This document shows, piece after piece, positions 1 through 64,000 of a stretch of DNA of 64,000 nucleotides. The stretch is from contig SYLI01000048.1 in assembly GCA_005809105.1 (NCBI GenBank), positions 555-64,554 of the forward strand. The letters run 5' to 3'. The notes beneath the pieces are model-generated. The model ran no database searches. It was not told the origin of the DNA and worked only from the letters and a program-made list of their open reading frames with translations. Position numbers and translations under genes: made by a program. Source of the DNA: Verrucomicrobiales bacterium. GTDB taxonomy: Bacteria; Verrucomicrobiota; Verrucomicrobiia; Limisphaerales; UBA1100. The first letter of the stretch is position 1, and each line of letters begins with the position of its first letter.

Positions 1-1
1 A

Positions 2-601
2 AAGGGAAACGGGAAACCCGACGGTGGCGGCGGGGCAAAGCCCGGGGCAGAGCCCGGAGATGAAGAGGCGGCTTGGTTGGCCCGTGCGCTGGATCGGCTG
101 GACGCGGCGGCGAATCCCGCACGCGCATTGCCCCCGCCGCGAGGAAGTGCGGCGCAAGGAAATCCAAATTCAAATCCGAAGGCGGGCCCCAAACAGCCCG
201 GGACGCCGGATGCGAATGCGCAACAGGCGGCAGCGGAAGCCGCCGCGGCCGACGCGATTCGTCAGGCCGTGCAGGAACAGGAACGCGCCATGGCTGAGGC
301 GCGCGAGGCGGGGCTCGCACCGGGCCAGCTGCCGCCACCGGGAGCAGGCGAGGGCACGGGCGCGGCGCCGACTCCGCCAAGACTCAATGCGGTGGAGCTG
401 CCGAATCTTGAAGTCATCAAGTTGGATGAGTTGATGGAGAACTGGGCGAAGCTCAAACCCAAGGAGCGCCAGCAGGTGATCGAGCGGATGCGCGAGAAGT
501 GGCCGGAACGCTATCGCAAGGCCATCGAGGCTTACCTCGCGGTGGTGGGTGAAAAGCAATCCGGCCAGCCTGTTGTGCCGGCACCGGGCGGGCGCAAATG
601 A
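2..601 (+). CDS. hypothetical protein, 5'-truncated by the window edge (Ala/Pro/Gln-rich, helical C-terminal part)
   Basis: Frame of ORF 77..601 stays open back to nt 2. Its stop TGA 599..601 overlaps the next ATG (ATGA at 598). No family recognised. Confidence 0.45.
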   Translation, partial: KGNGKPDGGGGAKPGAEPGDEEAAWLARALDRLDAAANPARALPPPRGSAAQGNPNSNPKAGPKQPGTPDANAQQAAAEAAAADAIRQAVQEQERAMAEAREAGLAPGQLPPPGAGEGTGAAPTPPRLNAVELPNLEVIKLDELMENWAKLKPKERQQVIERMREKWPERYRKAIEAYLAVVGEKQSGQPVVPAPGGRK

Positions 602-1722
602 ACCGCTTCGGGATTCACTTGGTTCTGACACTGGCGGTGTCGCTGGCGCCGGAAGGCCATGCGGCCGACCGGGTGGACGCGGCGGTCGAGCGCGGGGTCA
701 AGTTTCTGGTCAGCCATCAAGTGAAGGCAGGCGTTGCCGACCAGCTGGGCTCATTCGAAGTGGCCGACGAACCGGTGCGGTGGGCCGCGCGCAACACGTA
801 TCCGATGACGGCGCTGGCGGTCATGGCCATGGCGGCGGTGGGCCACCAGCCCACGGAACCCGGCGGCGCGGGAGAAGCCATGAGGCTGGGGATCAATTTC
901 TTGATCCGATCCAATCCCGCGCGCGACCGGCAGAGTGGCTACTTCGGCGTGGACGGCTCGCGCATGTACGGCCACGGCATCACGACCCTTTGCCTGGGCG
1001 AATTGCTGGGGATGGGTGTGGACAAGGCGCAGGATCGTCGCATCCGTCCGGAACTTGAGAAGGCGGTGGACCTCATCCTGCGGGCGCAGCAGGTGCCCAA
1101 GTTTAATCCGATCTACCAGGGCGGCTGGCGGTACGAGCCCTCCTCCAACGACTCCGACCTGTCGATCACCGTCTGGCAGGTGATGGCGTTGCGCTCGGCA
1201 CAGAATGCAGGATTGCGCGTGCCCCCGCAGAATATCGACCTCGCCGTGCGCTATCTGGAGCGCAGCTACCAGTCGCCGCGCGACGGCGGCGGGCGCCCGA
1301 CCAATCCCCGCACGGGTTTTGGCTACGTGCCGCAGTCGCGCCCGCAGTTTGCGACCACCGCGGCGGGGTTGCTGTCCTTGCAGGTGTGCAACAAGCTCGA
1401 CGCACCCGAGGTCATCGGCGCAGCAAATTTTCTGGAGACCATGGACATCAATCCTGAAATCCTGTGGTTCTACTACGGCATGTACTACTATTCTCAGGGC
1501 ATGCAGAAGCGCGCCAATGACGACCCCAACTCCGAGGGCAGCCAGCAGGCGCGCAAGGCGCGGGAGAATGTCGAGCGCGTCATGCTGCACCAGCAGAAGG
1601 CCGATGGCTCGTGGGAGGCGGCCAATCGCACCGAGAACGATGCCGGAAAAATCTACTGCACCTCGATGGCGATCTTGAGCCTCTCGGTCAAGTACCACTT
1701 CCTTCCCATCTACCAGCACTAG
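598..1722 (+). CDS. secreted prenyltransferase/squalene-oxidase-repeat (terpenoid-cyclase-like alpha/alpha toroid) protein
   Basis: 374 aa with an N-terminal signal-like segment (MNRFGIHLVLTLAVSLAPEGHA). Repeat signature QGGWRYEPSSNDSDLSITVWQVMALRSAQNAGL and ADGSWE are typical of this repeat family. ATGA coupling to the upstream gene. Confidence 0.6.
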   Translation: MNRFGIHLVLTLAVSLAPEGHAADRVDAAVERGVKFLVSHQVKAGVADQLGSFEVADEPVRWAARNTYPMTALAVMAMAAVGHQPTEPGGAGEAMRLGINFLIRSNPARDRQSGYFGVDGSRMYGHGITTLCLGELLGMGVDKAQDRRIRPELEKAVDLILRAQQVPKFNPIYQGGWRYEPSSNDSDLSITVWQVMALRSAQNAGLRVPPQNIDLAVRYLERSYQSPRDGGGRPTNPRTGFGYVPQSRPQFATTAAGLLSLQVCNKLDAPEVIGAANFLETMDINPEILWFYYGMYYYSQGMQKRANDDPNSEGSQQARKARENVERVMLHQQKADGSWEAANRTENDAGKIYCTSMAILSLSVKYHFLPIYQH

Positions 1723-1796
1723 CTGGCGCAGCTCCTGGGTGCTTTCCCCCGAAGGGGATTGCAAATTGACCGGCCTGCCGCATCCTAGCGTCCGTC

Positions 1797-3143
1797 ATGT
1801 CCCAGGACGGCTTCATCAAGACCGCCTGTCAGGCCTGCGAAGGACGGCTGGAATTGCCGCTCGAATCGGTGGGCATTCCTTTTGCCTGCCCGCGTTGCGG
1901 CACCAAACTGGAGCTGGCATTCAAGTGCGCCTGCGAACACTGCGGAGGGCCGTTGTCCTTTCCGGCGGACGCCGTGGGACACCACATCGACTGCGGCCAC
2001 TGTCACGGAAGCACGCTGCTGATGCTCTCCGCCATTCGCGTGGGCGGAGAACTTTCGCCCGCCGCGCCTTCGCCGTCGGCACCAGCACCCGCAGCGCCGC
2101 AGGTTTCAATTCCCGCTGCGGAAACGCGCGCGGCTGCTCCCGTGCCTGCCGCCCCTGATCCGGCGGCAACGATGGATTTGAGTCGTGCAGTGGGTTCACG
2201 CCCGGCGAAGCCACAGGAGGGAAGCTCTCCTGCAGTTTCAGAGGCAGCGCCGAAGCCTGCCGAACGGGTGGCAGCGCCTCCGAGGCGGCCCGACCCCCAG
2301 AAGGCATCCGGCGTGTCTGCACCCGCGCGGCCCGCGTCCGCGCCCGCCCGGCCATCGGGGCCGCCGCGTGGACAGGGCGTCAAAGGGCCACCGCGTCCGG
2401 CCGCGCAGGGCGACGCACCCAAGCCGGAGAGCCCGCCGAGTGATCCCGTCAAGCCCGAGGAATCGCAGGCGGGCGTGGAAGTGGCGGCCCCCCGACGGCC
2501 GGGGGCTGCGGCTCCCGCAAAGAAGAGCGTGCTCAGTCCCGGCGACGCTGCAGCGGCGCGACAGGCTGCGGGGGGCGGAGGAAAGATTGCGCCCACCGCG
2601 TCGCAGGCGGCTGCAGCCGAAGCGGAAAAGCAATCCGGGCGATTGGAAAAGATCAAGGAGAAGGCCGCCCTCGTGCTGGTGTGCGTCGTCGTCCTGGGCA
2701 TCGTGAGCTGGTTCTTCGCACTGCCTCTGTTGGAGAAGGGAGGGGATGACACGCTGGTCAGCTTGCTCGGCATCAAACCCAAACCGAAAAACCCCTCCGG
2801 CATCGCGCCCGTGGCCAAAGCCAGACTGGAGGACATCGAGGTGGACGAATCCTCGGTGGAACTCAAGTTGGGTGCCGCCAATCTGGCCGCCCTCTCCGGC
2901 AAGGTGAAGAACAGCGGAAAGAAAAACCTGCGCGAGATCCGGCTCACCTTTGAGGTGACGCTGGAGGGGGGGGCAAACGCCCCTCCGGAACGGTGTTCGG
3001 TGGACATTCCCAAGCTGGCGGCAGGCCAGGAATTGACCTTCAGTGAGAACGGCGCGCTGGTCATCGCGCCCGAGGCGAAGCCCATGATCAAGCTGGCAAA
3101 AAAACAGGCGCGCATCGACGAGCCCGCGCCTCCGGCCAAATAG
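1797..3143 (+). CDS. zinc-ribbon protein with long Pro/Ala-rich linker, one TM helix and a C-terminal globular domain
   Basis: N-terminal CxxC pairs (CQACEG..CPRCG..CEHCG..CGHCHG), about 230 aa of P/A/S low complexity, then TM AALVLVCVVVLGIVSWFFALPLL. No family recognised. Confidence 0.55.
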   Translation: MSQDGFIKTACQACEGRLELPLESVGIPFACPRCGTKLELAFKCACEHCGGPLSFPADAVGHHIDCGHCHGSTLLMLSAIRVGGELSPAAPSPSAPAPAAPQVSIPAAETRAAAPVPAAPDPAATMDLSRAVGSRPAKPQEGSSPAVSEAAPKPAERVAAPPRRPDPQKASGVSAPARPASAPARPSGPPRGQGVKGPPRPAAQGDAPKPESPPSDPVKPEESQAGVEVAAPRRPGAAAPAKKSVLSPGDAAAARQAAGGGGKIAPTASQAAAAEAEKQSGRLEKIKEKAALVLVCVVVLGIVSWFFALPLLEKGGDDTLVSLLGIKPKPKNPSGIAPVAKARLEDIEVDESSVELKLGAANLAALSGKVKNSGKKNLREIRLTFEVTLEGGANAPPERCSVDIPKLAAGQELTFSENGALVIAPEAKPMIKLAKKQARIDEPAPPAK

Positions 3144-3144
3144 G

Positions 3145-3912
3145 TCAGCGCAGGAAGCGGCCGCCGTTGATGTCCAGCAGCGCGCCGTTCATGAAGCGCG
3201 ACGCGTCGCTTGCCAAAAACAGAACCGCAGAGGCCACTTCCTCGGCTGCGCCGTTGCGCCCCAGCGGCGTTTCGCGCCGGTACGCCTCCATTCGATCCGC
3301 CGTGGAAAACACCTCGTGATGGCGGGTCTGGATGACGCCGGGCATGATGGCATTGGTGCGCACGGCCGGTGCCAGCTCGCGCGCCAGCGTCCGTGTCAGC
3401 ACCTGCAACCCTCCCTTGGCGACGGCGTACGGGCCAGCGCCATTGGCGCCGCCGGTTTGGATGGACAGCGTCAGGTTGTTCACGATGGCGCCGTTGCCGC
3501 TGGCGCGGAGGTGAGGGATGGCTTTTTGGATGACCAGAAATGCGCCCGTCAGGTTAGTCGCCAAGGCCGCATGCCAAAGCTCCAGCGGGCAATCCTCGAT
3601 GCGCTGGCGTTGGATGGGAGTGCCGGCGTTGTTGATGAGGATGTCCAGCCGCTTTGTCTGCGCCACGAGCGAGCCCACCAGTTCCGACGCCTGCGTTGCA
3701 TCTGCCAGATCGGCACGCAGCGTGACCCCATCGCCACCAGCCTGCCGTATTTCCGCTAGAGTGGCATGAGCCGCCTCGTGGCTGGTGTGAAAATGGATGC
3801 CGACAAACGCACCGGCCCGGGACAGCTTGAGCGCGATGGCGCGGCCAATGCCCGTCCCTGCGCCGGTCACCAGCGCCACGCGTCCCTTGAGGCAAGATTC
3901 ATCCTGCGCCAT
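3145..3912 (-). CDS. SDR family oxidoreductase (FabG-like)
   Basis: Motifs GRVALVTGAGTGIGRAIA (TGxxxGxG), NNAG and YAVAKGG (YxxxK). The ATG at 3912 is preferred over the GTG at 3924, which lies 3 nt from the upstream stop. Confidence 0.85.
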   Translation of the reverse strand: MAQDESCLKGRVALVTGAGTGIGRAIALKLSRAGAFVGIHFHTSHEAAHATLAEIRQAGGDGVTLRADLADATQASELVGSLVAQTKRLDILINNAGTPIQRQRIEDCPLELWHAALATNLTGAFLVIQKAIPHLRASGNGAIVNNLTLSIQTGGANGAGPYAVAKGGLQVLTRTLARELAPAVRTNAIMPGVIQTRHHEVFSTADRMEAYRRETPLGRNGAAEEVASAVLFLASDASRFMNGALLDINGGRFLR

Positions 3913-3927
3913 GCCGTGCCCCACGGT

Positions 3928-6900
3928 TCAGCGCAGGATGAGTGCGTCGGCCAGGTCCAAGTCGAAGAGCAGATCCTTGCCATCGCGCGCAATGGGCCTT
4001 CCCGATGCCAGCGTGGCACTGGTGGTTGGCAGCGTGGTGCTCAGGCGCAGTTGTTTCACCGGCCCGGCGCTCCAGTTGACCAAGATGACGGCCGTGCCCT
4101 TGGGCGATTGGATGACGGAGGGTTCAACCAGTTTCTCCGAACAGGTGACCGGACGCTCCACCTTGGCAAGGGCTGAACCGATGATCGCGCTGGCAGCAGG
4201 GTGAAACTGCGTGGGGATGAAATGCGCAAAGGATTCGTTGACCGTGCCGCGGTCAACAGGCCGCTTGGGCACGGCTGGATGATAATACGCCAGGCCCGGA
4301 AGGAAGGCGCAGTAGATGGCCTTGCCGCTGCCTTGCGCACGCTCGGTGAGAGCGGGAGTGCCGTCATTCAATTTCCAGGTAACCTTCGCGGTCTTCGCCG
4401 TGATGCGGCTGCGGACACCGATGACCGGCAGCGAGGCGGCCTTGTCCGATCCGGCGGCATCGGCTTTTGCAAAGTCGATCGGTGACACGAAGGGCAGGTC
4501 CTGTTTAATCATGTCCACCTGCGCGCCGGCGGGCTCGTCCAGCGCGGTCTGCTCGATGCCCAACAACTCGCGCAGCGCCGCATTGGGGCGGCTGAGTTCG
4601 TCAAACATGCCCGCTCCCGCCGTGGCGAAGAGCGTGCCACCGCGAGCCACCCACGCGGCGATCTGCTTGCTGGCCGATTGCGACACGTGGGCATCGGTGA
4701 GATAGAGCGCGCGGTAGCCATCGAGCGTGCTGTTGTGCGCATCGGCCTCCACCACAAAATCCAGCGGCGCCTGCTGGTGGATGATGGCGGTGTAGAGCGC
4801 GCGCTTGGCGGCGCCAAAGGATCCGTGATTGTCATCCCAGATGTCCCCGGTTTCGCTGAACCACAACGCAGCCTGCGCCGGGCGGCTGCGTCCACTCTGG
4901 ATGATGTCCTCGAACTGGCCCATTTCCCGGAAGCTGCGCAGGATCGTGCGATACATCTCCGGCAGGCTGCAGTGGTTCTCGGTGTACGCCGCCTGCACGG
5001 GGCGGAACTCGAACAGGTTCACCACCTGCATGCCGTGGCCCAACGCGCCGTAAAAAAGGCGGCGCCAGGTTTCCGGCGTGTTGCCCGGCCAGTGGGGCAT
5101 GCAGTAGTAGTGGATCTTCGCCCCGGTCTTGCCGCGGATGCCTGCGCGGAACATGTCGAGGTTGATATTATTCATCTGCGCCGTTCCGACGGGCATCTGG
5201 AAGATGTAGTCCTCGCCCCACGGCTGCGTCATGCCCTCCTCACGGAAGACGCTGATCCACTTGTACACCTCGCCCAGATAGCGGTGGTTCGCCGGATAAT
5301 GCGGCGAGTAATTGGCGCCGATGCCCGCGTTTGGAAGATGGCGCCGCAGGATGTCCGTGCGCTGCTTGATGGCCTGGATGCCATAGTGGTACTCGAACCG
5401 CTTGGACCAGTAGAAGACGCCGGGCTTGGCGGCCTTGATGTCCTCTTTGGGGTGGTACGCCACGGCGGCCCAGTCGGGCGCGCCGCTCAGCACGTCCTGC
5501 GGCTTGAGGTTTTGCGTCTTGAGCCAGGCGACAAACTCCGCCGTGGCCGTGGCGGCGGGCGGTGTGGGCAGGCCGATTTCATCACCAAGACTGACGCACG
5601 CGATGCGCTGCGCGCGGGCACCCAGCTTCTGGCAGTATTCGGCCAGCTTCTCGGTGGGCACGCCGCGCACGTCAATGTATTCGTCCACGCGGGCGGCGGT
5701 GCTGCCGGTTTCCGTATCGGCCAGCGCGAAGAGTTTCTTAAACTCCACAATCGCCGCGTCATGCGCCGCGCCCAGCCCGGGCGAGAAGGTGCCGCCGTAA
5801 ATCACCGTCTGGGTCGGGGCGCGCCCGCGCAACGGCTCCTTCCGGATCTCGGTGAGCAGATCGTGGATCAGGTTTTCCTGCAGGCGCAGGCGGCGCGAGT
5901 AGCGCGTGTCGGCATCGGCGGCGAGCTGCAATTTGTCGGTCGCCTCGAAGGTTGCGAAGGGTTCAATCTTGCCTGCGGCTGTCTTCAGGCCAAAGACGGC
6001 GCGGCACTTGCCCTTGCACGAAAACTCCCACTGGCCGTCGTTAAGGGTATCCATCGTGCCGCCCACCTCCACCCAGTCTGAAGTTTTCCCGGGCGCAACA
6101 TCCACCTTCACCGCCGGCCAGTTGCGCAGGTGCACCCAGTAAGGCGAGTGCTGCTGCCAGTTGCCGCCTCCGGATGCGCCGCCCCCGGTGAATGCCAGGG
6201 GCGCGGCCCCGAGGTTGGTCACCTGCACCCACACGTCGCCGGCCTGCGTGAGCATGCCATCCAGCGGCAGATAGCTCTCCTTCTCGATGCGCATCTTCAC
6301 CTGTGCTTCGTCGGTGGTGAGCAGGAGGCAGTCCACGTTGCGCCGCGCGGCAGGCTCGGGCTGCGTGCCCGCACTGAGCGTGATGGTGGCCAGGCCCGGC
6401 TCGAGCTGCGCGAAGGCATCGTGGCCCTCCCACACGATGTTCTCCGAAGCGCCCCAGCTCCACGACAACTCCGTTTTTAGCTTCTCGCTGAATGCCCAGA
6501 TCTTGAGGTTGCTGCGCGCACCATAGAGGCGGTCGAGAACCGGCTTGCCGGCCTGCTCCACGCGCACGCGGAATTGCGTCTCGAAACGGTATGCCGCCTC
6601 GTATCGCGCCAGCACGAGATAACGGCCGGCCTTGGGCACCTGAACCTGAATGCGCGCCACCGCATTGGTCGCCTGCTCGGGCGCACCGAGGAATGCCTTG
6701 CGGCTGAGAAACGAGTTGGCGAACGTGGCGGCGTAATAATTCTGGCCCCACGGCTTGGCCTGCCACGATGAGGCGGCAGCGGGCTGGAACTCCTCCGCTT
6801 CAACAAGTAGGTTGCCATCCGATGAGGCCACGACCGCATGGCTGCCACGGAAGGCACCGGGCGCATCCGCCACCGCCGGAATCTGGCAGGCGGTTCCAAG

Positions 6901-6963
6901 GAGCATTGCGAGCGCTGCACCCGGCAGCCGAAGTTGGTGGGGGAATCCAGGGTTTGATTTCAT
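3928..6963 (-). CDS. large secreted protein, function unknown (possible glycoside-hydrolase-like barrel plus GATase-like middle domain, tentative)
   Basis: Long ORF. Internal ATG at 6963 gives the signal peptide MKSNPGFPHQLRLPGAALAMLLGTACQIPAVA. Coding-type composition throughout. The family assignment is only a weak by-eye impression. Confidence 0.7.
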   Translation of the reverse strand: MKSNPGFPHQLRLPGAALAMLLGTACQIPAVADAPGAFRGSHAVVASSDGNLLVEAEEFQPAAASSWQAKPWGQNYYAATFANSFLSRKAFLGAPEQATNAVARIQVQVPKAGRYLVLARYEAAYRFETQFRVRVEQAGKPVLDRLYGARSNLKIWAFSEKLKTELSWSWGASENIVWEGHDAFAQLEPGLATITLSAGTQPEPAARRNVDCLLLTTDEAQVKMRIEKESYLPLDGMLTQAGDVWVQVTNLGAAPLAFTGGGASGGGNWQQHSPYWVHLRNWPAVKVDVAPGKTSDWVEVGGTMDTLNDGQWEFSCKGKCRAVFGLKTAAGKIEPFATFEATDKLQLAADADTRYSRRLRLQENLIHDLLTEIRKEPLRGRAPTQTVIYGGTFSPGLGAAHDAAIVEFKKLFALADTETGSTAARVDEYIDVRGVPTEKLAEYCQKLGARAQRIACVSLGDEIGLPTPPAATATAEFVAWLKTQNLKPQDVLSGAPDWAAVAYHPKEDIKAAKPGVFYWSKRFEYHYGIQAIKQRTDILRRHLPNAGIGANYSPHYPANHRYLGEVYKWISVFREEGMTQPWGEDYIFQMPVGTAQMNNINLDMFRAGIRGKTGAKIHYYCMPHWPGNTPETWRRLFYGALGHGMQVVNLFEFRPVQAAYTENHCSLPEMYRTILRSFREMGQFEDIIQSGRSRPAQAALWFSETGDIWDDNHGSFGAAKRALYTAIIHQQAPLDFVVEADAHNSTLDGYRALYLTDAHVSQSASKQIAAWVARGGTLFATAGAGMFDELSRPNAALRELLGIEQTALDEPAGAQVDMIKQDLPFVSPIDFAKADAAGSDKAASLPVIGVRSRITAKTAKVTWKLNDGTPALTERAQGSGKAIYCAFLPGLAYYHPAVPKRPVDRGTVNESFAHFIPTQFHPAASAIIGSALAKVERPVTCSEKLVEPSVIQSPKGTAVILVNWSAGPVKQLRLSTTLPTTSATLASGRPIARDGKDLLFDLDLADALILR

Positions 6964-7061
6964 GAGTTTAGGAGTGACGCAAGATGGCCGCTTGCGGGAG
7001 GTTGGAATGCATGGCCCGCATTGGACACCAATGCCGCCTGCCTTCTTCACGGTGGAGGTGT

Positions 7062-7430
7062 TCAACGCTCCAGAGGCCAGTCTGCGGCGATCATGGCGCG
7101 GTAGCCGCCTTCCAGCGACCGCACCTGCGTGTAGCCCATCTGCTGCGCGACATCGCAGGTAAGCGCCGACCGAAATCCGCCACCGCAGTACATGATGATC
7201 TCCGTATTCTTGTCGGGAAAGCGCGCCTCAATGTCGCGTTCTAAAACACCCTTGCCCAGATGCTGCGCGTTCTTCGCGTGGCCGCGGTCCCACTCGCTTT
7301 CCTCGCGCACATCCAGCAGCACCGCCTGCAAGTTCGCGGCGAGCCTGGCGCGCGCTTCCGACAGCGACACTTCCTTCACACGAGACTTGGCCTCCTGTAC
7401 AACCTTGAGAAAGCCCGGAGCGTGGTTCAC
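7062..7430 (-). CDS. single-domain rhodanese-like sulfurtransferase
   Basis: LLDVREESEWDRGHAKNAQHL ... IIMYCGGGFRSA (active-site loop CGGGFRS) ... LEGGYRAM. The start is uncertain: GTG 7430 avoids overlap with the divergent EamA gene; ATG 7541 is the alternative. Confidence 0.75.
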   Translation of the reverse strand: MNHAPGFLKVVQEAKSRVKEVSLSEARARLAANLQAVLLDVREESEWDRGHAKNAQHLGKGVLERDIEARFPDKNTEIIMYCGGGFRSALTCDVAQQMGYTQVRSLEGGYRAMIAADWPLER

Positions 7431-7476
7431 GTGGGCAACGTAATCCCGACTTGGGAACGACTCAAACCCTTTTCCG

Positions 7477-8430
7477 TTGCCAGCGCGATGCTCAGCCGCC
7501 TTAAATCGCCGCGTGCCGCCGGCCCGGTCCAACTCTCTCATCGCGCTGACGCTGGTGGTGGTGATGGTGTTTTGGGGAGGCAACAATGCCGCCGCCAAGC
7601 ATCTCATCGCCAGCGGCTGGGGTCCCTTCTGGACAAGCTCAAGTCGCATGGGGCTTTGTGCGCTGCTACTGATGCTGCTCATGCGCTGGACACCGTGGTT
7701 TGGCGTTCGGCGCGAACCCGACCCAGCTTTGCGCCGCGAGCTTTGGTGGCGCGGTGGGCTGAGTCTGGCGGTGTACGCCGCGGTGTTCACCTACTCTCTC
7801 CAGCACACCTCCGTGGCGCGCGTGGCGGTGTTTCTGGGCGCGTCGCCGCTGTGGATGCTGCTCATGGAGGGCCGCGGCCACCACGGCTGGCAGGGCGTGC
7901 GGCGATTCGCGGCGGCGTTCATCGCCCTGTCGGGCGTGATTCTCCTCTTCTGGCCACAGTTGAGAGGCGGTGGCAACTGGCTGGGCGACGGCTTGGGATT
8001 GCTCGCGGGCGTCCTGTGGGCGGGCTACTGCCGGTTGTGCGGCGCGTTTCAGGGTCGCCTCAACGGTTCGGAGATCACGGCTCATACGATGGGCCGCGCG
8101 GCGATCCTGCTGGCACCACTCGCGGCGTGGGAGATCGCCTCCAAGCCGCCGTTGCTGGCGCCGCAGTTGGTGGGGCTTCAAGTCTACTGCGCGGTTTTTG
8201 GTGGCGTGATTGCCTTCGGAGTGTGGCATGGCGCGCTCCTGCGGTGGCCGCCGGGGCGCGTCTTCCTTTTTAACAACCTCATTCCACTCACCACCATGCT
8301 CTTCGCGTGGCAATTTCTTGGCGAGAAGGTGAGCGGCACCTTTCTGCTGGCCATGGCGCTTGTGGTGGCGGGCGTCATCCTCGGGCAGACCGGGCCGCCG
8401 CCTGCGGCGGTGCCGCCAGCCCGCGAGTGA
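7477..8430 (+). CDS. EamA/DMT-family transporter
   Basis: About 10 predicted TM helices in a two-half repeat architecture. Contains VFWGGNNAAAKHL and a C-terminal half ending GEKVSGTFLLAMALVVAGVIL. Start is TTG 7477 or GTG 7513. Confidence 0.8.
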   Translation: MPARCSAALNRRVPPARSNSLIALTLVVVMVFWGGNNAAAKHLIASGWGPFWTSSSRMGLCALLLMLLMRWTPWFGVRREPDPALRRELWWRGGLSLAVYAAVFTYSLQHTSVARVAVFLGASPLWMLLMEGRGHHGWQGVRRFAAAFIALSGVILLFWPQLRGGGNWLGDGLGLLAGVLWAGYCRLCGAFQGRLNGSEITAHTMGRAAILLAPLAAWEIASKPPLLAPQLVGLQVYCAVFGGVIAFGVWHGALLRWPPGRVFLFNNLIPLTTMLFAWQFLGEKVSGTFLLAMALVVAGVILGQTGPPPAAVPPARE

Positions 8431-8488
8431 TCCGGCGCAAAGGCTTTGCCATTGCCAGCCGCCGTCGCCCGCGCCCATCATCAGCCCC

Positions 8489-8742
8489 ATGTATCAACCG
8501 GCGAAGGTAAAGCTCTACGTCAAGCCCGCCTGCGGCTGGTGCCGACAGGCCGAGCACTGGCTTAAGAGCAACGGTGTCAGGTTCGATGCCGTGGACGTGA
8601 TTGAAAATCCGGCGGAGTTTGACGAGATGGTCCGGCTCACCGGTCAGACGCTTGCACCCTGCATTGATGTGGATGGGCAGGTGCTGGCCGACTTTGACGC
8701 GCGCGAGCTCGTGCAATTCTGGAAGAAGCTGGGAGAGCCGAA

Positions 8743-8746
<4 letters not shown>
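8489..8746 (+). CDS. glutaredoxin/NrdH-like thioredoxin-fold protein
   Basis: 85 aa starting MYQPAKVKLYVKPACGWCRQAEHWL (CxxC), with ...TLAPCIDVDGQVL. ATGA overlap with the lipA start at 8743. Confidence 0.75.
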
Positions 8747-11656
<2,910 letters not shown>

Positions 11657-11836
11657 GGCGGCGAGGGTGCGACCTTGCACTTTTTGCCGTGTTTCGTGTG
11701 AGTAACCTAACCTTGCCGGGTTGGTCTGTATCCTGCTACGAACACTCGCAGCGCAGGATGTCGCAGCAGGAGTAGGAACCAGGGAGGGCGCCACAAAGAG
11801 GACTCACAAGGCTGACTTGTGACCTGAACCATTGGC

Positions 11837-12346
11837 ATGCTGAAAACGATACAACTGGAACCACCCGACACGCACCATCTGGCTGCGGCCGAGGGGTGGG
11901 TTGACTTGGGCAATTTTTCCGAGGCCCAAGCCGAGATCGAGTGCATCTCTCCATTGGGCCGTCAGAACTTCAACGTCCTTCAGGTGCAGTGGCACGTCCA
12001 CAACCGGCTCAAGGAATGGCAGGACTGCCTGCGGCTTGGCCGTGTGATGATCGCGCTCAGCCCGCGCCTGCCCCAAAGCTGGATCAATTGCGGCAACGCC
12101 CTCTTCTACTTGGGCCAGTATGATGAAGCCTTCCTGCTGCTGTTTCCCAAGATGCGGGAATTTCCCAACGACGAGGCCATCCCTTACAATCTGGCGTGCT
12201 ACAAGTGCCAGTCGGGCGATTTGAAGCAGGCGCGAGCGCTGCTGCAGCGCGCCCTGCGCGTGGGCGACTACAAGCGCATCCGCAGTCTGGCACTGAAAGA
12301 TCCCGACTTGGAGCCCCTCTGGAAGGCTGGCGACTGCCTTCAGTGA
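11837..12346 (+). CDS. TPR-like repeat protein
   Basis: 169 aa with helical repeats (GNALFYLGQYDEA.., YNLACYKCQSGDLKQARALLQRAL) and a C-terminal DPDLEPLW motif shared with the 17864..18280 gene. Confidence 0.6.
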   Translation: MLKTIQLEPPDTHHLAAAEGWVDLGNFSEAQAEIECISPLGRQNFNVLQVQWHVHNRLKEWQDCLRLGRVMIALSPRLPQSWINCGNALFYLGQYDEAFLLLFPKMREFPNDEAIPYNLACYKCQSGDLKQARALLQRALRVGDYKRIRSLALKDPDLEPLWKAGDCLQ

Positions 12347-12367
12347 GTCTGCTGTTGTGCCGGTGCA

Positions 12368-12946
12368 TTGACGTTGGCGCTGTTTGACACGTCCGGAGCG
12401 TCTGCCTACGTTGGCGCTTTAAGCCGGCCTGTGAATCCCCTCTGCCAACATTGCCAGCAGGAAATTGCACGGCGGCAGCTTCACCATTGCCCCGATTGCC
12501 ATGCGGCTTTCCACATCGGATGCTGGCAGCAGCACGATGGCTGTTCCAATGGCGACTGTTCGCAGGCCGCCACAGTGGCAGCCGCGCCTGAGGCACCACC
12601 CTCCAGTCACGAGCGGCCGGTGCCAGGGACTCCGGGCGCGCCCCGGCGGCTGGGCGTGCTGGTTTCCGTGGGGCCTGAGCATCCCAGTTTTGTGCATGCG
12701 CTGCGACTGGCACAGGCGGCGATGGAGGCGAAGGTGGAGGTCTACTACTACTGCCTTGATGACGCCGTGAAAGGGCTGAGCGACCCGGGGCTTCAGCAGC
12801 TTCGCGCGCAAGGACTGCGGCTCTTTGGCTGCGCCTATTCCGCGCAGCGCCGCCGCATCGCGCCGGGCGACGAGGCGCTCTACGGGGGGCTCACGATGCT
12901 CAGCGACATCATGGCCGCCACTCACCGGTTTGTGAGTTTTAACTAA
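12368..12946 (+). CDS. DsrE/TusD-like sulfur-relay protein with N-terminal Cys/His zinc-finger-like extension
   Basis: C-terminal 100 aa: VLVSVGPEH..VYYYCLDDAV..LFGCAYSAQRRRI..THRFVSFN, which resembles DsrE/TusD including the Cys context. N-terminus: CQHCQQEIARRQLHHCPDCHAAFHIGCWQQHDGCSNGDC. Start is TTG 12368 or GTG 12431. Confidence 0.65.
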   Translation: MTLALFDTSGASAYVGALSRPVNPLCQHCQQEIARRQLHHCPDCHAAFHIGCWQQHDGCSNGDCSQAATVAAAPEAPPSSHERPVPGTPGAPRRLGVLVSVGPEHPSFVHALRLAQAAMEAKVEVYYYCLDDAVKGLSDPGLQQLRAQGLRLFGCAYSAQRRRIAPGDEALYGGLTMLSDIMAATHRFVSFN

Positions 12947-12947
12947 C

Positions 12948-13316
12948 ATGGCTCCCGCGCCCAAGAAAATGCCGACGGTGCTGCTCATCATCACCAGCGA
13001 TCCGCGCAGCGGCCCGCGCGCCGCCGAGGCCATGCGTCTTGCCGGCGGCATCAGTGTCTGGCGACAGGTTCGCGTCAACATCTGCCTGCGGCATGAGGCC
13101 TCGCACGCACTCTGCGAGCATTCCGAGGAGATGGAGGGCGGGCGCCTGTTTGCCCAGTTCCTTCCGATGGTTCGGGAGTCCGGCGGCGAGATTTATGTTC
13201 AGGCCACCGACGAGACGTGCTTGGCCATCGACCCGGACACTCTTCTGTCGCGCAACCTCAAGGATGCGCGGCTGGCAGCGCTCGCCGCCGAAGCCGACTA
13301 CGTCCTGCGATTCTGA
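12948..13316 (+). CDS. DsrF/TusC-like sulfur-relay protein
   Basis: 122 aa, VLLIITSDP...ADYVLRF (TusC ends ..YDVILRF). There is a 1-nt gap after the previous stop. Confidence 0.65.
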   Translation: MAPAPKKMPTVLLIITSDPRSGPRAAEAMRLAGGISVWRQVRVNICLRHEASHALCEHSEEMEGGRLFAQFLPMVRESGGEIYVQATDETCLAIDPDTLLSRNLKDARLAALAAEADYVLRF

Positions 13317-13318
13317 CC

Positions 13319-13507
13319 ATGCGCCGCATCCTTCACATCACCACCCGCGAGGAGGACGCGCTGGCCCGCAGCATGAGGGGGCTGCAGACCGAGGCGGGCC
13401 ACGACGTCGTCTGCATCGACCTCTCGGTGGTGGCACTCGACACCGAGGCAGACTACTCGGTGCTGGTTGAAGAAATCTTCAAGGCCGACTCGGTACAGGT
13501 CTGGTAA
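13319..13507 (+). CDS. short DsrH/TusB-like protein
   Basis: 62 aa, MRRILHITT...DYSVLVEEIFKADSVQVW (TusB: MLHTLH...DYTDFVRLTVKHPSQMAW). There is a 2-nt gap after the previous stop. Shorter than canonical TusB. Confidence 0.5.
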   Translation: MRRILHITTREEDALARSMRGLQTEAGHDVVCIDLSVVALDTEADYSVLVEEIFKADSVQVW

Positions 13508-14207
13508 GCAGACTCTCGAGTATCCGCCTGGCGGCCTCGCACGGATCGGCTGCGAGGGTGATGGGGCGCCCGATCACCAGCCCGTCGGCTCCTGCCTCCA
13601 TTGCCTCGGCAGGAGTCATCGTTCGTTTCTGGTCTCCTGCGGCTGACTCGGCAGGGCGGATTCCCGGGGTGATGAGACGCATCGAGCGCGGCAGTGCGCG
13701 GCGCAGCATCGGCAGTTCGCGCGGCGAACAGACCAGCCCCTGCAATCCAGCGGTACAGGCCAGATTCGCCAGCCGTTCCACTTGGGCAGCCGCATCCCCT
13801 GCCACACCCACGCTGGCTAGGTCGGCGTCATCCAAACTGGTCAGTACCGTGACGGCCAGCACCCAGGGCGCCGGTCGGTTCAACTCGCGCGCGGCCGTTT
13901 CTGCCGCGTCCTGCGCAGCGCGCAGCATCGCCAGCCCGCCACTCGCGTGAACCGTGAGCATCTGCACATCCAGCCGCACGGCGGCGGCAACCGCGGCGGC
14001 CACCGTGTTAGGGATGTCGTGGAACTTGAGATCAAGAAAGACGGACGCGCCAGCGGCGCGCAGGTGCCGAACGATGTCGGGCCCCTCGGACACGAAGAGC
14101 TCCTTGCCCACCTTCACCGCGCCCACCACGGGTGCCAGCGTCTCTGCCAGATGCAGCGCGCGCGCGGCGTCGGGGACATCGAGCGCGACGATGAGCGGAT
14201 TTTGCAT
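13479..14207 (-). CDS. pyrF: orotidine 5'-phosphate decarboxylase
   Basis: NPLIVALDV.., DLKFHDIPNTV, VHASGG, GRPI. ATG 14207 is preferred; ATG 14225 would overlap the divergent mfd start. Confidence 0.9.
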   Translation of the reverse strand: MQNPLIVALDVPDAARALHLAETLAPVVGAVKVGKELFVSEGPDIVRHLRAAGASVFLDLKFHDIPNTVAAAVAAAVRLDVQMLTVHASGGLAMLRAAQDAAETAARELNRPAPWVLAVTVLTSLDDADLASVGVAGDAAAQVERLANLACTAGLQGLVCSPRELPMLRRALPRSMRLITPGIRPAESAAGDQKRTMTPAEAMEAGADGLVIGRPITLAADPCEAARRILESLLTRPVPSRP

Positions 14208-14223
14208 CGCGGGTGATTGAACC

Positions 14224-17200
14224 ATGCGCGTCAGCGAAAGTCACGGTCGGTGGGCGGTGGCGACACTTGACGCCCTGCGCGTGCGCGTGCCAACGTCCGT
14301 CGCTGTTCCAAAAATCGAGCAGGTTCGCGACATTCTAGACCGTGCATCGAAGGTCCCCGCCTTGCAGGAGCTGGCGAAGCGGTTGGACGGCGGCGGAGCT
14401 GTGTCCTGCGCCGGCGTGGATGGGGCAGCGCGGCCCTTCCTTGTGGCGCTGCTTTGCCGGCTCCTTCCCCGCCACGGCTTCGTGTTCATCACTGAGGGCA
14501 TCAAGGCTCAGGAAATCTTGCAGCAGGATCTAGAGACCTGGCTGGGTTGGGCTGGCGAGGCTGGACGGCCGCTCTTCTATCCCGAATGGGAGGTGTTGCC
14601 GCACGAGAATCGGCTGCCGCATGCCGATGTGATTGGCGAGCGATTGGAGGCGCTGCAAGCACTGGCGAGTGGGGGCAAGGGCATTCATGGGAGGGTGCTC
14701 AACACCACGGCCGTAGGATTGATGCAACGTACCTTCGGTCGGGAAAGTCTGCGCGAACGCACGCGACGCCTGCGAGTGGGCGACAGCGTCGCGCCCAAGG
14801 ATCTTTTGGACTGGCTGGAAGGGCAGGGATACGAGCCGGAAGCGCAAGTGTCCGCCCGGGGCCAGGTGGCGCTGCGCGGCGGCATCCTCGATGTGTTTCC
14901 GTTCACCCACCCTTCTCCCGTGCGGTGCGAGTTTGTGGGCGACGAAGTCGAGTCGCTGCGCTACTTCCACCCGCACACGCAGGTGTCCTGCGAGCGAATC
15001 GGCGAGGTGCTGCTGCTTCCCGGGGGCGAGATGGGACTGCTGCGCAATGAAAAACCGGGGCCGTCGGCGGCCACACTGCTCGACCACGTTCCCGAAGCCA
15101 CCATATTTCTGCTGAGCGAACCCGAGGCCATCGAGGAGCAGGTGGCGGAATACTCCGGCCGCCTGCCACCGGATGACGCGTGGCACCTGTCGTGGGAAGA
15201 GGCGCGGGGGCGGATGACGAGCGGGGGCCGGTGCCTGTTGGAGCTTGCGGGCGAGGGCGTGGCGGCTGGCGATGAGGAAGTGGCCGTGCTGGGGATGGAA
15301 GAGCTCGACGCTCTTGGGCCGCCCCACGCGCGGCGGCCCGACCAGCCGGTGGCGGAGGCGCAGCGCCGGGAGTTGTTTGCCCAACTTCACCGGTGGTCGC
15401 GACAGGGGACCACGGTGGTCGTCTGCTGCAACAACGAGGGCGAACGCGACCGGTTTAATGAAATCTACCGCGAGCAGGGATTGGCATCGGACGAGGCTCC
15501 TTTGTGCACGGTGATGGGCGCGCTCTCGCGCGGGTTCCAATATCCCGACGCACGCATGGTGCTGGTGACCGACGCGGAAATCTTTGCACGGTACAAGGTG
15601 CAGCGGCCGCGCCGGCTCAAATCGCGCCACGCGCAGGCGTCGCGCTCCGCGTTTGACATCGACTTCACCGCGATGGCAGAGGGCGATTATGTCGTCCACA
15701 TTCAGCACGGCATTGGCCGGTATCGTGGACTGCAAACCCTCCCCCTGCTCAGCACCGCCGGCTCATCCGGGGACACTGCCGGCGAGGAGTGCCTGGTGAT
15801 TGAGTACGCACCTCCCGAACCTGACCGGCCCGCGCCCAGGCTCTACGTGCCCGTCAGCGAGGCGCATCTCGTCAGTCGCTACGTGGGCGCGGGCAGGGCA
15901 CGTCCACCGCTCAACACGCTCGGAGGCAAGCGTTGGCAGAAGGCCAAGGAGCACGCCGAGAAGGCCGTGCGCGATCTCGCGGCGGAGATGCTCTCCATCC
16001 AGGCCGCACGCGAGACCCAACCGGGGCATGCCTTCGCCGCCGATAACAACTGGCAGCACGAGTTTGAGGCGGCGTTTCTCTACGAGGAAACCCCCGACCA
16101 ACAGCAGGCCATCTCGCTCACCAAGGATGACATGCAGTCGACGCGGCCCATGGACCGCCTCATCTGCGGCGACGTGGGATTTGGCAAAACCGAAGTCGCC
16201 ATCCGCGCCGCGTTCAAGGCCGTGATGGATGGCAAACAGGTCGCGGTGATGGTGCCCACCACCGTGCTGGCGCAGCAGCACTTTAACACCTTTGCCGAGC
16301 GCATGGCCGACTACCCGGTGCGCGTGGAGTTGCTCTCACGGTTTCGCACGCCGGGCCAGCAGCAGGGGGTGGTGCGCGCCCTGGGCACAGGCCAGGTGGA
16401 CATTGTCATCGGCACGCACCGGCTGATTCAGCCCGATGTGTGCTTCAAGGATCTGGGTTTGGTGGTCATCGACGAGGAGCAACGCTTCGGCGTGCTGCAC
16501 AAGGAGCGCTTCAAGGTGCTGCGGCGGATGGTGGACGTGCTGACGCTTTCGGCCACGCCCATTCCGCGAACCCTGCACCTGGCGCTCACGGGTGCGCGCG
16601 ACATGAGCACGATTGAAACGCCGCCGCAGGACCGGCTCCCGGTGGAAACCATCGTGGCACCGTACGATGAGCGCCTCATCCGCCAAGCCATCGAACGCGA
16701 GCTCAACCGTGGTGGTCAGGTGTTTTACCTCCACAACCGGGTGGCGACCATTCACGCGATGGAGCAGAAGCTCAACGATCTGGTCCCACGGGCGCGCGTC
16801 CTGGTGGGCCATGGCCAGATGAACAGCGGCGAGCTGGAGGAGGTCATGACCCGGTTCGTCAATGGCGAGGCCGACGTGCTGCTCTGCACCACGATCATCG
16901 AGAGCGGCATCGACATCCCCAACGCCAACACCATTCTCAGCGACCGTGCCGACCGTTGCGGGCTGAGCGAACTTTACCAGCTTCGCGGGCGTGTCGGCCG
17001 GTACAAGCACCAGGCCTACGCCTACGTGTTGCTGCCGAGGCACGCGGGCCTGCTGGCCGACGCGCGCAAGCGGATCAGCGCCATCAAGCAGTATTCCAGC
17101 CTGGGCAGCGGGTTTCGCATCGCCATGCGCGATCTTGAAATCCGTGGCGCGGGCAATCTTCTGGGATCCGAGCAAAGCGGCCATATCACCGCCGTGGGCT

Positions 17201-17799
17201 TTGACCTCTACTGCCAGTTGCTCAAGCAGAGCATCGCGGTGTTAAAGGGTGAGAAGGCGCCCGTGCGCATCGAGGTTGAGGTGAGGCTGGACTTCCTCCC
17301 GTTGGGACCGCAGTCGATGCCCGAGAAACCTGCGCCCCAAGCGAAGACGCGACGCAAGCCCATTGATACCGTGGTGCCGCGCGAGGTCGCTGTCTGGGCC
17401 GAAGAGGTGGGGGTGCGCGAGCCGGCCCCGGAAACCAACACGTGTGTTCCGGCGGCCGCGTATCTGCCTGCCGCCTACATCGGCGATACCCGCGCGCGCA
17501 TCGACATCTACCGACGGCTCGCGCAGGCGTCCGCGCCCGAGGCGGTGGAGGCCCTGCGGGTGGAACTGCGCGACCGGTTTGGGCGCCTGCCCGAATCGGT
17601 GGAGCACCTGCTGGCATTGACCGAGCTCAAAGTTTTGGCGGCGGAAAAGGGGGTGAGCTCCCTGGAAGTGGAGTCCAATCGGCTGAAGCTGATGCGCAAT
17701 GGCGACTACATCTCTCTTGGTGGGAAATTCCCCCGCCTCGCCAAGACCACGGCCGCGGCGCGCCTGCGCGAGATCCGCTCGCTCTTGCGCGCGTTGTGA
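14224..17799 (+). CDS. mfd: transcription-repair coupling factor
   Basis: 1191 aa with superfamily-2 helicase motifs (GDVGFGKTEVA, VVIDEEQRFG, LSATPIPRT, QLRGRVGR), a CarD-like region (VVHIQHGIGRY) and a TRCF C-terminal domain. Confidence 0.95.
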   Translation: MRVSESHGRWAVATLDALRVRVPTSVAVPKIEQVRDILDRASKVPALQELAKRLDGGGAVSCAGVDGAARPFLVALLCRLLPRHGFVFITEGIKAQEILQQDLETWLGWAGEAGRPLFYPEWEVLPHENRLPHADVIGERLEALQALASGGKGIHGRVLNTTAVGLMQRTFGRESLRERTRRLRVGDSVAPKDLLDWLEGQGYEPEAQVSARGQVALRGGILDVFPFTHPSPVRCEFVGDEVESLRYFHPHTQVSCERIGEVLLLPGGEMGLLRNEKPGPSAATLLDHVPEATIFLLSEPEAIEEQVAEYSGRLPPDDAWHLSWEEARGRMTSGGRCLLELAGEGVAAGDEEVAVLGMEELDALGPPHARRPDQPVAEAQRRELFAQLHRWSRQGTTVVVCCNNEGERDRFNEIYREQGLASDEAPLCTVMGALSRGFQYPDARMVLVTDAEIFARYKVQRPRRLKSRHAQASRSAFDIDFTAMAEGDYVVHIQHGIGRYRGLQTLPLLSTAGSSGDTAGEECLVIEYAPPEPDRPAPRLYVPVSEAHLVSRYVGAGRARPPLNTLGGKRWQKAKEHAEKAVRDLAAEMLSIQAARETQPGHAFAADNNWQHEFEAAFLYEETPDQQQAISLTKDDMQSTRPMDRLICGDVGFGKTEVAIRAAFKAVMDGKQVAVMVPTTVLAQQHFNTFAERMADYPVRVELLSRFRTPGQQQGVVRALGTGQVDIVIGTHRLIQPDVCFKDLGLVVIDEEQRFGVLHKERFKVLRRMVDVLTLSATPIPRTLHLALTGARDMSTIETPPQDRLPVETIVAPYDERLIRQAIERELNRGGQVFYLHNRVATIHAMEQKLNDLVPRARVLVGHGQMNSGELEEVMTRFVNGEADVLLCTTIIESGIDIPNANTILSDRADRCGLSELYQLRGRVGRYKHQAYAYVLLPRHAGLLADARKRISAIKQYSSLGSGFRIAMRDLEIRGAGNLLGSEQSGHITAVGFDLYCQLLKQSIAVLKGEKAPVRIEVEVRLDFLPLGPQSMPEKPAPQAKTRRKPIDTVVPREVAVWAEEVGVREPAPETNTCVPAAAYLPAAYIGDTRARIDIYRRLAQASAPEAVEALRVELRDRFGRLPESVEHLLALTELKVLAAEKGVSSLEVESNRLKLMRNGDYISLGGKFPRLAKTTAAARLREIRSLLRAL

Positions 17800-17863
17800 A
17801 TTCTGTGAATGGGGGCCGCTTGACTTGCCGTCGCCTCCTGCGCGAAAGTTGCGCCCAGTAGCC

Positions 17864-18280
17864 ATGGCCAGCAAGAAGAACAACGCCCGAAAACTTTCCC
17901 CCACGCAGCGGCGCGACTTGGACATTGAGATTGGATTTCTTGAGGGATTGGTGCGCCGCGACGGCCGCTGTCTGGAGGCCCTGCAGATGCTGGGCGACGA
18001 CTACACTCGCCGCGGCCGTTTCAAAGACGGGCTGGGCATCGACCGTCAGTTGACCAGCCTGCGTCCGGACGACCCGCTGGTGCATTACAATCTGGCCTGC
18101 AGCTTCTCATTGACCCGCCAGTTTGCCGAGGCCGCCGATGCGCTCCGCCGGGCCATCGCGTGTGGCTACCGCGACTTCAAGTGGCTGCGGCGCGATCCTG
18201 ACCTCGCGTCGCTGCGCAAACATTCCCTCTTTCAGAATCTGCGGGAGGAAATCCCCGGGCTTGATTCCGAACCGCGGTGA
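17864..18280 (+). CDS. TPR-like protein, paralogous C-terminal motif to 11837..12346
   Basis: ATG at 17864 (MASKKNNARK..). Contains YNLACSFSLTRQFAEAADALRRAIACGYRDFKWLRRDPDLASL. Confidence 0.55.
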   Translation: MASKKNNARKLSPTQRRDLDIEIGFLEGLVRRDGRCLEALQMLGDDYTRRGRFKDGLGIDRQLTSLRPDDPLVHYNLACSFSLTRQFAEAADALRRAIACGYRDFKWLRRDPDLASLRKHSLFQNLREEIPGLDSEPR

Positions 18281-19075
<795 letters not shown>

Positions 19076-19121
19076 CAATTTCCCTTTCCGGCGCCCCCCG
19101 GCGGCGCTTAGGATTCTCCCC

Positions 19122-19682
19122 ATGCCTGTTGATGACATCCTGCTGGAGGCCGAGGACAAGATGCAGAAGACAGAGCACGTCCTGCAGAATGAGCTGGCGG
19201 GAGTGCGCACCGGCAAGGCTTCGCCTGCGCTGGTGGAAAACATTCTCGTGGAAGCCTACGGCGTGCAGATGCGCCTGCGCGAGATGGCGGGCATCTCCGT
19301 GCCCGAGCCACGCATGCTGGTGGTGCAACCTTGGGATCTGGGAAATCTTTCCCATGTCGAGAAGGCGATCCAAAAGGCCAACATCGGCCTCAGCCCCCGC
19401 GTGGAGGGCAAACTCATCCGCCTGGTGCTTCCGCAGCTGAGCGAACAGCGGCGGCAAGAGTTCGTGAAAATGGCGCGCAAGATGGCCGAGGATGGGCGCG
19501 TGGCGGTGCGCCACGAGCGCCGCGATGCGTTGCTGCAGCTTAAAGAGGAATCCAAGTCGGGCGTCATCACCGAAGACGAACAGGCGCACGGCGACAAGGA
19601 GATTCAGCAGCTGACCGACACTTACACGAAGAAGATCGACGAGCACCTGGAGCGTAAGGAGAAGGAAATCATGACAGTCTGA
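19122..19682 (+). CDS. frr: ribosome recycling factor
   Basis: 186 aa with LAGVRTGKASPALVENI and IRLVLPQLSEQRRQEFVK. The pyrH-frr order is conserved. Confidence 0.95.
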   Translation: MPVDDILLEAEDKMQKTEHVLQNELAGVRTGKASPALVENILVEAYGVQMRLREMAGISVPEPRMLVVQPWDLGNLSHVEKAIQKANIGLSPRVEGKLIRLVLPQLSEQRRQEFVKMARKMAEDGRVAVRHERRDALLQLKEESKSGVITEDEQAHGDKEIQQLTDTYTKKIDEHLERKEKEIMTV

Positions 19683-19704
19683 CGTCCCGGCGCCTCCCCC
19701 CACG

Positions 19705-20130
19705 ATGAACCCGACACTCAATCTCGAACCCATCGCCGCGCAGACCAATGAGCTGTGCCGCGCCATCGTCACCCAGCCTGAGTTTTCCGGCCTGCACAAG
19801 AGGCTCGATTCGTTTCTGCAGGATGAGAAGCTCAAGTTTGATTATCAGATGCTCAACGACCGCGGCGCGCTGTTGCAGCAGAAACAGCAATACGGCATGG
19901 AACTTGGTGCCGAGGAGGTGGAGCAGTTTGAGGCGCTGCGCAAGGAATTCCTCGGCAATCCCGTGGCGCAGGATTTCTTAAGCGCGCAGGAGGAGGTGCA
20001 GCAGCTGCAGGATCGCATCCACCAGCATCTGGCCAAGGCGTTCGAGCTGGGGCGTGTGCCGCAGTCGGGAGACTTTGACACCTGCAGCGATGGCTTCGGC
20101 CACTGCGGCTGCGCCACGGCTGACTCTTAA
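19705..20130 (+). CDS. YlbF/YmcA-like (UPF0342-type) helical protein with Cys-rich tail
   Basis: 141 aa, helical, LCRAIVTQPEF.., C-terminal CSDGFGHCGC. Family call is tentative. Confidence 0.5.
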   Translation: MNPTLNLEPIAAQTNELCRAIVTQPEFSGLHKRLDSFLQDEKLKFDYQMLNDRGALLQQKQQYGMELGAEEVEQFEALRKEFLGNPVAQDFLSAQEEVQQLQDRIHQHLAKAFELGRVPQSGDFDTCSDGFGHCGCATADS

Positions 20131-20154
20131 AGCTCCAGCGAGGCAATAAACCTT

Positions 20155-21072
20155 ATGAAACCCGTTGTCTCCAGTAATCGGCGGCGGTTCCTTTTTGCCG
20201 GAGCCGCGGCTTTGGGAGGCGTGGGCGTTCGCGCGGCGCAGCCTTTCGGACGGACGGACCGCTCGCGGCTGCGGTTGAGCCTGGCGGCCTACTCCTTCCG
20301 CGATGCGTTTAAGACCGCCAAGGGTGCGGTGGCCGGGGCCGCGCCGCGAATGGACATGCTCAAGTTCGTGGACTACTGCGCCGAGCACGGATGCGACGGT
20401 GCGGAGTTGACCAGCTACTTTTTCCCGCCGGAGGTGGGGGCGGACTACCTGCTCAAAGTGCGTCGTCGTGCCTTCCTTTCGGGGGTGGAGGTGAGCGGCA
20501 CGGCGGTGGGAAACAATTTCTCGCTGCCTGGCGTCGACGCGCGGGCCGCGCAGGTGGCGCAGGTCAAGCGGTGGATCGACCACGCCGCCGTGTTGGGTGC
20601 GCCGCACATCCGCGTGTTTGCCGGAGTGGCGCCAAAGGATTTTCCACGCGAGAAGGCCGACGAGGCGGCCACTGCGGCACTGCGCGAATGCTGTGACTAC
20701 GCCGCACCCAAGGGGATTTTTCTGGGGCTGGAAAACCATGACAGCATCGGCACGGCGGAGAGCCTGTTGCGATTCGTGAAGGCGGTGGATCACCCGTGGT
20801 TTGGCCTCAATCTGGACACGGGCAATTTCCGCGCGGCCGACCCCTACCGCGAAATGGAACTGACGGCACCCCACGCGGTGAACGTGCAGCTCAAGGTGGA
20901 GTTGTCGGTGGAGGGCCGCAAAGCACCCACGGATGTCGCACGGGTTCTGCGCATCCTACGGGCGGCGCGTTATCAGGGCTATGTGGCGTTGGAGTACGAG
21001 GCTGCGGAAGATCCTTTTCAGGCCGTTCCCAAGGTGCTGCGCGAATTGAAGACCAGCCTGGCGGCCGGCTAG
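20155..21072 (+). CDS. sugar phosphate isomerase/epimerase (xylose-isomerase-like TIM barrel), TAT signal
   Basis: SNRRRFLFAGAAALGG twin-arginine leader. Also HGCDGAELTSYFF, APHIRVFAG, GLENH, LDTGNF, YQGYVALEYE. Confidence 0.8.
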   Translation: MKPVVSSNRRRFLFAGAAALGGVGVRAAQPFGRTDRSRLRLSLAAYSFRDAFKTAKGAVAGAAPRMDMLKFVDYCAEHGCDGAELTSYFFPPEVGADYLLKVRRRAFLSGVEVSGTAVGNNFSLPGVDARAAQVAQVKRWIDHAAVLGAPHIRVFAGVAPKDFPREKADEAATAALRECCDYAAPKGIFLGLENHDSIGTAESLLRFVKAVDHPWFGLNLDTGNFRAADPYREMELTAPHAVNVQLKVELSVEGRKAPTDVARVLRILRAARYQGYVALEYEAAEDPFQAVPKVLRELKTSLAAG

Positions 21073-23555
21073 CGCGCCCCGCCGCCGCCGGTGCCGGGTG
21101 GCTTCAAGTGTTCCTCGAACCACTTGGCCATCTCCCAGGCGGCGTGCCCCACCGATTCGCGCGCGCGGTACGAGTGCGCTTCCATCGGCAGCATCACCAG
21201 CCGCGCCTTGCCGCCATTGCCCATGATCGCCTGAAAGAGCTGGCGGCTTTGGTCTGCCGACGTGGCGGCCACGGCGTCGGCCTCGCCGTGGATGAGCAGC
21301 AGCGGATCCTTGATGCGCGGCGCGTCCATGAGCGGCGACATGCGCAGGTAGGTGTCGGGCGCCTCCCAGAGCGTGCGGCGTTCATTCTGGAATCCAAAGG
21401 GTGTGAGCGTGCGATTGTAGGCGCCGCTGCGCGCGACGCCTGCGCGAAACATGCGCGTGTTGGCCATCAGGGTCACGGCGGCAAACGCGCCATAGCTGTG
21501 ACCGGCCACGCCCAGTCGCGCGGCGTCAGCAACACCCAGATCCACCACCTGATCGATCGCGCCTTCGGCCGCCTTCACAATCTGCGAGACGAACTGGTCA
21601 TTGGCCGTGCGCGGATCGCCAATCACCGGCAGCGGCATGTCCACCACCGCATAGCCCTCCAGCGCCAGCAACGCTACCGAGGAACTCCGGAAGCCCGCGA
21701 ACTGGCGCGCGTGCCCGGCGATCTGCCCCGCCAAACCACTCTCGGTGAACTCCTGCGGGTACACCCAAAGGATCGTGGCAAGGCTGCGTTTGTCGGGCGC
21801 CTGCGCGTCGTATCCGGGCGGGGTGTAGAGCGTGCACGTCAGCGGTTCCTGATCCACGTGGTAGGAAATCGTCTGCCTGCGGATTTGCCGCAGGAACGGC
21901 GTCGTGTCCTCGAAATGGGTCAGGCGGCGGGGGGACGCGGAACCGGGCTGATGAAGCAGGAAATTGGGCGGCGTCTGGGGATCCTCGTACTGGGTGATAA
22001 ACCGGCTCCCGTCGTCGGTGAGCAGCGCCACCGCCGTTTCGTATCCCTGGGCACTGCACTCAAAGAGCCGCGCACTTTGCCCGGTTTCCAAGTGATACCG
22101 ATCCAGGAAGGGGCGCTCGCCAGCCGGCGAAGCCCCCGCGCCGTTGAGGAAGATCGCCCCCTGATGTACGCGCATGGCCCGATGCCCGCTGGGAAGCTGG
22201 CGAAGCACCGGATAGCCGGGATGCTTGTAGCGCTCCTGAGTGGGCAGCTCCCACAGCTTGCGCTGGGACGCCCCACCGGCCGACGGGTTGACATGCCAGA
22301 CGGTGTGGAGGTTTTGCGCGCTGTCAAATTCCCGAACCAGCAGCACCCCGGGATCCTCCCCCCACCACAGTTGCGAGAATCGCTGCGAGAGCCGCGCCAC
22401 CTCCTTGATCACGGGCTTGGTCGCCTTGTCGCCGGGCAGTTCCAGCATCTTGATGCTGTCGCGATGGGGGACGTTTCGGGAGGGATCCCCGCCATCGAGC
22501 GCCTCCACCCACACCAGCGTGTCAGGCGCCGTAGGGCGCCAGTGGTGCTCGCGAGGCCGGCTCTCCACGCTGCCCAGAGGCGTGGTCTCGGGCGAGGGTA
22601 GTACCGAAATGCTCTGCACCCGGGCGTTGAGATCCCACAACTCGACACTGCGCGCAAAGAACCGCGTGGGCCCGCGCAGCAGGAAGGGCGGGTAAAGCCG
22701 CTCCACAAGGATGTGACGGCCCTGCGGCGACACCCGGAAATTGGAGATGATCCGTGGCGAGGGCGCCGCGTTGGTGCCGGGAGCAGGTCCGTGCAGCTGC
22801 GTGCGCTTGCCCGTGGCAGGGTCCACAATTTCCAGTTCCGACTGGCAGTAATGGATGAACAGGTCGGCCTCATGCGCGTCCTTCAACGACTCGACGTAAA
22901 GGCTGTAGGGCACCTTCTTGGGGCGCGTGTCATCCGCGAGAGGCCCGGTGGCCGGATGGGGCCGGCTGGGCGGCTGACCCCGCGCCGCTGGCACGGTCTG
23001 GCAGAGCAGCGTGTTGCCAGGCATCCATTCAAACGGGCGGCCTATGGTGGCGTTGATCTTGACGCCGGGCATCTGTCGTGGCTGCGCCTCTGTGGGGCGC
23101 CCCACCCACAATTCCACCGCGCTCGCGCCATAGCGGAGGAAGGCGAAGTACTGCCCGTTGGGCGACCACACCGGCAGGCTCAAGCGATGCGGGCCGCCGG
23201 CCAAGCGCAGCGTGAGCGTGGCATTGCGCTCCAGATTCTTTACCTGCAGCTCATCAAAGTGCGTGGGCAGCCAGGGCCCGCTGTTGGAGGGGTCGATGCG
23301 CAATCCCGCCAGCGAGAGCGACGGCGCGGCCAGATCCTTGATGTTCACATAGTGCTGGCTGTGCGCCATGAGCAGGTTCTGGTGGTCGGGGCTGAGCGAC
23401 ACACGGGGCTGCGGGCGTGCCTGGATGAATTGGCGCACTAAGTCCGAGGGCTGCTTGTACTCGGCCTGCGCCCAAAGCGTCCCCACCCAGAACGCGCAGA
23501 CCAGCAAGCCCCGCCATTGTGGCCTTACGCCCCCGCAATGTGCCCCCTTCATCAT
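21069..23555 (-). CDS. S9 prolyl-oligopeptidase-family serine peptidase with N-terminal beta-propeller
   Basis: C-terminal catalytic domain: GVAGHSYGAF (GxSxG), LLLIHGEADA, MEAHSY. The signal peptide starts at the MM codons at 23555. The upstream part of the track ORF is unlikely to be coding. Confidence 0.85.
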   Translation of the reverse strand: MMKGAHCGGVRPQWRGLLVCAFWVGTLWAQAEYKQPSDLVRQFIQARPQPRVSLSPDHQNLLMAHSQHYVNIKDLAAPSLSLAGLRIDPSNSGPWLPTHFDELQVKNLERNATLTLRLAGGPHRLSLPVWSPNGQYFAFLRYGASAVELWVGRPTEAQPRQMPGVKINATIGRPFEWMPGNTLLCQTVPAARGQPPSRPHPATGPLADDTRPKKVPYSLYVESLKDAHEADLFIHYCQSELEIVDPATGKRTQLHGPAPGTNAAPSPRIISNFRVSPQGRHILVERLYPPFLLRGPTRFFARSVELWDLNARVQSISVLPSPETTPLGSVESRPREHHWRPTAPDTLVWVEALDGGDPSRNVPHRDSIKMLELPGDKATKPVIKEVARLSQRFSQLWWGEDPGVLLVREFDSAQNLHTVWHVNPSAGGASQRKLWELPTQERYKHPGYPVLRQLPSGHRAMRVHQGAIFLNGAGASPAGERPFLDRYHLETGQSARLFECSAQGYETAVALLTDDGSRFITQYEDPQTPPNFLLHQPGSASPRRLTHFEDTTPFLRQIRRQTISYHVDQEPLTCTLYTPPGYDAQAPDKRSLATILWVYPQEFTESGLAGQIAGHARQFAGFRSSSVALLALEGYAVVDMPLPVIGDPRTANDQFVSQIVKAAEGAIDQVVDLGVADAARLGVAGHSYGAFAAVTLMANTRMFRAGVARSGAYNRTLTPFGFQNERRTLWEAPDTYLRMSPLMDAPRIKDPLLLIHGEADAVAATSADQSRQLFQAIMGNGGKARLVMLPMEAHSYRARESVGHAAWEMAKWFEEHLKPPGTGGGGAR

Positions 23556-23643
23556 GCCTGCGCACACTGGCAGAAGGCTCGGGGTGTCGCAAGTGCAAGA
23601 AAGCCCCTTCCAGCCGCCTACATCGGCTGCTATTTTTTTCGTG

Positions 23644-24846
23644 ATGCGCCGCGCACGTTTGATTCTCTGGATGCTCATGGCCGCAGGCGCGCTGGCCGGG
23701 TGCGTGGCCGGCCCGGGAGTGCGCCTCTCATCGCGGCAGGCGGCCGCTTTCCGTCCCGAAAAGCTGCGCGAGATGGGAGCCGCCATTGAGGCCGCGACGC
23801 GGGAAGGGCTGCTGCCCGGCGGCGTACTCTGGCTGGAGCATCGCGGCGTGGAGTTTCACGGGGCCTACGGCCGCCGTGCGCTGGTGCCGCGCGCGCTTCC
23901 CGCGCACGGCGACACGATTTATGATGTGGCCTCGCTGACCAAGGTGCTGGCCACCGCGCCCTCCATCGTCCTGCTCGCCGAACGAGGCCACGTGGACCTT
24001 GCCGCGCCCGTGAAGAATTATTTGCCGGAGTTCGCAGGCCCGCAACGCGATGCCATTACGGTCCGGCACCTGCTCACGCACACCAGCGGGCTGCGCCCGG
24101 GAATTGCGCTCACCGGCTGGACGAACGCCGCAGGAGCCATCACGGCTGCATGTTCGGAGATTCCCCGCAGCGCGCCCGACGCGCAGTTTGTGTACAGCGA
24201 CATCAACTACATCCTGCTGGGCGAAATCGTGCGGCGTGGGTCGGGCGTGTCGCTCGACGAGTTCACGCGCCGGGAATTTTACGGCCCCTTGGGCATGGAG
24301 GACACCGGGTTCTTGCCGGCGGAGCGCATCGGGCCGCGCGTCGCGCCCACGACGGTCTCGGGCGGGGGGGTGTTGCGCGGCGTGGTGCATGATCCGACGG
24401 CGCGGCAGATGGGAGGCGTGGCTGGGCACGCCGGGCTTTTTTCCACGGCGCCGGACATCGCGCGCTTTGCCCGCATGCTGGTGGGGCAGGGCGAATTGGA
24501 CGGCGTGAGGGTGTTCCAACCCGAGAGCGTGCGGCGCATGACCTCCGTGCAGACACCGGCGACACTGGCAGCGCGCAGGGGCCTGGGTTGGGACGTGGAC
24601 ACGGGCTACAGCGCACCGCGCGGCGAACTCTTTCCCAAGGGCTCCTACGGCCACACGGGGTGGACGGGGACTTCGCTGTGGATCGATCCGGCGTCGCAGT
24701 CCTTCGTGGTGTTCCTTTGCAACCGCAACCATCCCAAAGAAGGAACGAGCGTCACGGCACTGCGGCGGCAACTGGGCACGCTGGGCGCAGCGGCTTTGCG
24801 CGGCGCGGATTTTAACGGGACGGCTGCGGAACCGGCGCGGCCGTGA
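23644..24846 (+). CDS. beta-lactamase-family serine hydrolase (class C/PBP-like), lipoprotein signal
   Basis: Leader MRRARLILWMLMAAGALAGC. SxxK motif in DVASLTKVLAT, YSDINY (YxN), HTGWTG. Confidence 0.85.
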   Translation: MRRARLILWMLMAAGALAGCVAGPGVRLSSRQAAAFRPEKLREMGAAIEAATREGLLPGGVLWLEHRGVEFHGAYGRRALVPRALPAHGDTIYDVASLTKVLATAPSIVLLAERGHVDLAAPVKNYLPEFAGPQRDAITVRHLLTHTSGLRPGIALTGWTNAAGAITAACSEIPRSAPDAQFVYSDINYILLGEIVRRGSGVSLDEFTRREFYGPLGMEDTGFLPAERIGPRVAPTTVSGGGVLRGVVHDPTARQMGGVAGHAGLFSTAPDIARFARMLVGQGELDGVRVFQPESVRRMTSVQTPATLAARRGLGWDVDTGYSAPRGELFPKGSYGHTGWTGTSLWIDPASQSFVVFLCNRNHPKEGTSVTALRRQLGTLGAAALRGADFNGTAAEPARP

Positions 24847-24851
24847 CGATT

Positions 24852-25352
24852 CTAGCGCCGGCGCATGGGCCAGTGGCGCTTGTCGACGGGAGCCAGTCGT
24901 AGCGTGGTGTCGCGCCGCCAGTCGTGGGCGACGCGGTTGATGTAGAGTGCGGCCGGGAGCAGTTCCACCTCGTGGCGCGGGGCGGCGGCGTTGGTTCCTT
25001 GGGGGAACAGGTCGAAAGTCACCACGCCGGGCAGGTACATGAGGTCGTGATAAATCCACCGCCCGAAGGGCACCGGCGCAGGCACGGCCTGTACGTCTGC
25101 GAACCGCAGGGTCACAGGCCTAAACTGAGAGGGCAGGGACTCGCCGGCAAATTCCAGCGTGTGTTGGGCAATGCCCAGCGCGGGCTGCGCGATGACCAGC
25201 ATGGGTTCACCCGCCAGGTTGGTGGTGAACTGCACCTCCCACGGCCCACGGCCGACGCGCAGGCGTCCATCGCCGTAGTAAAGCAGCCCGTACATCGCCA
25301 GCGCGATGAGGAACGTGCCGGCGACAAACCCAATGGCGGCTCTGGATTTCAC
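24852..25352 (-). CDS. hypothetical membrane-anchored protein
   Basis: 166-aa ORF with a GTG start and N-terminal TM AAIGFVAGTFLIALAMYGLLYY. No family recognised. Confidence 0.45.
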   Translation of the reverse strand: MKSRAAIGFVAGTFLIALAMYGLLYYGDGRLRVGRGPWEVQFTTNLAGEPMLVIAQPALGIAQHTLEFAGESLPSQFRPVTLRFADVQAVPAPVPFGRWIYHDLMYLPGVVTFDLFPQGTNAAAPRHEVELLPAALYINRVAHDWRRDTTLRLAPVDKRHWPMRRR

Positions 25353-25377
25353 GGGGTGGAGATGGGCCGCAGGGGGG

Positions 25378-25453
25378 TGGAGCCAGTTGTCGGACTTGAA
25401 CCGACGACCTGATGATTACAAATCATCTGCTCTACCAACTGAGCTAAACTGGC
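25378..25453 (-). tRNA. tRNA-Thr (anticodon UGU), CCA encoded
   Basis: The reverse complement folds as a cloverleaf: acceptor GCCAGTT/AACTGGC, D stem GCTC/GAGC, anticodon stem GATGA/TCATC with loop TTTGTAA, T stem GTCGG/CCGAC with loop TTCAAGT, discriminator T plus CCA. Confidence 0.95.
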
Positions 25454-25494
25454 ACCTCGCCGGATTGATAACACGACTTCCAAAGAGTCGGCAG

Positions 25495-25530
25495 CAAAAA
25501 AGCCCCGCGTGGCGGGGAGGCGCCCTCCTC
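25495..25530 (-). terminator. rho-independent terminator downstream of the porin gene
   Basis: The minus strand reads GGAGGGCGCCTCC then CCCCGCCACGCGGGG followed by CTTTTTTGC. Confidence 0.6.
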
Positions 25531-25553
25531 GCAAGGGGCTTCTGCTAGCCTGG

Positions 25554-26816
25554 CTAGAATTTCCAGATGAGGTCGAACTGCGCCCGGGTGGTGGGGTGCC
25601 CGTTGGTGCCGATGGCTTCGGCACGGTAGAACGTCGAGGCGAGGGTCCACGCGTCAGCAAGCTGGTACTGAAACCTGAGGAGGTGTCCACGGACATTGGT
25701 GCCGGCTTTGTAATCGCTCGTGGTGCCGCCCACGCCGTAGGCACCGAAATCAGAGTCTGCCCATCGGTCGTACAACGCGTCAGCCTGCAGCTCGCGAAAC
25801 TGCCAGCCCACCTCCCATGTGCCCGCGCGGTTGGCCTTGCCCAGCGTGACACCCACCATGAACCCGTCGTTCTTTTCGGAGGCACCCGGATTGTGGATCA
25901 GCACACCACCGAGGGTGATCGGGAACGCCCCCACCATGTAAGTCAGAGAGCCATCAGCGATGAGCGGATTCATCGCGTGCAGGGGCGCGTTGTTGGAATA
26001 GGTGTTTCCGCGATTCTCGTAGAGGCCCAGCGCCGCGATCGTCTGGCGGTTCCAGAGGCTGTAAGTGCCCAATCCCAGATTGGCATCGAAGCGCGAGGTC
26101 AACTTGCTGCTGAGCGTGGCTTGAATCAGACCCGCATAAGCATCCCGTGCGTACGTCTTGCTCTCAGCAATCACCAGCACCGCGGCGTTGAGGCCCACCT
26201 GCGTGGAGTCGCTCAGGCTGTGGACGTAGTTCAGGCCCAGCCCTTCGGGGTTCAGATCGCCGTCCATGATGGCCCCTTCAAAGGCGGGGCCGAACTTCAT
26301 GGGGTTGGGCATCTTGCCCATGCTAAGCTTGAGCGCCTTCCTTGGGGTCCACAAAACGTACGCTTGGTCGATGTTGACGGGATCGCGAAGGCCGTCATCT
26401 CCCAAATTCTCATTGGTGGAGATGGGGTCGGTGTCGCTGCCCGAAGCCAGCCGGAATCCCACCGTCCACGATTCGGTGAGCGTGGCCACGATGCCATAGC
26501 GCAGCCGGTAACGGAACAACTCGCGCCCCGGGGTGCCGGCACCGTTGGAGCCCACGTACTGCGCGCGCAGGCGCAGATCGCCCTGCAGGTTCAGTCTCTT
26601 GACCCAGCTGGGAAGGTCTGATGGCGCCTGTTGCAAGAGGGTGCGCTGTTCCTGCACCTGCTGCTTGAGCAAGGCGTCGGCTTCCTGACGTGTCAGGATG
26701 CCCTTCTCGACCAGCTTCTGCAGGAGCAACTGGGAATCCTGCGCGGGCAGGGAGCCAGTCGCCAGCATCGCGGTCGCCGCGGCGAGGACGAGGAAGGGGC
26801 GTGGGATGATTCTCAT
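25554..26816 (-). CDS. outer-membrane porin (PVC 'putative porin' type) with N-terminal coiled-coil
   Basis: Signal peptide from ATG 26816 (MRIIPRPFLVLAAATAMLATGSLPAQ). Coiled-coil segment LLLQKLVEKGILTRQEADALLKQ, alternating beta-strand pattern, C-terminal ...DLIWKF. Confidence 0.6.
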   Translation of the reverse strand: MRIIPRPFLVLAAATAMLATGSLPAQDSQLLLQKLVEKGILTRQEADALLKQQVQEQRTLLQQAPSDLPSWVKRLNLQGDLRLRAQYVGSNGAGTPGRELFRYRLRYGIVATLTESWTVGFRLASGSDTDPISTNENLGDDGLRDPVNIDQAYVLWTPRKALKLSMGKMPNPMKFGPAFEGAIMDGDLNPEGLGLNYVHSLSDSTQVGLNAAVLVIAESKTYARDAYAGLIQATLSSKLTSRFDANLGLGTYSLWNRQTIAALGLYENRGNTYSNNAPLHAMNPLIADGSLTYMVGAFPITLGGVLIHNPGASEKNDGFMVGVTLGKANRAGTWEVGWQFRELQADALYDRWADSDFGAYGVGGTTSDYKAGTNVRGHLLRFQYQLADAWTLASTFYRAEAIGTNGHPTTRAQFDLIWKF

Positions 26817-26874
26817 GGAAAGGACGGACACTCTAGCCAAGCCGGCCTTCCTTGCAAGGACAAATCCCACGAAA

Positions 26875-28773
26875 TCACTTGGGTGCGGGTGATGCGTCCG
26901 CCGTCATGAGATGCGCGAGCAAATCCAGCACGTCCTCGCGCGACATGGTGTTGAGCAGTCCCGCCGGCATCACCGAGAGCACCGAGGCGCGTCGCGACTT
27001 GATTTGATTTTTGGGCACCACCTTCACCTGCGCTTCGCCCGGCCCTGACCGGACGGTGACGCTCGCCGCGTCTTCCTTGAGAATGATGCCGCTGAGCGAC
27101 TCGTCGTCGCTGAGTTCAAAGTTGTAGTTGCGGAACTTCTCGTCGATGAACTTCGAGGGATCGAGGATTTCCGTCAGCAGCGCGCCCGCGTTGCCCTGAT
27201 GACGCCGCAGGGCTTCGCCGATGCTCGGGCCAAAGGCCACGCCCTCGCCGCCCAGCTGGTGGCACGAGGCACAGGCGGCCTTGGCAAACACCTCCTTGCC
27301 CCGCGCACGGTTGCCCGCGGGAGGCGTGCGCGCCAGGTCCGCCGCAAAATCCGCCAGCGTCCATTCGGTGATCTTGACCTCCGAGGTGCCTTGCGGATGC
27401 TGCACCAGGTACGATTCCAGATCCGCCACCACCTTGAGCGTCCCGCGCATCCGCTGCCCGTGCCCGGGAAACGTGCAGAGGAAGGGGTAATCGCCCGGCT
27501 CTTTGGGCGCAGTGAACGGCAGGCGCACTCGTTCGCCCGCGTTGAGCATGCGCGTGGCCTGCAACACCTGTGGCGAAGCGGGCACATGGACGCGACCCAG
27601 CGCGTCGGGCTGGGCGGCCATCGCTTCGGCAGCCGTGGCGATGGCATCGGCCGCGCCCAAGGCCACGAGCACCCAGTTGTGCGGCATGGCGTCGGTGTTC
27701 TCAAAAACCAGTTCCACCGGCTTGCCCGCTTCCGCAAGAAGGAGGGTTTTATCGAAGTACATCTGTTCGTGCAGCGAGCGCAGCCGCAGTACATTCACCC
27801 CCAGCGACACGAACGCCCGTCGCAGCGGCGCGCCCTTTTCCCGTGGCAGTCTCGCCGCCAGTTCGGTTCCCAATTGCGCGATGTCGAGGTAGTCGTCCTC
27901 GGTCCGGCGCGGCGCGGGGATGGAGCGCGCCTGATCGAGCAGCGCATTGCAGAGCCGCGGCACATCCACATCGGGCCAGCGCTCACGGGGGATGCGAGAG
28001 AGGGCGCGAGCGCAATGGGCCGCCTCCGCGCCACGGGCGATCAGCACCGACAGGGCGGCGATGGTGGCGGCCTCGTGGCCGGGCATGTGGGCTGCGGCGG
28101 CGATGGCGGCGCGGCGGGGGCCGGCCGGGGCGCCGGGCTGGAGCAGGGGCAGCAGCCTGGGAAAGTAGGCGGCGCGGGCGGCGGCCTGGGGCACCAGCGG
28201 CAACACGGAGATCAGGTGTTCCACTCCTTGGGATCGTTCTGCAAGGCTCCATGTGGCATCGGCGGGCTGGGTCGCCGCCAGGGCGGCGCATGCGGCGCGG
28301 CGGACACCCACAGGGTTGTCGCCTGAAAAAAGTTCACGCAGCGAAGGCTCCTGCCGCTTCAAATCGGCGGCGGGCTGGGAAAGCAAAAGGCGGGTGAGGC
28401 CCGGCGCAAGGTCGGCCTTCTCGGCGGGCAATTGCCGGATGACCGCGAGGATTTCGGTGGCGGCGTCGCTCTTGCGGATTCGCGCGAGTGCGGAAATCGC
28501 CTCCTCCCTGCGCGGCGCGGGCAGCGCCGGGCGCAGCAGGATGGCCTCGTACACGGGAATGAACTTGGGGTGCGTTGGCTCGCGGTCCACCAGCAGCAGT
28601 TGGGCGTCGGAAAGGCGCGCGAGCTGGAAGGCGACAATGCGCGGGCTCTTGTCGAGAAAGACGACCGGCTTCTCAACCCCCCCGGCGGCGGCGTGATGGT
28701 GCTCCTGCGCCGCGCCGGCAGCGTGAATTGCCAGCAGCACGGCGGCCGTCACCGGTGAGAATCTGCCCTTCAT
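26875..28773 (-). CDS. HEAT-repeat / cupredoxin (azurin-like) / cytochrome c fusion protein
   Basis: Signal peptide from ATG 28773. Type-1 Cu ligand set AMPHNWV ... FLCTFPGHGQRM. Haem motif CASCHQLGGEG. Confidence 0.75.
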   Translation of the reverse strand: MKGRFSPVTAAVLLAIHAAGAAQEHHHAAAGGVEKPVVFLDKSPRIVAFQLARLSDAQLLLVDREPTHPKFIPVYEAILLRPALPAPRREEAISALARIRKSDAATEILAVIRQLPAEKADLAPGLTRLLLSQPAADLKRQEPSLRELFSGDNPVGVRRAACAALAATQPADATWSLAERSQGVEHLISVLPLVPQAAARAAYFPRLLPLLQPGAPAGPRRAAIAAAAHMPGHEAATIAALSVLIARGAEAAHCARALSRIPRERWPDVDVPRLCNALLDQARSIPAPRRTEDDYLDIAQLGTELAARLPREKGAPLRRAFVSLGVNVLRLRSLHEQMYFDKTLLLAEAGKPVELVFENTDAMPHNWVLVALGAADAIATAAEAMAAQPDALGRVHVPASPQVLQATRMLNAGERVRLPFTAPKEPGDYPFLCTFPGHGQRMRGTLKVVADLESYLVQHPQGTSEVKITEWTLADFAADLARTPPAGNRARGKEVFAKAACASCHQLGGEGVAFGPSIGEALRRHQGNAGALLTEILDPSKFIDEKFRNYNFELSDDESLSGIILKEDAASVTVRSGPGEAQVKVVPKNQIKSRRASVLSVMPAGLLNTMSREDVLDLLAHLMTADASPAPK

Positions 28774-28849
28774 CCGCCGGGGTAGGGTCGCGCAATCCGC
28801 GCCGGCTGGCAATGGCGCACGCGCCCCCCGCACAATCCCAAAAGGTTCC

Positions 28850-31501
28850 CTATTTGAAATCGCCCAAGGCCTTGAGGGTCTCGTCCAGCGTGTACTTGAT
28901 ATAGTAGTCGGGCTTGGCGGGATCGGCTTCTTTTTCCAGCGCCTCCAACGCCACCTCGGCCGCGGCACTGGTCTTGAAGAAGCTGCAGGCGCGGATGGCT
29001 TCCAGGCGCACGCGGGGATGCGCGTCGGTGGCCTGCACGCGCAACAGCGCCAGCGGCTCGGCCACGCGGTCGCGCCAGTAGCAAAGCACGCGCGTGGCGG
29101 CGGCGCGCGCGTTGTGGTCGGGCGAGCGCAGCATCTGCCGGAGCAGGGGCTCGTTCACCACGTTGTGCCATTGGTGAACCCAGAGCGCCTCCATCAGGTG
29201 GTGCTGGTAGGCGGCCTCGGTTTTGTCCAAGGCAGCGGCCCATTTCTTCGCGGCGGCCACCACCTTGGCGCTGTCATGCTTGCCCAGCTCGATCTTGGCG
29301 CGGGTGCGCACATCATCTTCAGGCGTCTTCAACGCCTCCAGAAGCGCCTCGATGGGCTCGCCGTCAATCTTCACGGGCTTGAGCAGCGGCCGGCTAGGGA
29401 AGGTGATGCGGTAGATGCGCCCGTGGGTCTTGTCGCGGTGCGGGTCGCGGATGTGATGCTGCATGTGGCCGATGAGTTCCTTGGCCCAGTCGCAGAAGTA
29501 GAGCGAGCCGTCGGGCGCGACGGTCGCGCAGATGGGGCGGAAGTTCGGGATCACCGCGTTGTCGCCCTGCAGAAGGTTCTCGACGGAGTCACCCTTGAGG
29601 CCCGCACCGTCTTCGGAGATTTTCGCGCGGAAGATTCCCTGGAAGCCGATGACGTTGAGGTTGAGGAAATTTCCCTGAAACTCCTCGGGGAAATGGCGGG
29701 TTGAAAGGATGGCGGTGGCGGGGCACGGGCGCGAGGGGTTCTTCCAGAATTGTTTCAAGCCGCCGTGCTTCTTGGGCTCGGGAAGGAACCCGCTGAACGC
29801 GGGCCCAAAGTAGTTGGCGTTGCCGGTGGCGTCGGTGATGATGTCGGTGCCCCAGTAGTTGAACACGCGGCCGTGCGGATTGGCGAAGCCGTAGGCGACG
29901 TAGCGCTCAAACTTGTGGGTCGAAGGCTCGTACCGGTAGATGCAGCCATCACTGTTGCGCACCGGGCCGGCGGGGGTCTCCACCTGCGTGCGGTGAAACA
30001 CGCCGTCACTCAGGTACGTGGCGCCGCCGGGCTCGTACGCCATGGCATTGGTGGTGTGATGGCTGTCGGCCGAATCCATCCCCATGAGCACGCGCTCCTT
30101 CCAGTCCGCCTTGCCGTCGCCGTCGGTGTCGCGCACATACCACAGGTCGGGTGCCTGCATCAGCAGCACGCCGTCCTTGTAAAACTGAAACCCGGTGGGG
30201 CAGTTGAGTCCGTCCATGAAGGTGGTGGATTTGACAACCCGTCCCTGCGCGTCCAGATCGAACACGAGCAGCTTGTCAAACACCTTGTCGGTGGGGCGCA
30301 GTTCCGGATAGCTGGGCCACACCGCCACCCAAAGCCGCCCCTTGGTGTCGAAGGCCATCTGCACCGGGCTTGCCAGCGCGGGATGCGATTGCTCGCTGGC
30401 CACCAGCGATACCTTGCAGCCCTTGGCCACCGTCACGTGCTTGAGGGTCTCCTCTCCGCTGAGGAAGGGTTTGATGTCCGGCTTGTTCGAGGCCGGCAGG
30501 AGGCGGACGGCCGGCAGATTGGAGTCGTCCACCTTGAGATCGCCGCCGCGCGCCACCGCCCACACGCGCCGGTCGCGGTTCTCCGTCTTCACATCGCGCT
30601 GCCGCATCTCATCCTGCATCGTCTGGTAGTTGGAGAGGTAGGGTTCCTTCGGCTCGCGCTCGCCCTGCTTGAACCCCGCCTTGCCCGGCGTGAACGCCAG
30701 CCCGCTGCGCCCTCCGTACACATTATATCCGTCCACCGTCCGGTAGCGCGCGTGCCACTCCTTGTTCTTGTCCAGAACGGCTGCGCGGAGCTTCTCCAGC
30801 CCGCCCGCTTCGGGCGCAGCCTGGCCCATGAGGGCGCGGAAAATCTCCGGTGAGAGCGCGCGGTCTCCGGCCTCCGTGAGGTGAATGGTGTTTAATGTCA
30901 GCGGTGTGCTAGCCTTGGCAAAGGCGGCCTTGGAGATGGCAAAGAGGTCCACGAAGGGCACCTGATGCGCCTTCGCCACCTCGCTCATCACGGAAGCGTA
31001 CAGGCCCAGCGCGACGTTGCGGGCTTGCGTCGGCGGCTGGTTGGGGTCGGAGAGTGATTCCGCGGCCAGAGGCGAGAAGAGCACGAGGCGCGGCGCCGCT
31101 TGGCCGTTGTACTTGGCCGCCTGCGTGTCCTTGATGAACTTTTCCAGGTCCGCCTTGAACTTGGGCAACCCCGCTTCGCCTCGGAAGGACTCGTTGAAGC
31201 CGTAGAACGCCAGGATGACATCCGCCTTCACCTGAGCCAGCCACTGTTCGCGGCTGCCAAAGTTTTCCGAGCGATGCCACGTCGCCACTTCGTCGCCGCT
31301 GGAACCGAGGTTGCGAAACACCAGGTTGAGTTGGGGTTGGTGCGCCACGAGGAGCGTTTCGAGCCATCCGTGGTGCTGCATGCGGTCGGGCAGCGCACCT
31401 CCAAGCAGGCAAAGGCGATCACCTTGCCGAAGTTCAAGCGGGGCGGCTGCTGCCGTGAAGGCGTGCAGGGCGGTCAGGCAAAAAAGGACGAGTGGTTTCA
31501 T
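28850..31501 (-). CDS. SGNH-like / 'membrane-bound dehydrogenase' beta-propeller / HEAT-repeat protein
   Basis: 883 aa with a signal peptide. SGNH-like blocks (RNLGSSGDEV, AFYGFNES), although block I reads LLGGAL rather than GDS. The propeller region resembles PVC sorbosone-dehydrogenase-like domains. C-terminal HEAT repeats. Confidence 0.7.
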   Translation of the reverse strand: MKPLVLFCLTALHAFTAAAAPLELRQGDRLCLLGGALPDRMQHHGWLETLLVAHQPQLNLVFRNLGSSGDEVATWHRSENFGSREQWLAQVKADVILAFYGFNESFRGEAGLPKFKADLEKFIKDTQAAKYNGQAAPRLVLFSPLAAESLSDPNQPPTQARNVALGLYASVMSEVAKAHQVPFVDLFAISKAAFAKASTPLTLNTIHLTEAGDRALSPEIFRALMGQAAPEAGGLEKLRAAVLDKNKEWHARYRTVDGYNVYGGRSGLAFTPGKAGFKQGEREPKEPYLSNYQTMQDEMRQRDVKTENRDRRVWAVARGGDLKVDDSNLPAVRLLPASNKPDIKPFLSGEETLKHVTVAKGCKVSLVASEQSHPALASPVQMAFDTKGRLWVAVWPSYPELRPTDKVFDKLLVFDLDAQGRVVKSTTFMDGLNCPTGFQFYKDGVLLMQAPDLWYVRDTDGDGKADWKERVLMGMDSADSHHTTNAMAYEPGGATYLSDGVFHRTQVETPAGPVRNSDGCIYRYEPSTHKFERYVAYGFANPHGRVFNYWGTDIITDATGNANYFGPAFSGFLPEPKKHGGLKQFWKNPSRPCPATAILSTRHFPEEFQGNFLNLNVIGFQGIFRAKISEDGAGLKGDSVENLLQGDNAVIPNFRPICATVAPDGSLYFCDWAKELIGHMQHHIRDPHRDKTHGRIYRITFPSRPLLKPVKIDGEPIEALLEALKTPEDDVRTRAKIELGKHDSAKVVAAAKKWAAALDKTEAAYQHHLMEALWVHQWHNVVNEPLLRQMLRSPDHNARAAATRVLCYWRDRVAEPLALLRVQATDAHPRVRLEAIRACSFFKTSAAAEVALEALEKEADPAKPDYYIKYTLDETLKALGDFK

Positions 31502-31574
31502 GGGGTGTCGAGGGCAATTCCAATCCCTGTTTGCGCCCTCGCGCGCAAGTTAATTCTGTGCCCGTGGTCGCGGG

Positions 31575-32117
31575 CTACTTCCCGTACTCGTCGTTGAGAC
31601 GATACCGGATGGTGACCTTGATTTCGTAAGGCGCGTCGCCATGGCGGGCGCCGATCACGCCCGGTTCGTCCGCGGGCACGGCATTGCCCAGCCCGGGCCT
31701 GCGTCCTTCCGTGATCTTCGCCGGCTCGCGCGGCAGAAACAGCAGCGTCTCCACGATGTCGCCGAAGGGCGCCTGCCAGCCTTTGAGGTGGGTCTTGCCT
31801 TCCATCGGCACCCCGTTGGGAAACCAGCCATACACCTTGCCTTCCACAAGCTTGGCTCCGCCGACGAGTTGCTGGTTTGAAAACACCTCGTTGATGATGA
31901 GGGGCGTCGTGCCGGCATTCCGGATGAAATGCCGCGTGGAGTTGCCGTCCACCACCTCGCGCACGGTGACGCCCGGGGGCAGCGACTTGGCGTCCACCTC
32001 CATCCTGTACGCGTAGCGCGATGGGGGCGGCGCGGGCTTTCTTTGCGCGGGCAGCCACGAAGGCAGGAGGCAGAGGCTTGCCAGAAGGATGGCGGCAGCG
32101 CGATGACCCCGATTCAT
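31575..32117 (-). CDS. hypothetical secreted protein
   Basis: ATG 32117 gives the signal peptide MNRGHRAAAILLASLCLLPSWLPA. 180 aa. No family recognised. Confidence 0.45.
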   Translation of the reverse strand: MNRGHRAAAILLASLCLLPSWLPAQRKPAPPPSRYAYRMEVDAKSLPPGVTVREVVDGNSTRHFIRNAGTTPLIINEVFSNQQLVGGAKLVEGKVYGWFPNGVPMEGKTHLKGWQAPFGDIVETLLFLPREPAKITEGRRPGLGNAVPADEPGVIGARHGDAPYEIKVTIRYRLNDEYGK

Positions 32118-32173
32118 GCGAGAGTAGACGGACTCGCCGTGAGGATTGCTCCCTTCCATCCTGCAGGGGGCGC

Positions 32174-33199
32174 TCACTGTCTCAAGGCGCCGGAACGATT
32201 CTTCCCATTGAGTTCGACGGCCGGGTCGTCGGACACGTGCACCCACACGTGTACGTGAGGCGCACCGCGCCAGTGCCAGACAAAGGCCGGGCCCTCCAAA
32301 CGCCAGTTGTCCCAGATGCCATCGCCGCCCAAATCGTCGGCCCGGTAGAAGCAGACGTGACACCGGTCCAGCCCGCCCTGTTTCCTAAGCGCAGCGACGG
32401 CCTCATCGACGTCACTCTGGCGGAAGGGCTCCAGCAGCAGGCGCAGCACCTTCTGAAGATGCTCCTTCTGATCGCGCGCCAGATCGGCCACCGCCACGCC
32501 TGAGAACTTTCCCTTGGGGCCGCGGAAGGCGACTTCGCCCTCGTCGGGAGCCGCCGCCAGAAGCGCCTGCTCTCGCAGTTTGCCATCCAGCATGCGGTAC
32601 AGATGGTTCGCCTCGAGCGCTTGATGCCAGAACACGTTGTCGGGATGACCGGGCTTTTCAAAGTAGCCGCTGGAGCCTTCGTGGCCATACATGATGGGGC
32701 CGCCAAAGGCCACATGATCCGCCGAGTTGCCGTCGCAGCGGATGGTGCCATGCCGGCCCGTCAGCACGAACTCGAAGGGCCCTCCGCCGGGTGTGCCGAA
32801 AATGGCAATGCCCTGTCGCAGGCCCCAGCCTCCCAGGTCGTCCTTAAACTGCTGGTCAAACCTGGCGACCCAGTCCGGGTTCACCAGCCCCTTCCACACC
32901 TCGCGGATGAGCGCCTGCTGTGTGGCGGTGTAAAAATTGCTGGCAATCGCCTGCGGCGTGATGCGCCAGTTGTTGGAGATGTGCGTGCGCAAAAGGCCGT
33001 TGGCAGACTTGTGATCCCACGGGAAACACACGGCCTTGCGTTGCTTCTCATCCAGCGAATCGTAGAGGCGCTTGACCAGCGTTTCAGACCGGGTCGGCGC
33101 GAGCGCCGCAGCCGCCACGGCGGGCGCGGAAACGGCCGCCGCGGCCAGGGCGCCGGTCGAAGCCAGAAAATCACGGCGGGTGGTGGAGGTGGTGTTCAT
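32174..33199 (-). CDS. DUF3500-like protein with TAT signal
   Basis: ATG 33199 gives MNTTSTTRRDFLASTGALAAAAV. LDEKQRKAVCFPWD and IAIFGTPGGGPFEFVLTGRHGTIRC resemble the DUF3500 pattern (..FGePs..WgWrfeGHHlSl). Tentative. Confidence 0.55.
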   Translation of the reverse strand: MNTTSTTRRDFLASTGALAAAAVSAPAVAAAALAPTRSETLVKRLYDSLDEKQRKAVCFPWDHKSANGLLRTHISNNWRITPQAIASNFYTATQQALIREVWKGLVNPDWVARFDQQFKDDLGGWGLRQGIAIFGTPGGGPFEFVLTGRHGTIRCDGNSADHVAFGGPIMYGHEGSSGYFEKPGHPDNVFWHQALEANHLYRMLDGKLREQALLAAAPDEGEVAFRGPKGKFSGVAVADLARDQKEHLQKVLRLLLEPFRQSDVDEAVAALRKQGGLDRCHVCFYRADDLGGDGIWDNWRLEGPAFVWHWRGAPHVHVWVHVSDDPAVELNGKNRSGALRQ

Positions 33200-33269
33200 G
33201 TCTTTGAGAGGGTTCGACTGCATCCTACCCACCTTGGCGGCGGGCGCAATCCGATTCGGGCAAGCGCGA

Positions 33270-35528
33270 TCAGGGCGCGGCGAGCTGGCGCGCGAGCCAT
33301 GCGCCCGCACTCGTCGCAGCTTCATCGGCCTGCTGCCGCTGATTGAGTGCGTTGACCACACCCGTCTGCCTGAGTGGGCGCGGCGCCAAGGCTTTGGCGA
33401 GGTCGGGCGTGTCGCACACCCGGAGCAGTCCGGGAACGATGGCGTCGTGAGGCACGAGGAGCATCGGGTGTTTAAGCACGGCAGTAAAGTCCGCCAGCCC
33501 TCCGTGCGTGTGAAGGGCGCGCACCTCCGGCTCAAAGAGCGCGGTGAGCATCGCCAGCAACGCGGCGCCGGGGTCTGATTGCCGGGGCATGTTGGCGACG
33601 CGTCGGGGAGTGAGCGTGGGCGCGCCCGGGGCATTGGGCTCGGCCAGTGAATCGCCCCACAGGGCCATGCGGCGAGTGTCCACATCGCTGCGAGCGCGCA
33701 GCCATGCCAGTACGGCGCGCGCATCGCGCAGCCGGGCACCCATCACGGTATCACCCAGCATGGTGGTGGTGGCGCAATGAGCCGCATCCGCGCCCTCGGG
33801 CCCGCGGTCGGTGCCCGCGCGCGTCTCGCCGGTGCCCCGCAGATCGGCGAGGCAAACCATGACGCCTTCGCCCAGCAAGGCTGCCAGATCGCCGGCGCGC
33901 CTGTGCAAGAATCCCGCCTTGCCTTCCTGCGAGAAGGCCAGCACCACGGGCCGGCGCGCCGTGCCGGCTTTGGGCAAGATCAGCATCAGCGGCACCTCGA
34001 TGCCCGCCTCGGTGCGCAGCGCCAGCCGTTCGACACGGAGCGCGCCGACAGACTCGACGACCTTTTGCAGCGCGGGGGCGGCACCCGGTTTGGGCTCCAC
34101 ACCGCCTAGAAGTGGCGGCAGCGCAGCACGTAATCCGGCCGCATCGAGTGGCACCCGGCCGCGCGGCGGTGAGACGAGGACGGGCAGCAGTTCCACCAGT
34201 CGCTTGGGCGCGAGCGTGCGAACTAGGTCAGCGTTCCAGTAGCGCAGCGACTGCTCCGGGAGCGGCTTGCTGAATTCCTGGGCGCCGATGCCCCACCAGC
34301 GGTTGAAGGCGGCGTGGATGCCCTCGCGATGGGGCCGGCCGATGTGGGTGCAATGGGTGGCTTCGGGCGCATTGCCGCGCAGTTCCCCGCGCCCGTGGGT
34401 GAACGCGAGCCGGTCGGGAGTTTCGCAAAAGCCGTGGATGGATTGCAGCCGCTTCCAGACGGGGTCGCGTTCGCGGTGCCAGCTAAATTCGTGTGCGTAG
34501 ACGAGCCGGCGAGGGGCGATGGCCCCCACGATGACCCACGGCAGGAAACCTCCGCTCGCCGAGAGGCGAAGGTTGCGCGTGGATTCCCAACTGCCGCTGC
34601 CGGCGTAGTTGAAGGTGGTCTCGATGTCCTCGGGCAGCGGGAATCGCGTTTCGGGCTGCGGCCCGCCAAAGTTGAAGGCCACGGCGCAGGCGACGCGCTC
34701 ATCGAGCGCCGCGGCCACGGCCACGGGGTCGCCTCCGCCCGCGACCGATCCGAGCAATACGATGCGGTCTTGCGCGATCCCCGGCAGCGTCAGCAGCAGA
34801 TCCACGCCGCGGCGCAGGTCGTTCACGATCCAACCCATGAGGCTCTCGCCCGCCAGGTGCAGGTGCACGCCCGTGTCGTAGCGGAAATAATAATCCTGGC
34901 GGCTGGGCCGAAACTCGCCCGCGAAGTCCTGGGCGGTGGCGAAGGGATGCTGGCGCCGTTCGCCGTGGCCAAGAAGATCGGGCACCAGCACCGCGCAACC
35001 GGCGCGCGCCCAGGTCATCCCCATGTCCTGCAGCTCGCTGTGTTCCTTGGGCCGGTGATGACTGTGGCAGAGGATGAGGCCGGGCATGCCTCGGGCAACG
35101 TCACGCGCGGGCAGGTACAGGTTGGCCGAGACCCAAAGCCCGGGACGGCTCTCATACACCAGCGTGCGGATGCGGCATTGGTGGACAGTCTGTTCATCGC
35201 CGACGCGCACCGCCAGCGGAGCAGGCGGCAGCGGCGTGCCCAAGGACGCGCGCAGCCGTTGCATACGCTCGCTCGAAAACGCCTCCCAGCCCGCACGGGT
35301 TTGGATGGAACGCCAGTCGGCGCTGCTGCGCGCATTGGCCTGTGCCAGCCGCTGGCGCAACTGTGCGCCCACCATGCCCGTGAGGCGCTCGCGGTCGGCG
35401 GGTGCGAACACGTCCGGGGGAATTTCGCGAATGGCCTGTTCAAGCGCGCCATCGGGCGCGGCGTATCCAAGGGAGATGGTGAGCGCGGTGACGAGGAGAA
35501 CCGCCGGGAGGCCAAGACGCGGGAGCAT
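33270..35528 (-). CDS. secreted protein with two tandem alpha/beta-hydrolase (acetyl-xylan-esterase/dienelactone-hydrolase-like) halves
   Basis: Signal peptide from ATG 35528. First half: LILCHSHH...LLGSVAGGG. Second half: VVLAFSQEGKAG...ALWGDSLA. Confidence 0.65.
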   Translation of the reverse strand: MLPRLGLPAVLLVTALTISLGYAAPDGALEQAIREIPPDVFAPADRERLTGMVGAQLRQRLAQANARSSADWRSIQTRAGWEAFSSERMQRLRASLGTPLPPAPLAVRVGDEQTVHQCRIRTLVYESRPGLWVSANLYLPARDVARGMPGLILCHSHHRPKEHSELQDMGMTWARAGCAVLVPDLLGHGERRQHPFATAQDFAGEFRPSRQDYYFRYDTGVHLHLAGESLMGWIVNDLRRGVDLLLTLPGIAQDRIVLLGSVAGGGDPVAVAAALDERVACAVAFNFGGPQPETRFPLPEDIETTFNYAGSGSWESTRNLRLSASGGFLPWVIVGAIAPRRLVYAHEFSWHRERDPVWKRLQSIHGFCETPDRLAFTHGRGELRGNAPEATHCTHIGRPHREGIHAAFNRWWGIGAQEFSKPLPEQSLRYWNADLVRTLAPKRLVELLPVLVSPPRGRVPLDAAGLRAALPPLLGGVEPKPGAAPALQKVVESVGALRVERLALRTEAGIEVPLMLILPKAGTARRPVVLAFSQEGKAGFLHRRAGDLAALLGEGVMVCLADLRGTGETRAGTDRGPEGADAAHCATTTMLGDTVMGARLRDARAVLAWLRARSDVDTRRMALWGDSLAEPNAPGAPTLTPRRVANMPRQSDPGAALLAMLTALFEPEVRALHTHGGLADFTAVLKHPMLLVPHDAIVPGLLRVCDTPDLAKALAPRPLRQTGVVNALNQRQQADEAATSAGAWLARQLAAP

Positions 35529-35559
35529 CTGGCCATTGCGACAGAGCCCGCGGGGCGCG

Positions 35560-35754
35560 TCAACGCGATTGGGGCGCGGGCAGGGCGTTGGTGAACATCG
35601 GTGGCGGCGCGCCCTTGAGGTTGGCCGGTGGCTTGGCGCCAGCGTCCGGAGCAAAGGCCGGTGTTGAGGGTGTGCCCCGGCCGAAGGCGAAAAGCAGCGC
35701 GATGCCGCCCATCATGCCCAGTGTGACCAGCACGTCTTTTTGCCTGGCGGTCAC
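35560..35754 (-). CDS. possible small single-TM protein
   Basis: 64-aa ORF with a GTG start 3 nt after the upstream DUF1501 stop. TM VLVTLGMMGGIALLFAF followed by a Pro/Ala tail. No homology recognised. Confidence 0.3.
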   Translation of the reverse strand: MTARQKDVLVTLGMMGGIALLFAFGRGTPSTPAFAPDAGAKPPANLKGAPPPMFTNALPAPQSR

Positions 35755-35757
35755 GCC

Positions 35758-37143
35758 CTAAAGCAGCTGCTGAATGGGCGCGGCGCCGTTAATGAGCTGG
35801 GTGACCTCCGGCGGAAGTCCCGTCATGGCCCGCAGCGCGCCGGTGTCCAGCAGCGACTCCATCAGGGTTGCGTAGAGATTGGGAATCGTCACGCGGTCGC
35901 TGGCGGGCTCGCCGCCATCCCGTGTGGAGCTGCCGACCACCCGGCCCATCTGGAGGCCGCCGCCATAGAGCAGGAGCGGCGCGCTTCCACCCCAGTGGTC
36001 GCGCCCGCCGTTGCGGTTGACACGCGGGGTGCGGCCCATCTCGCCGCAGCAGACCAGCAGCACCCGGTCGCGCAGGCCGCGCTGTTCCAGGTCTTCGATG
36101 AAGGCGCTCACGGCGTGGTCAAAGGGCCGGCCCACGTAGTCCATGCCCTCGGTCATGGTGGCGTTGTTGGAGTCGGCGTGCATGTCCCACACGAAGTCGG
36201 TGGTCACGGTGACAAAGCCCGCGCCGCGCTCCACCAGCCGCCGGGCCAGCAACATCAACCGGCCGAGGTTCTGCGCGTGGCTCGCGTAGCGCTTGTGATT
36301 GTTCCAGCGTTTGCTGATGCGGCTCAGGTCGTAGAGGCGCGACGTGTCGTAGCGCCCCAGAACGGCCGCCGATTCCCTGCCCAGATCAAACGCCTCGGCG
36401 ATGCCGCCGGAGAGCGTGCCAAACGCCTGCGCCTGGAATTGGTCCAGGCCTTCGGTCGCGCCGGTGGATTCGACCGTGCGCCGGAATTGGTCAAGCCCAG
36501 CCAGCAGCGCGCGCCGGTCGCCCATGCGCCCGGAAGAGATGGCCAGATCCATGTCGCGACGCAGGTCGCTTTTTCCGCTGGGCTGGAAGGGCGCGTGCGC
36601 CGGGCCCAGCGGGCCGGAAACGTCGAAGCGGCCCAGCGACATGATGGGATCGTCGGCCGTGGCGTTGACGGACTGCGGATGCAGCCAGATGTTGCGCGGC
36701 ATTCCCGTGTGGGGGTTGCTGGCGCCGGCGATACGGCTGTAATGGGCGCCCAGATGCGCGCCGGCGCTGTGGCGGCTGACCACGGGCTTGGAGTCGTGGT
36801 CGCCGCTCTCCGTGGTGAACGACCGGACGATGGAGAACTTGTCATTGAGGCGCGCCAACTTTTCAAACGTGGAGCCGAAGGTGATGCCGGGAAGGCGCGT
36901 GGGGATTTCACCGGTCATGCTGCGGATGCCCGAGGGGGCGCCCATCTTGGGATCGAATGTCTCGGTCTGCGAGGGCCCGCCGTGCATGAAGAGAAACACC
37001 ACGGCCTTGTCCTTCACCACGCCGCCCGCCTTGCGAAGAGCCGCCTGCGCGCGCAGCAACTGGGGCAGCGCCAGACCGCCCATGGCCAGACTGCCGACGG
37101 AGAGGAATCGCCGGCGCGTTTCGGGATCTTTAAGGTGCAACAT
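35758..37143 (-). CDS. DUF1501 (sulfatase-fold) protein, TAT signal, copy 3 of the tandem set
   Basis: MLHLKDPETRRRFLSVGSLAMGGLALP, VFLFMHGGPSQTETFDPK, CCGEMGRTPRVNRNGGRDHW. Confidence 0.85.
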   Translation of the reverse strand: MLHLKDPETRRRFLSVGSLAMGGLALPQLLRAQAALRKAGGVVKDKAVVFLFMHGGPSQTETFDPKMGAPSGIRSMTGEIPTRLPGITFGSTFEKLARLNDKFSIVRSFTTESGDHDSKPVVSRHSAGAHLGAHYSRIAGASNPHTGMPRNIWLHPQSVNATADDPIMSLGRFDVSGPLGPAHAPFQPSGKSDLRRDMDLAISSGRMGDRRALLAGLDQFRRTVESTGATEGLDQFQAQAFGTLSGGIAEAFDLGRESAAVLGRYDTSRLYDLSRISKRWNNHKRYASHAQNLGRLMLLARRLVERGAGFVTVTTDFVWDMHADSNNATMTEGMDYVGRPFDHAVSAFIEDLEQRGLRDRVLLVCCGEMGRTPRVNRNGGRDHWGGSAPLLLYGGGLQMGRVVGSSTRDGGEPASDRVTIPNLYATLMESLLDTGALRAMTGLPPEVTQLINGAAPIQQLL

Positions 37144-37229
37144 GATTAATCCTATTTGGCGCCATCTTGGACGCCCGCTGCCGGCCCGGTATTGAACGCG
37201 GCCTGCACGGACGCCAGCGCATAAAAAAC

Positions 37230-38702
37230 CTAGACCAACCCGGGGATCGGCGCTCCGTTGTAAAGGGAGTGCGGGCGGCCCGTGCCATCGGTCCACGACG
37301 TTTGTGGCGGCAATCCCAACGACTGGTAAATCGTCGCCGCCAGATTCTCCGGCTTCTGCGCGTCGCTGGCGGGATAGCCGCCGATCTTGTCGCTGGAACC
37401 GATGACGGCGCCGCCCTTTATGCCGCCGCCCGCGAGGAAGACGGACTGCACGGCACCCCAATGGTCGCGCCCCGGCAGTTGGGAGCCGGGGATGGACGAA
37501 ATCTTAGGGGTGCGCCCGAATTCGCCCGCCATCACGATGAGCGTCTGGTCAAGCAGGCCGCGCGACTGGAGATCGTCCAAGAGCGCGCTCACGGCGCGAT
37601 CCATGGGCGGCAGGAGGTAATTCTTGAGATTGGGAAACGCCGACTCGTGGGTGTCCCAGGTTTCGTTGTTGCCCAGATTCACCTGCACCAAGCTCAAGCC
37701 CGCCTCCACCAGCTGCCGCGCCATGAGCAGCGACCAGCCAAAGCTGTTGCGGCCGTAGCGGTCGAGCCAACGAGCCTCCGCCTTGTCCAGACTGAAGGCG
37801 TCGCGCACGCCGGAGTTGCCCAGAAGGGAAAGAGCCCCCGCGCGGTATTTGTCAAAAGTCACATCCGACACGGCGTGGTCGAGCGCGCGAAGCTGGCCTT
37901 CGAGTTCGTTGCGCAGGAGCACACGGTTCATCAGCCGGCCATGCGCCAGACCCTGCGGCAGCACCAGATGCGGTGCGTGGAAGAGCAGGTTCTCATCCTT
38001 CACACTGCCCGTGGAATGGTGGAAGAGATACTCCGGATACGCTCCGTAGTGCCTCGGATGGTAGGGTGCCATTTCCAAAAACCACGGATCCCACTGGCGG
38101 CCCAGCATACCCCCGAACTGCCCCGGGATGACGCGCCCGGTGCTGTGAACGATCTTGTCGGGCAGCACGATGGCCGGCGGCAGGTTGTTGCGCGGCGGCA
38201 ACAGGCGGTTGGCCAGCGCCGCAATGCTGGGCCAGTCGCCGCTCTTGGGTTTGTTGGGGTCAAAACCCTCCGGCAAATCGGTGCGCCCCGTCAGCATCAT
38301 GTGGTGGCCGGCGGAGTGCGCGTTGGAGGGATGGGTGAGCGAGCGCACCACGGCCCATTTCTCCGAGCGCTTCGCCAACTCGGGCAGATGCTCGCAGATG
38401 TGCAGGCCCGGTGTGCGCGTGGCGATGGTGGAAAATTCCCCGCGGATGTCCTGAGGCGCATCGGGCTTGGGATCAAAGCTCTCGTGCTGCGCCAGCCCGC
38501 CGGAAAGAAAGATGTAGATGACGGCGCGTGCCTTGGGAGTGCGCGACGCGCCAGCCTCCTGCAGCGCCGCCAAGTGGTTCATCCCTAATCCCAACAAGCC
38601 CACGGCGCCCGCTTGCACCGCAGCTCGACGGCTGACAGCGCAGTGCGGGTGAGCCAAGGGCAAGGGTTGGGGGGCGGGGGTGCTCACGTGCGGTTCAATC
38701 AA
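37230..38702 (-). CDS. DUF1501 protein, copy 2 of the tandem set
   Basis: IYIFLSGGLAQHESFDPKPDAP, MAGEFGRTPKIS..GRDHW. A TTG start forms a TTGA overlap with the upstream stop; GTG 38687 is the alternative. Confidence 0.85.
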   Translation of the reverse strand: MIEPHVSTPAPQPLPLAHPHCAVSRRAAVQAGAVGLLGLGMNHLAALQEAGASRTPKARAVIYIFLSGGLAQHESFDPKPDAPQDIRGEFSTIATRTPGLHICEHLPELAKRSEKWAVVRSLTHPSNAHSAGHHMMLTGRTDLPEGFDPNKPKSGDWPSIAALANRLLPPRNNLPPAIVLPDKIVHSTGRVIPGQFGGMLGRQWDPWFLEMAPYHPRHYGAYPEYLFHHSTGSVKDENLLFHAPHLVLPQGLAHGRLMNRVLLRNELEGQLRALDHAVSDVTFDKYRAGALSLLGNSGVRDAFSLDKAEARWLDRYGRNSFGWSLLMARQLVEAGLSLVQVNLGNNETWDTHESAFPNLKNYLLPPMDRAVSALLDDLQSRGLLDQTLIVMAGEFGRTPKISSIPGSQLPGRDHWGAVQSVFLAGGGIKGGAVIGSSDKIGGYPASDAQKPENLAATIYQSLGLPPQTSWTDGTGRPHSLYNGAPIPGLV

Positions 38703-40141
38703 CCGAAGAGTTGCGTTAGGGCCTTGCCGCTTTCAACCATCGGGATGGGCCGGCCTTCCTTGTCGGGCAGGGCAAGGTCGGGGTCAATTCCCAGCGACCA
38801 ATAGATGGTCTTTGCCAAATCCTCAGGCGACACGGGGTGATCCTTGGGATAGGCCGCGTGCGCGTCGCTGGTGCCGTACACAATGCCGCCGCGGATGCCG
38901 CCGCCGGCCAGCACGCAGGGAAAGCAAGTGCTCCAGTGATTGCGGCCCCAGTTTGCATTGCCCTTGGGAGTGCGCCCCATTTCGCCGACGGCCACGACCA
39001 AGGTCTCCTGAAGCAGGCCGCGGCTGTCCAGGTCGGCCAGGAGCGCCGAGGCGCCCTGATCGAAGGTGGGCAGAAGATGCTTCTGCACATCAGTGTTGTT
39101 GCGGTGCGAATCCCAACTGTAGCCATCGCAGGCATCGTAGTGCACGGTCACAAACCTCACGCCAGCCTCAACGAGCCTGCGCGCCAGCAGGCAGGACTGG
39201 CCAAAGAGGTGGCGGCCGTACGCATCGCGCAACGTCGCCTTTTCGCGGCCGATGTCGAGCGCCCCGCGGGTCTTTTCGGAGGTCACGAGAGCCAGCGCCC
39301 GTTGACGGTGCCGGTCGAGCACGCTGGCGGCGCCGGCGTCCACTTGGCGCTGCACGCCTTCAAACTGTCGAAGCAGCGAGGCGCGGTCGCGAAGGGTCCG
39401 CGTGGGTACCTCGGGCGCAAGGCCGTCGATTTGAAAGGAAAGCTCTTCGTCGCTGCAGTCGCGCCAGTACGGGTTGTCGTCGAGGTTGCGCTTGTCCACC
39501 GCGGTGGTCAGCGGATTAAACCCCGCGCCCAGCCAGCCGCCATACTCCCCCGGGCGGCGGTACTGGCCCAGTTCCTGGAGCCGGCCCAGCCAGTTGGGAA
39601 GCACCGCGTACGCCGGCAGGTCGCGGGAGAGTCCGCCGGGCGAGCGCTGCGAGAGGTGTTCAACCACGCTGCCCATCGACGGCCAGTCTTTGGGCGTGGC
39701 CACGAAGCCGCCACCGACAGGCACGTGCCAGCGTTTGCCCGTCTGCATGTAATGTCCGCCGCCGCTGTGATCGTTGAAGGTGTGCGTCATGGTGCGGATC
39801 ACCGCAAACTTGTCCGACACGGCCGCCAAGCGTGGCAGGTGGTCGCTGATGAGCAGCCCGGGCGTGCGCGAGGCGATAGGCCGGAAGGGGCCGCGAATTT
39901 CCATCGGCGCCTCGGGCTTCATGTCAAAGGTCTCAAGCTGGGAGGGCCCGCCGAAGAGAAACAGGAAGATGACCGACTTGGCCTTGGCGTTTTGGAAGGG
40001 GGCCGCGGCAGATTCTGCCGCCAGAACCCGGGGCAGCGAGAGGCCCAGTAGGCCCGCACCGCCGATTTGCAAGAGCTCTCTGCGGTTGAGCGCGCCCGAA
40101 CAAACCCGCACTGGTTGACCCTTAACCGTCAACATGAACAA
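38699..40141 (-). CDS. DUF1501 protein, copy 1 of the tandem set
   Basis: LNRRELLQIGGAGLLGLSLP, IFLFLFGGPSQLETFDMKPEAP, AVGEMGRTPKGNANWGRNHW. Confidence 0.85.
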   Translation of the reverse strand: MFMLTVKGQPVRVCSGALNRRELLQIGGAGLLGLSLPRVLAAESAAAPFQNAKAKSVIFLFLFGGPSQLETFDMKPEAPMEIRGPFRPIASRTPGLLISDHLPRLAAVSDKFAVIRTMTHTFNDHSGGGHYMQTGKRWHVPVGGGFVATPKDWPSMGSVVEHLSQRSPGGLSRDLPAYAVLPNWLGRLQELGQYRRPGEYGGWLGAGFNPLTTAVDKRNLDDNPYWRDCSDEELSFQIDGLAPEVPTRTLRDRASLLRQFEGVQRQVDAGAASVLDRHRQRALALVTSEKTRGALDIGREKATLRDAYGRHLFGQSCLLARRLVEAGVRFVTVHYDACDGYSWDSHRNNTDVQKHLLPTFDQGASALLADLDSRGLLQETLVVAVGEMGRTPKGNANWGRNHWSTCFPCVLAGGGIRGGIVYGTSDAHAAYPKDHPVSPEDLAKTIYWSLGIDPDLALPDKEGRPIPMVESGKALTQLFG

Positions 40142-40245
40142 AATCTCCTTTACTCAGACCACGGTGGCAAGCGTGCAATTCAGATGAGGAAAACGCGCCA
40201 CCTTCGCGCTGGCCAGCGCGCGGCGCGCGCCGTAGAGTCCCCTCC

Positions 40246-41028
40246 ATGAACCCCCGCGTGCTTGCTTTGGTGGTGTTGATGAATCTGGCGTTGGTGGGAT
40301 GGACGGCGCCGCCTGCGTTGGCCGCTGCAGAGGCCGCCCCGCGCGCCGTCATCGACGGCACCGGCCCGGGCTGGCGCGCCTTGGGAGAGGCCGACTTCGT
40401 CAACGTCAACTGCAACAAGGACACGTGGAGCTTCGGCAAGGACGGGCTCATCCAATGCACGGGCAGTCCGGTGGGCGTCATCCGGAGCAAGTCTGAGGTG
40501 AAGAACCTGGAACTCGTGGTGCAATGGCGCCACCTCAAGCCCGCGGGCAATTCGGGCGTGTTCCTGTGGGCCACGCCGGAGAGCATTAAAAACCTTGAGG
40601 CGGGCAATGGGCGGCTGCCTGCGGGCATCGAGGTGCAGGTGCTCGACTTGGGCTATGAAACCAATTTTGAGAAATCCAAGGGCAAGCCCTCGGACTGGTT
40701 CACCAGCCACGGCGATGTCTTCCCCACGGGCAACGCCAAGATGAAGGCGTTCACGCCGCAGATTACTTATACACGCGAGGATGGCACCCGCTATCAGGTG
40801 GGCAATCCCAACAGCAGCCGCAGCTTTCCCACCCGACGCCTCACCCGGCCGGCGGGAGAGTGGAACCATTACTATGTGCGGGCCATCAACGGCGAGGTGC
40901 GGCTGTGGGTGAACGGCGAGGAAGTGTCCGGCGGCACAGGCTGCCAGCCCGCCACCGGATACCTCTGCTTGGAATCCGAGGGCTCGCCCATCGAATTCAA
41001 AAACCTGCGCCTTCGCGAGCTGCCTTAA
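40246..41028 (+). CDS. DUF1080 (3-keto-disaccharide-hydrolase/LamG-like) secreted protein
   Basis: Signal peptide present. GWRALGEADF..WSFGKDGLIQC, NSGVFLW, NHYYVRAINGEVRLWVNGEEV, LCLESEGSPIEFKNLRLREL. Confidence 0.8.
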   Translation: MNPRVLALVVLMNLALVGWTAPPALAAAEAAPRAVIDGTGPGWRALGEADFVNVNCNKDTWSFGKDGLIQCTGSPVGVIRSKSEVKNLELVVQWRHLKPAGNSGVFLWATPESIKNLEAGNGRLPAGIEVQVLDLGYETNFEKSKGKPSDWFTSHGDVFPTGNAKMKAFTPQITYTREDGTRYQVGNPNSSRSFPTRRLTRPAGEWNHYYVRAINGEVRLWVNGEEVSGGTGCQPATGYLCLESEGSPIEFKNLRLRELP

Positions 41029-41046
41029 TCGTCCCGCGTAGCAGCA

Positions 41047-42582
41047 TCAGTGGCCAAGCGTTCGGCGGAGTAGGTTGTGCGTGATGCGCTGCACGCGCTC
41101 GTCGGGGCCGTGGGGGCGGCTCCAGTGGCTCCATGGGAGAATGTGCCCGGGCGGCGAGCTCAATCCCTGCGTCCACCAAATGGTGGCTGCGTTGAAAACG
41201 ACATTCCCTTTGGGGCCGGGATAAATGGTGGCCGTCCACCGCGCCGGGGTGACGCCGCCGCGCCAAACCGTGCCTTCGGCCACGACCTCCAAGCCCGGGA
41301 TTTTTGCCGGCGCGCCGTGGTGTTCCCAGCCGACCAGCCCGCGCACGGCGTCTCCTTTCTTCATGCCGGTGCCTTCAAAGATCCAGTGGCCGGGTTTGGT
41401 GCAAATCCAATCTCCGCCTCCATTGAAAGGCACGATGCTGCGCGCGCCAATGATGTCGGCCTCGTTGCGGCGATCGCGCTGCCATTCCTTGGTGAACACA
41501 CTCACCGCGTCGGCGATCTCCGTGTCGGTTAGTCCGCCGTAGATTCCCTTGCGGGTGAGCGTGCGCAGCGGGGTGCCGCGAGTGGAGGCGGAGAAGGGCG
41601 TGACGCCAAAGACGGAGTTGCCGCAGAGCCACAATGCGTGCGTGCCGCCGGCGATGGCCTTCTGCACGGCGTCATACTGGCGCGTATCCCAGTATTCGTC
41701 GTGCCCCACGCTGAGAAAGGTCTTGCATCGCGAAATCGGCGCGGACTTCAGACAGTCGCTGTTGGAACAGTACGTCACGTCGTAGCCGTGCTGCTCCATC
41801 CAGTAGGCCAGCGGAAATTCCCAGAGCAGAAACTCGCCCGAGCCCAAAGAGAGTGGGTGCTCGTAGATTTGAGAGTACTTGCCGTAAGGGCGGTCGAAAC
41901 TGACGGCGACACCCCGGGCGTGCGCGCCGCGCGGGTCGGTGTAGAGCGAGTCATTCTCCGGCCACTTGTTGTAGGCCTGCCAGGTGTTGTCGCTGCACTG
42001 GAATAGAAAATCGGCCTTGCGCTCGTCGCGCACAATGAACACCACGTAGCTCTGCCAGTAGGGCTCTCCGGCGTGGTCGGGCACCGTGGTCAGCCGACCA
42101 AGATAGACGCCGCTCAGCCAGTCCGAGGGGATTTTAAGAGTGAGCGAAGCCTCCCACTGGCACTCGCGCAGGCGCAATTCGCCCGCCGCCGGCACGGGCT
42201 GTTTGATGCCCGGCAGTGGCCCCGCGGCAAACATCTGGCGCGCGCCGCGCCCGCCGTAATAACCCATGCGAAAGACCTCCACGGTAAAGCGCGTCGCCGG
42301 GTCGGTGCTCACCATGATGTCGAGCGACTCGCCGGCCCTCACGCTTTGGCGCGAACAGTAGCCTTCGATGGCGGGCGAGCGGTGGCCCGCCGGTTTGTCC
42401 AAGCGCACGCGCGTCAATTGCCAGTCCAGCGCGCCGGGCTTGGCGTTTTCAAGCGCGACTGCATTGGGACCCTTCGGTGGCGCTGCGGCGGCAGGGGAAT
42501 GCGCAGCCAGAAGGCCGGCGCCCGCGGCAGCCGCCTTGGCGAAGTCGCGGCGGGAAAGTGGGGAGGGATTGGGAGTGCTCAT
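41047..42582 (-). CDS. N,N-dimethylformamidase-beta-subunit-like (DUF6605-type) protein with TAT signal
   Basis: ATG 42582 gives MSTPNPSPLSRRDFAKAAAAGAGLLAA. NTWQAYNKWPENDSLY is a hallmark-like motif, and the C-terminal half looks GATase-like. Family call is from memory. Confidence 0.55.
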   Translation of the reverse strand: MSTPNPSPLSRRDFAKAAAAGAGLLAAHSPAAAAPPKGPNAVALENAKPGALDWQLTRVRLDKPAGHRSPAIEGYCSRQSVRAGESLDIMVSTDPATRFTVEVFRMGYYGGRGARQMFAAGPLPGIKQPVPAAGELRLRECQWEASLTLKIPSDWLSGVYLGRLTTVPDHAGEPYWQSYVVFIVRDERKADFLFQCSDNTWQAYNKWPENDSLYTDPRGAHARGVAVSFDRPYGKYSQIYEHPLSLGSGEFLLWEFPLAYWMEQHGYDVTYCSNSDCLKSAPISRCKTFLSVGHDEYWDTRQYDAVQKAIAGGTHALWLCGNSVFGVTPFSASTRGTPLRTLTRKGIYGGLTDTEIADAVSVFTKEWQRDRRNEADIIGARSIVPFNGGGDWICTKPGHWIFEGTGMKKGDAVRGLVGWEHHGAPAKIPGLEVVAEGTVWRGGVTPARWTATIYPGPKGNVVFNAATIWWTQGLSSPPGHILPWSHWSRPHGPDERVQRITHNLLRRTLGH

Positions 42583-42671
42583 GGTGGAGTGGAGCAATCT
42601 TAGTCGAAGCAAATGCCCGTGCAGCAAAAAAACTGGCCAACCCGACAGGTCGCCGCGATAGTCGGCCACCG

Positions 42672-43415
42672 ATGAACAAGCTCATTCGCAACCACCGGGG
42701 CGAGCGGTTGGATCACGAATTTCATTTGGGCATCGGCAAGAGCTCAAAGACCGTGGTGGTGATTGGCCATGGAGTCACGGCGAACAAGGATCGCCCCTTC
42801 ATCCAGACGTTGGCCGAGGGCCTTGCGCTGGCGGGCGTCTCGGTGCTGCGCTTTTCCTTCGCCGGCAACGGAGCCTCAGAGGGAAAGTTTGAGGAGTCGT
42901 GCATTTCCAAGGAAGTGCAGGAGCTTTCGCGTGTGGTGGACGCGCTGGACGGGCGCCCGGTGATTTACGCCGGACACAGCATGGGCGGCGCCGTCGGGGT
43001 GATCTTCGCTTCGCAGGACTCGCGCGTGAAAGGGCTGATTTCTCTGGCGGGCATGGTGCATACGCACGCATTTGCCGGGCGCGAGTTTAGCGGCATCAAA
43101 CCCGGTGCGGGGTGCATGTGGGACAAGCCCCAATGCCCGCTCTCTGCGGCATTCCTGGCGGACATGGAGGAAATCGATTCGGTGCTGGATCGCGCCCCGC
43201 GCATCAAGGTGCCCTGGCTTCTGGTTCATGGCGTGGACGACGATGTCGTGCCCATCACTGATTCGCGCGAAATCGTCTCTCATGCGGGCGGGCCTGCGGA
43301 GCTCTTCGAGATTCCGCGCTGTGACCATGTTTTTGATCCCGTGACCGATGCGGACGCGCTGCCCGCCATGGTCACCAAAGTGAGCCAGTGGGTTTTGCCA
43401 CTGGTCGAGTTTTAG
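42672..43415 (+). CDS. alpha/beta hydrolase
   Basis: 247 aa with VVVIGHGVTANKD, nucleophile elbow AGHSMGG, LLVHGVDDDVV and CDHVF. Confidence 0.75.
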   Translation: MNKLIRNHRGERLDHEFHLGIGKSSKTVVVIGHGVTANKDRPFIQTLAEGLALAGVSVLRFSFAGNGASEGKFEESCISKEVQELSRVVDALDGRPVIYAGHSMGGAVGVIFASQDSRVKGLISLAGMVHTHAFAGREFSGIKPGAGCMWDKPQCPLSAAFLADMEEIDSVLDRAPRIKVPWLLVHGVDDDVVPITDSREIVSHAGGPAELFEIPRCDHVFDPVTDADALPAMVTKVSQWVLPLVEF

Positions 43416-43495
43416 CAATTGCACGTAGCAAAAAACGCGTTGACTTGCGGTGTCTGCCCGCACACATTGCCAGCGTGCTACCCAACCGGCAGGAG

Positions 43496-44227
43496 ATGGT
43501 TTCCTCCCCTTCGCGTTTGGCTGCGTTTGCGCTGTTGGAATTGCTGATCGCCGGATTGGTGGTCGCCCTCATTGCGGCGTTGGTGCTTCCGGCGGTGAAC
43601 CAATCCAAGAATCAGGTGCGCGCCAGCAAGTGCATCGACAACTCCCGACTCGTCGGTGCCGCGTTCAAGTCCTACTCCGACAATCACCGCGGCCAGTTCG
43701 TGCCTTTTAAGGAGCATCTTCCAGCGCCTGCAGACGCCATCGTCAAAACCGGCAACAGCGCTTTCACTTATTGGCCCGACTTGCTGAAGGAATTTTCCGG
43801 GCACAGAGGCATCTGGCACTGCCCCGGCTGCCGCCTTTCGCACGACGCTGGCTCCTTTGGCATTGCCTACAACCAGTTGCTGGACACGGCGGCCAGTTCG
43901 GGCAAGCGCGTGCGTTGCGAGAGCGATCTTTCAAATCCCGGCCGCACGGTGGTCTTTGCCGATGCCGACCGCATCGCCAATCCCCAGGATCATCCCGACC
44001 AGTGGCGCCCGCTGGCCTCCACGGCGAACCATCCTGAAGCGCGGCTGCAATTTGAAATCCCCACCAGCGCCACATGGGAGAAGCCCGGCGTGCGGCGTGT
44101 GATGAACCGCCATCTGGGTCGTGCCACCGTGGTGTTTGCCGATCAGCACGTGGACGTGCTGCCCGTGAGTCGGCTGGGATTTCAGAAACTGGCCGACTCG
44201 TCGGCGCGCCTTTGGGACTCGGAGTAG
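43496..44227 (+). CDS. prepilin-type N-terminal domain / DUF1559 (H-X9-DG)-like pseudopilin
   Basis: AGGAG Shine-Dalgarno 4 nt upstream of the ATG. N-terminus AAFALLELLIAGLVVALIAALVLPAVNQSKNQVRASKCIDNSRLVGAAF. C-terminus NRHLGRATVVFADQHVDVLP. Confidence 0.7.
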   Translation: MVSSPSRLAAFALLELLIAGLVVALIAALVLPAVNQSKNQVRASKCIDNSRLVGAAFKSYSDNHRGQFVPFKEHLPAPADAIVKTGNSAFTYWPDLLKEFSGHRGIWHCPGCRLSHDAGSFGIAYNQLLDTAASSGKRVRCESDLSNPGRTVVFADADRIANPQDHPDQWRPLASTANHPEARLQFEIPTSATWEKPGVRRVMNRHLGRATVVFADQHVDVLPVSRLGFQKLADSSARLWDSE

Positions 44228-44292
44228 CAGGCAAGTGCCCTGCGGCGATTTTCAACCATTCTCTCGCGGGCCCATCCTTAGTTTGCTTGAAC

Positions 44293-45147
44293 ATGATTCC
44301 CTCACCTCCGGTCATTATGGGTGTCATGGTACGACTCTCGTGCTGGATTCTGATGAGCTTCGCTGCCGCGCTCAACGCGGCACCGGCGCTCACTTTCGCT
44401 GCGATGGGCGATGTGCCCTACACTGATGCCGAGATGGTGACGCTTGAGCGGCAGCTCAAGGAACTGCCTGCCACCGCCCGGTGGGTGGTGCACGTGGGTG
44501 ACATCAAGACGGGCATAGGACCCTGCGGCGCCCAACGATTTGCCCAGGTGGCCGGCATCCTGCGCGCCTCTCCCAAGCCGCTCTTCCTGCTGCCCGGCGA
44601 CAATGAATGGAACGACTGCCCGCAGCCCGAGAAGGCATGGATGCTCTGGAAAGAGCACTTCGCCAAGATGGACACGCACTGGAAGTTGCCCTTCGCCGTA
44701 CAGCGTCAGGCCGGGCGCGAGGAGAATGTCGCCTTCGTCCAGAATGGCGTGCTGGTGATGGGCATCACGATGGTGGGCGGGCGCGTGCATGACGCGGCGC
44801 AATGGCGGCACTTTCTTGACGATGGCTCGCGCTGGGTGGAGACCCAAATCGAGGCGCATCCCGATGTGCGGTGCATGGTGCTGCTGGCGCATGCCTTCCC
44901 CTCGGCGCAAAAGCACAAGGTGTTTGCCGGACGATTTGAAGCGGCCGCCCGCCAGTGCGCCAAACCCATCCTCTACATTCACGGCGACGGCCACGACTGG
45001 ATCGAAGACCGCCCCTTCAAAGCCGCGCCGGCCGTGCTGCGAGTGCAGCTGACACAAGGAGGGCTGGAAGATCCCCTCTTGGTGACGGTGGACCCCGCAG
45101 CGAAGGAACCCTTTCAACTCCGCCGCCGAATGCTCCCTCCCCAATGA
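44293..45147 (+). CDS. secreted calcineurin-like metallophosphoesterase
   Basis: Signal peptide present. FAAMGDVPY, VVHVGDI, LPGDNEWNDC, LLAHAF, IHGDGH. Confidence 0.75.
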   Translation: MIPSPPVIMGVMVRLSCWILMSFAAALNAAPALTFAAMGDVPYTDAEMVTLERQLKELPATARWVVHVGDIKTGIGPCGAQRFAQVAGILRASPKPLFLLPGDNEWNDCPQPEKAWMLWKEHFAKMDTHWKLPFAVQRQAGREENVAFVQNGVLVMGITMVGGRVHDAAQWRHFLDDGSRWVETQIEAHPDVRCMVLLAHAFPSAQKHKVFAGRFEAAARQCAKPILYIHGDGHDWIEDRPFKAAPAVLRVQLTQGGLEDPLLVTVDPAAKEPFQLRRRMLPPQ

Positions 45148-46463
45148 TCCGTCGCGCTCTCATCTCTCCGCTCGCTTTGGCAATCTGTGCTGCTGCATGG
45201 GCCGCCACTGCCGCGCGTGCTGGCACGCCCGAAGCCATGTCGCTCATCAAAACGCGCTGTCTGGCCTGCCACAGCGAGGAGAAGAGCAAAGGAGGGCTGG
45301 CGCTCACCTCGCGCCAAGCGGCGCTGCGCGGCGGCGACGACGGGCCGGCCATCCGTCCGGGCAACGCGGCTGCCAGCAGGCTCATCCAGGTTATCCAGCC
45401 CGGATCTGAGCCGCACATGCCCCCAAAGGATCAACTCACCCCGCGCGCCATCCGTGACTTCGAAGATTGGATCAATGCGGGCGCCGTGTGGGACGCGTCG
45501 CTCTTGACCGAACGGGACGCGCCGCCCCCCGAGCAGTTGGGCACACTTCCACCGGGCTACGCGCCGGTGCTGGCGGTGGCATTGACTCCCGACGGGCGCA
45601 AGCTGGCGGTGGGCAGCGGGCAGCGCGTGGTAATTTATGACATCCTTGCCGAAACCAATCGTCACCGCGTCACACTCGAGGGGCACCGCGACGCAGTGCA
45701 GTCGCTGGCGTGGAGCACCAATGGCCAGCGGCTGGCTTCGGGCGGCTACCGCCACGTGATGTTGTGGGATGCGCAATCCAACGCCACCCAACAGTGGCCC
45801 ACTCCCGCCGGCCGCGTCACGGCACTGGCCTTTGCGCCCGACGGCGGCACCCTCTTCGCGGGCGAATCGGCATCCGGCGGCGCAGGATGGATCCGCGCGT
45901 GGCGCGTGCAGGACGCCGCGCGGGTGGCCGAATGGTCGGCGCATGGCGACTCGATTTACAGTCTGGCGGTCAGTCGTGATGGCCAGCGGCTGGCCAGCGC
46001 CGGTGGCGACCGCCTTGCGAAAATCTGGCAGTGGCCTTCGCGTCGTCTTGAGGGATTGCTCGAGGGGCACGGTGGCGCCGTCTATGGCGTGGTCTTGAGC
46101 CGCGACGGCCTCAAAGCCGCGACGGCCGGCGCCGACAAACTCGTCATGCTCTGGGATGTCTCGACTCGGTTAAAACTCACGCAGATCACCAACACGGGCG
46201 GCGTGACCGCCCTGGGCTGGTCGGCCGACGACACGCTCCTCGCCACGGCCAGTGAGGATGGCGTGGCGCGCACGTTCACCAACTTCACCAGCCACAGCGG
46301 CGAGCAGTCCTCCGGCACCGCGACGGAGCGGCGGCTGGGCGGCGCAGGCGCGCTGCTCACCGTGAGCGTTTCGGCTGATGGCAAGAGGGTCGCCTCGGGC
46401 GCGCACGATGGAACTGTGTGGCTTTGGAACGAGGGCAAGCTGATCTCCAAATGGAAGCCATGA
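45144..46463 (+). CDS. Planctomycete-type cytochrome c (PSCyt1-like) fused to WD40 repeats
   Basis: ATGA overlap with the upstream stop. CLACHSEEKSKGGLALTS...HMPPK, followed by repeated WD-like units (GHRDAVQSLAWS, AHGDSIYSLAVS, GHGGAVYGVVLS, ..LWD, ..LWN). Confidence 0.8.
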   Translation: MIRRALISPLALAICAAAWAATAARAGTPEAMSLIKTRCLACHSEEKSKGGLALTSRQAALRGGDDGPAIRPGNAAASRLIQVIQPGSEPHMPPKDQLTPRAIRDFEDWINAGAVWDASLLTERDAPPPEQLGTLPPGYAPVLAVALTPDGRKLAVGSGQRVVIYDILAETNRHRVTLEGHRDAVQSLAWSTNGQRLASGGYRHVMLWDAQSNATQQWPTPAGRVTALAFAPDGGTLFAGESASGGAGWIRAWRVQDAARVAEWSAHGDSIYSLAVSRDGQRLASAGGDRLAKIWQWPSRRLEGLLEGHGGAVYGVVLSRDGLKAATAGADKLVMLWDVSTRLKLTQITNTGGVTALGWSADDTLLATASEDGVARTFTNFTSHSGEQSSGTATERRLGGAGALLTVSVSADGKRVASGAHDGTVWLWNEGKLISKWKP

Positions 46464-48916
46464 AGTCTTCTTGGGCCCTGCTCGCCCTGCTGCTGGCTTC
46501 GGCCTGCGCGACGCTTCCCGACGGGGCGCCGCCTGTGGAGGCTTTGCGCATTTCCCCCGGAGCCGTGGTGCTTGAGCCAGGGGGCATCCACCAGCTTCTC
46601 GTGGAGGGCGATGCCGGGGGTGCTCCGGCCGACCTCACCGATTGGGCGCGATTTGAGACGGCGCCTGCATCGGTGGCCGCCTGCGACGCTCAGGGCCGGC
46701 TGCGCGCCCTTTCTCCCGGCGAGGCCGTGGTCACCGTGATGTATGGGAGCCTGCGAGGGTCTGTCCGCGTCACGGTGCAGCCTCGTCCCGCAGGACAGCC
46801 GCTCAGCTTTCTCAAGGACGTGCTGCCGGTGTTAAACAAGGCCGGATGCAACGCCGGCGCGTGCCACGCCAAGGCCGAGGGGCAGAACGGGTTCAAGCTC
46901 TCCATCTTCACCTACGATCCGCAGTCGGACTTCCGCGAGATTGTCGAAGACGCGCGCGGCCGCCGCGTGTTCCCCGCGCTGCCGGAGGAGAGCCTCATCG
47001 TGCAGAAGCCCACGCTCGCCGTGCCGCACGAGGGAGGCCAGAGGTTCGAGGTGGGATCGGGATCGCACCGCACGCTCGTGCAGTGGATTCGCGAGGGCAT
47101 GGTGTACCGCCGCCCGGACGAGCCGGAGTTGGAACGCATCACCGTGACGCCTGCGTCGCGGATCAGCCGCAAGGGCCGCACCCAGCGCCTGCGCGTGGAG
47201 GCGCATTATTCGGGCGGCATGACGCGCGACGTGACGCCGCTGGCCGACTTCATTTCCCAGGATGTCGAGCTGGCCACGGTGGACACCGCTGGCCGCGTGA
47301 GGGTGGGGGCGGCCACGGGAGAAGGGGTTGTCGTCGCTCGTTTCATGGGCCAGATGGCCGCGGCGCGATTCACGGTCGTGGCGGAAAATCCATTGCCGGC
47401 CGAACGCTACGCCGCGTTGCCGCGCAGTAATTTTCTGGATCCCCTCGCCATCGACGAATGGCGGCGGCTGGGCATCGCGCCCGCGGGGCCCTGCACCGAC
47501 GCGGAATTTTTGCGCCGCGCGTCGCTGGATGTCACCGGGCGGCTGCCGACCGTGGCGGAGGCGCGCGCATTTCTTGATGATGCCGACCCTCAAAAGCGCG
47601 TGCGGCTCGTGGACCGGCTTCTCGACGAGCCGGCCTACGCAGACTTCTGGGCGTCCAAGTGGGCCGATTTGCTGCGGCCCAATCCCGACCGCGTCGGCGT
47701 GAAGAGCGTGTACGTGCTCGACCAGTGGTTGCGCGAGGCGTTCGGGCGCAACCTGCCGATGGACCAGTTCGCCCGCGCGATCCTCACGGCGCAGGGCAGC
47801 ACCCATCGCGATGGCCCCACCGTGGTTTACCGCGACCGCCGTTCGCCTGCGGAGCTCACCACGATGTTCAGCCAGCTGTTCATGGGTGTGCGGCTGGAGT
47901 GCGCGCGCTGCCACAATCATCCGAACGAGAAGTGGACGCTGGGCGACTTCCACGGCATGGCCGCCAGTTTTGACGGCGTGCAACGCAAGGGCGATGGCAT
48001 CTCGCCGCCCATCTCTGGTGGCACGGAGTTTTTCTTCTCTGGCAGCCGTTCTGCCGTGACCCATCCGGTGACGGGCGCGACTCTGGCGCCCAAGCCGCCC
48101 GACGGCCCGGCCCCCGTGCTCGCCGCGGGCGCCGATGCGCGTGCGGCGTTTACACAATGGCTGCTGGCGCGAGACAACCCTTTCTTCGCGCGCGCCATGG
48201 TGAACCGCGTGTGGGGCGAACTCTTCGGCCGCGGGCTGGTGGAGCCGGTGGATGACTTCCGCACTTCCAACCCGCCGGTGCATGCGCCCTTGCTCGACGC
48301 GCTGGCGCGGCACTTCGCCGATCAGGGGTTCGACCAGAAGAAGCTGCTGCGCGTCATTCTTGCGTCTCGCCTCTACCAGCTTGGCTCGGTGCCAGGTGTC
48401 GGAGGTGGCCCCGTCGCCGAAGGCAAATGGTTTGCGCGCAGCCTGCGCCGCCAACTTGTTGCCGAAGTGCTACTCGATGCCGTGGGAGATCTCACGGGTG
48501 TGCCGGATGATTTTGCCGCCCTGCCGGCCGGCGCCCGCGCGATGGAGACGTGGAGCTACAAGATTGATTCGGATTTCCTCGACGCCTTTGGCCGGCCCAA
48601 TTCCAGCAGTGACCCACCGTGCGAGCGCAACGGCCGCGGCACCGTGGTGCAGTCGCTGCACCTCATGCATGCCGATCGGCTCAACGCCCGCATCGGCCAC
48701 GAACGCGGCCGCGCCCGCCAGCTCGCCGAGAGCAACCGCCCCCCCGTGGAAGTGGTCGAGGAACTCTATCTGGCGGCGTACAGCCGGCGACCCTCGACGG
48801 AAGAACTCAAGGCCGCAGAGGCGCACTTCGCCAAGCATGCCGCGCGCAAGCGCGAGGCCGTGGAAGACCTGGTGTGGGCGCTGGTCAACTCGGCGGAGTT
48901 CATCCTCAATCACTAG
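46460..48916 (+). CDS. Big_2 / DUF1549 (PSCyt2) / DUF1553 (PSD1) protein
   Basis: ATGA overlap with the upstream stop. Lipoprotein-like leader LLLASAC. LNKAGCNAGACHA, DAEFLRRASLDVTGRLPT, LECARCHNHPNEKW, and a DUF1553-like C-terminal third. Confidence 0.85.
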   Translation: MKSSWALLALLLASACATLPDGAPPVEALRISPGAVVLEPGGIHQLLVEGDAGGAPADLTDWARFETAPASVAACDAQGRLRALSPGEAVVTVMYGSLRGSVRVTVQPRPAGQPLSFLKDVLPVLNKAGCNAGACHAKAEGQNGFKLSIFTYDPQSDFREIVEDARGRRVFPALPEESLIVQKPTLAVPHEGGQRFEVGSGSHRTLVQWIREGMVYRRPDEPELERITVTPASRISRKGRTQRLRVEAHYSGGMTRDVTPLADFISQDVELATVDTAGRVRVGAATGEGVVVARFMGQMAAARFTVVAENPLPAERYAALPRSNFLDPLAIDEWRRLGIAPAGPCTDAEFLRRASLDVTGRLPTVAEARAFLDDADPQKRVRLVDRLLDEPAYADFWASKWADLLRPNPDRVGVKSVYVLDQWLREAFGRNLPMDQFARAILTAQGSTHRDGPTVVYRDRRSPAELTTMFSQLFMGVRLECARCHNHPNEKWTLGDFHGMAASFDGVQRKGDGISPPISGGTEFFFSGSRSAVTHPVTGATLAPKPPDGPAPVLAAGADARAAFTQWLLARDNPFFARAMVNRVWGELFGRGLVEPVDDFRTSNPPVHAPLLDALARHFADQGFDQKKLLRVILASRLYQLGSVPGVGGGPVAEGKWFARSLRRQLVAEVLLDAVGDLTGVPDDFAALPAGARAMETWSYKIDSDFLDAFGRPNSSSDPPCERNGRGTVVQSLHLMHADRLNARIGHERGRARQLAESNRPPVEVVEELYLAAYSRRPSTEELKAAEAHFAKHAARKREAVEDLVWALVNSAEFILNH

Positions 48917-49670
48917 GGTCTGTGGCCTGCAGCCGCTGCAGCAGCGCTGCGTAGGCGCCGCGCCAGTCAAATCCCGACGGACCCTCGCAATGCCAGCCGA
49001 TCTGCTGCACGTGGTCGGCCGCCCACTCGGCGCAACGCTCACCCCAGCCTGCGGAGGCGACCGACACCAGCCCATCGTTGGCGCCCTCGCGTTCCCGCAC
49101 CAAGTCATGGCACAGCCGCAGGGGCAACAGCGTGTGGTCGCGCGCGGCGTCGCCCGCGATGGAAAAATAGCGCACCCCGGCGGCGTCCGGCGTGGCGAGG
49201 TTGAACGCGGCACACGGCTGCGTGCACAGATCCAGAAACGCCTGCTGGTCCACCGGCGAGAGCTCCAGGAGCCGGAAGACGCCGGTTCTCCTCGCCTGAG
49301 CCACCGCCCAGTCGGCGACGGGCGAGCCGCGGTGCGGCGTGCCGATGGTGGTGAGGCTCAAGACCCGCGTCGCCATGTCCAGATGGGTAATCATGTGCCG
49401 CGCATCGAGCCCGCCCATGCTGTGCGCGATGAGATGCACAGGGCGAGTCCCCACGGCCCGTCCAAGTTGTTCCATTAACACATTTGCGCGGCGCGCCACC
49501 GACGCCAGTCCGGGCACCTCCACTAGGTGCACCTCGTTGCCGGAGGCGCGCAGCCAGCCGGGAATCTGGTTGAAATAATCCACCCAACGCAGGCGCTGCA
49601 CAAACACCTGGGTGAGTCCGAGCATGCCGTGGACCAGCACGAGCGGTGCCTGAAGTCGCGGTGCCTGCAT
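48906..49670 (-). CDS. alpha/beta-fold lipase/esterase
   Basis: PLVLVHGMLG, IAHSMGGLDARH, GTPHRGSP. Its 3' end overlaps the convergent DUF1553 gene by 11 nt. Confidence 0.75.
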   Translation of the reverse strand: MQAPRLQAPLVLVHGMLGLTQVFVQRLRWVDYFNQIPGWLRASGNEVHLVEVPGLASVARRANVLMEQLGRAVGTRPVHLIAHSMGGLDARHMITHLDMATRVLSLTTIGTPHRGSPVADWAVAQARRTGVFRLLELSPVDQQAFLDLCTQPCAAFNLATPDAAGVRYFSIAGDAARDHTLLPLRLCHDLVREREGANDGLVSVASAGWGERCAEWAADHVQQIGWHCEGPSGFDWRGAYAALLQRLQATDPSD

Positions 49671-49770
49671 GGCGCGAACCGTACCGCCGGGGCACCGGGC
49701 GCGGCAAGTACAGGCAACTAGTGAATGCCTTCTTGGGGCGCGGCGTCGGAGGTCGCAGCATTATTCAAGG

Positions 49771-51105
49771 ATGATTCCGACATTGAAACACCATTTCGGC
49801 GGGCCATCGCGGCGCGACTTCCTGCAGCTGGGACTGGGCGGAGGGCTGGGTTTGGGGTTCGCCGACATGCTGCGGCTGCGCGCGGCGGAGGCTTCTGCGG
49901 GCACGCGCGCAACGGCAACCAATTGCATCCTCCTTTGGCTGGATGGCGGGCCCTCCCATTACGAGACGTTTGATCCCAAGCCCGACGCCCCCAAGGAAAT
50001 CCGCGGCGAGTTTGGCGCGGTCAAGACGGCCGTGCCGGGCATTCAGTTTTGCGAGAAGGTGCCGAAGCTGGCGGGCGTGGCGGACAAGCTGTCCATCGTG
50101 CGTTCCATCTGGCACAAGGATCCCAATCACGGCGGGGGCAATCATTACATGATGACGGGCCGGCCCACGCCCGTGCCGGTCAACTGCGGCGCCTTTGTCA
50201 CTTTCCATCCGTCGTTGGGCTCGATGGTTTCGCACGCAAGGGGCACACGGCAGGGTCTGCCGGCCTACGCGTCCATTGGTGCGATGAGCCGCTCGGGCGG
50301 CCCGAATTTTCTGGGCGCACAGCACGCGCCCTTTGTCATCGAGGGCGATCCCAATGCGGCGGGGTTCAAGGTGCGCGACGTGGTGCTTCCCCGGGGCATC
50401 AGCGAAGCGCGCGCGGAGGATCGCCGGACGTTGCGCAGCCAGGTGGATCGGCTTCAGCGCATCGCCGACCATGTGGCGAGGGATCCGGCCGTGAGCTTCG
50501 ACCAGTTCAACGCACAAGGGGTGGATCTGGTGACGTCGGCTCCGGCGCAGGCGGCCTTTGACCTCGCTCGTGAGGACGCGAAGGTGCGCGATGCGTACGG
50601 CCGCACCGACCTTGGCCAGCGGCTGCTGCTGGCGCGCCGGCTGGTGGAGGTGGGCGTGTCCTTCGTCACGGTGTACTACGGCGGCTGGGACCATCACACC
50701 GACATTTTCAAAACGCTCGGCGGGCCCTTCATGCAGAAATTCGATCAGGGGCTGGCGGCGCTCATCGGCGACCTTGACGCGCGCGGCATGCTCGACCGCA
50801 CGCTGGTGGTTTGCCTGGGTGAATTTGGCCGCACGCCCAAGGTGAACAAGGGCGGCGGGCGCGACCACTGGCCCGGTGCGATGTCGGTGCTCATGGCGGG
50901 CGCGGGCGTTCCGCGCGGTCGTGTCATCGGCGCCACCGACGCCAAGGGGTATTACGCGGCGCAGGATGTGTACTCGCCGGAGGACTTTGCCGCGTCGGTC
51001 TACCTCAAGCTGGGCATCGACCCTGCGCAGGTGCTGCACACCAGCACGGGTCGGCCGGTGCAATTGGTGGACGGCGGTCGGCGCATCAAAGAACTCTTCG
51101 CCTGA
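49771..51105 (+). CDS. DUF1501 protein (fourth copy in window), TAT signal
   Basis: SRRDFLQLGLGGGLGLG, ILLWLDGGPSHYETFDPKPDAP, CLGEFGRTPKVNKGGGRDHW. Confidence 0.85.
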   Translation: MIPTLKHHFGGPSRRDFLQLGLGGGLGLGFADMLRLRAAEASAGTRATATNCILLWLDGGPSHYETFDPKPDAPKEIRGEFGAVKTAVPGIQFCEKVPKLAGVADKLSIVRSIWHKDPNHGGGNHYMMTGRPTPVPVNCGAFVTFHPSLGSMVSHARGTRQGLPAYASIGAMSRSGGPNFLGAQHAPFVIEGDPNAAGFKVRDVVLPRGISEARAEDRRTLRSQVDRLQRIADHVARDPAVSFDQFNAQGVDLVTSAPAQAAFDLAREDAKVRDAYGRTDLGQRLLLARRLVEVGVSFVTVYYGGWDHHTDIFKTLGGPFMQKFDQGLAALIGDLDARGMLDRTLVVCLGEFGRTPKVNKGGGRDHWPGAMSVLMAGAGVPRGRVIGATDAKGYYAAQDVYSPEDFAASVYLKLGIDPAQVLHTSTGRPVQLVDGGRRIKELFA

Positions 51106-52778
51106 TGCACCGCGCCGTGATGGTGGCTGCGGTGGTGATGCTCCACGCGGCTCTGGGCGCGCCGCCGGTGGTGCAGTCCCTCTTCCCCATCGGCGGCCAG
51201 CGCGGCACGGAAGTGGTCGCGCAGGTCTCAGGCACCCTCGATCCCTGGCCCCTCGCGGCGTGGGCCGATCATCCGGGAATCCGCATTTCTCCCGACCCAA
51301 TGAAGAAGGGCTTTTACAAGATTGGGCTGGCGCCGGACACGCCGCCGGGCCCCCATCTGCTGCGCTTTCACAATGCCCACGGGGCCTCATCGCCGCGCGT
51401 CTTTCTGGTGGGCACGGCTCCCGACTTGCCGGAAGTGGAGCCCAATGATGCGTTTGGCGCGGCGCAATCCGTCACCAATCTGCCCGTCGTCATCCATGGA
51501 AAGCTGGAGAAGAATGGCGACGTGGACTCGTACAAGATTGGGTTGAAGGCGGGGCAAACCTTGGTTGCGGCCGTGGACGCCTTCACCGCGGGTTCGCCGA
51601 TGGACGCGCTGCTCACCCTTCGCGACGAACGCGGCTCGCGCGTTGCGTTTAATCACGACGCGCACTCGCTGGATCCGCGCCTCATCTGGCCGTGCCGCCG
51701 CGAGGGGGTGTATCTGCTGCAGATTGCGGCCTTCGCCCATCCGGCCAGCAGCAGTGTGGGTTTTTCCGGCGGCGCGGCGCATGTGTATCGCCTCACTGTC
51801 ACCCAAGGCCCGTACGTGTCGCACGCGCTACCCATGGGAGTGACGCGCGGCCAGCCTGCGAAGGTGGAGTTGCGAGGATGGAATCTGGCACCCGCGACCT
51901 TCCTCGATGTGGCACCGACAGGTGGCGACGAGGTGCTGCTAGGGAGCGCGGCCGTGAACGCGCCCCTGCGCCTGCCCGCACGCGCGGGTGCCCACGGCGT
52001 GGAGACCGAGCCCAACGACGCCGCGTTGCCTGCGCAGGCTTTTACGCCGCCGGGGTCGGTGACCGGTTGCATCAGCCACGACGGCGACGTGGATCGCGTG
52101 GCCTTCCGGGCGGTGCGCGGGCAGGGGCTGTTTCTGGATCTGCGATCGGGCCGCGAGGGATTCCTGCTCGACGGCAGGCTCGCCATCGAGGATGGCAATG
52201 GAACGGTTCTGGCCAGCGACGACGACAGCGGCGGGCGCAAGGATCCGCAGCTCAATTGGACGGCTCCCGCGGATGGCGTGTACTTTGCGGTGGTCACCGA
52301 TTTGTTTAATCATGGCGGGCCAGAGCACGTGTACCGGCTGGGAATCGCGGGGCCTGAGCCGGATTTTTCAGCCACGGTCGCCGCGCCCAATTATGTCGTC
52401 GAACCGGGCAGGACAAATGACGTGAAAGTCACCGTCCGGATGTCCGGCGGATTTGGCGGCAAACTTTGGCTGGCCGCGGCGGGATTGCCAGCGGGGGTCA
52501 GCGCACTGCCCGTGGACATTTCCAAGGCGGGGGAAGCCACCCTCAAACTGGTGGCGGCTGTGGGGGCCGCGCCCGCCAGCGGAGAATGGCGCATGGAACT
52601 GCGGCAGGCCGAGGGCAACCAGACGCGGCGAGCGACGTGCGAACTCACGAGCTCAAGCGTGGACAACGGCGTGCCGCAGGGGTTTCCCGACCTCGTCATC
52701 CGACAGACCGACCGGCTTTGGATTTCGCTCACGCCTCCCGCTCCTGCGCCCACGGCTCCACCGGCAAAGACGCCCTGA
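51105..52778 (+). CDS. secreted protein with two pre-peptidase C-terminal (PPC)-like domains
   Basis: TGATG overlap with the DUF1501 stop. EVEPNDAFGAAQSV..GDVDSYKIGLKAGQTL and ETEPNDAALPAQAF..GDVDRVAFRAVRGQ..DDDSGG. Confidence 0.65.
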   Translation: MHRAVMVAAVVMLHAALGAPPVVQSLFPIGGQRGTEVVAQVSGTLDPWPLAAWADHPGIRISPDPMKKGFYKIGLAPDTPPGPHLLRFHNAHGASSPRVFLVGTAPDLPEVEPNDAFGAAQSVTNLPVVIHGKLEKNGDVDSYKIGLKAGQTLVAAVDAFTAGSPMDALLTLRDERGSRVAFNHDAHSLDPRLIWPCRREGVYLLQIAAFAHPASSSVGFSGGAAHVYRLTVTQGPYVSHALPMGVTRGQPAKVELRGWNLAPATFLDVAPTGGDEVLLGSAAVNAPLRLPARAGAHGVETEPNDAALPAQAFTPPGSVTGCISHDGDVDRVAFRAVRGQGLFLDLRSGREGFLLDGRLAIEDGNGTVLASDDDSGGRKDPQLNWTAPADGVYFAVVTDLFNHGGPEHVYRLGIAGPEPDFSATVAAPNYVVEPGRTNDVKVTVRMSGGFGGKLWLAAAGLPAGVSALPVDISKAGEATLKLVAAVGAAPASGEWRMELRQAEGNQTRRATCELTSSSVDNGVPQGFPDLVIRQTDRLWISLTPPAPAPTAPPAKTP

Positions 52779-52870
52779 GGGTGCGTGGGCCGCAAGGGCG
52801 GTTCGTCGTTCGGCTGTTGCTCAAAAGGGGCCAACTCGGATAGCCTACAGGGGCAATCCCAAGGCACGTC

Positions 52871-54274
52871 ATGAGAATCCTCATCTTCCTCCTGCTGGCT
52901 TCGAAGTCGTGGCTGCTGCCTGCCGCCCCTCCCAACCTGGTCTTTCTCCTCGCCGACGACATGCGCGCGGACACCATCGCCGCGCTGGGCAACCGGCACA
53001 TCCGCACGCCTCATCTGGACCGGCTGGTGCGTGAGGGCACGGCGTTTGGGCGCGCGTACATCATGGGAAGCATGCAGGGCGCGGTGTGTGTTCCATCGCG
53101 GGCGATGATGATGAGCGGCCGGCCGCTCTTTAGCGTCTCCTCAGCGCTCAAGGACACGGTGACATGGCCCATGACGCTGCGGGGGGGCGGCTACGAAACG
53201 TTTGGATGCGGCAAGTGGCACAACGGTGCGGCATCGTTCGCGGCGACCTTTCCCAATGGCCGGAGCGTGTTTCTGGGCGGCATGGCCGACCCTTTCAAGT
53301 TGCCCGTGCAGGACGTGGGGCCCGGCGGCAAGATGGTGAACCCTCGCACAAACGAGGCGCATTCAAGCGTGCTCTTCGCGGGCCAGGCGGCGGCGTTCCT
53401 GAGGGAGCAAAAGGGGGCTTCCAAGCCCTTTGCGCTCTACGTTGCCTTCACCGCACCTCATGATCCACGGCGGGCGCCGGCGGAGTTTCATGCGCAGTCC
53501 AACGCCGCCAAGCCGCCGCTGCCCGGCAACTTCCTGCCGGAGCATCCGTTTAACAACGGCGAGATGACCGTACGTGACGAGCAACTGCTGCCCTGGCCGC
53601 GCACCGCGGAGGCCGTGCGCCAGGAACTGGCCGACTACTACGCCGTCATCACGCATCTGGATTCGCAGATTGGCGTGGTGCTCGACGCGTTGCAGGCCAC
53701 CGGGCGGGCAGGGGAGACCGTCGTCATCTTTGCCGCGGACAACGGGCTGGCACTGGGCAGCCACGGCCTCATGGGCAAACAAAATCTCTACGAGCATTCA
53801 ATGCGCGTGCCGCTCATCATCGGCGGGCCTGGCCTTCCAAAGGGGCGCACCACCGACGCCCTGTGCTACCTCTTCGATCTCTTCCCAACCCTGTGTGAGC
53901 TGGCGCAAGTGCGCGTGCCCGCCTCGGTGCAGGGCCGCAGCCTTCTCCCCGTTCTCAAGGAGGGGAAGGCCGTGTTCCGGGAATCCATTTTCACCGCCTA
54001 CAGCGCCGAACAGCGCGCTCTTACCGGGGATCGCTACAAGCTCATCCGCTACACGCACATCAACAAGTCCCAGCTCTTCGACCTCAAGTCCGATCCACAG
54101 GAGACCCGCGATCTGGCGGCCGAGCCTGCGCATCAGGCGCGGCTGGCCGCGATGATGCAGGGGCTTGGCGAGGCGCAGAAGCGTTACGCAGATGCACGTC
54201 CCCTCTCGACCGACACGCCCGCACCCTTGCGCGTTCCGCTTCAAAAACCGCCGCGCGGCAAGGGCGGGGACTAG
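52871..54274 (+). CDS. sulfatase (formylglycine-dependent arylsulfatase family)
   Basis: Signal peptide present. NLVFLLADDMRAD, the C-x-P-x-R motif in GAVCVPSRAMMMSGR, GKWH, and FAADNGLALGSHGLMGKQNLYE. Confidence 0.9.
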   Translation: MRILIFLLLASKSWLLPAAPPNLVFLLADDMRADTIAALGNRHIRTPHLDRLVREGTAFGRAYIMGSMQGAVCVPSRAMMMSGRPLFSVSSALKDTVTWPMTLRGGGYETFGCGKWHNGAASFAATFPNGRSVFLGGMADPFKLPVQDVGPGGKMVNPRTNEAHSSVLFAGQAAAFLREQKGASKPFALYVAFTAPHDPRRAPAEFHAQSNAAKPPLPGNFLPEHPFNNGEMTVRDEQLLPWPRTAEAVRQELADYYAVITHLDSQIGVVLDALQATGRAGETVVIFAADNGLALGSHGLMGKQNLYEHSMRVPLIIGGPGLPKGRTTDALCYLFDLFPTLCELAQVRVPASVQGRSLLPVLKEGKAVFRESIFTAYSAEQRALTGDRYKLIRYTHINKSQLFDLKSDPQETRDLAAEPAHQARLAAMMQGLGEAQKRYADARPLSTDTPAPLRVPLQKPPRGKGGD

Positions 54275-54322
54275 GGCGCTTGCCGGGCGCCGGTTGTGCC
54301 GGTAACGTGGCCGCGCAACTAG

Positions 54323-55255
54323 ATGAGCATGACGGGCAAGAGAGGCGTCGCCCTGCGCCTCGAGGGGGTTAGCAAGACTTTCGGCACGCACACGGCCGTC
54401 AGATGCCTTTCGCTGGAGGTGCCCGCCGGGGCGATCTACGGGTTTATCGGCCCCAACGGCTCGGGCAAGACCACCACGCTTCGCATGATCCTGCACATTG
54501 TGCTGCCGGATGCGGGAGTGGTGGAAGTGCTGGGCGCTCGCGGCACCCGCTCGGCCAACGATCGCCTCGGCTACCTGCCCGAGGAGCGCGGGCTCTACCG
54601 CAAGATGAGCGTGCGCCGCGTGCTGGCCTATCAGGCGGCACTTAAAGGGATGGGCTGCGCGGCGGCGCGCGAATCCATCGACCACTGGCTGGGGCGGATG
54701 GGACTGGCGGCGTGGGCCGATCACAAGGTCGAGGCTCTTTCTAAAGGCATGGCGCAGAAAATCCAGTTCATCGCTGCGGTGGTGGCCAAGCCGGAGCTGC
54801 TGATTCTCGACGAGCCCTTCTCGGGGCTCGATCCGGTGAACCTGGACGTGCTGCGCGAAGCCATACTGGATTTGGCCCGCCAGGGCACCACCATCCTCTT
54901 CTCCACGCATGACATGGCGATGGCCGAGCAGATGTGCGACTTCATCTTCATGATCCACAAGGGCCGCAAGGTGCTCGACGGCACGCTTACTGCCATCCAG
55001 TCACAGCACGGCGCCGATCGCGTGCGGGTGCGCGTGGAGGGCGGTGCGGCGGCGCTGCACGGGCTGGAGGGCGCGCAGGTCATCCGCGACCTTGGACAGA
55101 TGCAGGAGCTTCACTGCGCGGGGGATCCGCAGGAGTTGCTGCGGGCGCTGGTTGCGCGCGCGCGCGTGCATCAGTTTGAAATCTCCAAGCCCTCGCTCCA
55201 CGACATTTTTGTCAGCATCGCGAGGCCCGACTCGGCGGAGGGCGGCCATGCGTAA
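54323..55255 (+). CDS. ABC transporter ATP-binding protein (ABC-2/NatA-like)
   Basis: Walker A GPNGSGKTT, signature LSKGMAQK, Walker B LLILDEPFSGLD, and H-loop STHDM. Confidence 0.9.
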   Translation: MSMTGKRGVALRLEGVSKTFGTHTAVRCLSLEVPAGAIYGFIGPNGSGKTTTLRMILHIVLPDAGVVEVLGARGTRSANDRLGYLPEERGLYRKMSVRRVLAYQAALKGMGCAAARESIDHWLGRMGLAAWADHKVEALSKGMAQKIQFIAAVVAKPELLILDEPFSGLDPVNLDVLREAILDLARQGTTILFSTHDMAMAEQMCDFIFMIHKGRKVLDGTLTAIQSQHGADRVRVRVEGGAAALHGLEGAQVIRDLGQMQELHCAGDPQELLRALVARARVHQFEISKPSLHDIFVSIARPDSAEGGHA

Positions 55256-56549
55256 GGTCTGGTGTGTCGCGGCCACGGAGTATCAAACGGCCGTGCGCAG
55301 CAAGGCGTTCATCATGGGTTTGCTCGCGCTGCCGCTCATGATCGGGCTGAGCATCGGCCTGCAGGCCCTCGCCAAGCGGCAGACGGATCTGAACGACCGC
55401 CGGTTTGTCGTGGTGGATCGCACCGGCGTGCTCTATCCGCGCATTGAGGCGCGCGCGCAGCAGCGGAACGAATTCCTGAAGCAGATGGGCACCAATGGCT
55501 CGCCGCGACCTGCGTTCGTGCCCGAGGCGTACGCGCCCGTGGACGATGCCCGGGCCGAGGCCATCCTGTCCGATCGCATCCGGAAGAAGCAGATCGCCGC
55601 CTTCCTCATCATCGGGCGCGACGTGGTGGAGCCCAAGGCGGGTGCCGACGCCGCGCTGGCCTACCACGCGCAGGCGCAGACCTTCAATGAACTGCCCGAC
55701 TGGCTGGGGCAGGTGTTAAATGAGGAGATTCACCGGTTGCGGTACGTGCAGGCGGGCGTTGATCCGGCCCTGTTACAGCGGCTGGGCCAGCAGGTGCCGG
55801 TGCGGCGGCTGGGATTGGCGACGGTCGATCCGACCGGGCGGTTGATCCCGGCCAAGGAGGAGAGCCGCGCCGCGGCACTGGTGCTGCCGATGGGCGCGAT
55901 GCTGCTGCTCTACATGCTCATCATGTCCGCCGCGCCGGCGCTGCTCAACACGGTGCTCGAGGAGAAGATGCAGAAGATTTCCGAGGTGCTCATCGCAACG
56001 GTGTCGCCCTTCCGGTTGATGCTGGGAAAGCTGCTAGGTTGCGTGATGGTGTCGATGTCGCTGGGGGTCCTGTATCTGGGGGCGGCCCTCTACATGCTCT
56101 CGCGCCACGACATGCTCGACAGGGTGCCGCCGCATTTCTTTGCGTGGTTCCTGCTTTTCCAGGTTCTGGGGCTGCTCATGTACGGCTCGGTGTTCTCGGC
56201 CATCGGCGCCTCGTGCAACGAACTCAAGGATGCACAGAACCTGATGCTGCCGGTGATGCTCCTCATCATGATTCCCTTCTTCGTCTGGTTGCCCATCGCC
56301 GAGTCGCCCAACAGCCCGTTCGCCCGGTGGATTTCGCTGTTCCCCCCCGCCACGCCCTCGCTGATGATGCTGCGCATCGCCATTGCGCCGGGGCCACCGC
56401 TGTGGGAAATCCTGCTCGGCTTGGCGCTGACGCTGGCCTTCACGCTCTGCTGCGTCTGGGCAGGGGGCAAGGTTTTCCGCATCGGCATCCTTTCCCAGGG
56501 GCAATCACCCACCCTCGGCCGCTTGCTGCGCTGGATCGCCGCGAAGTGA
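55248..56549 (+). CDS. ABC-2-type permease (NatB-like, large extracytoplasmic loop)
   Basis: The start overlaps the ATPase stop by 8 nt. One N-terminal TM, an approximately 170-aa loop, then 5 TM helices. Confidence 0.75.
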   Translation: MRKVWCVAATEYQTAVRSKAFIMGLLALPLMIGLSIGLQALAKRQTDLNDRRFVVVDRTGVLYPRIEARAQQRNEFLKQMGTNGSPRPAFVPEAYAPVDDARAEAILSDRIRKKQIAAFLIIGRDVVEPKAGADAALAYHAQAQTFNELPDWLGQVLNEEIHRLRYVQAGVDPALLQRLGQQVPVRRLGLATVDPTGRLIPAKEESRAAALVLPMGAMLLLYMLIMSAAPALLNTVLEEKMQKISEVLIATVSPFRLMLGKLLGCVMVSMSLGVLYLGAALYMLSRHDMLDRVPPHFFAWFLLFQVLGLLMYGSVFSAIGASCNELKDAQNLMLPVMLLIMIPFFVWLPIAESPNSPFARWISLFPPATPSLMMLRIAIAPGPPLWEILLGLALTLAFTLCCVWAGGKVFRIGILSQGQSPTLGRLLRWIAAK

Positions 56550-56673
56550 CGGGGCGCCGGGCAAGTTCGCCCTTGTTTCAGCATGGGGCCCGACTATAGT
56601 AGGCTGGCCTGCATGTCACTCCCCTTGTGGGGAACCGTTGCTGGCCATCGCCCAAGCTGTGTTTTTTTACCCC

Positions 56674-58785
56674 ATGAACCTCTCCATGTTTGCCCGAATC
56701 GTTCTGATCTGCTGCGTCGCCTGCTGGGGACTGGCCTGCGACTCCAAGCCCGCCCCGCAAACGGGTGGCACCACGCCGCCACCCCGGCTGCCGGTTGCTG
56801 CTGCTGCCAACGGCACGGCACCAAAGGACCCCAACAAGACGGCGGCCCCAACCGGAGCCACCAATGCGGCCGCAACCGCGCCGCCGCAGGTTGCCGAACC
56901 GGCATTCAGACTGATGCCCGGCCAGCGAACCAGTTTTCCAGCCGTTGCCCGTCATCTGGATGCGGGAGGATCCTTCTATCTCTATGTCAGCCCCGATCAG
57001 GTGCTGGGCTGGGTTGACCGCGGCTTCGATGCCTTGGGCCGCGTGTTTAAGGAGAAGCCCTTTGACCTGAGCGACGACAACGCGGCAACGGGCCAGTTGG
57101 TGTTGCGCATCGTGCGCGCGGCCTTCGTTCAAAGCGGCCTGCGCGACATCGACGGGCTGGGCGCCAGCACCGTGGATCTGGGCGGTGGCCTTACCCGCAA
57201 TGTGCAGATGCTGCACCGGCAAGCCGGCCCCAACGCCGGCCTTCTCTGGAACCTCTTTGGCACCCAGCCTCACGAGCTGGGCGCATTAAACCTCATGCCC
57301 GGCGAGACGGCATGGGCGGTGCATGGCGATCTGGATCTGGCCAAGGCCGTCGCAGGGGTTCGCGCATTCGTGGCAGCGCAGGCGCCGCCATCGGCCGCAA
57401 AAGTGGTGGACGAATTCTGGGCGAAGGCCAACCAGCAGGTCGGCATCGACAAGCTGCTCGCCAGCTACGGTGGCGAGTTGGGCGTTTACTTTACCCTGGA
57501 CTCGAATCGAACGATCGAACTGGATTCAGGTCTCATCGGGCCGCTGATGTCGCCCGTGCCACTGCCTCCGTTGGAGGTTCCGCCTGTGGAACTAAGGTCC
57601 AAGCTGGAACCGGACTTGCCCCAGGGGGCACCGCCCAAGCAGGCGCCGCCGGCCAAGTCCGTGCCGCAGGCCCAGCCCGCTCCGGGAATCTCCGAACCCG
57701 TCCGCAGCGTGCGTGCGCCCGGTGGTGCGGACGCGAAGAAAATCCGCATCCCCGAGCCGGGCCTCGTCATCACGCTCAAGGTCCGCGACAACGCGCTCAT
57801 GGAGTTTATCACCGCGCAAGTGGCCTCGCTCAAGGTGCCCGTGAAGGAAGTCACCGTGGAGGGTGTAAAACTCTCGGTTCACTCCGTGCCCGCCGAAGGC
57901 CTCCCTCTGCCGCTGAGCCCCACGCTCTATCAATCCCAGGGTTACCTCGTGCTGGCCAGCACGGAGGCGCTCGCGCGCAAGGTTCTGGCCGTCCAGCAGG
58001 GCAAGGACAAAGGGCTGCGTGGCACGGCCGAATTCCAGCGACTCACTCGCGGGCTGGAACTGCGCGGCAACCAGTTTAGTTTCTTAAGCCAGCGCTTCGG
58101 CGACGAGTACGCCCGCCTGGTGCGGGCGGGCATGGAGGGCACCGAAGACCTGCCACCTTTCATGCGCGAGTGGCTGGTCAAGTTCATGACCCTGGGGATG
58201 GACAGTACTGTGGGCGTGATGCAGGCCACTCCCGAAGGTTGGTTTGCCGCCACCCACACCACCGGCATGCGGCAGGAAAGCGCGTTGCTTGCCGCAGGCG
58301 CGGTTTTGCCCGCCGCCGTCATGGCCGGGCTGCTGCTGCCTGCGCTCTCCAGCGCGCGCGAGGCGGCGGTGCGCACGCAGAGCCTCAATCAGGCCAAGCA
58401 ACTGGGCGTCGCCCTCATCCAGGTTGCCTTTGACAATGGCAACAAGGTGCCGGTGGCCAAAGAGTGGTGCGATGTCCTTCTTAAACCACTGGGCAATGAG
58501 GGGGCGTTTCATTCCCCCCGGTTTGGGGGCCGAGCCACCACGCAGGGCAAAGGCTCAGACTATGCGCTCAATGCCGCGCTGGGCGGTGCCGACATCAATA
58601 AGGTGGACGTGCACACCGTGCTGCTCTTTGAATGCTCACTGGGCTGGAATGGCGCGGGCGGACTCAAGGAGGCGCGGGAGCACATGACAAACATGGGCGT
58701 GGGACAGATCGCCGTGGTGTTTGTCGATGGCAGCGCGAGGGCCTGCAGGGTGGACGAACTGGATTTGCTGCGATGGAAACCCTGA
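56674..58785 (+). CDS. lipoprotein: large N-terminal domain (DUF3352-like, tentative) plus C-terminal pseudopilin/DUF1559-like module; paralogue A
   Basis: Lipobox LICCVACWGLAC. Paralogous to the next gene. The C-terminus begins AVMAGLLLPALSSAREAAVRTQSLNQAKQLGVAL and ends VVFVDGSARACRV..LLRWKP. Confidence 0.6.
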   Translation: MNLSMFARIVLICCVACWGLACDSKPAPQTGGTTPPPRLPVAAAANGTAPKDPNKTAAPTGATNAAATAPPQVAEPAFRLMPGQRTSFPAVARHLDAGGSFYLYVSPDQVLGWVDRGFDALGRVFKEKPFDLSDDNAATGQLVLRIVRAAFVQSGLRDIDGLGASTVDLGGGLTRNVQMLHRQAGPNAGLLWNLFGTQPHELGALNLMPGETAWAVHGDLDLAKAVAGVRAFVAAQAPPSAAKVVDEFWAKANQQVGIDKLLASYGGELGVYFTLDSNRTIELDSGLIGPLMSPVPLPPLEVPPVELRSKLEPDLPQGAPPKQAPPAKSVPQAQPAPGISEPVRSVRAPGGADAKKIRIPEPGLVITLKVRDNALMEFITAQVASLKVPVKEVTVEGVKLSVHSVPAEGLPLPLSPTLYQSQGYLVLASTEALARKVLAVQQGKDKGLRGTAEFQRLTRGLELRGNQFSFLSQRFGDEYARLVRAGMEGTEDLPPFMREWLVKFMTLGMDSTVGVMQATPEGWFAATHTTGMRQESALLAAGAVLPAAVMAGLLLPALSSAREAAVRTQSLNQAKQLGVALIQVAFDNGNKVPVAKEWCDVLLKPLGNEGAFHSPRFGGRATTQGKGSDYALNAALGGADINKVDVHTVLLFECSLGWNGAGGLKEAREHMTNMGVGQIAVVFVDGSARACRVDELDLLRWKP

Positions 58786-58810
58786 AAAAACTGAACCGGA
58801 GGACTTCAAC

Positions 58811-60613
58811 ATGAACATGATCGGCTTTGGATTCATCGAGATGTTGCTGATGGCGTTGTTGCTGGCACCGCCCATCAAGGCACCGCTGCCCCCGCCGGAT
58901 GCCGCCGCGCCCATCCCAAAGCTGGAGCTCAAGCGCTCGGCCGAGCGCACGGCGTTCTATGACACCGTCAAGTACCTGGACTTGGGCGGGCAGTTCCTGC
59001 TCTACCTCAGCGCCGAGCAGGCGCTGGCGGACATGGCCCTCATCCTCAAGCGCGCCGAGGAAGTGGTGCAGGCGCTCACGAAGGAAAACGGCGAGGCCGA
59101 CGCCCGCGAGGCCCGCATGGTGCTCAAGCTCGTCCAGGCGGGCCTCAAGGAGAGCGGCGTGAGCCAGATCAGCGGATTGGGCGCCAGCAGCATCGCCACC
59201 CAGCGCGGCTTCCACCGGAGCGCGGCGATGTTGCACCGCTACCCCGACAACAAGGAGCCGGGCATCCTTTGGACGGGGCTCGGACAAAAGCCCCACGCCC
59301 AGACGGGCCTGCAACTGCTTCCCGCCAGCACGGTGCTGGCGCTTCATGGCGATGTGGACGCCCAGGGCGCCATGGTGTGGCTCAAGAAATTCATCGCCGT
59401 CCATGCGCCGGCGGAGGTGGCGCGGGAATTCGCACAGGCGCTGGTCGAGATCAACCGCGAGGTCAACCTCGACAACCTGCTGGCCGGGTACGCCGGCGAA
59501 GTGGGGCTGCTCGTCACGCTGGATGAAAAGCGCCGCTTCAACATGCCCCTCCCCCACGGTGGCGCGGCCCTGGAGCTGCCCGTGCCGGGAATGGCCCTGG
59601 TGTTAAAAACCAAGGGGCCGGCTTTTCCCGACCTGCTCAAGAAGGCACTGGATGGGCTGCCTTTGCAGGCCGCAGAACCGGAGGAGGCCGAGGGCGTCAA
59701 GCTCAACAGCTACAAGGTGCCCGGCGAGCTTCCGCTGGACATCCGGCCCACCTGGTTTGTTTCCGGGGATTACCTGATCCTCTGCAGCAGCCCGGCTTTG
59801 GCGAAGGAAATCCTCGCCGTGCAGAAGGGCCGCAACAAGGGGCTCTCGGGCACGGCGGAGTTCCAGCGGCTGGCCAAGGGATTGGAACTGGAGGGCAACC
59901 ACCTGCACTTCGTGAGCGTGCGGCTGGCCCAGACGTATCTCGACGTGGGCCAGTCCATCTTGGAACGCGCCATGAAGGAGGAAGAGCTGCCCGGTCCGCT
60001 GGGTCTGGCGCTGAAGGGACTGCTCGGCGAAGGCCGCAATCACCTTGCGGGCTATCTCGGGGTGTTGCGCGTGCAGGCCGACGGGTTGCTCTACACCTCG
60101 CACACCTCCCGCAGTGTCGCGCCCGCCGGCGCCGGGACGGGAGGGGGCGCCCACAACGCCGTGGCCTTGCTGGCGCCGGCGTTGTTGAAGGCTCGTGCGG
60201 CGGCCCGCACCTCGCAGGACATGAATCAACTCAAGCAACTCTTGATTGCCGCGCACATCGCCGCGGCTGACGACGGCGACCGGCTGCCCGACGCGGCCCG
60301 TTGGTGTGAGGCCTTGGGCAAGCACCTGCCCGATGCGGGCGCATTCGAGCCGGCACAGGAATCGCAGTCCATCCCCGGGAAGAAGCGCGTTGGCTTTGCG
60401 ATGAACGCGACACTGAGCGGGCTTAAACTGCGCGCCATCAACCACCCTTCCGAGACGGTGCTCTTCTTCGAGAGTGACCCCGGCTGGAGCGGCAAGGGGG
60501 GCCGGGACGACATGAAGCTCTCTTCCGATGGCGCCTGCCTCGTGGGCATGGTGGACGGCAGCGTGCGGCGCGTCTCAAAGGCCCAACGGGCGGCACTGCG
60601 CTGGGAACCGTGA
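58811..60613 (+). CDS. paralogue B: prepilin-like N-terminus, large central domain, C-terminal pseudopilin/DUF1559-like module
   Basis: GGAGGA Shine-Dalgarno upstream. N-terminus MNMIGFGFIEMLLMALLL. The C-terminus begins AVALLAPALLKARAAARTSQDMNQLKQLLIA and ends LVGMVDGSVRRVS..ALRWEP. Confidence 0.6.
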   Translation: MNMIGFGFIEMLLMALLLAPPIKAPLPPPDAAAPIPKLELKRSAERTAFYDTVKYLDLGGQFLLYLSAEQALADMALILKRAEEVVQALTKENGEADAREARMVLKLVQAGLKESGVSQISGLGASSIATQRGFHRSAAMLHRYPDNKEPGILWTGLGQKPHAQTGLQLLPASTVLALHGDVDAQGAMVWLKKFIAVHAPAEVAREFAQALVEINREVNLDNLLAGYAGEVGLLVTLDEKRRFNMPLPHGGAALELPVPGMALVLKTKGPAFPDLLKKALDGLPLQAAEPEEAEGVKLNSYKVPGELPLDIRPTWFVSGDYLILCSSPALAKEILAVQKGRNKGLSGTAEFQRLAKGLELEGNHLHFVSVRLAQTYLDVGQSILERAMKEEELPGPLGLALKGLLGEGRNHLAGYLGVLRVQADGLLYTSHTSRSVAPAGAGTGGGAHNAVALLAPALLKARAAARTSQDMNQLKQLLIAAHIAAADDGDRLPDAARWCEALGKHLPDAGAFEPAQESQSIPGKKRVGFAMNATLSGLKLRAINHPSETVLFFESDPGWSGKGGRDDMKLSSDGACLVGMVDGSVRRVSKAQRAALRWEP

Positions 60614-61908
60614 AGCCTGGCGAAGAAAGCCCGCGCCCTTCCAAGGGCCTGCGCACCGCGCCCGGCTTGTCGCGCCGGCAATTCGCAAAGGCGACATCGG
60701 CTTTGGCGGCCGTCGCGATGGCCGATCCATGGCCGTGGACATCGCCCCGTGCGGACGCCGCGGTGCCAGCCGCTGCCGTGAAACCATCCCCGGATCCCGT
60801 GGCGTTTCCCCATCGCCTCCTCACACCGGCCGCACAATTTCGCGACGTGTCCCGGGGCAATCCCCGCCCGCATTCGCTCAAGGGCGACGCCCTGGTTCAG
60901 GCGCGCCTCACCCCGCAGACGTGGCGGATGGAAGTGGTGGCCGACCGGGCGGTGGACGCGGTGGTGAAGGTGACGCCGGATCCCGGCCGGGAATTGACGC
61001 TGGGCGGGGGCACGGCGCTGGATTTGCCGGCGTTGCTCGAGCTGGGGAAGAAGCATGAGGTGCGGCTTCTCAAGGCGATGCAGTGCCTCAACATCCCGGC
61101 GCCGCTGGGTCAGGGTTTGTGGGAGGGCGTGCCGTTGCGCGAGGTGCTGCGGCTCTGCGGCCCGCTGCGCAACGTGCGGCGCGTGTACTACTGGGGCTTT
61201 CACAATCAGGATCCCAAGCAGGTGTTTCGTTCGTCCTTGAGTTTCACGCAGGCGATGGAAACGGCGCCGGGAGAGATGCCGCCCTTTCTTGCCTACCGGC
61301 TCAACGGCGAGCCCATCTCGCTCATTCGTGGCGGCCCCGTCCGGATGATCATCCCGTGGGCGCATGGGTTCAAATCGATCAAGTGGCTCCAGCGCATCAC
61401 GCTCACCAACGACCATCGCGCCAACGACACGTACGCCGAACAGAACAACGATCCCGAATCGCATCTCAAAACCGCGGCGTACCTGGACGATCTCCCGGCG
61501 AAGATTCCGGAAGGCAATCCCGTGCACCTCTTAGGCCAGGTCATCTCAGGCTTGTCCGGAGTGAAACGCGTCGAGTATTCGCTGGCGAGAGAGGCCGATG
61601 ACGTCCGCGAGCTGCGCTGGAGCGAGTGCCAGCTTGAGGAGCCACCCGCCGACTGGACGGCGGTGTTGCCCGCGGGAGTTTCGCCAAGGCAGGTTCTCGG
61701 ATTTAATCCCCAGACGGGAGGGCCGCTCTCCTGGCCGCTGCGCTACAGCATGATTTCGTGGATGGCCACGCTCAAGGGATTGGCCAGGGGAAAATACACG
61801 GCGCGAGCGCGAGCGGTGGATCTCAATGGCTTTGCCCAGCCCGAGCCGCGGCCCCATCCCACCAGCGGGCGCAACGCGCCCGACGCGCGCGAGTTTGAGG
61901 TGGTGTAG
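60610..61908 (+). CDS. TAT-exported molybdopterin-dependent oxidoreductase (sulfite-oxidase fold)
   Basis: GTGA start/stop overlap with the upstream gene. RRQFAKATSALAAVAMA; WEGVPLREVL; YRLNGEPISLIRGGPVRMIIPWAHGFKSIKWLQRI; and a C-terminal Ig-like dimerisation-type domain. Confidence 0.8.
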   Translation: MKPGEESPRPSKGLRTAPGLSRRQFAKATSALAAVAMADPWPWTSPRADAAVPAAAVKPSPDPVAFPHRLLTPAAQFRDVSRGNPRPHSLKGDALVQARLTPQTWRMEVVADRAVDAVVKVTPDPGRELTLGGGTALDLPALLELGKKHEVRLLKAMQCLNIPAPLGQGLWEGVPLREVLRLCGPLRNVRRVYYWGFHNQDPKQVFRSSLSFTQAMETAPGEMPPFLAYRLNGEPISLIRGGPVRMIIPWAHGFKSIKWLQRITLTNDHRANDTYAEQNNDPESHLKTAAYLDDLPAKIPEGNPVHLLGQVISGLSGVKRVEYSLAREADDVRELRWSECQLEEPPADWTAVLPAGVSPRQVLGFNPQTGGPLSWPLRYSMISWMATLKGLARGKYTARARAVDLNGFAQPEPRPHPTSGRNAPDAREFEVV

Positions 61909-62090
61909 TTTGCCGACTTTGGGCAACGCCCACGCCAAGCTTGGCGAGAGCCTTGCCGACTTTGGCCAAGACCTTGCCGACCGTTGCCGGGGCATTTGCC
62001 GACCCTGGCCAACGCCTTGTCTGTCGTGGCTAAGAGTCTGGCGACCTCGGCCAACACTTCGCCAACCTCGGCTGTGCCTTTGCGCCATTC
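61909..62090. repeat. about eight imperfect tandem units of 21-22 nt (core TTGCCGAC + yyTGGCCAA)
   Basis: TTGCCGAC occurs at 61910, 61953, 61974 and 61996. Degenerate in-phase copies occur at 62017 (TTGTCTGTC), 62038 (CTGGCGAC) and 62058 (TTCGCCAAC). Confidence 0.6.
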
Positions 62091-62276
62091 GTGTCCCTTG
62101 AAGTTCAAATCAACCGCACCGTCCGGGCTTGAAAAATAGTTGCAGAAAGTTTTTCCCAATCTCATTTCCACGTGTAATTCATTATGCAGGCCTCTCAGAC
62201 CCGGTGAATGCTGGGTCTTCCGGAGGGGAATCGTCCCAAGAACCGCCTGCAGGATAACGATAAGAAAAGGAGATTT

Positions 62277-62645
62277 ATGTCAAACGCCTATGTGGTGTCC
62301 AAGGGGGAGATGATCAGCCTCGGTTGGGCAGACGCAGCGAAGGACGTGGTTTTCGGAGGTGTCTCATGGTCCGGCCATTATACAGCTCTCACTGCTTGTC
62401 ACGACTCGGACACGCGCATCCTCCAACTGGAAAACCAGTTGGCAGGGGAGCGTGCCACCCGGGATGCCAATCGTGCAAGACTCGGTGAAAGCAACCGCAA
62501 GGTGTATCTTGGTCTGCTCGGTCATGAGAACTTTGGGGATGATTGTTCTCTGTTGCCTCGATGGGGTTATACCCGTCGCAGTGATCAGGACAGCGGTCTG
62601 ACCCGGGGCACCAACGAACCGCCTCTGAGCGGAGTCCAAAACTAG
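62277..62645 (+). CDS. orphan hypothetical protein (122 aa) in lower-GC islet
   Basis: AAAAGGAG Shine-Dalgarno 6 nt before the ATG, and a strong terminator 50 nt after the stop. No family recognised. Confidence 0.45.
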   Translation: MSNAYVVSKGEMISLGWADAAKDVVFGGVSWSGHYTALTACHDSDTRILQLENQLAGERATRDANRARLGESNRKVYLGLLGHENFGDDCSLLPRWGYTRRSDQDSGLTRGTNEPPLSGVQN

Positions 62646-62696
62646 ACAGACCGGGCGGCCTGGCTGCGGGGTCGCACTGAACCGGAAACGTGGCGC

Positions 62697-62737
62697 AAGC
62701 ACCCCTGTCGCTTCGGGTGGCAGGGGTGCTTTTGTTG
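62697..62737 (+). terminator. rho-independent terminator
   Basis: Perfect 11-bp stem AAGCACCCCTG / CAGGGGTGCTT with a 13-nt loop, followed by TTGTT. Confidence 0.65.
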
Positions 62738-62849
62738 GCTCTGCGCCGGCGCTCATTCTTCGCCCCCGCCAGCGGCCTGCGCCATGGTGGCCGCGCGCAA
62801 GCACCTCGAAGGCAACACGCGGTATCTTGGACTGAAGTCAGTCCGGGTG

Positions 62850-62878
62850 TTGACATGGTGGACTAATGGGACTAACAC
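62850..62878 (+). promoter_or_regulatory. candidate sigma70-like promoter of the toxin-antitoxin pair
   Basis: TTGACA at 62850, a 17-nt spacer, then TAACAC at 62873, ending 7 nt before the antitoxin ATG (possibly a leaderless or very short leader). The consensus is borrowed from proteobacteria, so this is weak. Confidence 0.25.
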
Positions 62879-62885
62879 CGAGGCA

Positions 62886-63119
62886 ATGAAAACTGTGAAT
62901 GTGCATAAGGCGAAAACCAACTTGTCGAGCCTGCTGGCCCAGTTGGAAGCGGACAGCGAAACCATCGTCATTTGCCGCAACGGAGAGCCGGTCGCCGACC
63001 TTGTGCCGCACCAGCGCGCGAGCCGGATTAAAACGCATCCAGTTCTTGGCAAAATAAAAATCGGATACGACCCGGTTGAACCGCTTGCTGCCGAGGAATG
63101 GCCGGAGGCGGCGCGATGA
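62886..63119 (+). CDS. Phd/YefM-family type II antitoxin
   Basis: 77 aa, MKTVNVHKAKTNLSSLLAQLEADSETIVICRNGEPVADLVP. ATGA overlap with the toxin start. Confidence 0.8.
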   Translation: MKTVNVHKAKTNLSSLLAQLEADSETIVICRNGEPVADLVPHQRASRIKTHPVLGKIKIGYDPVEPLAAEEWPEAAR

Positions 63120-63493
63120 TTCTGGACACCTGTGCCCTCCTCTGGCTCGCCAGCGGCGACAAAAAACTAAGCCGGGCCGCCCTCAAGAAAATAAACCAAG
63201 CCGCGGTGGTTTATGTTTCCGCCATCAGCGGTTTTGAAATCGCGATCAAGGTGGCCAAGGGCAAGCTGAAGCTTCCGCACCCGCCGCAAGGGTGGTTTGA
63301 AAAAGTGGTCGAGCATCATGGGTTGGCGGTGCTGCCGCTTGATTTGGAAGTCTGCATTACCGCCGCCCAACTTCCGTCGAACCACGACGACCCTTGCGAC
63401 CGATTCATCATCGCTGCCGCCAAACTGGAGGACTTGACCGTGGTGACAACCGACGAGCGGTTCGAGAAATACGGCGTGAGGGTGATGTGCTGA
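63116..63493 (+). CDS. vapC: PIN-domain toxin (VapC family)
   Basis: 125 aa, MILDTCALLWL (Asp4), ISGFEIAIK, DPCDRFIIAAA and VVTTDERF provide the acidic PIN quartet. Confidence 0.85.
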   Translation: MILDTCALLWLASGDKKLSRAALKKINQAAVVYVSAISGFEIAIKVAKGKLKLPHPPQGWFEKVVEHHGLAVLPLDLEVCITAAQLPSNHDDPCDRFIIAAAKLEDLTVVTTDERFEKYGVRVMC

Positions 63494-63712
63494 AGCTTCC
63501 GTGCCGAGGCGCCAGCGGCCTGGGCAGCGACGGCAAAGCCTGGCGCACCGTCACCGTGTCTCCAGCAACGGCAGGCAATGTTTCAGGCTTTCATTGAACG
63601 TGCGCCAGCACCAACCCTTTCAGGGTTGAAAACATTTTGGGGAACACAACCCCATGCTGATGGATTTGAACCCCGTTTGGATTCGCGGACGGAGGCGCAT
63701 AAGGCCAGAGGC

Positions 63713-63752
63713 AAAATAAAACACCCGCGAAGCGCTTGTGCTTCGCGGGCGT
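63713..63752 (-). terminator. rho-independent terminator directly after the carB-like stop
   Basis: 10-bp stem CCCGCGAAGC / GCTTCGCGGG with a 6-nt loop. The minus strand then reads TGTTTTATTTTG. Confidence 0.6.
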
Positions 63753-63765
63753 GACGAATCCCAAC

Positions 63766-64000
63766 TCAGTTCTTCGCCCCCGCCAGCACTTCCTCGAAAT
63801 CCACGATCTCCTTGATCTGCACCAGGAACCAGCGGTCGATCTGGGTCAGGCCGAAGATTTCCTCAATCGTGAATCCAGCCCGCAGCGCGTGACGAATAAA
63901 AAAAATGCGTTCGGCGTTGGGGACGGAGAGTTTGCGGCTGATGACGTCGCGCGGGAGGATGTCGCGGTCGCCATAGACTTCTGTGCCGATGCGCCACGGT
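63766..64000 (-). CDS. carB: carbamoyl-phosphate synthase large-subunit N-terminal fragment (3' end only; continues beyond window)
   Basis: Manual translation gives ..[51 protein letters not shown]. This matches E. coli CarB ..[44 protein letters not shown].. in the oligomerisation domain. The stop is at 63766..63768. Confidence 0.8.
   Translation of the reverse strand, partial: [77 protein letters not shown]

Follow-up and report, generated by a model that had tools for sequence, protein, structure and literature searches.

The window, by which we mean the whole 64,000-nucleotide stretch of a Verrucomicrobiales contig analysed in this work, carries on its forward strand three closely spaced genes, designated here g1, g2 and g3, which are flanked upstream by a gene for a TPR protein and downstream by the convergent gene pyrF. 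The features considered in the analysis are as follows:

7062–7541, minus strand: single-domain rhodanese, 159 aa (PF00581)
11661–11678: terminator-like site after ligA (promoter/terminator scan)
11837–12346, plus strand: TPR protein, 169 aa, directly upstream of the trio (Pfam TPR_2/TPR_19, synteny)
12431–12946, plus strand: g1, 171 aa, Prok-RING_1 finger, Pro-rich linker and DsrE-like domain (ORF with conserved GTG start)
12443–12561, plus strand: predicted zinc finger of g1, C4HC3 ligands C5, C8, C20, C23, H28, C31, C38 and C43 (PF14446)
12562–12640, plus strand: Pro/Ala-rich linker of g1, delimited by alignments
12641–12943, plus strand: DsrE-like domain, C-terminal part of g1, about 100 aa
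12752–12754, plus strand: codon of the second invariant cysteine of g1, Cys108
12830–12832, plus strand: codon of the invariant Cys134 of g1
12948–13316, plus strand: g2, DsrF/TusC-like subunit, 122 aa (PF02635 in family members, AF2 model, Foldseek)
13319–13507, plus strand: g3, 62-aa mini subunit at the gene position of DsrH/TusB
13479–14207, minus strand: pyrF (OMP decarboxylase), convergent neighbour outside the system

The trio is as tightly packed as an earlier note on this DNA had described: the TAA stop of g1 (12944–12946) is followed after 1 nt by the ATG of g2 at 12948, and the TGA stop of g2 (13314–13316) after 2 nt by the ATG of g3 at 13319. The 29-nt overlap of g3 with the 3′ end of pyrF, likewise noted before, is real (13479–13507) and recurs at the orthologous locus L002 (5335–5363). 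All motifs quoted in the note (LFGCAYSAQRRRI, THRFVSFN, ADYVLRF and DSVQVW) were found in the trio, and the sequences it gave for comparison agree with PDB entries 2D1P and 2HY5, TusBCD of Escherichia coli and DsrEFH type I of Allochromatium vinosum, respectively: the TusB ending SQMAW matches 2d1p_C, the TusC ending YDVILRF matches 2d1p_B and the DsrE stretch VCVAAAQRRGI matches the 2hy5_A alignment. The promoter/terminator scan found its sole terminator-like site after ligA and none between the TPR gene and g1, the TPR protein being a possible accessory or co-transcribed gene. Rfam search of positions 11000–14500 returned nothing relevant, and PADLOC gave no defence-system match for the trio.

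The genes follow one another as g1-g2-g3 at practically every one of 44 species-level genome loci, nearly all of them from Verrucomicrobiota, an arrangement far beyond chance. Analysis of neighbours at 46 loci identified the order ligA-TPR...pyrF-mfd as clade-specific housekeeping synteny, with the TPR gene kept only among nearer relatives (21 loci); in more distant clades the trio has other neighbours, for instance a histidine kinase gene, mutL, a glycosyltransferase gene, or ychF and dnaG. Since the neighbours differ between clades, the three genes themselves constitute the conserved unit, and no functional partner emerged from the conserved neighbours at the 46 loci. The literature search returned no paper on this trio family in Verrucomicrobiota.

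Sulfur-relay partners were searched for in the window and around related loci. Tblastn with E. coli TusA, TusE and MnmA returned nothing below E = 0.2 in the 64-kb window, and E. coli TusD and TusC in the same search missed even the trio. Pfam annotation of the genes called between about 2.9 and 62.8 kb revealed no tusA, tusE/dsrC, mnmA, dsrAB or cysteine desulfurase, so that both searches agree with the previous statement that the window holds no tusA/tusE/mnmA or dsrAB/dsrC. Furthermore, no donor or acceptor partner was seen as a conserved neighbour at the related loci, and dsrAB, sox and hdr are likewise missing from the vicinity of the trio. Apart from the trio, the window holds a single gene of sulfurtransferase type, that of the rhodanese, 5 kb upstream of the trio, whose product is 69% identical to a rhodanese at seven related loci. 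Any connection with the trio is hypothetical; rhodanese is a candidate donor type.

The DsrE-like domain of g1, taken alone, scored 23.9 bits with PF02635 (cut-off 22.7), and the full-length 192-aa ORF 21.3 bits, slightly under the cut-off. PF02635 matched all 25 g1 orthologues (best E = 9.3e-9), and the C-terminal domain of g1 is a member of the DsrE/DsrF family; the likeness to DsrE/TusD previously read from its C-terminus is borne out by this assignment and by the alignment of the active-site cysteine. In profile comparison with PDB sequences the top match of the g1 family was DsrE (2hy5_A), a marginal one (E = 0.12), and in a targeted test against four Tus/Dsr subunits g1 scored best with TusD; hhalign related g2 to g1 weakly (E = 0.067). 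Cys134, invariant in 25/25 orthologues within the motif LF[GA]-C-x-[YF]-x-A-x-[RKQ]-R, aligns with Cys78 of DsrE (2hy5_A, CVAAAQRRG) and Cys78 of TusD, with seven of ten residues common to CAYSAQRRRI of g1 and CVAAAQRRGI of DsrE, and is the predicted persulfide-carrying residue. Cys108 is equally invariant (25/25, motif Y-C-[LI]-D-[DE]-A-V) and specific to this family: DsrE and TusD have no cysteine there, the aligned position being the Y/H of FFYHDGV in DsrE. Because of this second cysteine, missing in DsrE/TusD, the chemistry may differ from that of the classical single-cysteine relay.

The N-terminal extension of g1 was compared with Prok-RING_1 (PF14446), the prokaryotic RING/PHD-like binuclear treble-clef finger. 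It has the same eight-ligand C4HC3 pattern, spaced C-x2-C-x11-C-x2-C-x4-H-x2-C-x6-C-x4-C, with the H-x2-C-W and G-C-x4-C motifs. The finger of the window itself scored 23.4 bits (E = 5.9e-5), under the cut-off of 29.1; the orthologous fingers of loci L010, L011 and L012 exceeded it with 36.6–37.6 bits. All eight ligands are kept in six orthologues, and the finger is under purifying selection, with dN/dS of 0.06–0.23 in closer pairs and near-saturated synonymous sites. A phmmer search with the finger against 1.84e9 representatives recovered 20 relatives (best E = 3.9e-12), and of ten that were run against Pfam nine exceed the threshold of Prok-RING_1, the tenth (P0255) being slightly under it with 28.6 bits. 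Judged by these comparisons, the extension, already suspected of being zinc-finger- or RING-like, is a genuine RING-like finger of the Prok-RING_1 family with predicted zinc binding. Its nearest relatives are mostly multi-finger proteins (16/20 matched in two to four stretches), several with long hydrophobic stretches, whereas g1 has a single finger, joined by the Pro-rich linker to a domain of DsrE type; a g1-like protein is not among the 20, and Pfam showed no DsrE domain in the ten scanned. The linker, variable in length (about 25 to 75 aa) and sequence between orthologues, is read as a flexible tether. Most members of the g1 family have no finger, and those that do form a single monophyletic subclade of single origin (NJ tree, 100/100 bootstraps); the fusion for which a phylogenetic profile had been proposed is real, as a trait of one subclade and not of the whole family.

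A GTG or TTG codon stands exactly four codons ahead of the first cysteine in 7/7 finger-bearing orthologues, and in L002 a TAA stop immediately precedes the conserved GTG of g1, from which it follows that g1 starts at GTG 12431 and that TTG 12368 probably lies 21 codons upstream of the true start. The extension, given before as 85 aa, is therefore shortened to about 70 aa, and the conserved downstream start, considered earlier as something that might remove it, keeps the finger. It is due to the GTG/TTG start that gene callers systematically cut the finger off: the public call P0002 begins at V85 and loses it, and P0003, P0006 and P0007 also start downstream, while the gene caller's P0001, P0004 and P0005 take in all or part of it. 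One could argue from the downstream public starts, from the absence of an obvious Shine-Dalgarno sequence ahead of GTG 12431 and from the mostly finger-less family that the finger is untranslated, the true g1 being the publicly annotated protein of about 105 aa and the upstream Cys-rich frame non-coding. We find this hardly credible, given that the frame is open from the conserved GTG/TTG in all seven lineages, that the eight metal ligands are kept and dN/dS is low at near-saturated synonymous sites, that three orthologous fingers surpass the Prok-RING_1 gathering score, and that three calls do cover the finger wholly or in part.

The g2 product of the window reached only 13.7 bits with PF02635, and 13 of 27 family members matched this family (best E = 4.7e-5). 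Its AF2 model (pLDDT 92.6) was placed by Foldseek against PDB closest to 3mc3 (E = 1.9e-5, TM 0.74), then to DsrF (2hy5_B, E = 1.7e-4), followed by 2d1p_A, 3pnx_A and 2hy5_A; the g2 family profile had no match among PDB sequences. In concordance with its earlier placement in the DsrE/F family, g2 is of DsrE/DsrF fold and family. The family counts at least 1465 clusters at 90% identity, some members being named ‘sulfur relay DsrF/TusC family’ (JGI) or ‘DsrE family protein’ (NCBI). It has no conserved cysteine and is characterised by the invariant motif D-P-R-x3-R-x2-E-A-x-R-x-A-x-G-x3-W.

The third gene is invariably g3, with an N-terminal motif LHILTRxxD, a C-terminal motif DY..LLE.IF.ADSVQ.W and a confident AF2 model of beta-alpha-beta-loop-alpha-beta fold. 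Its family comprises at least 418 protein clusters (90% identity), all of 58–66 aa; the description of g3 as a truncated DsrH was thus right in its 62 aa and misleading as to truncation, since about 60 aa is the length across the whole family. Nor did profiles place it in the DsrH family: 0/24 members matched DsrH PF04077 or another relevant Pfam family (E ≤ 1), the g3 profile hit no DsrH/TusB chain or any other PDB sequence, and Foldseek of the model against PDB yielded no significant neighbour, with DsrH/TusB absent among the best 50 matches and generic Rossmann/flavodoxin-like half-domains at E > 0.1. With hhalign the C-terminal 18–19 aa of the family aligned with TusB and DsrH (probability 7%, P about 0.005–0.008), and a signature A-D-x-V-x-x-[FW] is common to g3 and the last strand of g2, TusC, TusB and DsrH. 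The gene position and this weak C-terminal match would point to a DsrH ancestry.

It should be added that locus L048 contains a natural in-frame g2/g3 chimera, in which the terminal helix-strand of g3 is carried on a g2 body, and that g3 is in some cases missed altogether by gene callers.

That g3 is instead a small alpha/beta protein of other descent, serving as adaptor, chaperone or regulator beside a two-paralogue assembly, is in our view unlikely, though of appreciable weight. It would accord with the missing DsrH and Pfam matches, the half-domain character of the Foldseek hits and the low hhalign probability; it has to contend with DsrH/TusB-like features at both ends of the protein, (I/L)LH(I/T)...(R/K)xP and DY..(F/L)...D.VQ.W, with the invariant gene position and with the L048 chimera, which fits equivalent C-terminal elements in g2 and g3.

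DsrEFH and TusBCD assemble as alpha2-beta2-gamma2 hexamers, in which two heterotrimers are stacked on each other. The trio resembles DsrEFH type I and TusBCD in its three adjacent genes, the first two with products of DsrE/DsrF fold, in the cysteine of the E/D-type subunit set in C-x-x-x-A-x-R-R and aligned with Cys78, in a second subunit devoid of that cysteine, and in common C-terminal strand signatures (DYVLRF/YDVILRF and DSVQVW/DTVQAW). It differs from them in a sequence identity below the reach of BLAST and of NCBIfam models, those for TusB/C/D and DsrE/F/H matching none of g1, g2 and g3, and in shorter subunits (about 100, 116–125 and about 60 aa versus 130, 119–136 and 95–102). Moreover, g3 is without the central alpha2-beta3-alpha3-beta4 part of DsrH/TusB and is recognised by no DsrH profile, the extra invariant cysteine is present in g1, dsrC/tusE, tusA, dsrAB and mnmA are not found nearby, and the family is limited to Verrucomicrobiota (nearly all of 44 loci), with the Prok-RING_1 fusion in one subclade.

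DsrEFH type II has been described from cable bacteria, Desulfobacterota and Nitrospirota (Plum-Jensen et al., ISME J 2026, PMC13293266). According to that paper, it is very divergent, was recognised only via AF2 and passes on sulfur by means of the equivalent Cys67; its genes stand in synteny with tusA and yeeE/yedE and are found together with reductive dsrAB. By this description the trio is alike in being compact, divergent, encoded by three syntenic genes and missed by sequence-based annotation, and in the cysteine at about position 67–68 of an E subunit of about 105 aa (Cys68 in the finger-less L015). Unlike type II, it has no tusA, yeeE/yedE or dsrAB neighbours in the window or at the 44 related loci, and no zinc finger is reported in the type II study (PMC13293266), the text and available supplements of which do not mention Verrucomicrobiota. 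The trio is most likely a previously undescribed, stripped-down version of DsrEFH/TusBCD, confined to Verrucomicrobiota (nearly all of the 44 loci).

The reading towards which we lean, at little better than an even chance, is that g1, g2 and g3 are three subunits of a compact, Verrucomicrobiota-specific sulfur-carrier complex of the DsrEFH/TusBCD type, with a biosynthetic role and the finger as adaptor. Of the DsrE/F/H trio proposed earlier, the family placement of g1 and g2 stands and that of g3 has no support from profiles; beyond it we infer complex or heterohexamer formation, persulfide chemistry, a DsrH ancestry of g3, the physiological target and the function of the finger as an adaptor. 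As E/D-type subunit, g1 would take persulfide sulfur on Cys134 from a donor (cysteine desulfurase, rhodanese or a TusA-like protein) and hand it on to an acceptor protein, with g2 as Cys-less F/C-type subunit and g3 as a putative remnant of about 60 aa in the H/B position. The varying housekeeping neighbours and the lack of dsrAB, sox and hdr nearby suggest that such a relay would probably serve biosynthetic sulfur trafficking (tRNA or cofactor thio-modification) and not dissimilatory sulfur oxidation. In a single monophyletic subclade, to which this genome belongs, g1 would have gained the N-terminal Prok-RING_1 finger on a flexible Pro-rich linker, and the finger would most likely act as a tethered protein-protein adaptor bringing the relay to its partner.

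Proteins of DsrE fold with possibly non-relay roles do exist, such as YchN-like proteins and the structural-genomics entries 3mc3 and 2fb6. A trio of DsrE-fold proteins without sulfur relay, i.e. a small heteromeric scaffold or a module binding an anion, nucleotide or metal, in which binding or redox sensing, instead of persulfide transfer, would be the task of the two invariant cysteines of g1 and of the invariant DPR...R..EA.R...W pocket of g2, has to be considered, and we hold it improbable. Partner genes missing from the window and from the conserved surroundings would be expected of such a module, the best structural match of g2 is indeed the uncharacterised DsrE/DsrF-like 3mc3, and neither the second cysteine of g1 nor the strongly charged invariant motif of g2 has a counterpart in DsrE/TusD and TusC/DsrF, respectively. 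However, the g1 cysteine lies in a C-x5-R-R context near-identical to the DsrE/TusD active site as established by experiment, the three-gene E-F-small layout mirrors dsrEFH/tusDCB and was counted for a relay, and the equally divergent type II complex turned out to be a sulfur transferase (PMC13293266).

If the trio does relay sulfur, it might be a TusBCD equivalent feeding MnmA for tRNA s2U34, with an unrecognised TusE/TusA counterpart elsewhere, for which the housekeeping context (ligA, pyrF, mfd, pyrH, frr, ychF, dnaG), broad conservation within the lineage and the best score of g1 with TusD would speak. TusBCDE is, however, for the most part a system of Gammaproteobacteria, and U34 is thiolated in many bacteria that do not have it; no NCBIfam TusB/C/D equivalog matches, tusE, tusA and mnmA are absent from the window, and no result obtained here lets the acceptor be inferred, so that we give this version only a small share of probability. 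Very improbable, and not contradicted by any fact found, is that the finger works like a eukaryotic RING and docks a ubiquitin-like sulfur carrier (ThiS/MoaD/TtuB/Urm1-type) or an E1-like activating enzyme: the one specific point in its favour is the finger fusion, and the window contains no Ubl or E1-like gene. If true, this would couple DsrE-type persulfide directly to Ubl-thiocarboxylate formation and would functionally tie RING fingers, in a prokaryote, to the origin of the ubiquitin system among sulfur carriers.

Relays of the DsrEFH/TusBCD type are known from sulfur oxidisers and from Gammaproteobacterial tRNA thiolation, and Verrucomicrobiota are, to our knowledge, not known for Dsr-type sulfur metabolism. 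Since 2026, DsrEFH has also been described from sulfate reducers (type II, PMC13293266). For annotation, the present data restore the finger to g1 and add g3 where it was not called. The fusion of Prok-RING_1 with DsrE is an unreported architecture and one of few settings that give this puzzling bacterial domain a functional context, and it may offer a built-in handle for finding the partner of the relay, and g3 with its about 60 aa would, if DsrH-derived, measure how far the H subunit can shrink. If the sulfur-carrier reading of the trio is true, it would represent a third, very divergent lineage of DsrEFH, abundant in Verrucomicrobiota, and would imply an uncharacterised housekeeping route of sulfur trafficking in these bacteria.

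The three plus-strand ORFs at 12431-13507 of the window, here named g1, g2 and g3, run head-to-tail with gaps of 1 nt (g1-g2) and 2 nt (g2-g3), as the earlier note had read and as the start and stop positions bear out. The best-supported reading of this trio is a compact heteromeric sulfur carrier of the DsrEFH/TusBCD type. The overlap of 29 nt (13479-13507) between the 3' ends of g3 and the convergent pyrF, also reported earlier, was confirmed and recurs at identical length in the orthologous locus L002 (5335-5363). All peptide strings quoted in the earlier note were found in the window ORFs, and the reference sequences it gives agree with PDB entries: A. vinosum DsrE (2hy5_A) contains ...VVCVAAAQRRGI, and E. 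coli TusC (2d1p_B) and TusB (2d1p_C) end in ...NYDVILRF and ...HPSQMAW, respectively. The C-terminus of DsrH is ...CDTVQAW.

Features of the trio and its surroundings
7062-7541, minus strand: single-domain rhodanese, 159 aa, with CGGGYRS active-site loop, adjoining EamA, glutaredoxin and lipA
11837-12346, plus strand: TPR protein, 169 aa, directly upstream of g1
12431-12946, plus strand: g1, zinc finger, Pro-rich linker and DsrE-like domain; stop TAA 12944-12946
12948-13316, plus strand: g2, 122 aa, ATG 12948 to TGA 13314-13316
13319-13507, plus strand: g3, 62 aa, ATG 13319 to TAA 13505-13507
13479-14207/14225, minus strand: pyrF, convergent with g3

The proposed DsrE/TusD likeness of the g1 C-terminus holds: its last ~100 aa score 23.9 bits against Pfam DsrE (PF02635; cut-off 22.7), and the same family was matched by 25 of 25 diverse orthologues (best E=9.3e-9). 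The best PDB sequence match of the g1 family profile was 2hy5_A (E=0.12), and in this alignment the invariant Cys134 (codon 12830-12832, counted from GTG 12431) falls on DsrE Cys78. A second invariant Cys (12752-12754, motif YC[LI]D[DE]AV) has no counterpart in DsrE/TusD, where its place is occupied by the motif F-F-Y-x-D-G-V. Since classical subunits lack it, the g1 chemistry might, judging from sequence, use two cysteines.

The window g2 matches PF02635 weakly (13.7 bits), and 13 of 27 family members match it, with best E=4.7e-5; several are already named ‘DsrF/TusC family’ (JGI) or ‘DsrE family protein’ (NCBI). The confident AF2 model (pLDDT 92.6, alignment of 121 sequences) is nearest in the PDB to DsrE/DsrF-like 3mc3 (E=1.9e-5, TM 0.74) and DsrF 2hy5_B (E=1.7e-4), followed by TusD, putative DsrE (3pnx) and DsrE, and the suggested DsrF/TusC likeness is thus upheld. 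Conserved Cys is absent from g2, which carries the invariant motif DPR-x3-R-x2-EA-x-R-x-A-x-G-x3-W.

The product of g3 had been taken for a truncated DsrH. Its length of 62 aa stands, but the gene is not truncated, as its family comprises at least 418 clusters, every one of 58-66 aa, ‘hypothetical’ and without Pfam domains in the profile search. None of 24 members matched any Pfam family, DsrH (PF04077) included, so that the expected profile placement failed; the family profile found no relatives among PDB sequences, and Foldseek of the model against PDB returned only generic half-Rossmann matches (E>0.1). The model itself is confident (pLDDT 89.5) and shows a beta-alpha-beta-loop-alpha-beta mini-domain. 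The N-terminus (I/L)LH...R.P resembles DsrH/TusB, the third gene position is fixed, and the last-strand signature D-x-V-x-x-[FW] is common to g1, g2, g3, TusB/C and DsrH. We infer that g3 is probably a DsrH-derived mini-subunit; that it is unrelated to DsrH seems rather doubtful, and would touch one component only. It should be added that the orthologous locus L048 (5448-5744) encodes a 98-aa in-frame g2/g3 chimera (…LLEEIFQAESIQTW), in which the N-terminal two-thirds of g2 are joined without a break to the C-terminal helix-strand of g3, with no separate g3 downstream. The chimera may have arisen naturally, by deletion or fusion, and would then be in keeping with C-terminal elements that are equivalent between g2 and g3, or it may be an artefact of MAG assembly.

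The start of g1 had been placed at TTG 12368 (192 aa), which was not borne out, and the public call P0002 (99% identical) begins at V85, without the Cys-rich part; likely neither is right. In seven of seven finger-bearing orthologues GTG (TTG in one) stands exactly four codons ahead of the first Cys, and in L002 a TAA stop lies directly 5' of it, therefore GTG 12431 is the sole start common to all, giving a 171-aa g1. This conserved downstream start keeps the finger. Public records show systematic errors here (P0002, P0003, P0006, P0007, P0271; L057 ~6353-6530): because the conserved start is GTG/TTG, gene callers take downstream starts and trim off the finger (12431-12640), and a g3 of ~58 aa was left uncalled on the 6.03-Mb contig behind locus L057.

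The zinc-finger-like extension described earlier is real, and its sequence places it in Pfam Prok-RING_1 (PF14446, C4HC3). At 23.4 bits (E=5.9e-5) the window finger stays under the 29.1-bit cut-off, and those of loci L010, L011 and L012 exceed it at 36.6-37.6 bits. Eight metal ligands (C5, C8, C20, C23, H28, C31, C38, C43; spacing C-x2-C-x11-C-x2-C-x4-H-x2-C-x6-C-x4-C) are all kept in six orthologues. With synonymous sites near saturation, dN/dS over 46 codons was 0.09 (window vs L002), 0.06 (L010 vs L011) and 0.23 (L012 vs L004). Ligand conservation and low dN/dS argue that the finger is clearly translated; the opposite view, contradicted by selection and start-codon conservation, is scarcely credible. 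Exhaustive phmmer against 1.84 billion representatives gave 20 relatives (best E=3.9e-12), in 16 of which two to four stretches align with the finger, and long hydrophobic segments occur in several of the sequences; nine of ten scanned against Pfam pass the Prok-RING_1 gathering score, the tenth, P0255, being just under it (28.6 bits). The Pro/Ala-rich linker that follows varies between ~25 and 75 aa among orthologues. The finger is restricted to the window, the public record P0001, the L002 and L004 groups, L010, L011 and L012/13, and these form one clade (100/100 bootstraps, NJ tree of the concatenated trio), suggesting that the finger was acquired once.

A pattern scan in which each GTDB species was represented by one genome gave 44 loci, nearly all in Verrucomicrobiota MAGs (Pedosphaera, Limisphaerales, Verrucomicrobiales), with the order g1-g2-g3 kept in essentially all; at 90% identity, the families comprise at least 1,465 g2 and 418 g3 clusters. 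A few members occur in MAGs labelled, by record titles, Saccharimonadales, Baltobacteraceae and Chitinophaga pinensis, and since the distribution is otherwise exclusively Verrucomicrobiota, these are probably mis-binned contigs. The neighbours are housekeeping genes differing by clade: lipA-ligA-TPR-trio-pyrF(convergent)-mfd in near relatives, and glycosyltransferase with hybrid histidine kinase, mutL, or ychF...dnaG elsewhere. The TPR gene is retained in 21 related loci, finger present or not, and may be co-transcribed with the trio, as the terminator scan found a terminator-like site after ligA and none between the TPR gene and g1; the TPR protein is a candidate interaction partner. The lack of sulfur partners in the window, noted earlier for tusA/tusE/mnmA and dsrAB/dsrC, was corroborated: Pfam on called genes (~2.9-62.8 kb) found no TusA, DsrC/TusE, MnmA, DsrAB, ThiS/MoaD or cysteine desulfurase, and tblastn with E. 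coli TusA, TusE and MnmA gave no match. The rhodanese, ~5 kb away, is the sole sulfurtransferase-type gene in the window besides the trio and is kept in seven related loci, though inside a generally syntenic block. A sulfite-oxidase-family molybdopterin oxidoreductase (PF00174, 396 aa, 60718-61908, plus strand) lies far from the trio, without evident link. At ~33.0-37.1 and ~45.2-51.1 kb there are gene clusters typical of Planctomycetota/Verrucomicrobiota, with DUF1501 genes (three in tandem and one more) and PSCyt1/PSCyt2/PSD1 proteins, plus a sulfatase; such a gene content agrees with a window of Verrucomicrobiota origin.

In the sulfur-carrier reading, the three proteins would form a complex in which a persulfide destined for an acceptor would be carried on Cys134 of g1, with g2 as a Cys-less paralogue and g3 as a minimal third subunit; in one subclade the finger, on its flexible linker, would act as a protein-protein adaptor. 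The housekeeping, variable context and the absence of dissimilatory sulfur genes favour a role in biosynthetic sulfur trafficking. The trio could instead be a scaffold or ligand binder of DsrE fold that does not relay sulfur; this would accommodate the missing sulfur partners, the second invariant Cys of g1 and the charged invariant motif of g2, and we regard it as unlikely. A strict TusBCD equivalent for s2U34, a sub-case of the sulfur carrier with a named target, is quite improbable, as no result supports that target; recruitment of a ubiquitin-like sulfur carrier, or of its E1, by the RING-like finger is very improbable. PADLOC gave no support for the trio as a defence system.

DsrEFH type II, missed by sequence annotation, recognised via AF2 and shown to transfer sulfur through Cys67 (PMC13293266), is a close precedent for the proposed sulfur carrier; the g1 Cys is residue ~68 in finger-less orthologues. 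In contrast to type II, the trio lacks tusA or yeeE synteny, has the finger in one subclade and belongs to Verrucomicrobiota, a phylum absent from the text of PMC13293266 and from the supplements searched. The literature search found no paper describing this Verrucomicrobiota trio. The DsrE/DsrF fold assignment is not new, since g2 and, weakly, g1 are already so labelled in some databases. What is new is a three-gene unit conserved across Verrucomicrobiota, whose third subunit, of ~60 aa, has no match in family libraries, together with a second invariant Cys in g1 and a Prok-RING_1-DsrE fusion masked by mis-called starts.
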